Below, in pieces: positions 1 to 64,000 of a stretch of 64,000 bases of DNA; position 1 is the stretch's first letter; each line of letters starts with the position of its first letter. The translations under genes were made by a program, and so were the position numbers. The DNA comes from Eledone cirrhosa (Eukaryota). The notes under the pieces were generated by a model that made no database searches, was not told the origin of the DNA, and saw nothing but the letters and a program-made list of their open reading frames with translations. Location: NCBI GenBank assembly GCA_964016885.1, contig OZ024744.1, forward strand, positions 83,886,001 through 83,950,000, written 5' to 3'.

Positions 1-258
1 TGAGTTTTGTCTGATTCTCTTATCTAGCTTGATAGTTTTCTTAATTCATTTTCTCATCTTCAAGATTGACTTAAAGAAAGACAAATAAATTAAGGATATT
101 TGTTCTAATATGAATCACATATTAATTCATCTAGTAAGTCTGTTGTTAGTTAGTCATCATTTTGAATTCTCATTTTGAGGTTTCACCTGTACAAAAGATG
201 GTTGATGTAGACTTTGCATCCTGCACAATTGTCATAATATGAAGCAAAAGCATTATGG

Positions 259-419
<161 letters not shown>

Positions 420-1176
420 CAGACCAATTCTTCTCGACTAATATTACCAAGATAAACTCATAGAAAATACCGTAAAAATCCTACTGGTATTCAATCCAAG
501 GAAGGGCCTTGTTTCCCCTTTATGTGGTATTTTTGTATGGCTTTATTGATCAGTGATCGATCATCACAACCATATCAGTCTTTATTGCATCCCGCCTGCT
601 CTTTTGGAAATAATTTTGTGTTTAAATAATTTACCCTTTGCGATATTATTGCAGTTGAGGTTCTGTAATTTATAGTAAAGTAGTCTATGGTTCTGGTATG
701 TTGTGTTTAGTGTTTTCCATTTCTTGAGTATTGGGGATTAATCGTATTGGGCAAATGTTACATTCTTATTACACATCAATACTAAATCTGACACATACAT
801 TAGATAAGTGACGTTACAGTTGTGGCGACAAAAATGACGAAGCGAGTAAAATATAGATCTCAACAAACTAACGAACCAATAAATAATAAACAAGATTGGG
901 AAACCTGCAAAAAGAATATGCAGAAGAAATTATACAATATGTCCGACAACTCAGAAAATATACCATCTACAAATCAATGAAATATTTGCAAAATAATCTA
1001 TTCTACACAAAACATATAAGACTACACAAAATAAATATAAGGCAATACAATGAACAACACATACATTTAATGAGTCCGCAAGACAATTGAAATACAACAG
1101 AATTTGTCACACCTGAAATAATCAAGGCATTGCAGCAACTCAAAGACGGACAGGAAGTAAAAATAACTAAAATAAT

Positions 1177-1358
1177 AATTGTTTCTACTTTTGGCAAAAG
1201 GCCAGTAATTATCCCAGTACATTACTGGTACTTTATTTTATCAAACCCGTAAGGATGAAAGGCAAAGTTAGCTTTGTCGGGATTTGAACTCAGACTCTAA
1301 AGGGTCGTAACTCTATGCTGGAAAGCATGGCGTCCGACACTCTACCGATACTGCCAAT
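1177..1358 (-). mobile_element. tRNA-derived SINE copy
   Basis: Reverse complement shows an A-box-like TTGGCAGTATCGG, B-box GAGTTCAAATCC and the body GCCTTTCATCCTTACGGG..GATAAAATAAAGTACCAG shared with many copies in the window. Confidence 0.9.
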
Positions 1359-1571
1359 AATAATATACTTTTAACGACAGCAGCTACATAAAAAAAAACT
1401 ACAAGCCAGCCAAAAATAATACAATTGCAACTTAAGGTAAGCAGCTGTCACGACAATAGCAGCAGCATTAGTAATTATTACGACCACGATAACGACAACA
1501 ATAATAACCTCAGCAATGGTGGTATTGGTGGTCATAATAAATTATCATCGAATCGATAGAGATAGTAATAA

Positions 1572-1765
1572 TGATTTCTAGTAATTTGGGGAGGAGAAAG
1601 TCGATTAATCGACACCAGTACGTTACTGGTGCTTTATTTTATCGAGCCCGTAAGGATGAAAGGCAAAGTTAACCTCGGTGGGATTTGAACTGAGACCGTA
1701 AAGGGACGTAACTATGCTGCAAAGCATTGTGTCTGACGCTCTACCGATACTGCCAATTCTCCGGT
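1572..1765 (-). mobile_element. tRNA-derived SINE copy
   Basis: Same head and body motifs as 1177-1358. Confidence 0.88.
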
Positions 1766-2001
1766 CATAGAAGTCACCATAAAAAAAATTCAAACAAATT
1801 CGCAGACACGACAAGAATATACCATCGACAGAACACTTAAAGACAAACAAAATGGAAACATATTACAACAGATCAACCAGGATTAACATTAAGAAGCACC
1901 TACCAGATACAATAAAGACAAAGAAGACAGGAACATTAAATCGAAGGATATCGGTTGATGTAAATACTTACATGAGCCTAAAGGATCTTCTACTTCTTTT
2001 T

Positions 2002-2095
<94 letters not shown>

Positions 2096-2096
<1 letters not shown>

Positions 2097-3843
2097 AGCT
2101 GCATTTATCTTGCTTTATGTTCATACGAGTTATCACCAAGTCACAACCAGTGACCTCAAGAGACAACAAAGTCCGCCATGTTCAAGAAAGAACATACATA
2201 TTCACACATGCATCTTTAGGTGTTTAGACTTGTGATGTACTTATATTGACAGAATCTTCCTCAGTATATGGGCAGTTCCCATTACTACTATCTTTTGTAT
2301 TTCTCCTATACGCGGGTTTCCTGGGATTTGCGATAAGTAATCATTAGACCCCTTAGGTATCATTCCTAGAGCGCCTACAACCACTGGTATTGTTTTAGTT
2401 ATCAATTTCCACATTTTTCCAATTTCCATCTCCAGGTCCTTATACTTGCTCAATTTTTCAATGTTTTTATAGATACATTCTTATCTATTTGAACGGACAT
2501 ATCAATTAGCAGGCATACCCTCTTTCTAATGTCCTTCAGTATTATATCAGGTCTATTTGCATCTATTTTTCGGTCTGTTTGGATACTAAAGTTCCACAAG
2601 ATTGAGATGTGATCTTTTTCAAGTATGGGAGGTGGTTGATGCTCCCACCAATTCTTTTGATGGGGCAGGTCAAAATGCTTACACATTATCCAATGTATGT
2701 ATTGTGCAGCTCTGTCAATCCTGTATAGGTATTCGGTTGGAGCTATAGGACTGCACATTGAAATTGTATGGTCAACAGTCTCTGGTTGTTTTTTACATAC
2801 ACGGCATAATGGGCTGCATCCATTTTTTATTATGTTGGCTTGGTAATTTTTTGTTGGCATACACTGATCTTGTGCTGATATAATCAGTCCTTCAGTCTCC
2901 GATTTCAGTCCAGAGGATGCCAACCACTGATGGATTAAAGTTTTGTCAACAGGATTGTTAGCTCGTTCTGGGTATTTTCCATACAGAGGCTTTTCTTGCC
3001 ATTTCTTAGCCAGTTTCTGTAGCAGTTCTTTCTTTGCAGTTACTTTTACCTGCTTTGCTTTTTCTGTTTTCCATTTCAGCAGTAAATGGGACTTCTGAGA
3101 TTTGTAGTCCATTAGTGTATCTTTGTGCATCTTTTGTAATGGAGTATGATCTTTTGATGCTTTCGTGTTTCAAAACAAGTTTGATCATCCAATCAAGTGA
3201 TTCCCTTAGATATGTAGATAATCCAATTGTTGCAGTTTTCAACGCAATGTCTAACTGGATTAACCCAGGTCCTCCTTCTTTCCTAGGGAGATATATTCTA
3301 TCTATATCTGCCTTAGGGTGATGCATTCTGTGCATGGTTAAGAATTTTCGAATTTTTGTATCGAGCCTACGGATCTCTGTGCTTGACCAGTTGATGACAT
3401 TGTAACTGTAGGTTACTACTGGTATGGTAAGCGTGTTTATGGCATCGATCCTATTCCTTGCATTCAATTCCGTTCTTAAGATTGTTCTTACTCTGCGGTA
3501 ACATTCCTTCCTTATCCTTTCCCTCATTGTCGAGTGCTTGATTCCGTCTCCTTCACAAACACCTAGATATTTGTAAGTTTCCTCTTGATCAAGTTCTCTT
3601 ATCACATTCCCCCGATCAAGATTAATGTCTGAACTTTTCAGCAGCTTTCCTCTGGTGGACGTTGCTTTGGCGCATTTATCTAGTCCAAACTCCATTTTAA
3701 TGTCATCGCTGAACTGCACCACAGTGGATAATAGCCCTTGCAATTGTTCATCATTTTTTGCAAATAGTTTCAGGTCATCCATGTAGAACAAGTGATTAAT
3801 GGTTTTGTCATAGACTTTATATCCATGTTTTGTTTCATTGAGC
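2096..3843 (-). mobile_element. 5'-truncated R4/Dong-like non-LTR retrotransposon (RT C-terminal half, CCHC, restriction-like endonuclease), family A
   Basis: Frameshifted ORFs 3006-3893, 2450-3130 and 2241-2453 contain HLFYMDDLKLF, YKYLGV, CRVC..ETVDH..C, NRPDI and K.SKY.DL; flanked by (TAA)n on both sides. Confidence 0.93.
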
Positions 3844-3876
3844 ATTATTATTATTATTATTATTGTTATTGTTATT

Positions 3877-4975
3877 CCTTGAATCTCAGTCATTGATGTT
3901 GGTTAACTGGAAAGTCCGTTGGATTGAATATCAAGCCACTACCTGCAGCCTCAGATATTCAGGACGTATCGGAGGGTTCTTGCTGTTCCAAGCAAGCATG
4001 CCTTTTGAAGCGTTCCAAAAAGCGTGAAGGGGCCGATTTTCTTTAACCATCCCTGGAAACTTTTGGAGATAGTCCCCAGTGCGCCTATGACAATCGGGAT
4101 CACTTTGACTTCATGGCAGTTCCAAATCCTTTTCACCTCCCACTTTAGGTCCTGGTATCGGTTAATTTTCTCCCTCTCCTTCTCTTGCACTCTCGTGTCG
4201 AACGGGCAGGCCACATCCACAATCAGGCACGATCTTTTTTCTTTGTCCACAACCACCAGGTCAGGTCTATTGTGTTCCAGTTTTTTGTCCGTCTGTATCC
4301 TAAAATCCCACAGCACCTTCACCTGATTGTTCTCCATCACCGCCTCTGGCCTATGCTCATACCATTTCTCAGAATGTGGTAGATTGTTTACTTTGCACAG
4401 GTGCCAGTGGATCACCCTGCCCATCACATCGTGTCTCCAGCCCTTATAGTGGGTCTGGGCTAGGTGTTTACACTCGGACACAATGTGAGCCACAGTCTCC
4501 TCTCTCTCTCCACAGATCCTGCACAGTGGGCTAGCCTCCTCCTTGTAGATATGGTGCTTCAACCACTTCGTTTTGAGGGCCTGCTCCTGCGCAGCCATTA
4601 GCATTCCTTCTGTAGCCTTTTTGAGGTCTCCTCTTCTCAACCAGTTCCATGTCTGTGGATCTCTAAATTCAGTTTTCTCAAAGAAGGTACTATGAAGGGA
4701 TTTTCCCTTAAGGCTGCTCTTCCTCCTTGATGTTATTTCCTCCCTGGACATCCCCTGGCCTACTGTCTTCTCCTTCAGTACAGTTCTGAGCATTGGCTCC
4801 TTACTATAGGTCACGTATTTGTATAGGTTGTTTTTCTCCATCTGAACACAGTCCTCTATGCTGATGAGACCTCTTCCACCCTCAGATCTCCTTAGGTAGA
4901 GTCTATCGACATCACTCCTCTTGTGGAACATGTTGTAGATAGTCAATAGCTTCCTAGTCTTCCTATCCATTTCTT
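3877..4975 (-). mobile_element. 5'-truncated R4/Dong-like element, family B
   Basis: ORF 3951-4970 contains CRICGEREETVAHIVSEC, RHD, RPDLVV, DVACP and EKINRY; near-identical to the 3' part of 5105-8600; (TAA)n flanks. Confidence 0.93.
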
Positions 4976-5017
4976 TTTATCCATTTCTTTTTATCCATTA
5001 TTATTATTATTATTATT

Positions 5018-5041
5018 AAACCCTTGTGGTTAATAAAGAAA

Positions 5042-5044
<3 letters not shown>
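5018..5044 (+). mobile_element. Isolated 3' terminus of the Tx1-like element, within (TTA)n
   Basis: AAACCCTTGTGGTTAATAAAGAAA is identical to the end of the Tx1-like element at about 14294-14317. Confidence 0.75.
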
Positions 5045-5103
<59 letters not shown>

Positions 5104-5104
5104 G

Positions 5105-8100
5105 TTTGAGTCTCAGTCATTGATGTTAGTTAACTGGAAAGTTTGTTGAAATGAATATCAAGCCACTACCTGAAGCCTCAGATATTCAGGACGTATCGGA
5201 GGGTTCTTGCTGTTCCCAGCTAGCATGCCTTTTGAAGCGTTCCAAAAAGCGTGAAGAGGCCAATTTTCTTTAACCATCCCTGAAAACCTTTTGAGATAAT
5301 ACCTAATGCGCCTATGGCAATCGGGACCACTTTGACTTCATGGCAGTTCCAAATCCTTTTTACCTCCCACTTTAACTCCTGGTATCGGTTAATTTTCTCC
5401 CTCTTTTTCTGTTGCACTCTCGTGTCGAATGGGCAGGCCACATCCACAATCATGCACGATCATTTTACTTTGTCCACAACCACCAGGTCAGGTCTATTGT
5501 GTTCCAGTTTATTGCCCGTCTGTATCCTAAAATCCCACAGCACCTTCACTGATCGTTTTCTATCACCGACTCTGGCTTATGCTCATACCACTTCTCAGAA
5601 TGTGGTAAATTGTTTACTTTGCATAGGTGCCAGTGGATCACCCTGCCCACCGCATCATGTCTCCAGCCCTTATAGTGAGTCTGGGCTAGGTGTTTACACT
5701 CGGATACAATGTGAGCCACAGTCTCCTCTCTCTCTCCACAGATCCTGCACAGTGGGCTAGCATCCTCCTTGTAAATATGGTGTTTCAACCACTTCGTTTT
5801 GAGGGCCTGCTCCTGCGCAGCCATTAACATTCCTTCTGTAGCCTTTATAAGGTCTCCTTTTTTCAACCAGTTCCATGTCTGTGGATCTCTGAATTCAGTT
5901 TTCTCAAAGAAGGTACTATGAAGGGATTTTTCATGAAGGCTGCTCTTTCTCCTTGTTATTTCCTCCCTGGACATCCCCTAGTCTATTGTCCTCTCCTTCA
6001 GTACAGTTCTGAGCATTGGATCCTTACTATCAGTCACGTATTTGAGTAGGTTGTTTTTCTCCATCTGAACACAGTCCTCTATGCTGATAAGACCTCTTCC
6101 ACATTCAGATCTCCTTAAGTAGGGTCTATCGACATCACTCCTCTTGTGGAACATGTTGTAGATAGTCAATAGCTTCCTAGTCTTCCTATCCATGTCTTTT
6201 TGTTCAGCAACATTCCATCTCAGAATTCCCGCACTGTACCTAATAGACACAGCTCGGGAATTTACTGCACTTATGGCATTCCTACTGTTAAGATGTGACT
6301 TTAATACGCTCCTTACTCTCCGAATGTATTCAGTTCTTATCAATTCCTTCATTTTTTTGTTCTTGATATCATCAGCCTCCAGAACACCCAAATACTTGTA
6401 TCCCTCCTCAGTGTCAATCTCCTTTATCATCTCACCTGTTGGTATCTGGATTCCGTTACTCCTGCTCAATTTTCCCCTCTTCATCACAAGGACTCCACAC
6501 TTACTAATACCAAATTGAATACATATATCATTGCTGAAAATACGGACAGTGTCAACAAGCACGTCCAACTCCTTCTCACTCTTCCCGAAGAGCTTAAGAT
6601 CGTCCATGAAGTGGACGTGATTGATGGTAAGCTCTCCCTTTCCCAACTTGTATCCTGCTCTCACTTTTCGCAGTATAATGGTCAGGGGCATCAGGGCAAG
6701 GACAAACACCAGAGGGGACAGACTATCTCCCTGGAAGATACCTCTCTTGATCTTCACGCCTCCCAAGGATTCTCCAGCTGATGTCAACTCTGTTTCCCAG
6801 GACTTCATACTTTTGCCCAACAACTGTCTGATGTTATTTGCCACCCTGAAGATCTCTAGGCTTTTGGTGATCCAAGTATGAGGCACCATGTCAAAAGCCT
6901 TTTTGTAGTCTATCCATCCCATGGCAAGACCAGTGTGTCTCCTCTTGCAATTCCTCATTACCATCTTATCAATAAGTAACTGGTCCTTTGTACCACGGGA
7001 CTTCTTTCGGCATCCTTTCTGTTCGTCCGGTAACAAGTTGTTTGTGTGGAGGTGATGGTAGATTTCCTCAGACATAATGCTTGTCAACAGTTTCCACATT
7101 ACGGACAGACGTGTGATAGGTCTATAGTTGGTAACATCATCACCCTTGATTCGGTCTTTCATTATCAGAACGGTGATACCTTTTGTCAACCACTCTGGCA
7201 CCTCACCTGACATCAAGCAGTCATTGAACATGGTTGTCAGTTTTGGGTGGAGGGATGTTATATTTTTAATCCAATACCCCTGTACACCATCTGGACCTGG
7301 TGATTTCCAGTTGGTTAGATTTTTTGCCTGCCCCTTAAGAGTTTCAACTGTGATACTCAAATCAGTTTGTTGGTGTGTCCTGTTCACTAATCTCCTTCTT
7401 CCTGGTCATTATGTTTAACATCCTGCTCCCATATTCCTCTCCAGAATGTTTTAGTTTGTTCCGCCTCAGGGATCAAGTCGTTGCCTCTTTCTTTCCCTTC
7501 AAGCTGTCCAAACAGCATCTTCTGGTTGTTGTCGAACATGCGGTTCTGTCTATACTGGCTGACTCTGTTCTCGTATCGCCTGATTTTTGCACTCTTTGCT
7601 ACAATTCCTCTATAATATTTAGCGTTGCTTCAGTTCCTCTATAATATTTAGCTTTTTCCTCCTAGTTTTGTACTTTATTTCCAGTCTATTTTTAGTGTCT
7701 GTTTTTTAGTGTCTCAATCAGTAGGGACTCAAGCTTTCCAATGTCATTTCTCATTTCCCTGATTTGACCACTCAGTCGTTTCTTCCACCAAGCCTCTGAT
7801 CTTTTTTGTTTGTTGTTTCCTCTCGCTTTTATACCAAGTAGTTTCCTCACCGTATTTGCTGTTGCTTTGAGGATATTGTTGCACTGGTGAAGGCTCCTCG
7901 CCTCAAGGTATGGGATGATTTTGTTTACCTTAGCTGTTGTTTCTTTTAACTTTTTCCTGTCTACAAATCTTAGGTTCATAGGTTTCCCACTATCATTGTT
8001 CAATTCATCTACCACTAAGTTTAGGATATCAACCAAATCTTGTCCTAGCCCGTCAGCATTCATCTCCTCAATGGCCGTATCTCTGTTCCAGGTATTATTT

Positions 8101-8600
8101 ATTTCAGCATTCAGATCATTGTCTGCTTCGGATGCTTCCTCCGTTCTCTCAACCTCTTCACCTTCATTTCCCACTGGCTCATTTGCTTGGCATACTCCAC
8201 TCTCCATTTCCAACCTAATCTCTCTGCTCCAGTTCCAGCTCGCTTATCCACCCTTTAGTTCTTATTACCCGAGCCTGCCCGGCCGATTTTTGTTCATCTA
8301 ATTTAAATAGACCAATATCGTTCCAGATGTTATGCATCCGTTTCCTATAGCATTTCTCCTTGGGGTTACTCTTCAGGTAACATTGCATAACAGTTCTATT
8401 CAATTATTTTGTCCAGTTGGTTCAGGTCCCTTTCCTTCTTCTTCCTCCCTCGACATCAGCAGTATTGGGCTGACAGCCAGGTCCCTGCTGCTGAGCCAGG
8501 GAGCACCTGCTGGGTGAGAGTCTGTCACATGACATTCTAGTCTCCACTTCACCGTAATTCGAACTGTTTAGGTTCGACATTTAAACACTCTTATCGAGGA
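5105..8600 (-). mobile_element. Near full-length decayed R4/Dong-like element, family B
   Basis: ORF pieces 8215-8403, 7692-8213, 5978-7387 (WKSPGPDG, NYRPIT, DYKKAFD, GIFQGDSLSP, FMDDLKL), 5546-5974 and 5220-5453; 5' boundary approximate. Confidence 0.92.
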
Positions 8601-9112
8601 TTGGTGAATGTATGGTTACATAACAAACGTTAATTTCATCACCTCCGGCGATTTCATCACTCCCGATGATTTTTGTGTGGCACTATCACGCTGTAGATGA
8701 ACATAAATAAACAAACAAACAAACAGGCAAAAAAAAAAAAAAGAATAAGCATAGGTTTCACTATTATTATTATTATTATTATTATTGAATGCTATGGTTG
8801 AAGGAGGCTCGGCTCTGTAAGGTATTGTAAATTTTGACCGCTATAACAATTGTAAATTGTTTAAAACTTTAACCAAATTGTAGACAAAAACACCCTCCTC
8901 CTCGTGAGAGGGGTCTTTCTGCCCGTTATTTGGCCCTTCGGGGTTAAATAACCGCTTTGGGGATTTTGTGCCCAATATTTATTTTAAACAAAAAAAAACA
9001 TGGCTACGAAAAATAATTTTCATAGCTCACTCCCACTCATTCCGTCTTCTTCTTCCTCAATTGTCACTACAGCAGAGAGAAGATTGTCTCTCTCTCCCCT
9101 CCTTCTCTAAAT

Positions 9113-9491
9113 GTGTCTCTCTCCCTCCCTTCTCTTTCGCAAGCGAGGCCAGTAAAGAAAAATCACGTGCATAGCGTGCAAAATTTCTCCACGACGACGA
9201 CGACAACGACGAATAGGGTGTGCGGGCAATACGAAAACCCATTTCATACGTCTGACGTCATGAATAATAGCAGTAGCAGCCGTAATAACAGCAGCAGCAG
9301 CTACAGTGACAAGGAAAACAACAGTAGCAGCCGCAACAGCATCAGCAGCAGCATAAACAACAACAGTATTAGCAGCAGCAGCAACAACAACAGCAGCAGC
9401 AGCAGCAACAACAACAACAACGACAGCAACAGCGGCGGCGGCAGTAGTCGTTGTACCTGCGGCAACAACAAAAGTAACAGCAGCTCTGACG

Positions 9492-9534
<43 letters not shown>

Positions 9535-10981
9535 AGAAAAGCCAATCACGTTTGCAGGTATCGCAAAGAACCTGGAAACCATTCTCATAACAAATGAGGA
9601 ATTAGAGGAAGCAAAGAAGATGGTGAAGAAAACCGGACACCGATCAATCTGCAAGGCAGCAGAACAAATTTTCGAAACCCAACAGCACTGTACGGTCACG
9701 TACCGTACAGTAAGCACAAAATCCCGTAGGGTTGAAAGAACCACAGAGGCTCAAATACAAAAAGCCTTAGGGTCTGTGTGGCAGCGGAAAATGCACATCA
9801 CCCGAGGCAAGAAATATGCCACTGTAGACGTGCTTTTTGCCACACCCCAGGAGGCAAACGCTCAATCCTTGGTGACCCTAAGGAGCGAGGAAATGGTGTT
9901 GGTGCCCTCCTACTGCGGGCGAAAAATTGTGAGGGTCATACTGACCCACGCCCCCCCCCCCTCCTGGGATGGCCCCTTCTTGGCTAGCTGCGTCTGTCCT
10001 CGTCGGAATCGAGGACAATACAACTGTACTGCGAGTACAGAAAAAAGTAAGAGAAGATTGGGTCGGCACCTCCATTGAGTTGTTAATCCAAACCAACCAG
10101 GAGTGCATCGAAGCTATCCCGGATGTGATAGACTTCGATAACGGCACTCAACTGCCCATAAGAGTGAGGGCAAACGCCCAAAATGCTTTCGCTGTGGTTC
10201 GAAGACACACCTCAGGGCCTTCTGCAATGAGAAGACCCTGAGAAAGGAGAAAATCCCCCTCCTTCCGAAACCGGCTCCACCGCTCCCAACAACAGGGCAA
10301 GCGGCGACCAGGAACGATAGGTCCGTGGCACCCATAACCACGCCACAGAAATCAAGAACAGCAGCAGCAGTGGAAGTATTAACAACAACAACAGTAATAC
10401 CAAATGCAGCTGCAACAGAGACTCCACTGCAAACATCACCAACAACAACAAGTGAAAGAGTGGAGCTGGTACCCCTCCCCGACCTCACAGAATCAGACAT
10501 GGAGTGTAAGGTGGGAGAGGGATGGCAAAAGGTCGTAAGAAGGCACAAACGCAGAAGCAGCGCATCGTCGCCTTCGAAAAGAGAGGAAAGAAATGAAAAA
10601 AGGGTAAAGGCTACTGCAAAGAGACTCACAGCAGCAACACCACCAACATCATCACCACCCACACTAGCACCACCATCACCACCGGCGACAACCCCACCGC
10701 CAACAACAACAACACCTTCAACACCACCACCACAAGCACCAACATCGCAAACACAACAACAAAACACACACACCCAGCAACAACGACAAGAAAATAGCAG
10801 AACCACACCCCACCACCAGGAAAAGAAATGCACAGCAATAAATCCACTAAACAAGAAACTAATGACTTACATAATTGAACGCAGACATTTCACAGCACGA
10901 CTACATAATACCAGCAACAATCAAAACACCGACGAACATAAGACTGGTAAGAATAGCACAGAAACAATACACAAACATTAA
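9113..10981 (+). pseudogene. Tx1-like ORF1 (gag-like), frameshifted
   Basis: Pieces 9113-10078, 9969-10241 and 10325-10981; zinc knuckle KRPKCFRCGSKTHLRAFC at about 10170-10225 in an alternative frame; GEGWQKV motif. Confidence 0.8.
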
Positions 10982-11202
10982 AACGAAATTCCCCAACGCA
11001 GTTGGTGATTTCGGAGACCTAGGAGGGACTCTCAACTGGAGAGTATATTCGGACATACTCATAGAAGAACCGACGACCAGCCGAAGGGACGATTCAACGG
11101 TCCCTTCACCAGACGATCAAGTGAAAAGGGATGGAGAAACCATCCTTCCTCTACGAAAAGTAAGGTAAGTGGTCTTTCCCATATTTTCCACTCCATTTCA
11201 AC

Positions 11203-14021
11203 ATGACCTCACTCAGAATAGGCAGCATAAATGCGCGTGGCTTGGGGTCGTCATGGAAGCAGGGCCAGCTGCTCAATGACTTCAGGTCACTAAACAAGAT
11301 GTAGTGGCCATCAGCGAGACCAGAATCTTCGAAGCACGGGCCTTCGCACCGATCTTCGGCGGCTACGGTGTGTACGCATCTCCCAGCCGTCCGGGATCGG
11401 GGGAGTAGTTGCTGTGATTTTCGGAGAGGTTTGGTTCTCGCCATACGGGCCATCTTCCTGGACACAGAAGGTAAGTTAGTGGTGCTGGACGTGACTAACG
11501 GCGACGGGCAAGCTTTCAGGCTAGTGGCTGTCTATGCTCCGACAGGAGCAGGGCGGCCTGATTTCTTCCGGCGTCTGGAGACCTTTCTTGGAACGTCCCG
11601 CTCTTTAGTGTTAGTGGGCGACTGGAACGGGATCTTAGATGCACGCTGGGACTGTGTGGGATTAGCGGATAGGGGAGGGTGGTGCAAGAGCCTCACCAAC
11701 CTGCTCAGGCGTTTTGAACTGTCTGGCAGGTACCGATTGGATTTCCCGAATGTGCCAATGTGGAATTGGACAAATCGCATAGGATCATCCAGATCATATC
11801 TAGATAGAGTATTTTGTAGGGAAATAGATAGATCTAGAATAGGCTGTCCACAATTCAAGATAGTCAGCTACATGGACCACAAATTCGCGATCTGTGTGCT
11901 TGACTTAGATAGGCTTCATAGACGAGGACCCGGCTACTGGAAGCTAAACGCGTCCTTACCAGCGCGCAAAGACTACAGAGACCGGATTAGCGAACTAGTT
12001 AAGCGGGTGTTGACGGGGGCCAACGTCAACAACAAGTGGTAGTTTGCTATGAAAAGAGCGATTAGAATAGAGTCCATTAGGTTTAGTAAGGCTTTTGCAA
12101 TAGAGAAAAATATAGCAGAGGGAGAACTAGTTAGAAAATTAGACGAGGCGCTTAGCAAAGGCATCGCGACCGACGTACTTGCGGCGAAATTGGCCCTTGA
12201 CCAATTCTTCAATGTCAGAGCTAGGGTGCGTGCTCTCAGACACGAGGGGACGAAAGCCGTGCAATGGGCCTGAGTGGCGGAGGCGCGTCGTGGCAACACA
12301 GCCACGATCTGGTCTTTGGTGGACCACGACGGGCGCATGCTACTCGATGCCGGGCAAATGTGTGAAGCTTTTCAGCGACACTTCGCTCAACCTTTCGGAA
12401 GTAACGGTAGGCCGGGTCGAGGGATGGACTTTAGTGTCTACCTCGACGGACTGCCGCGGCTCTCGGCCACTGAGGCGGAGAGTTGCGAAAAGCCGATAAC
12501 AGCCGCTGAAGTACGGGAGGCAATGACTGGCTGCACAAGGGGTAAATCGCCTGGTTTGGATGGTCTACCTTATGAACTTTACGTACAGATGCCAGACTTG
12601 TTCGGAGGCCTCTTGGCGGACGTCTACTGCAACTGGCAACAGAACGGGAGAATTCCCAGCTCTGTAGAGCCGAGGAACGGTGGCGCTGCTGAGAAAGGAT
12701 CCGAACAAGGGGGATAACATAGATAATTTCAGGCCCAAAACTCTGCTAAACACGAGTTCAACGCCAAACAGATCGAGGCGATTGGCACTACACTAAGAGA
12801 ATACGAAGCGGTGACAGGAGTAATGATCAAAGGAAAAGACAGTGGGCCTGCAGCTCTGCACCTTGGGGGCAGGTCCACGCCGTCCAACAGCGTCGTCGGG
12901 CGCTGAACGGACGGACCGGTTAAATTGCTAGGGGCTGGTTCTGTCCGGACCTCCAGACGGACAAAAACTGGGACGTGGTGACGAGCAGGGCGGCTTCTCT
13001 CACCCAGAAATAGGCGGAGAGGAAGCTATCCCTGAAAGGTCGAGCGGAGCTGGTTAACGCGTACATCGCGTCCGTCATCTACTACCGCCTGACCGTCGTA
13101 GCTTGTCCTAAGCCCCGCCTGACTGCGCTGGAGCGTTTGCTCTTTCGCTTTTTGTGGAAGGGACGCGCTCCGATGGTAAGGCAGTCCATCTGCAGTCAAC
13201 ACCCGCTACGTGGAGGGCTGGGAATGCCGTGGCTGATGATGCGCAGACACGCGCTCAGGCTACGTAATCTCCACCTCTTCCTCGACAGTGAACAGGTGTG
13301 GTCGCCGTTTGCTAGACGCGTCTTTGCCCAGCCCGTTTCCTTGACGGATCTGCAGTCCTGGGTCAAGCGAAGACCGAGAGGGAGCGCTTGGAGACTGGAA
13401 TGTCTTCAGGCGCTCACAGCCCTCGACCAATCGGGCAATGTGATCGGTGGAAACTCCACCTCGGCGTTCTATAGAGGATTAGTGGAGGGGAAGATCGACG
13501 ACGTACTTGGGGAAACTCTAGGCCTCGACGGAAATCAAGTAGCCAATCTCTTTGGAAGAACTTTCCGTTCGGGGCCTATGGACAACTTCCAGAAATTCCT
13601 TGCCTGGCAGTGCTACCGAGGAGCCTTGCCAGTTCGGGATAAATTCTACAAGCATGGAGGTGCCGTCAGCCGGGCATGTCCGAGATGCGCGCAGGGCGAT
13701 GAAACCGTCCTGCACGCACTCGTCCAGTGTCCGAGCATTGCTGACTTGAGGGTTTATGTTGAACACCTGCTGTCGCGTGTAGGACGGATCAGGCTATCAG
13801 CTGAGTCCATCGTGAGGATTGCCCCGCCCTCTTCCTTTAGCCGGGAAGGGCAGGCAGTGTTTATCTGTCTGGTGGCCATGGTGAAAGCGATAGTATGGTG
13901 GGCACGTTTGAAAGGGTTGAAGACAAGCAGTTACCTCTTCAGTGATGCATTGATTAACTTTTTCAAATTTAATTTGAAAAGGAAAATCAGGGTAGATAGC
14001 ATTTTGTTGAAAGATGGGTGA
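11203..14021 (+). pseudogene. Tx1-like ORF2 (APE-RT-CCHC) with stops and an internal RT deletion
   Basis: MTSLRIGSINARGL, VYAP, LVGDWN, SYLDR, DH, GYWKLN, GKSPGLDG, DNFRP.TLLN and CPRC..DETVLHALVQC; central RT motifs are missing after about 12755. Confidence 0.88.
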
Positions 14022-14320
14022 GAGAAGCAAGTATGGCCCGAGTGAATGGGCGTACTCTGAGTATGTGTCTTTAAATTAAAGATGGAAAACTGGGAGAGGG
14101 CACTTGCCCTGGTGGTCAGGGTCACTGTGGCCTTTTACTGGGCTTTCTCCACAAATGTCCTTCGGAAGTCTCCCCCCTATTGGGGAATTTGTCATTGTTA
14201 TTTTTATTACATCCTCTGTTTTTTTTACACGCAGAAATGCCCATTTGTACCGTCCTGTATTGTCCTGTACTGTCCTTAATGTCTACTTTATGTAAACCCT
14301 TGTGGTTAATAAAGAAAGCA

Positions 14321-14339
14321 TTATTATTATTATTATTAT

Positions 14340-14380
<41 letters not shown>

Positions 14381-14550
14381 TTCATCATCATCATCATATT
14401 CTCCTTCTTCTTCTGCTTCTCCTGCTTCATCTTCTTTTTCTTCTTCTCCTTCTTCTTCTTCTTCTTCTCCTTCTTCTTCTTCTTCTTCTTCTTCTTCTTC
14501 TTCTTCTTCTTCTTCTTCTTCTTCTCCTCCTTCTTCTTCTCCTTCTTCGT
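14321..14550. repeat. (TTA)n-(TAG)n-(TCA)n-(CTT)n trinucleotide repeats
   Basis: Directly visible. Confidence 0.95.
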
Positions 14551-14963
14551 CCACTTATACCTGAGAGTATGGTAGGGACAGAATCCTCACACACACCCTT
14601 TCCTGTGAGCAACTATTTTTGTGACTACCTGTTTTGTTGTATCCCAATATGCACTGCAATGAATAGTATCGACCTTGATGCGCTGATGTAGTGATTTCCA
14701 GATTGATTGAGGAGAAAGGACTCTACGTTACATATGTGAATGTGTGACTGAGTGTATGTGCGTGTATATATATATATAGTATACATATGCTCATTTGTAG
14801 ATACACATATAACGAATATATGAATAGACATGTATGCATGTATGTATGTACTAGGTTTCTATGTATATATATGAATATGTATGATCTATGCATGTATATT
14901 TGCATGCATGCATGTTTGCATTTATATTTTTATATATATATGTATATATATATGTATATATAT

Positions 14964-15123
14964 TTATATGAATAAATTTAGTCCTTCATCAGTGATCATC
15001 CAGCCTTCATTGGTATTTCATCGCTTTAAAGACCATATACCTAAGATCAGTGATGAAGGACTAAATGTATTCATATATAACCCATTTGCAACCACGCAGC
15101 ACGCCATATTTTCATATTTTTCA
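14964..15123. mobile_element. Fold-back Penelope-like mini-element in (TA)n, with a partial hammerhead core
   Basis: About 14964-14998 is the reverse complement of about 15045-15078; similar to 46365-46487 (CTGATGA-RGGACTAA...CCATKTGCAACC). Confidence 0.6.
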
Positions 15124-15486
15124 TATATATATATATATAAGTGAAATGATTACAAAGGGGAATAAACCATTAAAACTTGTTTTAAGCACCTACGTATGTA
15201 CGTGCTTTTATATAAACATGTTTTCGCGGTATATATCCTCCTTTGTAATCATTTCACTTTACCCGCTCTGCTTATATTCTCGCCCGCTAGATATTAACGT
15301 TTCTAATATTAAACCCTGTAGGCAGAAGTATTGAGCACATATGCACAAGCTATTGGCAAATAACTATATGTATCGCTTATCCCTTCTTCTCTCTATGGAT
15401 ACTTAAATATTCTATATAAATAATATAAATAATATATATAGCAGTAAATAAAGGATTATGAGTTCATGCAATTGTCTTATGTTTCG

Positions 15487-15537
<51 letters not shown>

Positions 15538-15542
<5 letters not shown>

Positions 15543-15750
15543 GAAGGAAATGTAATAGGGAAACATATGGACCATAGCGCACCAAAGTACTCAATACTTA
15601 GGGTAGTCGAGTGGGTAATAGGAATAAGTAGGATCCCGGCGGCTGAGCTCAAGCCGTTTCGATGGCTAATTCTTTTTTTTTTTTTTCTTTAGGGCAGAAT
15701 AAGCCGTCGATACGGCTTGAGCTCAGCCGCCGGGGTCCTACTTGTTCCTA
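15538..15750. mobile_element. Fold-back element in (TA)n, same family as 58320-58934
   Basis: Arms at about 15620-15668 and 15700-15750 are inverted; one arm carries an extra tail; matches 58320-58516 and 58848-58934. Confidence 0.75.
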
Positions 15751-15754
15751 TATA

Positions 15755-15818
<64 letters not shown>

Positions 15819-15826
15819 AACATATA

Positions 15827-15926
<100 letters not shown>

Positions 15927-15982
15927 AACATATATATATGTATATATATAATTACATAATAAACAACACAATATAATCATAT

Positions 15983-18900
15983 GGCAGGTCACTCTTGAGT
16001 GCTACTGTTAACATGTAAACCAGTACAACCTGCCGCATGGTCGGGTCGTCGGCGACTAAACTGGCAACCCCACCAAGTTTACTTGGTGAGGTGGGTGATT
16101 TTGGACACCCTGCAGGACAAAAAACAAAACCTGATAATGGGCAGAGTAAACGGCCATCCAAAAATGTGTAAATATGTATATACAAATGTACATATGTATG
16201 TATATGTGTATATACGTGTGTATATGCATGGGGTGTCAGAGAGGGGCATGTACCTCTGTAGGGGGGGGGGCTAGCCATGCCCTTTTCAGGACAGCTCGTC
16301 ATGCATTGGGTCCCAACTGACACTCAGCTCTCACCTGTCGCCCCAAGAAGCTGTAGCATGCGACAGCGGCCTCACCCCGGTAAACCGCCTTGGCTGGCGT
16401 GCCGAACTAGCTTGATGGTAGGAAGTCCCTGGTCGTGACGGTCCTCCGTACCACCGGATTCTGGCATCTGCGGCCGAGTGAGTGGGACCGTCACTGTGCA
16501 CTTGCCCTCCCACTATAAACCTTTCCCACACAGGTTTCTTCTTTAGCGTGCACTCCCAAAGGCCTGCGGCGATAGACGAGAGGCGGAGGTAACAGGTGGA
16601 GTTAACCTCTGGGAGTTGCCAGTCTCAAACCCACACGTGGGCGGCCTGGATGCGCAAGTCGTTCTCCTCCTGGCCCTGGGTTGACAGAGGAGATCAGGCG
16701 TTCCACCGGGCGACTGAGCAGCCCTTTTTATGGTAGCACTGCTCACCCTTGCAAGATGGGACGGGCGATAAAATGAGCTCTAACCAAATGCTCGTCCCAC
16801 ACAAAGCCGGCCAGTCTACCGCGGCTGGTGGTTTTACCCTTCCTAGTGATCGAAACCAACATAATAGAGAGACGAACGTGATTCTTGGTGCATGGAATGT
16901 GCGCACCCTCATGGATAGGGAAACCTCCTTCAGGTCAGAGAGAAGAATTGCCCTCATAGCGAGGGAATTAGCTCGCTTCCGGATCGACATAGCCGCCCTC
17001 AGCGAGACTAGACTCGCCGAAGAAGGATCAGCAGCAGAACCGAAAGGAGGCTACACCTTCTTCTGGAAGGGCAATGCAAAGGACGAGGACAGAATCCACG
17101 GGGTAGGCCTGGCCATCAGGACTTCGCTACCAGACTTCCCAACACCTGTGAGTGAGCTGCTGATGAAGCTCCGCTTCCTCCTCGACCATCTCCACATGTC
17201 ACAGTCTTCAGCGCGTAACACTCTCACCTGCAACAATGAAGCAAAGGACGCTTTCTACGTGGAACTCGGCGCACTCGTGATATCCTCGTGATATCCCCTC
17301 AAGCGATAAACTCATCCTACTGGGGGACATCAACGCAAGACTACGGTCTGACAGCAGCAACTGGAGAGGCACGCTGGGACCTCACGGCACAGGGAAGCTG
17401 AACTCTAACGCCCTCATACTGTTGAGTTTCTGCGCCGAGAACGACCTCACCATCACCAGCATACTGTTCCGCAAGACGACATGGATGCAACCCAGATCCA
17501 AAAAGTGGCATCTGATTGACTTTGCCATATGCGGCAGGAGGGACACCCAGGGCCATGCGTGGTATCAAGTGTTGAACCGACCATCGTCTTGTCAGGACCA
17601 TCCTGTCACAGCACATCACCCCGAGGCATCACAAGACATCGAAAGTCTGTAGGCCAGCTTTCGACGTCGCACGACTCAAGCAGCCAGAGCATCGTGATGC
17701 GTTCGAGAAAGACCTGGACGGCCGGCTAACTGCCCATGGACCACTGACTGGAGCCCAACTCAACAGTGGGACCAGTTCAGGTCGCTGGTGACAGAGTCAA
17801 CCAAGGCAACCATCGGGTCAAAGACGAGAGTACACCAGGACTGGTTTGATGAAAACGTTGAGTGCATCAGACAACTCCTGGACGAGAAGAGGAGGGCTTT
17901 CATTGAGTGGCAGGATAACAGCTCCTCCACCTCGAAGCGCGACCGCTTCAAGCACCTCCAGAGGCAGACCAAGGCAGCGCTACACATAATGCAGGACGAG
18001 TGGTGGGAGAAGAAGGTCGAAGAAGTCGAGAGATACGCTGACACAAAGAACTCCAAGAAGTTCTTCAGCACCATCGGGGACGTCTATGTACCCCCCCCCC
18101 CCCCCACATGCCTGTCACCACACCGCTGCTGTCTGCTGGCGACTCGATCCTGCTGAAGGAGAAGAGCAGCTTCAACTCGAGGTAGAGAGAGCACTTCAAC
18201 AACCTGCTCAACAGACCCTCCACTGTCTACTCTGCCGCCCTCGACCAGGTCCCACAGGAGTCCGTAGTCGGCAACCTCGACCCCCCCCCCCCCCCGTTGG
18301 ATGAAGTCACCAAGGCAATTACCTGACCAGCTCAGGAAAGGCCCCTGGGAAGGACGGGATTGCTGCCGAGATCTTCAAGTCGGCCGGTCGAGCTGCCCTG
18401 GGGGCCTCCCATACCCTCCTCGTCAGCATATGGGAGGAAGTAGATGTGCCCAAAGACTTCAGGGATGCCACAGTTGTCTCGCTTTTTAAGAACAAATGTA
18501 GCAAATCTGACTGTGGCAACTATCGGGGCATTTCTCTCCTGTCCATCGCTGGGAAGGTCCTGGCTCGGGTCATGCTCAACCGCCTCATCGCCAACATCCG
18601 GGAGGACAACCTGCCTGGGGCCCAGTGTGGGTTCCGCCCAAACCACAGCACGATCGACATGATCTTCTCTGTACGCCAGGTGCAGGAGAAGTGTGTCGAG
18701 CAGAACATAGACCTCTTTGCCGTCTTCTTGGACTTGACGAAGGCCTTCGACACTGTCAACAGGGAGGCCCTCTGGTCGATCCTATCGAAGCTTGGATGCC
18801 GACCAAGTTCGTGAATCTGATACGGCAATTCCATGACGAAATGTCCGGGCAGGTGCGCTCGGGCGGAGAGGCGTCGGATTCGTTCGGAATCACCAATGGG

Positions 18901-20060
18901 ATCAAGCAAGGATGCGTGCTGGCTCCCGTCTTCAATCTGTTCTTCAGCTGCAAGCTCAATCATGCCGTCAGGGACTTCGAGCACGGAGCGTCCCTGCGAT
19001 ACAGACTGGACGGCTCCCTGTTTGACGGCGCCTGACGGTCAAGACAAGGACCGTGCAGAGAGTCGGCCTGGAGGCACTTCTTGCTGACGACTGTGCCCTC
19101 GTGGCTCACAGGGTGTCTGACCGCCAAGTGATCGTTAACAAGTTCGCGGAGGCTTCCTGCCTCTTCGGTCTCACAATTAGCCTTGGCAGGACTGAGGTCC
19201 TGTTCCATCCTGCACCTGCCTCCGTCACCCACCCTCCTTCCATCTCCATCGGAGGCACCCAGCTAAAGACGGTGGACGACTTCAAGTACCTCGGCACTGT
19301 CATCAGCAGCGACGGAGCCTCAACAAGGAGATAAATGCCAGGATCTGCAAGGCCGGTCAACCCCTTGGCCGCCTTAGGACAAGTGTCCTGAACCAGCACA
19401 ACATCAAGCAGTCCACCAAGCTCAAGGTTTTCACCAGCCTCCTCTACGGATGTGAGCCATGGACCCTGTACAGAAGGCTCCTGAAGCAGCTGGAATGGTT
19501 CCACATGTGCAGTCTGCGGTTAATCATGAACATCAAATGGCAGGACAAGGTCTCCAACCTCGAAGTTCTTGACATGGCTGAGGCAACCAGTGTCGAAGCT
19601 ATGATACTGAAAAACCAACTTCGATGGGTGGGACATGTCATCCGGATTGACGATCACAGGCTTCCGAAGCAACTGATGTATGGGGAACTCTGTTCGGGGA
19701 AACGAAAGCGGGACAGGCCTCTCAAGAGGTTCAAAGACTGCGTGAAGTCCAGTATCAGCGACACTGGAATCGCCCCAAAACAACTCGAGTCAAATGCTCA
19801 GGACAGGACTGAGTGGCGAGCCTTTACCAGACGCGCCAAGGACTCTTTTGAAGAGAAGAGACGGGCAGAGTTCACTGAGGCCCGTGAAAGGAGGAGAAAG
19901 GCATCAACAGCTGCCCCAAGCGACTCCGATCTCTTCCCCTGCCCCCACTGTCCCCGGGCCTGCAAGTCAAGGATCAGTCTCCACAGCCACCTTCGTGCAC
20001 ACGGCAGACGGGAACTAAAATAAAGAAGATGTCATCATCGTTCTCAATGGACAACCAAGA
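15983..20060 (+). mobile_element. Full-length degenerate RTE-clade LINE (APE-RT with C-terminal C2H2-like finger)
   Basis: ILGAWNVRTL, IAALSETR, CGNYRGISLLS, DLTKAFD, QGCVLAP, LLADD, FKYLG and CPHCPRACKSRISLHSHLRAH across frameshifted ORFs 16749-20023; 5' UTR shared with the copy at 35658-39629. Confidence 0.94.
16230..16417 (+). ncRNA. Candidate HDV-like ribozyme in the RTE 5' UTR (degenerate copy)
   Basis: P1 GGGGTG/CACCCC, P2 5' strand CTCACCTG, GG after P1', P4 CGCC/GGCG; P2' and P3 are decayed in this copy. Confidence 0.35.
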
Positions 20061-21004
20061 CTATAATTATTCCATTACCAAGCTTTCAAGAAACTATACG
20101 GTTCTTACAGAAACGTCCAGCCTGTTCTTCAAAGATATAAATTTCGAAATCAATATCTGTGAACAATGAAAGTGAGGCTGAGGTAAAATAACATCTTATA
20201 ACGGAAAAAAAATATATACATACACACACATAAAATTATATTATGTAATTAAAAATAGCTCTGTACTCTACATAGAACACACTTCGCTCCTTTACCTTTT
20301 CTATGGAAATACTTAAAACATAACTGTTTCATTCGATGATTTCCTGATTATTTCCTTCGAATGAAACAGTTCTAGTCCTGTAGAAGCCATTTATATATTA
20401 AATATTTATACTCTGTTATGTATTGAGTACCTTACTTACTGTGGTTACCCCCTATATATATATAGAATACACACATATCTAACACACAAACAAACGTATA
20501 CTCCTTAAACTATATACGTTTCATATTTATTGTCGATTTTCATTTCATTCATAACAAAACAAAGGATCAATGCGAATATAAGATTTATCAATTATTTTCA
20601 TTCGTTGGAGATAACAGTAATATCTACCAAAATTAATCTAAAGCAACGTGGTTACGAATAGTTCTTCATAATTACACATACCTCTATACACCTGTATTAA
20701 CCAATATATATTTGATACGGTATTTCTGGAGTTTAACGTAGATAGGGTTTTAGACAAAATAAATTTGCGAACAATTTTTTTTCCTTAAAGACCCCGAGTT
20801 AATCATCTGTGAAACATATGTAACGTTCGACATGCAATAAAAACATTTTATAGTGAAAGTTCGTTATCTCAAACATTATGTATATATGTGTGTGTCTGTG
20901 TGTATTTATATATATGTGTATATGTATATATTCATATGTATATACGCATACATATGTAACTATATATATATATGTAACTATATATATATAACTATATATA
21001 TATG

Positions 21005-21077
<73 letters not shown>

Positions 21078-21212
21078 CTAACACAGTCAATATACAATTT
21101 TGTCAGCGTTTTTTCCCTTTCTTTTAATTTTCTATTCGTCTCTGCCTGTATTTGTTGATTTTATTGACATTGTTGTTGATGTTGTTTTGCTGTTATTGCT
21201 TCTTTCTTTCTC

Positions 21213-21284
<72 letters not shown>

Positions 21285-22017
21285 TCTCTGCCTCTCTCTT
21301 TCTCTCCTTCTCTATTCTCTCTCTCTCTCCCTCTCTCACTCTACCCCTCTCTCTTCTCTCTCTCTTCTCTCTTTTATCGGATAGTCATTATATTTATTCG
21401 TGAAGACCTTAAATCCGTAGGATTTCTAGTTCTTTGCAACTTCCATGTCGACATTACACAGGTTGTTACACTGTAAAAACCCTGCAGCCAACATCAACAC
21501 TGAAACTATAACAGAATTAATTAAAGACACACGGAGTCTTTTCTTGTGTTGTGTTTTTAATGTTCATGTTGTTGTTCGTTTTTGTTTGTTTGTTTGTTTG
21601 TTTTTTTTTGTTGTTTTTTTTTTCTCCTGCCATTGTTATTGTTATTATTAATTATCATTATTATTATTATTATTATTATGATTATTATTATTATTATTAT
21701 TTTAGCCTTCGTTTGTTTATTTTATCTTTTCCCTAGATTTTTTTTTATATCAGCTATTATTATGTTTTTATTTCCTTTTTACGAAAAGAAACGGTCGCTA
21801 ACTTAAAAGGGATTAGGATGCCAACGTTTTCCTTTGTTAGTTTTCTACAATGAAACACTCTTGCAACTCCCCCATTCCGTTTCATTGTACGCTGCAGTGT
21901 GTTGTGGTGTGGTGTGGTGCGGTGCGGTGTTATGTAGTGTGATGTGGTGTGGTGTTATGTAGTGTAGGGCGGTGTAGTGTAGTGTGGTGTTATATGGTAT
22001 GTTAGTGTATTGGTATA

Positions 22018-22116
<99 letters not shown>

Positions 22117-22167
22117 TTCTATCTATCTATATACTATATATATATATATATAGATAGATAGATAGAA

Positions 22168-22269
<102 letters not shown>

Positions 22270-22647
22270 TAACGAGCTTGTCTTCGTTAGACGGTATGTT
22301 TAACTTCTTGAGCCTGTGTGTGTGTGTATGCCTATGTGAAAATCTGTGTGCGTATATTTGCATTTTGGAGAATACATGTGTGTATGGGAGTGTGAATATG
22401 TGCACGTGTATGTAAATGTGTGTGTGTATGTCTGTGGAAGTTGTATGTGTTTTTACAGCATGTGTTTGTTTCAACATTGTGTATGTCAATAGTATGTATA
22501 TGCATATTTCTAAGTGTTTTGTTTTAGAATTGTTTTGTAAAACAAAAGCAATGAGTATTTAGGAAGGAGAGGCGTTATTTGTTGACTTTTTCAATGTGGC
22601 GGCTAAACATAGACTCATTGACTAAAATTATTATTATTTTTATATAT

Positions 22648-22962
22648 GGTGTTAGATTGGCAGTATCGGTAAATCGTCAGACACCATGCTTCGTGGCATA
22701 GAGTTACGACCCTCTACGTTCGGAGTTCAAATCACGCCGAGGTTAGCTTTGCCGTTCATCCCTACGAGGTCGATAAATAAAGTACCAGTAATGCATTAGG
22801 AGTCGATTTAATCGACTTTCCCCTCCCATTCAAATTGCTGGCCTTGTGCCTAAAGTAGAAATAATTATTATTATTTATTCCGTAGTTTAAGGTGGTAGAT
22901 TGGCAGTATCGGTAGAGGGATGTCAAAAATGCTTTTCAGCGTAGAGTTATGGCCCTTTACGT
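22648..22962 (+). mobile_element. tRNA-derived SINE plus adjacent partial copy
   Basis: TTGGCAGTATCGG, GAGTTCAAATC and family body. Confidence 0.88.
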
Positions 22963-23339
22963 TATTATTATTTACGTTATTATTATTTATTCTGTAGTTT
23001 CATGCTAGTTTCTTCTACATCATTTAGTGTACTTCCGTGTTCCTGTGGTGTGTGTAACGTTACGTTCTCCTTTTTTTGTGAAGATTAGGAGAGTATAGCC
23101 TCCTCCTGTGCATGTATTCCGTCAATATTGATTGTTATGGAGTTTTTGTTTGGGTTTTTCTTGTGTTATTTTAATGTTTGTTCCGTTATGTATTGTGTGT
23201 GTAAAATCCGGTGTGTTATTTTATTGGGTATTCATCTTAGAAAGTATATATTGTCGGAGTTGTGTTGTTTTATTGTATTATATGCTTATTGTATAGGATG
23301 TGTTTTATGTTTGAAGATTATTCTATTTTAACTACGCTA

Positions 23340-23480
23340 TTGAATCGATAATGTATTGTGCAAGATGTTGGCTGTTCCTAGTAGAGTTATATTTTGGTTT
23401 CTATGTTTTTCATTTTTTTGTTATCATACGCAGTGCTCCGATTATAATTCGCACTGTTTTTACCTTCATGCCCCACTTTT
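23340..23480 (-). mobile_element. Old R4/Dong-like 3' fragment
   Basis: Minus strand reads QNITLLGTANILH, like the C-terminal QK..LLGTA.ILR of the intact copies. Confidence 0.55.
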
Positions 23481-23589
23481 TATATACAAGCTGCGGCATA
23501 AATACTGTTACAAAATAAAATGCTTATAAATCCTTAAATATTTATTGTATCTGGCTACAATTGTGGCACAAAGTAATTAATGATTTATA

Positions 23590-23797
23590 CATTTGGCTCA
23601 AGGCCAGCAATTTGAAAGGAAGGGGAAGTCGATTAAATCGACCCGAGTGCGTGATTGGTACTTTAATTTACCGATCCCGTAAGGATGAAAGGTAAAGATA
23701 ACCTCGGCGGGATTTGAACTCAGAACGTAAAGAACCGTGAGTCTATGTCACAAAGCATGTTGTCCGACACTCTACCGATACTGCCAATTCACCGCCC
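23590..23797 (-). mobile_element. tRNA-derived SINE copy
   Basis: Family motifs on the minus strand. Confidence 0.88.
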
Positions 23798-23844
23798 TGC
23801 ACAACGTAATTAATTAAATGCTTATTGACACCATAAAATATTAT

Positions 23845-24330
23845 TTGATATTCTTTCCTTTTGCTCTCACAACACATTGAAGTCTCTTAGGAAAAGCCTG
23901 GATAGCGACATACCCGGTTTCAATTGGAATATTGTTCCATAATTTCACCAATTTCGACTTCAGAGACTCAATATCGCGGTGAGGAGTAGAGCAGGCCATG
24001 TTCTCAAGAATTGACCAGAAAGATCAGTCAAAAGGGTTGATATCTGGTGGTGAGGGTTGCCATTTTGCCTTGGTGATGAAAGCAGGACAGTCATTTCGAC
24101 ACCACTGTTGTGTCATTCGAACAGTGTGACTTGTAGCCCCGTCTTGTTGGAGAATCCATCCTTCGTCACCATAAATGGTACTGCACCATGGCTTCATCGC
24201 ACACTTCAGGATGTCTCTAATGTAAATTTATTTGCTGATTTTTACTCCTTCAGGGACAAAACATTTCGGATTTACTGTATAAGGTTTTCAGCTCAATTAG
24301 CTTTCTGGTTTTCATATTGAAGCTCTAGTT
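23845..24330 (-). pseudogene. Tc1/mariner transposase C-terminal relic (maT/DD37D-like)
   Basis: Manual minus-strand translation: WILQQDGATSHT...KWQPSPPDINPFD*SFWSILENMACSTPHRDIESLKSKLVKLWNNIP...AFPKRLQCVVRAKG. Confidence 0.85.
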
Positions 24331-24410
24331 TAAAACTTGTATGACCATTGTATGTATACCTATTGTCTTAATGTTAGCACTCAGTTCAGTTTTTTATTAT
24401 TAGTCTAATT

Positions 24411-25055
24411 GGCGGTGGATTGGCAGTATTGGTAGAGGGTCGGACGCCATGCTTTGTCGTATAGAGTTACGGCCCTTGCCATTCTGAGTTCAAATCCCGC
24501 CAAGGTTAACTTTGCCTTTCATCCTTACGGGGTCGATAAAATAAAGTACCAGTAATACACTGGTATTTGCTGGCCTTGCGCCAAACGTAGAAACAATTAT
24601 TAGTCTAATTAGGGTCGTGGATTGGCAGTATTGGTAGAGGATCAGACACCCTGCTTTGTGGCATAGAGTTGTGTCCTTTTATGTTCTGAGTGCAAATGCT
24701 GCTGAGGTTAGCTTTACCTTTCATCCTTACGGGGGTCTATAAAATAAAGCACCAGTAATTCACTGGGGTTGATTTAATCGACTTTCCCCTCCCCTTTCAA
24801 ATGTCTGACTTTGTACCTGAAGTAGAAACAGTTATTATTATTATTGGCAGAATCATGTGAGCGTCTGACAACATGCTTTGCTGCATAGTGTTACGGCCCT
24901 TTACATTCTGAATTCAAATCCTGACGAGGTTAGCTTTGCCTTTCATTCTTAAGGGAGTCCATAAACTAAAATACCATTAACATATTGGGGCCGCTTTAAT
25001 CGACTTTCCCTTTTCCAAAAATTGTTGGCCTTGTGCCTAAATCAGAAACCATTAT
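24411..25055 (+). mobile_element. Three head-to-tail SINE copies
   Basis: Heads at about 24411, 24611 and 24845, each with a B-box and family body. Confidence 0.9.
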
Positions 25056-25069
25056 TTGAACAGAGCCCC

Positions 25070-25260
25070 ATGTAGAGACAGAAGTCTTTTCAGTCACCAT
25101 TAGGGCGCTAGGCGCGATCCCTAAACGGCTTACGTCATTCATTAAAAGCCCTGGGATCACTGACTTCATAGGTAGTGCCCTAATCACCACCATCACTAGC
25201 AATGCCAGAATCCTAGGCGATATATTGAGCCTCTGAGACCGGGGACTGATCCGAGGACAA
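25070..25260 (+). mobile_element. Old R4/Dong-like 3' fragment
   Basis: Translates VTIRALGAIPKRL...NARILGDILSL*, matching the IVIGALG...TARILR.VL terminus. Confidence 0.65.
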
Positions 25261-26169
25261 TTAGCTCTTCCTCTAGCAATCGATTTGCAGAGTTTTGGGG
25301 AAAGGAAAAAAAAAAAAGGAAAAAAGAAACTATTATTATTGTTATTGTTGTTGCTATTTCTGGTGTTGTTGTTGTTGTTGTTGTCGTCGTCGTCGTCGTC
25401 GTCGTCAATATTATTATGATCACTTTTACTTTTGTTTTGAATAATATGTTTAGGATGTTTGGTGTTGAGGGGATAACAAGACTTGTTAAGGTGGCAACAG
25501 TGGTAATGATGATGGTAGTGGTAGCGACAGAAATAAAGCTAATATGATTGTGGGGCTTATGTTGATGGTGATGGTAGCATTAATAATAAGTGATGTTGTT
25601 GTTGTTGTTGTTGGCGGTGTTGTAATGGTTGTGTGAATGATGTTTGATGGTGGTGTGACTTAGATGTAATGGTGGCGTGATGGTAATATGATGGTGGTAG
25701 TTATGGAGGTAATGATAGTGGTGGGTGTGGGGGTGGGTGGGGGGAGTGGTCTGAGGAGGATATGAAAGAAATAGTGATGGTAGTGTGCTGCTCGCAGTGA
25801 TAGTGATGAAATAGGTGATGTTATGGTGATGTGATTTTAGTGTGAGGGTGATTGTGAATGTGATGGTGATGGTGTCACTCATGCTGGAAGTGATGCTGGC
25901 AATATTTGCAGTGTGAATATTTGGTGGTGATGTAATAGTGGTGTGATAGCGTTATAATGATGGCGGGATGGTATGATGGTGGTAGTGATGGTGGTTTTGT
26001 TCGTGGTAATAATTGTAGTTGTGTTGATGGTAATGATGGCGGTGCGCGATTAGTATGAAAATGGACGTGATGGTGATGTGTGTATACTGTGAAGATGGTG
26101 GTGATGATGGTGGTTAAGACGGTGGATGGCAGAGGGTTATTTGGTGGTGTAGGTGTTGGTAAAAATAAT

Positions 26170-26500
26170 AATGGTTTCTTATATAATCACATGGCAAACA
26201 ATTAGGAGTGGAGAAAGGAAGTCGATTAAATTGACTCCAGTGCGTTACTGGTACTTTATTTTATGGACCCCGTAAAGATGAAAGGCAGAGCTAACCCCGG
26301 CGGGATTTGAGCTGGGAACATAAAGTCCAGTAAGTCGATTAAATAGACTCTAGTGTGTTACTGGTACATTATTTTAAGGATCCTGTAAGGATGAAAGTCA
26401 AAGTTAACACCGGCGGGATTTGAACTTAGAACGTAAAGCCCCGTAACTCTATGCTGCATAACATGTTGTCTGACGCTCTACCGATACTGCCAATTGACCA
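26170..26500 (-). mobile_element. Two tandem SINE copies
   Basis: Family motifs on the minus strand. Confidence 0.85.
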
Positions 26501-26950
26501 CCATATTAGTAAAAGAAAAAAAAAATAATGCTTTGATAGTTATCATGATTGGATTCTTTCACTATTCTCTATTCTCTACTTCCTCGTCACTTCTATCAAT
26601 GATATTGTCTGCAATGATAAACACACACAATGTTTGTTTGTTTTTGTGTGTGTGTGCTTTAGATATTTTCTCAGTTATCAAAACAACTCTTTACATAATA
26701 AATAATCCCTCCGGTCTGTAGTACTTGCCTTGTATATTCATACTTAAAAATTCTGAAAATATTGTTGAGTACCTTAACATGGCTATTACAAATATATATT
26801 GATCCCTTCTACTTACGATCGCTCGATTCAATTTAGTTTCTTATGATATCTCTCACTCTTTTCAAGTTGTTTCATTTCTCTTTATTTCCGTTCAACGTTT
26901 TTAACGATGTTAGATAATAATATAATTACGTGTTTCAAAGAAAGATTCAG

Positions 26951-27175
26951 TCAGATACCCACAGGTGGGAGCCTCGTGAGCTGGAATAGCTGTTCCAGTG
27001 CGTCCCCCTCAACATACTCCGGGGAAACGCCTTCTCTATTCTGTCCGCTGGGACCGGGGGCGGCTAGCGCGTGAGTTCCCATTCGCTCATAGTAGTGAGA
27101 GATGGGGGCGTGGCAGAGACGGAGGCAGTGACAGTCGGAGTTTGGTTCCTTTGTGTTCGGACCTGGTGTATTTGT
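26951..27175 (+). mobile_element. CRE-like non-LTR retrotransposon 3' end
   Basis: Translates EPRELE*LFQCVPLNILRGNAFSILSAG, like the CRE C-terminal LFQRISVAIQRGNA motif; the 3' end GGAGTTTGGTTCCTTTGTGTTCGGACCTGGTGTAT is shared with 29745-29965. Confidence 0.7.
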
Positions 27176-27864
27176 ATATGATTCACAAACACACACTCAC
27201 ACTGAGGCTCATTACCACTCCAACAGCTTCTACTTCATTGTTGCTTCTACTCTTATATTTTAAGTATTCTTTAAATACTAGGAACCAACAAGGCACCAGC
27301 CCTCTACGCAATCCCTTGCTAGAAATAATAGCCAAATCTCCATCAAATAACAACTTACTCTCTTAAATAAAGAAGAGTAAACTGGGTAACGTAGTCCAAG
27401 ATACATTATGTCTCTAAAATGACTGGATGTTTATAGCTAGAATGTTATTAACCGTGGTACTTGTGGATCAGAACAGATATCATTTTCACCAACAATTAAA
27501 AAGAAGACGGTAGATAGCTAATGTCAATACTAATACAAAACGATGAACATTTTCAGATATTGTTTCAAGAAACGAAGTTTGTTCTCTCTTTTGGTGTATT
27601 TGAACGAAAGGTGGATGAAACCATATGCTAGATGGTATCCTTGTTTACAGCTTGATATGGTATATTGTGAGGGTTAATTAAACCAGTGAAAATGAGCAAT
27701 GATAAATAATGATAAAAATCTATTATTTTCACATATCATTTGGAGACACTTCAACTGCCACCTCGATTTGAAAAGACCGCATGTTTGTTTGAATAAATGC
27801 ATATAATATTAATAGCATAGTGTATGTATGCGTGTGTGTATGCGTGTGTGTGTAAGTGTGTGTG

Positions 27865-27930
<66 letters not shown>

Positions 27931-28355
27931 TGGGTGTGTGTGTGTGTGGGGGTGTGTGTGTGCGCGCGTGTGTGTGTGTAAGTGCCTGTTTGAAGATAGA
28001 GGCGTGTTTTTTACAGTGCTTGCAATTATGTATGTGTGTCAATGGGGACAGTAAGCGTTTGCATGATAGCTGTATAAGTGAGTCCAAAATCTGATCATAA
28101 TTACGGCCAGCATAAACTAGATAACGCCGATGATAACGAAAGATAATCATGGAGTCGAAGGCGATTCTCGGTAGGACTATCTTTAGGACTGTATTCTCCG
28201 ATATTTGACACACTAACGTCGTTGATAAGGCAAATTCTACGGACGAACAGCTGGGAACTATTCTCCGCGTAGTTCATATCTTCATTTTCAATATCTAAGT
28301 TTCCCCTTTTTTTCTGTATTTTTTGTTTGTTTTTGTTTTTGTTTGTTGTTTTTTT

Positions 28356-28397
<42 letters not shown>

Positions 28398-29445
28398 TCA
28401 TATGTAGTTGATCATGCTTGCTATAAATGATAGAATGCATTCAGTGGCTTAGATATGCTTGTCATCCATTATTAGCATCGATTCCAGTCAGATGTGCGCG
28501 AATTTTCCGCAGAACTTTGCTTGTTTGTCCGGGACAGGTGGTGAGGTTTCGCCAGTGTTATTGAACTTTAGTGCTTACCTCAACGACCTATCGCGACGCT
28601 TGGCAGAGGGGGTAAAGTTGTGTGAAAAATCAATAATAGCAGTTAAAATAATTGGTCGGTAAGTTTTTATGCGAGGGATAAGTTGCCTTAGTTTTTATTA
28701 TCTACTTTACGGATACATGCCAGATTTCTTTTCTGTTGTCTTGTCAGGCGTCTATTGCAACTAGCATCATACTGGATAGATACTCAATTGTGTCAGTTGA
28801 ATGAATATACAATTATAGCATTATCACTTTCCGTTATTATATTGAAAGAGGAAGATGCCGCAAACGACCAGAACGTGTCCGGAAATGGCAGAGTGTGGAG
28901 CCATCAACAAAGAGGACTGGGGTGAATCTGCTGAATCCACAAATAGCCCCCCACCCCCTAACTCCCAAAGATTTTGCAACAACGAAACAAACATTTAGTT
29001 ATACATGACAAACAAGCAATTTAGCAAACAGCTTATAAGCAATAATAAACACCATGATCACAACCGCAATAACAACGATAAAAATCACGAAAACGAAAGC
29101 AAAAGAAATAACTTCTTCTTATCGTGTCCACAAGAGTGTCAGTTACAGAGCTTGGCTAAGATGTGGTTCCGCCAAAGCTGAACACATTGCTGAACACATT
29201 GCTGTTCCAACAGTGGCATATCAGGAGGTGCTGCGTAATCTGTGGTTCGATGCCGTGGTCACACACAACGTCCGCAGATATTACTACAAAGACAATTACA
29301 GCAATAACTACTACAGTAGAAGAAAAATAACATGGGAGAAATCATAAATCAAATACAGCAAAAGCAGCAGCAGCAACAACAACGCCAACAACAACAACAG
29401 CAGCTGCAGCAACAGTAACAACAACGACCAACTTTTTTGTGAGAA

Positions 29446-29603
29446 TACGATGGTCGGCTTAAAAGTTCATAGGCTGACCATGATGCTCTCATGGAATGAC
29501 CAATTGAGGTTTATTTTTCAACATAGTCCCTGGAAAGAAACAATGCAATTATTAATAAGAAGAGTTGAAATCAAAGCATGCAATAATTCAGCCGAACCTC
29601 GTA
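29446..29603. mobile_element. Mariner-type MITE
   Basis: Ends TACGATGGTCGGCTTA and TCAGCCGAACCTCGTA form imperfect TIRs with TA flanks. Confidence 0.65.
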
Positions 29604-29744
29604 TAATCTGAACTCCTTTTCTTCTCAATTCATTTGTGAAATAACTATTTACAAGGATAAATTTATGGTTAGAACACAGGACCTTGGATTAATACTGTTA
29701 GATAGAATAGACAAAAATGAGTGTCTGTCCGTGAAACATATATA

Positions 29745-29965
29745 GATATACACCAGGTCCGAACACAAAGGAACCAAACTCCCACTATCACTGCCTCTCT
29801 GTCTTTCCCACTAATCCTTTCTCTCACAAATGTGAACCCAAGCGCTGGCCCTCCCACGGACCCAGCGGACTGAGTAGAGAAGGCTTTTCCTCGGAGAATG
29901 GCGTGGAAGACACGTTGGAAGAGCAATTCCAGCTCGTGAGACTCATATCTGCGGGCAGCCAACTC
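29745..29965 (-). mobile_element. CRE-like 3' end, second copy (inverted)
   Basis: ESHELELLFQRVFHAILRGKAFSTQSAG in ORF 29669-29962; homologous to 26951-27175. Confidence 0.7.
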
Positions 29966-30244
29966 AGTGCCTATAGTGATGAAAAGGGAGGTGGCCCAGG
30001 ACCAAGGACATCAGAAGTCTCCATTTATCCATTTGTCATCTGGAATAGAGACCATACCTAGGGGTCCTATTACTTTTTATATTATACAATCATATATGTA
30101 GTTCTATAGAGTTATATACGATTTGTAGAGAACATGTCCCTATTATCTTCAGTTACTACATGTTTAAAATCACTTATTTAGAATATACTCCATGTTTCCT
30201 TGGATTCCAGTGTTCATCTTCTTCTTCTTCTTCTTCTTCTTCTT

Positions 30245-30275
<31 letters not shown>

Positions 30276-30371
30276 TTCTTCTTCTTCTTCTTCTTCTTCT
30301 TCTTCTTCTTCTTCTTCACAGCACTAGCATCACTCCTTCATAGTCAGCCTATGAAGTTTTCAGCCGACCCT

Positions 30372-30417
<46 letters not shown>

Positions 30418-30418
<1 letters not shown>

Positions 30419-31036
30419 AAAATTAAGTTAAATTAATGGTGTCATGTCAGATAGACGTGCGCCATATCACCCGTAAAATATGCTCCAAGATTCCAATGAA
30501 TATATCAGAGCATTTTATATCAACTAGAAATTGATTGACATATAAATATATCTAAAATAAACATATGAAACAATCACAGGGGATAATCTGTAAAAGTGTG
30601 TAAGCACACATAGCTATGTAGGTAACTAAATAAAGTTTAACTAGCACTTCAAAAATAGATACCTTATAATCTTCCTTGTATATATTCCATTAAAGAAATA
30701 TATTTCACCAATTAATCGATTGGTAAACGACAGTAGCCAGATCCTGCATTTTCAACAAAGAAGAGGAGTAACTATCTGTGTTTACGCATCAATTTCAAAT
30801 CAGCGACTGGCCAGTAACACGTGCTGTATTTACTAAAAATACACACATCGTACCAGCTTCGTCCCAATGGCGCGAATCGACAACTAGAAATAGCAGTCAA
30901 GTCCTTTCAACTGAGTTAGCTCGACAATTAAGAGGCCGTATTTATGTATATCCAAAATTAATTTATATATCCCTTGTGATTGTTTCATATGTTTATTTTA
31001 GATATATTTATATGTCAATCAATTTCTAGTTGATAT
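30418..31036. mobile_element. Inverted-repeat Penelope-like element in (TA)n
   Basis: About 69-bp inverted arms at 30516-30585 and 30968-31036; the left arm is extended by a tail of about 100 bp. Confidence 0.65.
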
Positions 31037-31257
31037 ATATATATATATATATATATATAAGATATTTTAACAGGACACATGCCAGTGCTTCTGGTATAAA
31101 TACAGCAGTAAACTAAAGAGTGTTTAGTCGTTCTCACAACGGACCTCTATCTAAAGATCATAGTTGATTATGGCTTTTTCCTTGGAATATGTAACAATGT
31201 CTTCACTAGTGGCCATTTGATTAATTCAAATATATATATATATATATTTGAATTAAT

Positions 31258-31291
<34 letters not shown>

Positions 31292-31296
<5 letters not shown>

Positions 31297-32068
31297 TTAA
31301 AGTGTACGATAAACACGAAATGTGTTTACATTGCAACAGACAAAGTTAGCTATTAATGAAATAAACTAATAAAAGTGAATACAATTTGTCTGTCTCGATA
31401 TAAGTCAATAAAGACAATATTATATTGGCAACAGCCATGATTCCTGGACATATTTAAATTTCAAAATTCAAACCTGTTCTGTAGACGAATTTGAACCTCG
31501 AAACCCAAATAAGTTTCGCAACGGTGGAATGTGAATTGAAAAATAAAGAGAATCGAAATGGAATAGAAATAAAAGAGTGAAATACCCAAACCTTCTGTGC
31601 TTATCAACAGGAATCCAGTAAGATTAGTCTATCACACATCACACATTTTGCAGGACTGACTACACGTGGGTAGGCAGGCCAAAACTAGCTATCCCACATT
31701 CACGGTGCTAGAAATAACAGCCGCTTATGCAGGATTAAGGATCAGCTCATACAATAAAGGAGCAATACATATTATATTTTGAGAATAAACTCAAATTCGT
31801 CTACAGAACAGGTTTGAATTTTGAAATTTAAATATGTCCAGGAATCATGGCTGTTGCCAATATAATATTGTCTTTATTGACTTATATCGAGACAGACAAA
31901 TTGTATTCACTTTTATTAGTTTATTTCATTAATAGCTAACTTTGTCTGTTGCAATGTAAACACATTTCGTGTTTATCGTACACTTTAAATGTATTATTAA
32001 CTGCTCGGAAGAGACCCTTCCTGGAGCTTAATTATTGTAAACAACTGAGAGTTTATTCTCAAAATATA

Positions 32069-32072
<4 letters not shown>
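31292..32072. mobile_element. Inverted-repeat Penelope-like element in (TA)n
   Basis: About 200-bp near-perfect inverted arms at 31292-31493 and 31791-31994; right-arm tail; extra 22-bp inverted pair at 31771-31792 and 32049-32070. Confidence 0.7.
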
Positions 32073-32114
<42 letters not shown>

Positions 32115-32121
32115 AATTAAT

Positions 32122-32168
<47 letters not shown>

Positions 32169-32536
32169 AATGAGTTATTTGTTTTGTTGATTATTCAACA
32201 AAGTTAATTTATAACAGATTAGAAGCACTCAACAGTGTTTTTTCTGGAGTATAATTAATATCAATAATTGTTTCTACTTTTGGCACAAGGCCAGCAATTA
32301 CCCAGTGTATTACTGGTACTTTATTTTATCGACCCCGTAAGGATGAAAGGCAAAGTTAATGAGTTTTTAATACTTATTCACTATCCATATTAAGTTCATA
32401 TGAGGATATGTCACTATCTTTAAACCAAATATTGTATTTTATCTGACGAAAGCGAACCAAAATATTGGTACTCTTGAAATATGTATAATAAAATAGATAT
32501 GGTTTTACAAAGATATTTTCCATTTATTAATGTTAT

Positions 32537-32575
<39 letters not shown>

Positions 32576-32605
32576 GAGGGGTGAGAGAGTGTGTGTGTGT
32601 GTGTG

Positions 32606-32700
<95 letters not shown>

Positions 32701-32711
32701 ACTAATAACAA

Positions 32712-32833
32712 TAATTGTTTCTACTATAGGTACTAGGGCAACAATTTGGTGCCGAGTGGAGAGTCGATTTATTTTATCGACCCAGTAAGGATGAAAGGCA
32801 ACGCCGACCCACGGCGGGATTTGAATTCAGAGT
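32712..32833 (-). mobile_element. Partial SINE abutting the Dong fragment
   Basis: Family body motifs, truncated just past the B-box. Confidence 0.75.
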
Positions 32834-33511
32834 GCCGAGTATGCAAAAAACAGCCAGAGACCATTGACCATATAATTTCAATGTGCAGTCCTATAGCTCC
32901 AACCGAATACCTAAACAGGCATGACAGAGCTGCACAATACATACATTGGATAACGTGTAAGCATTTTGACCTGCCCCATCAAAAGAATTGGTGGGAGCAT
33001 CAACCACCTCCCATACTTGAAAAAGATCACATCTCAATCTTGTGGAACTTTAGCATCCAAACAGACCGAAAAATAGATGCAAACAGACCTGATATAATAT
33101 TGAAGGACTTTCAAAGGAGGGTATGCCTGCCAATTGATATGTCTGTTCCAATAGACAAGAATGTATCTATAAAAACATTTTAAAAATTGAGCAAGTATAA
33201 GGACCTGGAGATAGAAATTGGAAAAATGTGGAAATTGAGAACTAAAACAATACCAGTGGTTGTAGGCGCTCTGGGAATGATACCTAAGGGGTCTAATGAT
33301 TACTTATCGCAGATCCCAGGAGGCCCGCGTATAGGAGAAATACAAAAGATAGTACTAATGGGAACTGCCCATATACTAAGGAAGATTCTGTCAATATAAG
33401 TACATCACAAGTCTAAACACTAAAGATGCATGTGTGAATATGTATGTTCTTTCTTGAACATGGCGGACCTTGTGATAACTCGTATGAACATAAAGCAAGA
33501 TAAATGCAACT

Positions 33512-33546
<35 letters not shown>

Positions 33547-33547
33547 T
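32834..33547 (+). mobile_element. 5'-truncated R4/Dong-like element, family A, with (TAA)n tail
   Basis: ORFs 32746-33183 and 33187-33399 are nearly identical to the 3' part of 2096-3843. Confidence 0.93.
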
Positions 33548-34266
33548 ACCATCAGTATCATCATGATTCAATATTTGTACAGATATAATCATAACACACA
33601 CATATGTGCTTATCTTTGTTGTTATATGTTTGCTCTCACGAATACACTCTTACATATGTCGTTACAACATGCACACGCGATTGTATACGGTTGGACGAAC
33701 ACACACACACACACACATAGATAGATACATATATGCGTTGAAATAATTGATAAATGTTTCTTTCTCTACACCATCCAGAGTTTGTCAACTCATGCTTAGA
33801 TAATGCTTAAACATCTGTTAAACAATTATTTTCTGCAGCCGTTATTAATTCTTTGCACAATCTCCACGCATTTCATATTTGAGTGTTTCTTGTATTATCT
33901 ATTTGTATTGTACGTTAAACTAAAATGTCCAGTTTGGGAAGAAAAAAATGTATTCTAAAAGCATTGACCAACAGAAATGAAAATATAATTTCTATCACCA
34001 ATTGTAACTGTGTACAAATATAAAACAAATTAATAACGCTACCGTCCCTACGCTTTGCAAAAAATCTGATAGACGTTGCCTCATAGTCCTAGCGGAGAGA
34101 AATACGAATAGGTTGTCCAAGGGGTTAATGAGAGAGACAATTTGAACTCACGAGAATTATTCTCTCTCTCCCTCTATATATATCTATCTCTCTCACTCCA
34201 CCACTCTCTCTCCCCCTTCTCTCTCTCTCTCTCTCACTCCTCATCTCCTCTCTCTCTCACTCCTCA

Positions 34267-34319
<53 letters not shown>

Positions 34320-34328
34320 TATTAAAAT

Positions 34329-34912
34329 ACTAGCAGTGGTACCCGGCGTTGCACGGGATAAGGTATTGTGAAATATATAACCGCCTTAGCTAAGCTTAGT
34401 ATTGCCACAACCACGGCTGGCAAAGAAGTAAGGGTCTGGTGGAACGTAAGTAAGCAACACTGTGGCTTAAAACGCGAGGAAGAAGTTGTGTGCACTTACC
34501 AACTGTTTGGGGAATGAGTGTGAGATTTGTCTTGAGCAAGGGTGGAAAATAACCGGGGGCAGCAGACATCAGACATACAGGCAGATGTTTTAAGGGCGCG
34601 TTCTGGACGCAGAGCGAATTGTAGGAAGTGACGTAATGCAGACAGTCAGACATACAGACAGATATTATAAGGGCGCGACGTTATATGTATGTATCTATCT
34701 AAAAAGAGAAAGACTAAGAATTATAGAGAGAGATCGCTAAATCGCCTAATGCGGTCCCTAGGGCATTGAGAATTTGAAATCATTTTTGTTCAGAACACTC
34801 CCTGAAACAAAAGTATTACATGTGTAAAGTTTGAAAACAGACGGTTGGGTGCTTCTTTAGTTTTAGGAATTCAAACTCACACACAGACGGACATCCTCAG
34901 TTTTATATATAT
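34329..34912 (+). mobile_element. Possible non-autonomous Helitron/Helentron-type element
   Basis: Starts ACTAGC..ACCCGGCGTTGCACGGG (short hairpin) and ends CAGACGGAC...TTTTATATATA, resembling HINE-like termini. Confidence 0.45.
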
Positions 34913-35235
34913 ACATATTAAATTTCCATTGCTCTCACTCTACTTATGAAATAAGCACTTTATATACTGTGGTAACCCCTGATTTCAGTCGGGATCAAAA
35001 TATCATATGATTATTCTTTGGGTGGGTCATACTGCCATAAAAATACATGTCTGTGTGTGCATGTGTGTGTGTGCGTGTTTGTGTGTGTTTGTGTGTGAGT
35101 GTGTAAGTGTGCGTGAGTGTGTGTTTATCTGTACACATATATATATATATATGCGCGTATCATTCATACACGCATATATACATACATATATACATACATA
35201 CATTCATACATACGCACATACATGCATACATACAT

Positions 35236-35610
35236 GGTGGCTGCCAACTCGTTTTCTAGTACGGCCACTACTTTATATCCATGTAGGAGAACCCCTACCG
35301 ATGCATTGAACGAGTGTGACTTTTTAGTCCAGCCAGCGACTTGAAAACTCTGGTACAAACACTACACTTGTGACAATTATTGACACATAGTGCTGGGCCC
35401 ATGGTACCATGTGACGACAGGTGCAGAGAGATCTGCAGATATAAAGCAATGCCTGTGCCGTGAAGCTTTTATAGTGAGCAAAGACACTGCACAAAGCCAG
35501 TCCCACTCTCTTAACCAAGATGATATTTACCAAAAAGAAGAACAAGTCAACATCATTGGATACCATCAGAGTTGCAGGTGTTATATCAGAGTTTTCCTTC
35601 TCCTAGAATA
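35236..35610 (-). mobile_element. Bipartite non-autonomous RTE derivative in (CATA)n
   Basis: 35236-35415 matches the 3' end of the RTE at 56381-56560; 35430-35610 matches 47140-47325. Confidence 0.75.
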
Positions 35611-35657
35611 CATACATATATACATACATACACATATACATGATGATACATTGCACG

Positions 35658-38600
35658 ATCTTGGCTATACTTCGTAAACGATGATATCTTCTTGATTGTT
35701 GTTCCCGTCTGCCGTGAGTGGGGGTAGAGGAAGAGACCGGAGTCGCTTGGGTCAGCTTCTGATGCCTTTCTCCTCCTTTCACGGGCCTCAGTAACCTCTG
35801 CCCGTCTCTTCTCTTCAAAAGACTCTTTGGCGCGTCTGGTAAGGGTTCGCCACTCAGTCCTGTCCTGAGCATGTTTTGGGGCGATTCCAGTGTTGTTAGT
35901 GCTGGACTTCACACATACTTTGAACCTCTTGAGAGGCCTGCCCCGCTTTCGTTTCCTCGAACAGAGTTCCCCATACATCAGTTGCTTCGGAAGCCTGTGA
36001 CCATCTATCCTGGATGACATGTCCCACCCATCGAAGTCAGCTCTTCAGTATTTTAGCTTCGACACTGGTTGTCTCAGCCATGTCAAGAAATTCGAGATTG
36101 GAGACGCTTCCCTGCCATTTGATGTTCACGATTGACAGAAGGCTGTGCATGTGGAACCGTTCCAGCTGCTTCAGGAGCCTTCTGTACAGAGTCCATGTCT
36201 CACATCCGTAGAGGAGGCTGTTGAGAACAACGGCCCTGTACAACTTGAGCTTGATGGACTGCTTGATGTGGTGCTGGTTGAGGACGCGTGTCCTCAGGTG
36301 GCCGAGGGGTTGACTGTCCTTGCAGATCCTGGCGTTTATCTGCTTGTCGAGGCTGCTATCGCTGCTGATGACACTGCCGAGGTACAAGAACTCGTCCATC
36401 GTCTCTATCTCCGATAGAGATGGAAGGAGGGTGGGCGACGGAGGCAGGCCCAGGCTGGAACAGGACCTAGGTCTTGCCAAGTCTAATTGTGAGACCGAAG
36501 AGGCAGGAGATCTTCGCAAACTTGTTGACGATGATTTGGAGGTCAGATTCCCTGTGGGGCATGAGGGCACATTCGTCAGCAAAAGGTACCTCCAGGACGA
36601 TCCTCTGCACGGTCCTTGTCCTAGCCGTCAGGCGCCGCAGGTCAAACAGGGAGCATCCAGTCTGTATCGCAGATACACTCCGTGCTCGAGTTCCCTGACG
36701 GCATCATTGAGCACGCAGGTGAAGAACAGGTTGAAGAGGACGGGAGCCAGCAGGCAACCTTGCTTGACTCCGTTGGTGATTTCGAACGGCTGCGATGCCT
36801 CTCCGCCCGAGCGTACCTGCTCGGTCATGTCGTAATGGAATTGCCGTATCAGGTTCACAAAGTTTGTCGTGTATCCAAACTTCGACAGGATCGACAACAG
36901 GGCCTCCCTGTTGACAGTGTCGAAGGCCTTCGTCCAGTCTATGAAGACGGCAAAGAGGTCCATGTTCTGCTCGACACAATTCTCCTGCACCTGGCGTACG
37001 GAGAAGATCATGTCGATCGTGCTGCAGTTTGGGCGGACCCATACTGGGCCTCAGGCATGTTGTCCGCCGAGATTATGGTGATGAGGCGGTTGAGCATGAC
37101 CCGAGCCAGGATCCTCCCAGCTATGGACATGAGAGAGATGCCCCGATAGTTTCCACAGTCAGTTTTGCTGCCTTTGTTCTTAAAAAGTGAGACAACTGTG
37201 GCATCCCTGAAGTTTTGGGGCACCTCTCCTTCCGCCCAGCGTCGACAGTGGAGGGCCTGTTGAGCAGGTTGCTGAAGTGCTCTCTCCACCTCAAGTTGAT
37301 GCTGCTCTTCTCCTTCAGCAGGGTCGAGCCGCCTGCAGACAGGAGCGGTGTGGTGATAGGCATGGAGGCTCCGTAGACGTCCCCGATGGCGCTGAAGAAC
37401 ATCTTGGAGTTCTTTGTGTCAGCGCAGCGTATCTCTCGAATTCTTCGGCCTTCTTCTCCCACCACTCATCCTGCATTCAGCGTAGCACTGCCTGGGTCTG
37501 CCTCTGGAGGTGCTTGAATCAGTCGCGCTTCGAGGTGGAGGAGCTGTCATTCTGCCACTCAATTAAAGCCCTCCTCTTCTCCTCCAGGAGTTGTCTGATG
37601 CACTCATCGTTTACATTCATCAAACCAGTCCTGGTGCACTTTCTTCCTCGGCCCGATATTTTCCATGACTCTGTCACCAACGACCTGAACTAGTCCCACT
37701 GTTGAGTTGGGGTCCGGTCAATGGTCCATGGGCAGTTAGCCGGCGGTCCATGTCATCCGTTAACGTATCACGATGCTCTGGCTGCCTGAGTCGTGCGACG
37801 TCGAAAGCTGGCCTACAGACATTCGGAGTCTTGCGATGCGTCGTTTTGATGTGCAGTGACAGGATGGTCCAACACTCTGCACCACGCATGGCCCTGGTGA
37901 TTCTGACGTCACGGATGTCCCTCCTGAGGCGTATGGCAAAGTCAATCGGATGGTACTTTTTTATCTGGGGTGCATTCATGTCGTCTTCAACTTGTCTGCC
38001 TGGCGGAACAGTATGCTGGTGATGGGGAGGTCGTTCTCGGCGCAGAAACTCAACAGTATGACGCCTCTCCAGTTGCTGCTGTCAAACCCGACTCTTGCGT
38101 TGAAGTCCCCCAGTAGGAAGAGTTTGTCGCTTGGAGGGGGGGGGGGGGCTTCACGAGTGCGTTGAGTTCCCCGTAGAAAGCGTCCTTTGCTTCATCGCTG
38201 CTGGTGAGAGTGGGAACTGATGACTGTGACATGCCGAGACGGGTCGAGAAGGAAGCAGAGCTTCATCAGCCGCTCACTCACAGGTGTTGGGAGGTCTGGT
38301 AGCCGCTTGCAGAACAAAGTATTGATGGCCAGGCCTACCCCGTGGATTCTGCCCTACCCCGTGGATTCTGCCCTAGTCCTTTGCATTGCCCTTCCAGAAA
38401 AAGGTGCATCCTCCTTTTGGTTCTGCTACTGATCCTTCTTCGGGGAGTCTGGTCTCGCTGAGGACGGCCATTTTGATTTGGTAGCAAGCTAAATCCCTCG
38501 CTATGAGGGCAGTTCTTCTCTCTGGCCTGAAGGAGGTTTCCCTATCCATGAGGGTGCGCACATTCCATGCGCTAAGAATCACGTTCGTCTTTCTAGTATG

Positions 38601-39629
38601 TTGGTTTCGACCGCTAGGAAGGGTAAAACCGCCCCTCCCCTCGTGCGAGTGTGAGCAGTGCTCCCATGAAAAGGGCTGCTCAGTCGCCCGGTGGAACGCC
38701 TGACCTCCTCTGTCATCCCAGGGTCAGGAGGAGAACGACTTGCGCATCCAGGCCGTCCACGTGTGGGTTTAAGACTGGCAACTCCCAGAGGTTAACTCCA
38801 CCTGGTACCTCCGCCTCTCGTCCATCGCCGCAGGCCTTTGGGAGTGCACGCTAAAGAAGAAACCTGTGCGGGAAAGGTTTATAGTGGGAGGGCAAGTGCA
38901 CAGTCACGGTCTCACTCACTCGGCCTCAGAAGCAAGAGTAGGTGGTACGGAGGACAGACACGACCAGGGATTTCCTTGGCTGCAGTGGATGGCCACGACG
39001 TCTGTAGTGCCTTGCGGAGCCCTAGCGCTCCACACAGTTTGCTGTCGCCACCTTCGTGACCGTAAGGACGATGTTGTCCTCGCCCACTCTCTCTGCCGGG
39101 TCCATTATTCGGATGCAGGGATAGGCATCCCCTATCTACCCCACCGGGGCGTTTCATACCCTTCCGACTATCCTCAACCTGGTTTGGCCCGCCAGCCAAG
39201 GCGGTTTACCGGGTTGTGACCGCTGTCGCATGCTACAGCTTCTTGGGGCCACAGGTGAGAGCTGAGTGTCAGGTGGGACCCAATGCAGGATGAGTTATCT
39301 GAAAAGGGTATAGCTTTCTCTCACCCCCCCCCCACCCTACAGAGATACATGCCCCTCCCTGACACCCCAGGCATATACAAACGCATATACATACACATAT
39401 ATATGTACATATGTATATACATATTTACACATTTGTTGGATGGCCGTTGACTCTTAACAGTTTTTCCTCCCTTTGTCAGGTTCTGTTTTTTGTCCTGCAG
39501 GGTGTCCAAAATCACCCTCCTCACCAAGTAAACTTGGTGGGGTTGCCATGTTAGTCGCCGACGACCTGACCATGCGACGGGTTGTACTGGTTTACATGTT
39601 ACAGGTAGCACTCAAGAGTGACCTGACAC
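35658..39629 (-). mobile_element. Full-length degenerate RTE LINE, same family as 15983-20060, with 10-bp TSD
   Basis: Homologous ORF pieces (ILSAWNVRTL, CGNYRGISL, KAFDTV, QGCLLAP); TSD ACATTGCACG at 35648-35657 and 39630-39639. Confidence 0.94.
39173..39368 (-). ncRNA. Candidate HDV-like ribozyme in the RTE 5' UTR
   Basis: P1 GGGGTGT/ACAACCC, P2 CTCACCTG/CAGGTTGAG, P3 GGC/GTC, P1.1 CC/GG, P4 CCGCC/GGCGG and J4/2 CCAAA, in the expected nested order. Confidence 0.45.
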
Positions 39630-40087
39630 ACATTGCACGTTATAACATTATTAATAATTACCAATTAATGCTATCGTGCAATGCCTGTGCGTGAGGAAAG
39701 ACTATCTATGTATACATACTTATATTTAAGTAACAGCCGTTCTAAGAGTGAGAAAAGAAATGTCCTTTCATTTTTTCCGTTTATCGTTTTCGGTACCCCG
39801 GCCGATTAACTCACTCGATATGCAAATTAGGCTGCTCAGCCGTTAATATGCATAAGGAAAGTATATATTTTCAGACGTTCAACCATCTGGCAGGTAGGTA
39901 TACGTTGCTGACGATAGCTAATAAGCTTGAAACTAGTACAGCGTTCCTTTGTCAGTTTTGAACAAATGAGCAACGATGGTTGCTAGACACTGTACGGCTT
40001 AATTCGGGATGTTTGTTTACAAACACGCCGAGCATTATAATAAATGTTCGGTGAATCTATACGTACATATATATATATGTGTGCATG

Positions 40088-40151
<64 letters not shown>

Positions 40152-40158
<7 letters not shown>

Positions 40159-40402
40159 AAGTAAAATAAAAAGTCAAATGTTTAAAATTTAGCTTCGTTT
40201 ATTACTGCTATATATATTTCGGTGACAGCCATCTTTGGCTGTCACCGAAATATATATAGCAGTAATAAACGAAGCTAAATTTTAAGCATTTGACTTTTAT
40301 TTTACTTTATTTTACATTACTCCGGAGTAACCAAACCAACCTGCGCACTTCGTCGAGTGCTCCAGCCTGCATACTAGGTGTTGGTATACAACCAGCATAT
40401 AC

Positions 40403-40405
<3 letters not shown>
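40152..40405. mobile_element. Fold-back Penelope-like mini-element with a half hammerhead at the hairpin centre
   Basis: Arms 40152-40231 and 40236-40314 with a 4-nt loop; the centre reads AAGATGG-ctgtca-CCGAAA-TATATA-TA; tail of about 90 bp; (TA)n flanks. Confidence 0.75.
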
Positions 40406-40438
<33 letters not shown>

Positions 40439-40713
40439 CTACTGTACGTCTGTATACATATATGTATGTACGTATACATACTTATATATATGTATATATA
40501 TATATATACACACACACAACACTGATTATACAATACTGACCCCTATATACGACAAACCTTTGTGTGTCGAAATTTATCAACACTAACCAGTTTAGTATTT
40601 CGACAACAGTGTGATATATCAACATGGTATATTTAGAATACTGGGTTTGTAAAGAGCACTTAAGCATTTGATATGATATTAGTGTTACATCAGCAAAAGC
40701 CTAAAAAATATTA

Positions 40714-40962
40714 TTAACCCGTTTCCATACAAAACCACGTGGAACAGATTCTGGTTCTACGATACAAACTGTTTATTTAGAATTACCTATATATATCAAA
40801 AATAATTTCCATCATAATTTTCTGTAAGAGTATTTTGTAAAGATATGCTTCAAACACGAAATAAATAAAGAGAATGTTATTTTATTAAATCGACCTAAAT
40901 TTGCCGTTTTCAAGATTTATAGCTTGTGTTTTTCATTAGAAATTCTTTAGCGAAAAGGTTAA
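40714..40962. mobile_element. Possible piggyBac-type MITE
   Basis: TTAA-CCCGTTTCC ... GCGAAAAGG-TTAA ends; weak TIR. Confidence 0.4.
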
Positions 40963-41864
40963 TAACCATTCATAATTTAATATTAATAAGATTATATAAA
41001 TACCGAGTAAAAGAATTTTACTCTTTTTGAACATTGGATTTTTACACCACTGTCTTCAAGCATTACACCTTCATTTGACTAATACTTACTCCATCAATCT
41101 TACACTGGTTAAATAAGAAAGTGGGATTCGAACTTAGAAGGTAAAGATACATAACCTATACTTCTATTAATCACAAGGGTTGCTGGAAATTGCACATTAT
41201 ATCTGGCTGGCTATTTTTTAAATGCCAAAATGTTTTTCAACGCGCTGATGCGTATGTGTATATTTGTGTGCGTGTATGTATGTGCATATGCATACATTTA
41301 TATGTATGAGTATATAAATATAATCGTACAAACACAGACACACTTACAAAAATACACACTCATAGACATACATTCACACAAACACACATACACACATTCA
41401 TTTACACAGACACACAGATACACATACACTCACATACAGCATAGCAAATGGAACGCCAGCTGCTGTTTTGCAATAGTTTTTTCACCATCTTTTTCCTTCC
41501 TTTTACACACGCATACATTCACACACGCATACACATATATACATTGTGTGACGGACGGAAATCGCTCAAATTTATATATAGACTAAAACAGCCACCGATA
41601 CTCTCATTGTATCGTTACAGAATACAATTTATTTTAGAGAATTTCCATTTGCTCGGAGAACCAGGTGGATTTCCATATTCTGCAATATTTGCATTTCCAA
41701 CTCAGGGGTTCCCAATTGGTATCCACGGAAGAAACATAACCTCTTTCCTTTACATATGAGTGGGGAATTAATTAGTAACAGCAACAGAATTTGAAAGGAA
41801 ATGATGCTACCTACAAGACATCCGCTCTCTACCAATGAAAATCAACTCAATTCGCAGTATCTCA

Positions 41865-42975
41865 GAGCGTCCAACACCATGCTTCGTGGCATGATTCGTG
41901 GCATGCGTCCGACACCAAGCTTACGTTCTGAGTTCAAATCCCGCCGAGGTTAACTTTGCCTTTTATCCTTACGGGCTCGATAAAATAAAGTACCAGTAAA
42001 GCACTCAGACTCAGAATCAGAAGCTCCCGCATCTTGCGACGCATGAGGCAATCATAGTGTTCCACCGCGTTCGGTCAGCAGCCAGTTGCACAGCGTCCCG
42101 CCATTGTCTGTTTGTCGCTCGCAGGTCCCTCTCAACTGTCTGGCGCCAGTTCACATTGGGTCGCCCTCTCCGTCTGCTTCCCTGCGGGCTCCATTTAAGT
42201 ACTTGGTTCGCCAGTCTCTCCGGGGGAAATCTCAAAGCGTGTCCAAACCAGCCCAGGCGTCGCTTGCAGATGGTAGAAGAGACTAGCTGCTGGTTGGTGC
42301 GGTTCCTGACTTCCTGGTTTGTTACATGGTCACTCCATTTAATCCCCAGGTTCTTTCGCAGACACCTGGAATCGAATGCGTCCAACTTCTTCTCTTGGCT
42401 GGTCTTAAGGTGCCATGTTTTACTTCCGTACAAGAGTATGGACAGCACGTTGCTGTTGTAGAATCTCATCTTTGTTTTGAGGGTGAACTTCCTGCTCTTC
42501 CAGATCTTGCCAAGCTGGTTAAATGCTGCTGAAGCCTTTCCCATTCTACATTGCAGTTCACTGTCCATGGTGCCCTCATTGTTAATGGAGCTCCTAGGTA
42601 GGTGAAGTTGTCCACTATCTCCACCTCCCCCTGTTCAATGAAGACACTAGTTGGTGATGGGTGTGTCCCAGATAACATGCTTTTGGTCACTGATATTGAG
42701 ACCTAAGCTTCCTGCTTCGACATTTATATTGTTCACAATGATTTGCAGGTCAGTTGTGCTCTCTGCAAGTGCAGCAATATCGTCCGCAAAGTCCAGGTCA
42801 GACAACTTTTGCTCTCCCACCCAAGATATACCCTTGTCTTTAGACGCTCTTCTTAGTACCCAGTCAATGGCTATGGCAAAGAGAATTGTAAAACACTGGG
42901 GTCGATTTAATCGCCTACCCCCCCCCCCCCCCCTCCCAAATTGCTGGCCTTGTACCTATAGTAGAAATCGTTATT
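41865..42975 (+). mobile_element. SINE split by an RTE insertion
   Basis: SINE head and body to 42005 continue at about 42890 (CACTGGGGTCGATTTAATCG). Confidence 0.8.
42006..42887 (-). mobile_element. 5'-truncated RTE-clade LINE (a second family)
   Basis: LSDLDFADDIA, FTYLG, and ORF 42017-42568 (ILLYGSKTW, RRLGWFGH, GSRRRGRP); approximate TSD GTAAARCACT. Confidence 0.9.
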
Positions 42976-43138
42976 TGTCATTCATTTTGAAGTTGCTTTA
43001 TTGAGAACCAATGACGTGAAATTCTGCCAAGCAACGGATGAATTATCCATTTACTCCTAATTACTATAAACTCTACATCATATATTGAATATTCTTTCTT
43101 TCGGTGGTGAGAAGAAAATCGCACGAACTCACACATAT

Positions 43139-43413
<275 letters not shown>

Positions 43414-43756
43414 CACTCACTCACTCAATTAAATACTTACACACATACACTTACACACACGCACACTTGGTTTTATTTATTTGTCACATTGAGGCAATAC
43501 GGAAACACGACAATAAAATAAACCATACATACACACACATACACATATACATTACACACAGGCATACGCACACAGATACACACATATACACATATACACA
43601 CATATACACACATACATACATACGTACACAGATACACACACACATACACGCACACACAATATACACACACATTTCAATTATAAATACATTCAATACATGA
43701 CATCACTTCCGTCGTTTCCTCCAAGCATCGCTATTAATTCTTCCTTTCATAAATTA

Positions 43757-45387
43757 CGGATCAGCAGTATCGGTAGAGGGTCGGACGCCATGCTTTAACG
43801 CATACAGTTACGGCCTTTGCCAGTCTGAGTTCAAACCCGCCGAGGTTAACTTTGCCTTTCATCCTTACGGGGTTGATAAAATAAAGTACCAGTAATGTAC
43901 TGGGTATTTGATGGCCTTGTGCCAAAAATAGAAACAATTAATTACTTATAAAGGGTGGTGAATTGGCAGTATCGGTAGAGGGTCGGACGCCATGCTATCC
44001 AGCATAGTTACGTCCTTTTACAGTCTGAGTTCAAATCCTCCTGAGGTTAGCTTTGCCTTTCATCCTTACGGGGTCGATAAAATAAAGTACCAGTAATACA
44101 CTGGAGTAATTGCTGGCCTTCTGCCAAAAGTAGAAACAAGTAATTACTTATAAAGATAACAGGGACAAGTATTGCAATTATTGATATTAGGGCGGTGTAT
44201 TAGCAGTAACGGTAGAGCGTCGGACACCATGTTTAGAGGCATAGAGTCATTGCTCTTTACGTTTTGAGTTCAGTTCCCACCGCCGTGGTTAGCTTTACCT
44301 TTCATCCTTGCATGGGTCGATAGAATAATGTACTAGTAATGCATTGGGGTCGATTTAATTGACATTCTCCTCTGTCTTCTCCCCAAAGTTTGGCTTTATG
44401 ACTAAATCAGAAACCGTTATTAGCGATATTAGGTTGGTCGATTGGCAGAATCGGTAGAGCGTCGGACAGCATGCTTTGCAGCATAGAATTAGGTCCCTTT
44501 ACTTCCTTTTAAATTCTGAGTTCAAATCCTGCCGAGTTTAACTTTGCCTTTCACCCTTACATGGATCGATAATATAAAGTATCAGTAATGCAATGGTGTC
44601 GATTTAATTGACTTTTCCCCTCCCACCAAAATTGTTGGCGTAGTGCCTAAATCAGAAACCATTATTACTGATATTATGGCGGTGTATTGGCAGAATTGGT
44701 AGAGCGTCTAACATCATGTTTTTGCAGCATAGAGTTAAGTCCCTTAAACATTCTGAGTTCAATTCACGCCGCGTTTAGCTTTGCCTTTTATCCTTGCCTG
44801 GTCGACAGAATAAAGTACCAGTAATACAATTGGGTCGATTTAATCGACTTTACGAGGTCGATAAAATAAGGTACCAGTAATGTACTCAGGTCATTTCATT
44901 GACTTTTCCCCTTCCCTGAAAATTATTGGCCTTGTGACTAAATCAGAAACTGTTATAATTGATGTTAGGGCTGGCAGAATCGGTAGAGTTCTGAGTTCAA
45001 TTCCCGCCGCTCAGCTTAGCTTATAAAACATCAGTAATGCACTTGGGTGGATTTAATCGACTTCCCCTCTCCGTTCCCCTCAAATTATTGGCCTTGTGCC
45101 TAAATCAAAAACCGTTATTATTGATATTAATGTTATTAATATTATTATTATTATTATATAATAAAGAAAGCAATATTATTATTATTATTTGAATAAAAAT
45201 AAAAAGACGGTGAATTGGCAGTATCGGTATTGTGCCAAAAGTAGAAACAATTATTTGAATAAAAATAATATTGTTTAAATCCCGCCGAGGTTAACTTTGC
45301 CTTTCATCATTACTGGGTCAATAAAATAAAGTACCAGTCATACACTGGAATAATTGCTGGCCTTGTGCCAAAAGTAGAAACAATTAT
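43757..45387 (+). mobile_element. Head-to-tail cluster of about 7 SINE copies
   Basis: Heads at about 43760, 43953, 44189, 44432, 44678, 44968 and 45208, all in the same orientation with A/B-box motifs. Confidence 0.9.
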
Positions 45388-45726
45388 TTGAATAATAACC
45401 ATATCTTTATTTGCTACAAAGACAACCCAAAAGAAGAATATTACGAGGACGAAAAAAAAAAGCCACAAAAAGTAAAGAGAATATTTATACATGGTTCTTA
45501 ATAAAAAAAAATGTTTGTACTTTTAGTAAAGAAAAAAATGAACGAAATTGATTTAAATAGAATAAATTACAAGAAAAATAACTTAAATAGTAAATAAACA
45601 CATGGTACCTATGATTGGACACCATTTACTGTTTTATTTGTCTTTCTTTATACGTATGTATTCATATATATACCTTAACACTTCACACAAAGTAAAATAT
45701 TTCGTTTTAATCATTTTCTAACCAAG

Positions 45727-45759
<33 letters not shown>

Positions 45760-45813
45760 CAAAAAATGGAAAAAAATATATTTTTCTTCTTCATAATCGT
45801 CTCTTTCTCCCTG

Positions 45814-45904
<91 letters not shown>

Positions 45905-45909
45905 TATAT

Positions 45910-46487
45910 ATGTAATCCATGTGCAACCATGCAGTATTCTTCTTCTCCTTGTTTTTCATATATATTTACCTAAACTGCGATTATCTGTTTCTCTCTTTCT
46001 CTCTTACTGCTCCCCCGTTCTCTCTGTTTCTCTTACCTTCTTTCACCCTCTCTGTCAGTTATACTTTTTCTCTCGACTGACCTCTTCCTCGCACTTCCAC
46101 TCACTCACTCTCTGTTTCTCCCCTTCTCACTTCCTCCCGTTCGCTACTAGTGGGGTTCCTTCTTTCTCACACCGTACTCACGGCGTACGGTCTTCTTCTC
46201 TGACGCTCATGAAATTCACCCAGCTAATGCTGATCGGATAACTACCATGTGGCTTGCTGTTTTCCAACCTTCAGTTTGCTTTTCCTTCTGTTGTTTACTT
46301 GTCTCACTCGCTTTACGCGTTTCACTTGTCCCAATAGTTTATTTTAGTTATTGCTCGCACCAACCTGAGGTATCTGATTTTTAATGCGATGAAATACCAA
46401 TGATGGTTGGCAAAATCACTGATGAGGGACTAATTTTATAATATGTAATCCATGTGCAACCATGCATTCTTCCTCTTGTTTTTCATA
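45910..46487 (+). mobile_element. Terminally redundant Penelope/retrozyme-like element with a broken hammerhead
   Basis: TGTAATCCATGTGCAACCATGCA...TTGTTTTTCATATAT occurs at about 45911 and 46444; CTGATGA at about 46419; (TA)n flanks. Confidence 0.6.
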
Positions 46488-47109
46488 TATATATATATAA
46501 AGTGTTTATATATATATATATATATATATATAAACACTTTTTCCTGAGTTCAGTTTTTTTCGTCGATATGGTCACTATCGGTCGCTGTATTCGATTTGCA
46601 AAGCTGTCTAAACATAATGTTATAACTCTAGGGTAATATACCCTATTAAGTACTTAGCTGACACCGAGACTGCATTCGTTAGCTTGGCTGCAACCGGAGC
46701 TTCGTTGATGCTGTACTAAATTTTGTATATATATATATATATGTATATTTATGTAATAAACAACATAAGGCAATTATTTCATTTATCAGTGGTTTCTTAA
46801 AAGCAAACAAATTTTGCTTTCAATCATCAGAATGAAAAAATCCTGGTGTATTTATTGACATTGGATTTTTCTACATAGAGCACTCTTTTTTCCTGGACCT
46901 TTCCGATGGAATTAGTACACACACACATATATATATATATATGTATGTATATATGTATATATATGTATATATATATGTGGGGGGGGGGGGGGGGTATGTC
47001 CGTGTCTGTGTATGTGTCTACGTCGCTGTGTGTTTGTGTATGTTCGTGTGCGTTTGCAGGTATGTATGTATACATATATGTATGTATATATATATATGTA
47101 TATATATTT

Positions 47110-47396
47110 GTGAAGGACCCCTAGCCTTTGTCAGAGCATTCTTCTAGGTGAAGGCAACTCAGGAAACTGGGATAACTCCGATATAAAACCTGCGGCTCAG
47201 TAGTTACCGATGATGTTGATCTGTTCTTCTTTTCGGGTTATAGCTACTGTCGCTCAGAGAGTGGGATTGGCTCAGTGCACAGTCTTTCCTCACTTTAAAA
47301 AATACGTTCACGTACAGGCATTGCATGATAGAATTAATTAATAATTATTAATAATGGTATAACGTGCAATGGCCATACTCGATAACGAGGGGGCAT
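47110..47396 (+). mobile_element. Non-autonomous RTE-derived short element with (TATG)n tail
   Basis: Body homologous to 35430-35610; the 3' end GGCCATACTCGATAACGAG resembles the RTE end GGCCGTACTCGAAAACGAG. Confidence 0.65.
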
Positions 47397-47737
47397 ATAT
47401 GTACGTATGTGTGCATATATGCATATATGTATGTATGTGCGCATATATGCATATATAATAAATACCACATGCATTCTACACGGAATTGTGTCCTCAATGA
47501 AATTTGTAAGCAAACACTGATCACTATGTACAATAAAAAGAGTATGTATGTATGTATGTATGTATGTACGGATGTACGTATGCATGTATGAATGTATGTA
47601 CGTATGCATGTATGTATGCATGCATGTATGTTTATATGTACGCATGTATGTAGCATGCATTTATATATGTATATATGGATGTATCTATTTATCTATGTAT
47701 CTACGTATGCAAGCATGTTTCTATGTATGTATGTATG

Positions 47738-47768
<31 letters not shown>

Positions 47769-48206
47769 GGACGAATGGACGGTTGTATGTATTTATGTAT
47801 GCATGCAGGTATGTGTATGTATGTATGTATGTATGTATGTATGTATGTATGTATGTATGTATGTATGTATGTATCTATGTATGTATGTATCTATGTATGT
47901 ACGTATGTATCTATGTATGTATGCATGTATGTATATATGTAGGCATGCAGGCATGTATTTATACTGTTGGTGTCATTATACATTGCCTAATTAGTTAAAG
48001 AGGCGAGTTTAGCCATGCGTAGCCTCGTATATTTTGACTGGTTGACTGGTTTGCTGGATGGCTTAACTGGCTGACTGCCTGCCATCTGACTGAGCTTGGA
48101 TGGATAGATGAATGGATAAATGGATGGATGGATAGATGAATGGTTAGCTAGCTGTTTGGCTGGCTGGCTGCCGTTTGACAGAGCTTGGATAGATGAATAG
48201 ATAGAT

Positions 48207-49215
48207 ATCTTTCGTTATTTGCCACAGGGGCGTACAAAAATGGAACATTACAAGACGTGACGGCGGGGGTTTTACATAAAATCTTTAACAATGATAAATA
48301 ACAATAAACTATATAAAAATATAACAATTGAAATCCCCCATTAGGGTGGGGGAAGGGGGTAAGGCTACTACGGGGTTGTTTTACACCCCATGGATAGAAC
48401 AACCCTCAACACCAGGAACACATTTTGTAGGTGTTCCTGTCTTTTCTCTGTTTATCTTTCTCAACCTACAGGTTTATATACAGAGAAGGCCCATTCACCC
48501 GGGCCATTTTCGCCACATTCACCCAACTTTCAGCGAATTTACTGGAGTGTAGCACCTCTCTCTCCACTCTCACCTTCATTCTGCCGTGGTACTTAAAAAA
48601 AAGGGATGTGTTCTTGTCCGGAGAGAAAGGTGCTTGCCCTCAGTCCTTTTAACCTCGTCCACCATATTACCTCTTTCGCCATAGCCACCAGACAGAGGAA
48701 GACCGCCTCTCCTTCATTCTTAAATGAAGGCAGCGGGTGATCCTCGCGATGGACTCGGCTGACAACTGGATGTGTCCCACACGTGACAGTAGCTGTTCGA
48801 CATAATTCCACAGGTTGGTCACCCCTGGGCACTGAACAATTGCGTGCAGAACGGTTTCGATTTCCTGCTCGCATCTTGGACAGGTCCTTTTAGCAGGATC
48901 TCTGCCAGGGCGTCCGTGTCTGTAGATTGTGTCTCGAACTGGTAGAGCTCCTCGGTAGTACTGCCAGGCCAGAGACCTCTGGAAGTTATCCAAAGGCCCT
49001 GGACTGAAAGTCCTCCCGAACAGACTGGTCAGTTGGTCTTCCTCGATGCCTAGAGTTTCCCCGAGAACGTCGTCACACTTATCCTCCACTAATCTCCTAT
49101 AGAATGTCGAAGTGGAGTCTCCGCTGATTGCCGTTTCCGCTTGGTAGAGAGCTGTGAGCGCCTGTAGTCACTCGAGGTGCCAGGCGCCCATTTTCGGTCT
49201 TTGCTTGACCCAGGA
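48207..49215 (-). mobile_element. 5'-truncated Tx1-like element, related family
   Basis: ORF 48667-49089 is homologous to 13137-14021 (DDVLGETLG, DNFQRSLAWQ, CPRC..ETVLHA..QC); similar 3' terminus. Confidence 0.9.
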
Positions 49216-49219
49216 CTAA

Positions 49220-49720
49220 AGCTCTGTTTGGATAGATAGATGGTTAGTTGGCTGGCTGACCGGTTGGTTGGCTGGCTCATATGACTGAGTTTGGATAGAT
49301 GGATGTTTAGCTAGCTGGTTGGCAGGCTGGCTGTGGTATGACACAGCTTGGATAGATACATGGTTAAATAGATGTTTAGCTGGATAGATAAACAGATGGT
49401 TGGCTGGTTGGCTGGCCTTAGGCTATGGCTGACTGATTGGTTGGCTGGCTGGCTGACTGCCGATGACAGCTTGGTAGGATGGAGGGAGAGAAAGATGGTA
49501 GGCTGGCGGGTGTGATGGGGGGGTAATTGCCTGGCTGGTTGGATGGTTGGATGGCTGGATGGCTGGGCGGTTTGCTGGCTGGTTGCTGGCTGCCTGGCTG
49601 CCGTCTAACAGCTTGAATAGATGGATAGACAGACGGTTGGCTGGCATGTGGCTGACTGGAAGTTTGACTGGTTGGCTGGACTGCTGGCTGGCTGGAAAGA
49701 TTGACTGGCTGGCTGGCGTT
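49220..49720. repeat. Degenerate (TGGC/TGGA)-rich minisatellite, also at 48035-48207
   Basis: Recurrent GAC(A/T)GAGCTTGGATAGATG..TGGTT..CTGG units. Confidence 0.75.
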
Positions 49721-50740
49721 TGGCAAAAAACAGGGTGGAAGGCTAAACGGACAAAAGGATGTATGAATGAAAATGGAAAGGCTAATGGGGAAGCATAGCT
49801 GTGGTGGTGGCTAGGGGTGGAGTATTATAATGTGGGTGGCGGTGGATGGATGCTTGATGTAGTGACGTGCATTACTGCTTTGCTAATCAGCAAGTAAATA
49901 TCTGTAACAAAATATTACAATGGGTAGTGTTTGTTTTGTTTTGTTTCTGTTTGTTTTTGTACTTTTTTTGTTTTTTTTTGTGCCAGTGAGGGGTGGGGGA
50001 GCTATCGATAGAATGACGTTGTTATTTTTGTTGTGTTCGCCATGATGGCGGTGGTGATGGTGGTGGTGGTGGAGGTGGTGGTGGAGGTGGAGCTGGTGAT
50101 GGTGGTGGTTTCGGTGGTGATGTTGGTGATGGTGGTGATGGTGGTGGCGGCGGTGGTGGTTGTGGTGGAGTGGAGGTGGTAGTAGTGGTGGTAGTGGTAG
50201 TGGTAGTGGTAGTGGTGGTGCTGGTAGTGTGGGGGGGGGGGGGGGGTGGCGGTTGGTGGTGTTGGAGTGGTGGAGTGGTGGTATTGTTTGTGGCGTCAGT
50301 AGCGTTGTGTGTTGCTAATGGTGGTGGCGGCGGTTGTTGTGGTAGCAGTGGCGGCGGCGGTTGTGGTGTTGGTGGTGAAGTACTAAGCGTAGGTGGTGGT
50401 GGTGGTGATGATGATGATGATGATGTTCATCATCATGGTGATTGTGGTGGTGGTGGTGGTGATGGTGATGGATGTAGTGATGATGAACGATGACATGGTT
50501 TTGCGTGGATTCGCGTTTTGTTTAACGGGTTCTGAAAAATCGTGGTGTTGAAGGTGGTGTGTATAATGGTTGATGTTACAGGATATGGATCTAATGGTGG
50601 AATTTGGGGAGGGAATTATTGTTATTTAGCCCTAAGTCAACTCTGATAAAAAGCGTTCCAGCAATGACCACCCTGCCATTTTCAGGAAAGTAGTAACCTG
50701 GACTGCATTATTCAATGTGAAAAATAAATATCACATTGAA

Positions 50741-51155
50741 TAATTGTTTCTACTTTTGGCACAAAACCAGCAATTGCCCAATACATTACTGGTACATTAT
50801 TTTATCAACTCCGTAAGGATGAAAGGAGAAGTTAACCTCAAATCCCGCCGAGGTTAACTTTGCCTTTCATCCTTCCGGGGTTGATAAAATAAAGTACCAG
50901 TAATACACTGTGATAATTGCTGGCCTTGTGCCAAAAGTAGAAACAATTATTAATAATGAAACAAGGCGGTGGACTGGCAGTATCGGTAGAGGGTCTGACG
51001 CCATGCTTTACAGCAAAGAGTTACGGCCCTTTACGGTCTGAGTTCAAATCCCGCCGAGGTTAACTTTGACTTTCATCCTTACGGGGTCGATAGAATAAAG
51101 TACCAGTAATACATTGGGTAATTGCTGGCCTTGTGCCTAAAGTAGAAACAATTAT
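50741..51155. mobile_element. Inverted pair of SINE halves plus one full SINE
   Basis: 50741-50838 (-) abuts 50839-50950 (+); full copy at 50965-51155 (+). Confidence 0.88.
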
Positions 51156-51206
51156 TCAATGTGATATTTATTTTTTTTTTTAGTTTTTGAAGATTGTTGT
51201 TTATGG

Positions 51207-51397
51207 CAGGCATTTCATACATGCGGCCCGCGGGCCGCTTACAGACATTTACAAACACACCTGCAGCGGCCCGCACAAACGTTTTTACTGCGCGAACATG
51301 TTTTATCTTCGTAAAATTAGTTGTCGTGTGTGGCCCTCATACAACACATATGTCACCCATGTGGCCTTCGGGTGACCCTCAGTTTGAGCTGCCTATA
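51207..51397. mobile_element. hAT-type MITE
   Basis: 8-bp direct repeat GTTTATGG at 51199-51206 and 51398-51405; imperfect TIRs CAGGCATTTCATAC and GTTTGAGCTGCCTA; subterminal GCGGCCCGCGGGCCGC. Confidence 0.78.
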
Positions 51398-51665
51398 GTT
51401 TATGGTGTAATTGGACGGAGATTAGCTGCTATTTCTTACAATCCATGTAACTTGATTGAGCCTCACTTTTTTTTGGTGAGTGGCGAGGGAGGGGGAGAAT
51501 TATTGTTAGTAGTATTGGCGTTGGTGGTGGATGTAACAGCGATTGATAGTGAATGGATGAGATGAGGGATCGATATGATTAACGGTTGGGGCTGTGTGTA
51601 TGAAGGTATTGGTAATGTAGCAGTTATAATAGTGATGATGATCATCATAGTAGTCGTATAGTTAA

Positions 51666-52420
<755 letters not shown>

Positions 52421-53929
52421 GGCTGACAACGGTTATGACCGTTATGACGGTTATGACGGAAGAGTGATGATGGTAGAGTCAGGGTGATGGCGGTGGAGGT
52501 AGAATGATAATGGTGATGGGGAAGAGTGGGGGGGAGATGAGGGTAGAGTGACGGGGAGATGCACATTTGAGTCTCATGGCAGTTGGTCTGTTTGCTTAAT
52601 TGCAGCTAAATGGCAGTAAGTGGTCGACGAATTGAACAGCAAGTTTAGGTTGATGTGGTGGGTGTTTTATGAGTGTGGTGTCGAGTGTGGTGTGTGGGCT
52701 GTGATGATATTGCTGTGGTGTGGGTAGGGCTGTCGTGTGTAGTGTGGGTGTGGGTTTGAGTAACAAAATAGGAGCAGCGACAGGAATAAAAGGGAATAAC
52801 AAAAATAACATATGAGAGCAAAAAAAAAAAATTAATGAACGGGAAGAGATGAGTAATGATGGGTAGCTAATGTATAGATAGATGATGGACAAAAGATTAT
52901 GGCCAAAATGCCTGGGTATATATTAAACACAGAAAGAGTAGACAATGGATAGGTTACAGAAGAACACCGGGTCCATGTTGGGTACGAAAAGTATATTCTA
53001 ATGAGTAGGTTAGAGAATACTGGGTACGCTATGGGCACAGAAAGAGTCGAGGGTGTCAATAGGATAAGTAAATTTAAGGCATGTTTGGATACATGATGAA
53101 TAGTTTATAAGGAAAATACTGGGTGGGTACTTTATGGGCAAAGGAGAGTAGATGTAGGGTAAGTTATAACAAAGTACTTGCGTACATACTAAGCCCGGAC
53201 GAAATAGATGTCTACGTGATGTGTAGTTTACAGAAGAAATACTGGGTACTTGATGGGGACGATAAGTGCATGATAGGTAAAATTATGGCTAGATATTAGT
53301 TTTAATGGAAGCACAAAATCAGAAATTTGACGGGAATGGAACAGATATTTATATCGAATACAGTGTATCTTTGAGAATTTCTGTCTCTTAACAGATGAAA
53401 GACAAAGTTAACTTCAGTGAGATATACACTCGAAATATAAAGAACCAGAACAAATAACACAAGATATTTAGTCCAACGCCCTAAAGATTCTATTAAATGC
53501 AGAATGATAGATTAATCATTCTGATTAATGATCGGTACATGATGGTTAGTAAACAAATAGGTGATATGTATATATGATGGGTAGAAAATGTGTAAGTTTT
53601 ATCGGTACAGGAAAAATAGATGAAGTTTGCATGCTGCATAATGGGTTTTTTGAAATATTGAATGTTGAGGATCATACAAATCTTTGACACACACACCGGG
53701 AAATATGACTGGGAAATATTTCCACCTCAGAGGAAAGTCAACGTTTCGAGAGCGGTAAATTCATTACACATAGACATCTAAATATATGTAGACATATAAT
53801 CAGAAAAAAAAGAGGAAAAGGGAGACAGTAAATTTACAGATTTGGTAATGCAGAGAAATAAAGTGGTTGAGAAAAACTAGAAAGTTCATATCAACTAAGA
53901 AGGATACATAGAGAGAGTAATTGAGACTA

Positions 53930-54013
<84 letters not shown>

Positions 54014-54949
54014 AGAGAGAGATGTACAAATATATTAGACAACGTAACTAGTTAAGCATGAACATTTTAGGCGTCTGATCCAGTACTTTTTGGTAAACAG
54101 ACGTCCATTTTAAAGCAGTTACTTATTTTTTTTAAATATATCTTTATTCACTTTTAACGATGACTTTGTCTGAAACGGTAGAAGCAGTAGTGGTGTTAAT
54201 TTGTTGAGAATTGTAAAAACAAAAACGTAGACTGTAAAAAGTAGAATTAGATAAACAGTTGCAATTTAAAATATAATCTTAAACATGGACAATTTGAAAA
54301 ATCCGCATAAAAGCACATAGACATTTCTAATATAAACACAGACACTGGCAATAAGCTTAATTTGTACAACGCATAACATAACAAAAATAGCATTTTTAAT
54401 GTTGCATGCCAGGGAGAGGTTTCAAATATGGTTTAGCTTTCCACTCACAGCAAATGTCGGTGAAATATGTCATCATAAACGTCTCCAACTTTAGCTGACA
54501 ATTTTATTCGAAGATGAGGCATAATGGAAAGTGAAATACCTCTGTACTTTAAAAAGTGCTGAGGCTTTAACCGTGCCCTCGAATTAGAGATTAAAAAAGG
54601 TCCAAGCTAATGTGTGTGACATTCTGTTTTCCTTCAACATGGAGAGAAAATATAAGTATGCTTGATAATTTAAGACCCTGCACAAGGTAAAACAATAGGG
54701 TGAGATGCTTTTCTTCACAAATTCCACAAGCTTAGAATATATGGGAATCCTGAATATTGTCATCGCCATAAAAATATCGTCCTGCAAATAAGCACCATGA
54801 TCCTGAGGACGAAGTTGAGCATTCACCTTCATTGTGATATGAGAACTTTATGTTCCTATGTATTGTAACATGTTTTCAATGTCTATTGTATTGTCTGTCT
54901 GAGCCCTTTTATTCAATAAAAGTTACTATTAGTATCATTATTATTTCCT

Positions 54950-55695
54950 TTTACATGTTGAGTTCAAATCCCACCGAAGTAAACTTCATTTCATCTCAAC
55001 GGGGTCGATAAATTGATGTACCAATAACGCTCTGGGGTCGATTTAGTCGACATTTCCCTCCCCAAAAAATTGTTGGCTTTGTACCTAAATCAAGGGTCGA
55101 TAAAATAAAGCACCAGTAATGCACTGGGGTAATTGCTGGGCTTGTGGCAAAAATAGAAACAAATATTATTGGTGGGTTGACTGTATAGGTACAGGGGTGG
55201 ACGCCATGCTTTGCAGCATGGAGTTGCAGCCCTTTATGATCTGAGTTCAAATCCCGCCTAGGTTAACTTTACCCTTCATCTTTAAGGGGTCGATAAAATA
55301 AAGTACCAGTCACGTACTGGGGTCGATTTAATCGACTTTTTTCTCCCCCATAAATTGTTGGCCTTGTGCCTAAATAAGAAACCATTGTTATTTCCCTTTA
55401 TGTTCTGAATTCAAATTCCGACGAATTTAGCTTTGTCTTTCATCCTTACAGGGACGATAAAATAAAGTACCAGTAAAACGCTCAAAGGGTCGATTTAATC
55501 AAGTTTCCCCTCCCACCCCAACATTATTATTATTATTTCGCCATGCTTTGCAGCAAAGAGTTACGGCCCTTTATGGTCTCAGTTCAAATCCCGCCGAGGT
55601 TAACTTTGCCTTTCATCCTTACGGGGTCGATAAAATAAAGTACCAGTAATACACTGGCATAATTGCTAGCCTTGTGCCAAAAGTAGAAACAATTA
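54950..55695 (+). mobile_element. Cluster of full and partial SINE copies
   Basis: Repeated AGTTCAAATCC and GGGGTCGATAAAATAAAGTACCAG motifs. Confidence 0.88.
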
Positions 55696-56136
55696 TTATT
55701 TAGATAGTTTCATATGAGATTCTGTTGCATAGCCTGCTGCACTTCCATCTTCGTATGGTGTGTGTTGCAGGAACATAAGTCTCCTAGATTTAATGTCAAA
55801 ACTAGACTAAAACGAATCAATTAGTATATAAATTGATAGTACAATGAAGAACTAGATAGCATACATCACTGAGACGACAGGCATTTGGTAAATACGGCAT
55901 TAACAGTCTGACAACGTTTGGAAAATTACAGACACGGTTCAGCTAAGACAAAAAAAAAACTGTTCACTGACTCTTACTGAAGTACTAATTTCTCTCACCT
56001 TGACCTTATGGATATCAGATCAGATTCATCGGGTGTTCTGATCTCACCCTGGCGACAAGCTTCTCCTCTTTGTGTGGGTGGATTGCCCTTATCTATATCA
56101 CTTGTACTTTTTATTCATTTATTTTGTGAATGTAAT

Positions 56137-56210
<74 letters not shown>

Positions 56211-56380
56211 TTGTGCGTGTGTGTGTGTGTGTGTGTGTATTACATACATAAAATATATGAATAAAAAGTACAAGTGATATAGATTAGTATATATATATAT
56301 TGAGAGATAGATATAGATTTGCATACATACATATATACACACATACATACATAGAAAGATACATACCTAAATACATAAAT

Positions 56381-57250
56381 GGCGGCTGTCAACTCGTTTT
56401 CGAGTACGGCCACTACTTTATATCCATGTAGGAGAACCCCTACCGATGCGCTGAACGAGTGTGACGTTTTAGTCCAGTCAGCGACTTGAAAACTCTGGTA
56501 CAAACACTACACTTGTGACAATTATTGACACACAGTGCTGGGCCCATGGTACCATGTGACCCAAGGTATCGTGTGAGATCACTACTCGATCTGCATACCC
56601 TTCCACAAACATTACATGTCGTCGTCTGATGAACACTTATAGCTCCACAGGTGCCTGCTTCCCTGTTCTTGTGCACTCTCAGGTGATTCTTTAGACCTGC
56701 CATGCTCAGACAAACCCTATTACAGGTCTCACATGTCAGGTCAGGCCGTCTGTCAGTGCCTTCGGGAAGGCCAACATGGATTCCTTTCCGGACATCTCTT
56801 TTTAGTGTCGCGTGCCTTCGTCAAATAGACTCTTGCCACTAGCCACTGCTTTCCTCCAATGCGATCGGTCGCTAGCGCATGCTTCCAAGTGCTCACAAGG
56901 GATGTTACTTTTCTTGAGCGCCCCCTTGATGCAGTCATTAAAACGCATCTGGGACTTGCTCGGGTTCCTTTTTCCCATTTGGAGCTCGCCATAAAGCAGC
57001 TGCTTCGGCATTCGCTTGTCATTCATCCCTACAAGATGGCCTGTCCAGCGCAGCTGATGTTTCAAAATCAAGGACTCGAAACTATCACAGCCACTTCTGT
57101 CCATTTCCTCGACGTCACTGACAAACATTTGCCAAGTTATGCCGAGGATCCGACGTAAGCAGTACTGGTGGAACCCCTCAAGTCGCATCATCTGTCTACG
57201 GTAGACCACCCACGTCTCACAGGCATAAAGAAGTGCCGCGAGCACACACG
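56381..57250 (-). mobile_element. 5'-truncated RTE LINE with multiple C2H2 zinc fingers
   Basis: LLYACETW, HQLRWTGH and RMPKQLLYGEL, then C2H2-like repeats (CNVCGRVC, CSVCTRVF..H...H) in ORF 56440-56703; flanking duplication of about 55 bp. Confidence 0.9.
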
Positions 57251-57517
57251 CATACATATATACACACATACATACATAGAAACATGCATACCTAAATACA
57301 TACATATATACATACATACAAACATACATATATACATAAGTACATACATACATAAATACATACATACATACATACATACATACATACATACATACATACA
57401 TACATACATACATACATACATACATACGCATCATCTTTGTCTTGACATATCGCATTATGTGTTTTAACCTCTGTTATACACATATATACTTATATATACA
57501 TATACATGCATGTATAT

Positions 57518-57598
<81 letters not shown>

Positions 57599-57684
57599 AT
57601 ATTTCTATGCCCACATGTTATGTAACTTCCTCGTAACACATTTCTTATGAATATATGAACAACCATCACCAACACCACCACCAC

Positions 57685-57715
<31 letters not shown>

Positions 57716-58187
57716 TCTATTTTCTAAGTTATTTCTTCTGTAGACATTTCCTTCTTAAATTTCAAGATTTGATCTGTTAGATTAGTCTATATTTTCTCCT
57801 GGAGTTGATTTTTTGGGTAGAGTGCGGTGGGGGTGGGGTGGGGGTCTGTAAAAACTATAAAGAATGAACCCTGACATGATGACCATCCGTCTACTACAAA
57901 CCAAAACAACTTAAGAACAGAAAAAGATAAGAACCATGAATGAGAGGAATGAAAGAAAGAGAATGAAAGAAAGATGAATGAAAGAAGGAGAGAAAGAAAG
58001 AACGATAAGGACAGAGAGAGAGAGTGAATGAAGATAACAGAAATAGGAAGAAAGAAAATAATAGAAAGAAAGAAAGAAAATAAAAGAAAGAAAGAAAGAA
58101 AGTGAAAGAAAATGAAAGCACAAAGGGAAACATATTAAAAAGATAAAAGAAAGAAAGGATGGGAGAAAGAAAGAAAGAAAGAGAGAG

Positions 58188-58223
<36 letters not shown>

Positions 58224-58271
58224 CGAAAGAAACAAAGGAAGACATAATGAAAATATCCTGCGTGCATTACA

Positions 58272-58967
<696 letters not shown>

Positions 58968-59212
58968 GTAAACGTACATTTCCTGTCCCATCCACATCTC
59001 GAACATTTCAATGTTACAATTCTCGTGAGAGTTTAGCTGAAACAAACGTAAAACGAAAATAATAAAAATTAAAAGGAAGACAAAAGAAAATTAAAGAAAA
59101 AAAGATATATATGCATATATTTATATATATATATATTTATTTTTTATTTATTTATTTATATATATGCATATATATATATATATATATTCATATATATATA
59201 TATGTATCTATG

Positions 59213-59256
<44 letters not shown>

Positions 59257-60309
59257 ACTCACAAAACAAAATGGAAACCCTCATACATATTTTGTGTATA
59301 TCGATCCAATCAAATGCTCTGTATTTTTCGAATGCAACATATCCCTGTAGGTTTGCATGTATACTGTAAGCGATTTCTGTATTTATGTTCTATGTTTAAC
59401 AGTATTTTTTTTTCGGTGGGTGTGATTGTTGTTGTTGTTGGTGTTGTTTTGTTTTGTTTTGAGGAGCTGTTTTTTATTGGGGGGGAGGGGGGTTCGTGGA
59501 GGGAAGGGAAGTCGTATTTACAATAGAGTTTCTTGAGAGTTTTTTGACATTTGATACGTTAGCATATGACAACGAAAAGATCAGAGGAAACCATTAAAAA
59601 ACACATAATGTTTAATGATGACCCATTATAAGTTTGCTATCTTGAACTTATATAAACACACAACGAATATGCACACACCACAAAACACAACATGCAACAT
59701 ACAATACAATACAGTTGCTAGCACAACGACGACCGCGTACAGACACACACACACACACACACGTGTGTTTGCATATGAGTAGCAATACACACTGGAATAC
59801 ATAACAAAGAAACGTGGATGTAGAATTTTATATGTAGAAAGAATGAGAAAATATGTATACATAGAGCAAATTGAGAGAGCAAAAAGTCTCATGCATGGAA
59901 CAAAATACTCATAAAAAGCTATATAATTATGTATGGATGTGTGCATGCGTCCGTGCATGCACATATATATATATATATGTGTGCGTGTGTGTGTATATAT
60001 ATATATATATATAATGTTTATATTTAGAGATAGATTGATACATAGAGAGACGGATAGAGATAATTAGATAGGTAATTAGATAGATAGATAGATAGATACA
60101 TAGATAGATAGAGAGATATCCATATATGTGTATATATGCACGTGTATATGTATGTATATATATATATATATATATGTAGGTGTGTATGTAGGTGTTATGT
60201 ATGTATGAATGTATGTAATATATATGTAAGTATTATATATGTATGTACTATATATGTATGTAAGTATTAAATATGTATGTATGTGGGTAGGTAGGTAGGA
60301 AGGTATTAC

Positions 60310-60340
<31 letters not shown>

Positions 60341-60598
60341 TGTATGTATGTATGTATATGTATGTATGTATGTATGTAAGTATTATCTATGTATGTGTTT
60401 ATGTTTGCATTTATTTCTATGGTCACGACCCTCCATAGAGACATACATTATATGCAAATATTTGTATAATAAAAACGGGCGTGTGTCTGTATCCAGCCGA
60501 GGTTAACTTTGCCTTACGGGGTAGATAAAATAAAATACCAGTAATACATTGGGATAATTGCTGGCCTTGTGCCAAATGTAGAAACAATTATATTCTAA

Positions 60599-60718
<120 letters not shown>

Positions 60719-60757
60719 ATATTAAATAAATGGAAACTATATTTATAAAACCATATT

Positions 60758-60823
60758 TATTTCATTATATATATTTCAGGGATATCATATTAACAATATG
60801 TTATGCCTTCCTCAGACAAAATA
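60758..60823 (-). ncRNA. Minimal type I hammerhead ribozyme (left-arm copy)
   Basis: Reverse complement of 60944-61009. Confidence 0.7.
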
Positions 60824-60943
60824 CAATATAGAGAGTTTTATAGGTAAATAGATTTGACATACCGTTCAACATCGACTTTCTCAAATACAAGTCGATGTTG
60901 AACGGTATGTCAAATCTATTTATCTATAAAACTGTCTATATTG

Positions 60944-61009
60944 TATTTTGTCTGAGGAAGGCATAACATATTGTTAATATGATATCCCTGAAATATATAT
61001 AATGAAATA
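60944..61009 (+). ncRNA. Minimal type I hammerhead ribozyme
   Basis: Stem I TATTTTGT/ATGAAATA, core CTGAGGA (60952-60958), long stem II AGG..CATATT/AATATG..CCT, GAAA, palindromic TATATA, then UA cleavage site. Confidence 0.72.
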
Positions 61010-61136
61010 AATATGGTTTTATAAATATAGTTTCCATTTATTTAATATCGTAAATATACTCCAAATACTTGTTGAGTGCTTTTATATCAGTTATAAATAT
61101 TTACTAGTTGTAACCCAACAATTTAAATATAACTTT

Positions 61137-61200
<64 letters not shown>

Positions 61201-61204
<4 letters not shown>

Positions 61205-62308
61205 ATACTTTGGGAGGGTCATGTTGCCAATAAGAAACACACGCACCAGTTGCTTTCACTCAAATTTATTATAAATTTTAAAAAAATTATAAATTTCCGG
61301 TTGGCGGGTTCGTTCCACAATCGGACGGTTGTTCATATATTGTCAAAGTTCTGTCGTCACACATTCTGTGACCTCATTAGTGACCGGGGATTCTTTTCTT
61401 TATTTTGTGCCTCTCCTTTGTTCTGTCCTACGCCATCTTGTTTTTGGGTGTGTTGTGTGCTTAGTTTGCGCATGTGTTACATCCGGGTGTCTGTGTGTGG
61501 TTATATTTGTTTATTTATTTGTTTATTTACATGTTACTGGTTGGTTGTTTGTTCTATGTGTGTGTTTTCATTTTGTCCTTAATTGTAAGTTGTGATGTTG
61601 CTATTCCATCGAATGTTTTCTATTTAATTTTGGTTGGAGTTCATTTATGTTTATTGCCTCTATGATTTGTCTAAACATTGCGTCTTTTCTGTGTGTAGAT
61701 TTTATTTTTATTTCTATGGTCTCTAATTTGCCCTTATGTTCTATTTTAGCATGTTTGTGGAGTACTGACGAGTCTTTTCTATCTTGAAGCTCTCGCCAGT
61801 GTTCATTTAATCGTTCTCCTATACTACGAGCTGTCTTGCCTATGTACATAGGTGTCTTACCTATGTACATATGGACGAAATGAAAACACACACATAGACC
61901 AAACAACCAACTAGTAACATGTAAATAAACAAATAAATAAACAAATAAAAACACACACAGACACCCGGATGTAACACATGCGCAAACTAAGCACGCAACA
62001 CACCCCAAAACAGGATGGCGTAGGACAGAACAAAGGAGAGGCACAAAACAAAGAAAAGTATCCCCGTTCACTGATGTGGTGACAGAATGTGTGACGAAAG
62101 AACTTTGACAATATATGAACAACCGTCCGGTTGTGGAACTAATCAACCAACCGGAAATTTATAAAAAATGTTTAATTTATAATAAATTGGAGTCATAGCT
62201 TGGTGCGTGTGTTTCTTATTGGCAACATGACCCTCCCAAAGTATAACAATATCGGTTTCAACACACGTTTTCAGATAAAGAATCTTGCTAAACAAATTCA
62301 GAAACGAA

Positions 62309-62310
<2 letters not shown>
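61201..62310 (-). mobile_element. 5'-truncated Penelope-like element with inverted pLTRs
   Basis: About 380-bp inverted repeats at 61201-61578 and 61872-62251 flank a GIY-YIG fragment; degenerate hammerheads at about 61341-61386 (-) and 62065-62110 (+); (TA)n flanks. Confidence 0.88.
61601..61870 (-). pseudogene. GIY-YIG endonuclease C-terminal fragment (Penelope)
   Basis: YIGKTARSIGERLNEH...SVLHKH...RQIIEAINI...PKLN. Confidence 0.88.
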
Positions 62311-62372
<62 letters not shown>

Positions 62373-62622
62373 GAGAGGTATAGAGATTGTTTTAGCAAGA
62401 AGCTAACGGCATTCTATAACATATATGCGACTATAACGTCAAGATGGGAAAAGTAGTTAACGAAAGATTTAGGAAAAATAACTCAAACTCATCTCAAAAG
62501 AGAATCAGGATATAAATTCATCCACAGAATTTAGTGAAATCCGGGGAAAAATCTATAGACCTTTAACTCATGATAAAATAAAGTTTGAAACACTTATCCT
62601 TCAATTTGGAATAACATCAAAT

Positions 62623-62703
62623 GCTCTGTATAGTCTTAAAAGACTATTTCATGAAAACTTTCAGTGGAGATGGTCACGGTTGGATTTCATTCATCAGCAG
62701 AGC
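62623..62703 (-). ncRNA. Type I hammerhead ribozyme, copy 1
   Basis: Minus strand: GCTCTG-CTGATGA-ATGAAA(28 nt)TTTCAT-GAAA-TAGTCT ttta AGACTA-TA/CAGAGC; all three stems pair and the core is intact. Confidence 0.92.
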
Positions 62704-63253
62704 TCAACAGAAAACCAGGGCTCTCACAGTAATATAATCCGAAAAAGGGAATTCTAAAACTGGCTAGTTTGCCTTCATGTGTAATTATGAAAAAGTACAA
62801 TGAGGAAAAAACGGGGCTAGTGACGCCAGGATGGAAGTGAATGTTTATTTACAAGAAATAGCAGTCAAATACATTCTGAAAAAAACTCTACAAAAGGAGT
62901 TCATCAAAATAGCAATAATTATCACAGTTTTTATGAAAAAAACCGGGATTAGTCACAGATAGTTTAAGCACTCTAGGAAAAGAATCCGAGTATAAATATA
63001 AATGAGAGGTATAGAGATTGTTTTAGCAAGAAGCTAACGGCATTCTATAACATATATGCGACTATAACGTCAAGATGGGAAAAGTAGTTAACGAAAGATT
63101 TAGGAAAAATAACTCAAACTCATCTCAAAAGAGAATCAGGATATAAATTCATCCACAGAATTTAGTGAAATCCGGGGGAAAATCTATAGACCTTTAACTC
63201 ATGATAAAATAAAGTTTGAAACACTTATCCTTCAATTTGGAATAACATCAAAT

Positions 63254-63334
63254 GCTCTGTATAGTCTTAAAAGACTATTTCATGAAAACTTTCAGTGGAG
63301 ATGGTCACGGTTGGATTTCATTCATCAGCAGAGC
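63254..63334 (-). ncRNA. Type I hammerhead ribozyme, copy 2
   Basis: Identical to 62623-62703, offset by 631 bp. Confidence 0.92.
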
Positions 63335-63668
63335 TCAACAGAAAACCAGGGCTCTCACAGTAATATAATCCGAAAAAGGGAATTCTAAAACTGGCTAGTT
63401 CGCCTTCATGTGTAATTATGAAAAAGTACAATGAGGAAAAAACGGGGCTAGTGACGTCAGGATCGAAGTGAATGTTTATTTACAAGAAATAGCAGTCAAA
63501 TACATTCTGAAAAAAACTCTACAAAAGCAGTTCAGCAAAATAGCAATAATTATCACAGTTTTTATGAAAAAAACCGGGATTAGTCACAGATAGTTTAAGC
63601 ACTCTAGGAAAAGAATCCGAGTATAAATATAAATGAGAGGTATAGAGATTGTTTTAGCAATTGTTTTA

Positions 63669-63731
<63 letters not shown>

Positions 63732-63748
63732 TATACATATATATATAT

Positions 63749-63873
<125 letters not shown>

Positions 63874-63957
63874 GTTATATATATATAACATGTTGACTCC
63901 GGTAACAGCTATTCTCTGTGTTTTCTACATTATATTCTCAGAATATATATATGAGAG

Positions 63958-64000
63958 GGCGGTAGATTGGCAGTATCGGTAGAGGGTCGGACGCCATGCT
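63958..64000 (+). mobile_element. SINE head, cut by the window edge
   Basis: GGCGGTAGATTGGCAGTATCGGTAGAGGGTCGGACGCCATGCT. Confidence 0.85.

Follow-up and report, generated by a model that had tools for sequence, protein, structure and literature searches.

Insertion ends of a dispersed hammerhead tandem family in Eledone cirrhosa hint at a circular RNA template

Introduction

Metazoan non-LTR retrozymes are described as elements of ~170-400 nt that make RNA circles (Cervera and de la Pena 2020, PMC7229834). As reported there, they are non-coding head-to-tail repeats with one type I hammerhead per unit and a GC content below 50%, they have no LTR, they coexist with Penelope-like elements (PLEs), and their hammerhead is free to fold in the predicted circle; the family described here resembles them in all these respects. 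It differs in its 631-nt unit, 7-bp stem III and 28-nt loop II, and whereas circles are shown for the retrozymes of that study, a circle is a prediction for the Eledone unit. For the 631-bp family we map where insertions end, where priming occurs and how copies are truncated.

For vertebrates, a preprint from 2026 (Li, Clavereau, Pollet, bioRxiv 10.64898/2026.07.22.740005) gives retrozyme lengths of 51-972 bp. An earlier note on the present DNA had held that described retrozymes are typically shorter; this is true of the 170-400 nt range (PMC7229834), but 631 bp falls within the range of the preprint. Two or more units with complete hammerheads, and the occurrence of monomers, dimers and multimers, are common to the vertebrate retrozymes and the Eledone family. 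The preprint derives animal retrozymes from PLE pLTRs, reporting that 24 of 57 Xenopus families have counterparts among known elements, for the most part PLE pLTRs, and that only one of nine Xenopus dimers cleaved. Unlike those families, the 631-bp unit yielded no homologous pLTR in the loci examined.

Three routes have been proposed for the return of retrozymes to genomes, namely a circle, an uncleaved multimer and local DNA expansion, none of them shown. The literature listings that we searched showed no paper on cephalopod retrozymes, and the word 'ribozyme' has no occurrence in the main text of the Octopus vulgaris repeat paper (PMC13282606).

Here we analyse a locus from Eledone cirrhosa that we assign with confidence, from its sequence features, to the metazoan non-LTR retrozymes, as a hammerhead tandem that would be moved by a Penelope-like reverse transcriptase.

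Results

The array in the window

The window is a stretch of 64,000 nucleotides (contig OZ024744.1, positions 83,886,001 to 83,950,000) from the 3.0 Gb genome of E. cirrhosa. A minus-strand array lies within (TA)n and consists of two 631-bp units, separated by six substitutions and no indel, and a 29-bp partial unit (Table 1); the two near-identical units plus about 30 bp of the earlier note are thus confirmed. Each unit carries three changes of its own on a haplotype common to loci on other contigs, and unit 1 is closer to another locus, L002 (99.5%), than to unit 2 (99.0%), so that assembly error or recent local duplication is rejected. Two further loci, L024 and L098, stop at the same unit position as the partial unit.

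Table 1. Features of the retrozyme array, in window coordinates.
Feature	Positions	Strand	Remarks
(TA)n target, fixed end	62309..62369	.	
Unit 1	62370..63000	-	631 bp; 3'-most unit (RNA sense); fixed end of the family at 62370
Type I hammerhead 1	62623..62703	-	predicted cut between 62629 and 62628
Predicted monomer from double cleavage	62629..63259	-	631 nt; 33% GC; fold z -2.79 (20 shuffles)
Unit junction	62990..63005	-	fixed end then, inside the RNA, UAUAUUUAUA
Unit 2	63001..63631	-	631 bp; 6 substitutions vs unit 1
Type I hammerhead 2	63254..63334	-	hammerhead 1 +631; predicted cut between 63260 and 63259
5'-truncated partial unit	63632..63660	-	29 bp; putative endpoint of reverse transcription
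11-nt duplication of last copied bases	63661..63671	-	5' junction; putative slippage or re-priming
(TA)n target, truncated end	63671..63887	.	

The longest stop-to-stop frame in the unit is 91 aa, and Pfam gave no match. Pol III A/B boxes, an octamer and a TATA box are all absent from its RNA sense. A palindrome, TGACGTCA, at 62821-62828 and 63452-63459, is broken in unit 1 and intact in unit 2. Of 15 subfamily representatives, 11 carry it; it precedes the hammerhead by ~120 nt and is a possible internal promoter element. Contigs from four sequencing runs of unstated kind span the unit with many variants and are uninformative on expression.

Two fold-back elements lie close to the array. The nearer one (61200-62309), in the same (TA)n cluster, is the remnant of a Neptune-type PLE, whose GIY-YIG end is encoded at 61604-61849 of the minus strand. 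Its arms measure 330 nt and are 91% complementary, only one of them has a tail (~60 nt), and a decayed hammerhead-like core lies near 62070; it has 25,758 candidates genome-wide. The other (60718-61140) has 161-nt arms that are 99% complementary and a minimal hammerhead with its core at 60952 and a palindromic stem III, and has many relatives in the fetched loci.

A dispersed family with older subfamilies

Searching the genome with the unit gave 2104 candidates, 39 of which were scored and yielded 88 matches at 97-100% identity. Exact patterns, whose counts are lower bounds, occur genome-wide at least 919 times for free ends, at least 278 times for unit junctions and at least 1,233 times for a hammerhead 16-mer, with controls at 0. 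We conclude that the family comprises roughly a thousand dispersed copies and that the window copy is young. Copy number, tandem state and end positions across the genome, which the earlier note had named as a check, thus describe a dispersed tandem family with one fixed end, and with 919 exact free ends the sequence is not confined to a single locus.

Older subfamilies at 77-91% identity have the same unit length, the same end and arrays of seven or more units. One old array of ~16 units (L075-L082, C1:82127838-82139080), with units 88-92% alike and several hammerheads broken, ends in an inverted piece. Two loci, L161 and L162, share 99.94% identity across 3.4 kb, but one of them has a unit more than the other, and the array at L092 has a two-unit period; not every array length therefore reflects reverse transcription.

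The hammerhead

In hammerhead 1, stem I is formed by GCUCUG and CAGAGC (62703-62698 and 62628-62623), and the core comprises CUGAUGA (62697-62691), GAAA (62650-62647) and an AUA cleavage site; stem II has 6 bp and a 28-nt loop, and stem III 7 bp. Both copies show the type I features (CUGANGA, GAAA, NUH and three stems, with stem I open), and when the window was searched on both strands with a type I descriptor they were the only two matches, one per unit. The hammerhead is the minimum free energy (MFE) fold both locally, where its stability is not unusual (z only -0.72), and in a circular 631-mer, with stem pairing probabilities of 0.9, 0.66-0.75 and 0.85-1.0. Scan and fold together bear out the claim that each unit carries a complete minus-strand type I hammerhead, with the cut placed as in Table 1.

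The Rfam hammerhead models, suggested earlier as a further check, gave no match to the unit, probably because the long loop II and stem III lie outside them. An Rfam match to a C/D snoRNA (E=1.8) is attributed to chance, since it rests on UGAUGA and the loop CUGA, and inspection showed no flanking K-turn stem.

Across copies, conservation of stem I, core and stem III is 0.90 compared with 0.82 elsewhere in the unit, a difference inflated by selection of the copies with a pattern that holds part of stem I and the core. Stems I and III are nearly invariant, stem II shows one U-A/C-G swap, and length changes in stem III are restricted to its loop. The hammerhead is retained, with its consensus intact, in subfamilies down to 77% identity. 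Pair 10.1-11.1, canonically G-C, varies by subfamily between A-U, U-U and A-C. One subfamily (L063, L067, L074, L090) has one base fewer between CUGAUG and stem II, through either loss of A9 or an extra U before GAAA, and still forms a 7-unit array. Stem III is reported to have usually 1-2 bp in animals, with large stems in fungal and protist PLEs (PMC4209133); at 7 bp, that of the 631-nt unit is unusual for animals.

Insertion ends and targets

One end of the element is fixed. All 88 matches begin at query base 1, which in the RNA sense is a 3' end; it lies at an internal UAUA, downstream of the cut site by 259 nt. A pattern from the middle of the unit selected 17 loci, of which 16 extend to this position. 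Among 19 readable fixed ends (one N-masked end was left out) four extend a few nt into the UAUAUUUAUA tract and none has a 30-40 bp tail; this tract is likely where a primer from nicked (TA)n anneals.

The other, 5', end is randomly truncated, with lengths from 23 to >1,800 nt and a median of 263 nt in a sample of 91 ends taken in order along contig C1, out of 919. Seventeen of these insertions are longer than one unit, and all seventeen continue into another unit. The earlier note had put the genomic ends about 260 nt from the cut site, which holds for the end at 62370 but not for the randomly truncated one. Most 5' ends (72 of 90, one open-ended insertion left out) join TA repeats within 8 nt, and recurrent end positions fall mostly at TA or AT microhomologies. 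Any target-site duplication would be masked by the (TA)n repeat itself. One of the 91 insertions, L158, has an adjoining inverted 5' copy, a structure described for PLEs (PMC8557442). At L171, L180 and L128 the 5' end abuts short terminal fragments of other repeats that target (TA)n, 16 nt (L171) and 33 nt (L180) long, before (TA)n; such junctions could have arisen by twin priming from two RNAs or through a subsequent deletion. In its internal 3' start at a fixed position, its truncated 5' ends, its partial tandems and its microsatellite target, the family is Penelope-like.

Which RNA is copied

On a cleaved linear monomer the enzyme would come to a stop at 259 nt. Stops at the cut site number 1 in 59 passes compared with 1.5 expected in the unbiased set, and 1 in 98 compared with 2.2 expected in a pool of 144 insertions from which four duplicate records had been removed. 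Copying thus passes the cut site freely, which rules out that cleaved linear monomers are simply copied and leaves a circle or an uncleaved multimer as template. The 5' ends are enriched in the 32 nt past a completed unit (10 of 59, 4.2 expected, p=0.008), although in the pooled set ends are more frequent throughout the first 80 nt in general.

Within arrays, with three duplicate records removed, 81 of 88 family-diagnostic calls agree, and four of the seven that disagree fall at CpG positions 28 and 39. Variants private to a locus comprise 14 present in every covering unit and 103 present in some units only, the latter as expected of later mutation. The 14 array-shared variants show no excess of A-to-G changes of the kind left by ADAR editing (3 of 14; A>G against U>C, p=0.36).

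Free passage of the cut site and the concordance within arrays are both in line with a circle, and equally with an uncleaved multimer. Retention of the ribozyme, and the circles made by its relatives, favour the circle over the multimer, and we lean slightly towards copying from a self-cut, re-ligated 631-nt RNA circle. The genomic copies hint at such a template; they do not prove it. The circular permutation of the unit, which the earlier note took to imply a rolling-circle origin, does not discriminate, because Penelope-type internal initiation needs no circle: a Penelope-like protein is reported to initiate internally in vitro on unprocessed linear RNA, its dominant substrate, with ribozyme and cleavage dispensable (PMC11167929).

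The same preference for unprocessed RNA makes it possible, though in our judgement less likely than the circle, that the same element and enzyme use an uncleaved linear multi-unit transcript primed internally, its hammerhead being slow or used elsewhere. Such a transcript would account for the fixed end and the missing cut-site stop, and also for homogeneous arrays if their sources were homogeneous. The 5' ends are weakly over-represented at 381-400 (9 against 3.1) and 421-440 (7 against 2.6) of the unit, though not significantly over 32 windows, and a start site of such a transcript just past TGACGTCA could be the cause. Retention of the hammerhead down to the most divergent subfamilies argues against a multi-unit template, as do, with the caveat on the first 80 nt given above, the ends enriched after a completed unit, as if the enzyme had met its own start. 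Moreover, the repeated junction-plus-flank pairs noticed in an unsystematic look are local duplicates only (L161/L162 and two L198 ends).

Far less probable is the copying of cleaved linear monomers by an enzyme that jumps precisely from 5' end to 3' end without ligation. It would yield the same head-to-tail product and presumably spare the need for a host ligase, but the jumps would have to be near-perfect, the cut site shows no excess of ends and is intact in nearly all hammerheads listed, and intermolecular jumps would mix haplotypes, in conflict with the concordance within arrays.

Search for a parent element and a partner enzyme

Several searches were made for an ORF-bearing relative of the unit. 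A 15-copy profile run against 81 PLE loci, a small sample of >10,000 candidates, matched only the window copy and an unconnected end of 56 nt, and no PLE at these loci shares sequence with the unit. No parent emerged from a neighbour-family GIY-YIG search (150 of 25,758 scored, 30 loci) or from a Pfam GIY-YIG search (150 of 10,596 scored, 30 loci and 20 fetched). Three exclusion patterns gave only more units or short unit ends among the loci examined (30 of 478 matches, 17 of 17 and 30 of 80), and none of the 17 insertions longer than one unit enters an RT/GIY-YIG ORF. Between the unit and the ORFs near L061 and L090 lies (TA)n. The sequence TCTTGCTAAA, common to the ends of the unit and of the neighbouring PLE, was dismissed, as it is not retained in all subfamilies.

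It is consequently very improbable that the unit is the pLTR of an ORF-bearing Penelope element, expanded locally as a minisatellite by unequal crossover on the model of the 2026 preprint: although Xenopus retrozymes match PLE pLTRs (bioRxiv 10.64898/2026.07.22.740005) and unit changes at the DNA level are observed (L161/L162, L092), insertions of more than one unit with separate flanks are impossible by crossover alone, and the ORF-bearing parent that the earlier note had named as a refutation was not found in the loci examined. An ancestral pLTR origin of the unit is nonetheless likely.

Candidate enzymes are at hand. At least six PLE families in the genome have a C-x4-C-x2-C linker before GIY-YIG, a motif assigned to the Neptune and Nematis clades (PMC8557442). 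One of them, L251 (C1:145869500-145877500), is a full-length pLTR-ORF-pLTR Neptune-type PLE with an open frame of 938 aa. At its fixed end TATATAC follows in the body and (TA)n in the genome, the same design as in the unit, and the end of the neighbouring PLE family likewise precedes its own ATAT. Copies of L251 are 95-98% alike, and identities within the L251 and L254/L258 families reach 98%, which would make these families similar in age to the young retrozyme. We consider the L251 and L254/L258 families candidate enzyme sources and, by analogy of end design and target, the partner to be probably a Neptune-type PLE. A further Neptune-type element, L253 (C1:83810500-83819000), has a stop-to-stop frame of 1,096 aa.

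Discussion

The family consists of dispersed, non-coding tandem units with complete type I hammerheads, the sequence features of a retrozyme. The earlier proposal of a non-coding hammerhead tandem using a Penelope-like reverse transcriptase has held up, the family being dispersed, free of an attached ORF and PLE-like in its ends. Our preferred reading, which we consider somewhat probable, is that of a recent non-coding hammerhead tandem retroelement likely inserted into (TA)n by a Neptune-type enzyme, probably from an RNA circle. An array would be transcribed, its two hammerheads freeing a 631-nt monomer that a host ligase would close. The Penelope-like enzyme would nick (TA)n, and the DNA end would serve as primer at the UAUA that lies 259 nt 3' of the cut site. 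Reverse transcription would then continue and fall off at random (median 263 nt, with 17 of 91 copies exceeding one unit), the cDNA end joining the other (TA)n strand via microhomology, and changes at the DNA level would afterwards add units to some arrays or remove them.

Partial tandems, a fixed internal start, AT-rich or (TA)n targets and a hammerhead upstream of the 3' end are shared with the PLEs of the Neptune clade and with the Poseidon element PAc of Anolis (PMC8557442, PMC11167929); the inverted 5' copy, occasional in such PLEs, adjoins one of the 91 insertions sampled here. Unlike these, the 631-bp family has no ORF, and the 30-40 bp tail is absent from the 19 readable ends; its start site, UAUA, is homologous to the target, which is not so for PAc as described (PMC11167929). 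Chlamys MRC1 (PMC8557442) is similar in being a non-autonomous PLE with multicopy head-to-tail insertions; the Chlamys non-autonomous elements of that report share 3' sequence with autonomous families and mostly have no hammerhead. Compared with the emphasis of the 2026 preprint, multimers formed at insertion look as important as local expansion in the 631-bp family.

Both the retrozyme class and its connection with Penelope elements have been published before; what this family adds is a well-mapped insertion anatomy, and it extends retrozymes to a cephalopod genome. With its priming site mapped, (TA)n as its target, a hammerhead fold competent in a single copy and young candidate enzymes in the same genome, it would allow a single in vitro assay to set the three templates side by side.

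More tentatively, the 631-nt RNA may be a long-lived circular hammerhead parasite with no parent element, its subfamilies 23% apart, that exploits Neptune-type enzymes solely through imitation of their ends, nicked (TA)n serving as primer at an internal UAUA. If this is true, the ~1,000 insertions would preserve, like fossils, the traces of target-primed reverse transcription around a rolling circle, with the enzyme pausing each time a turn was completed.
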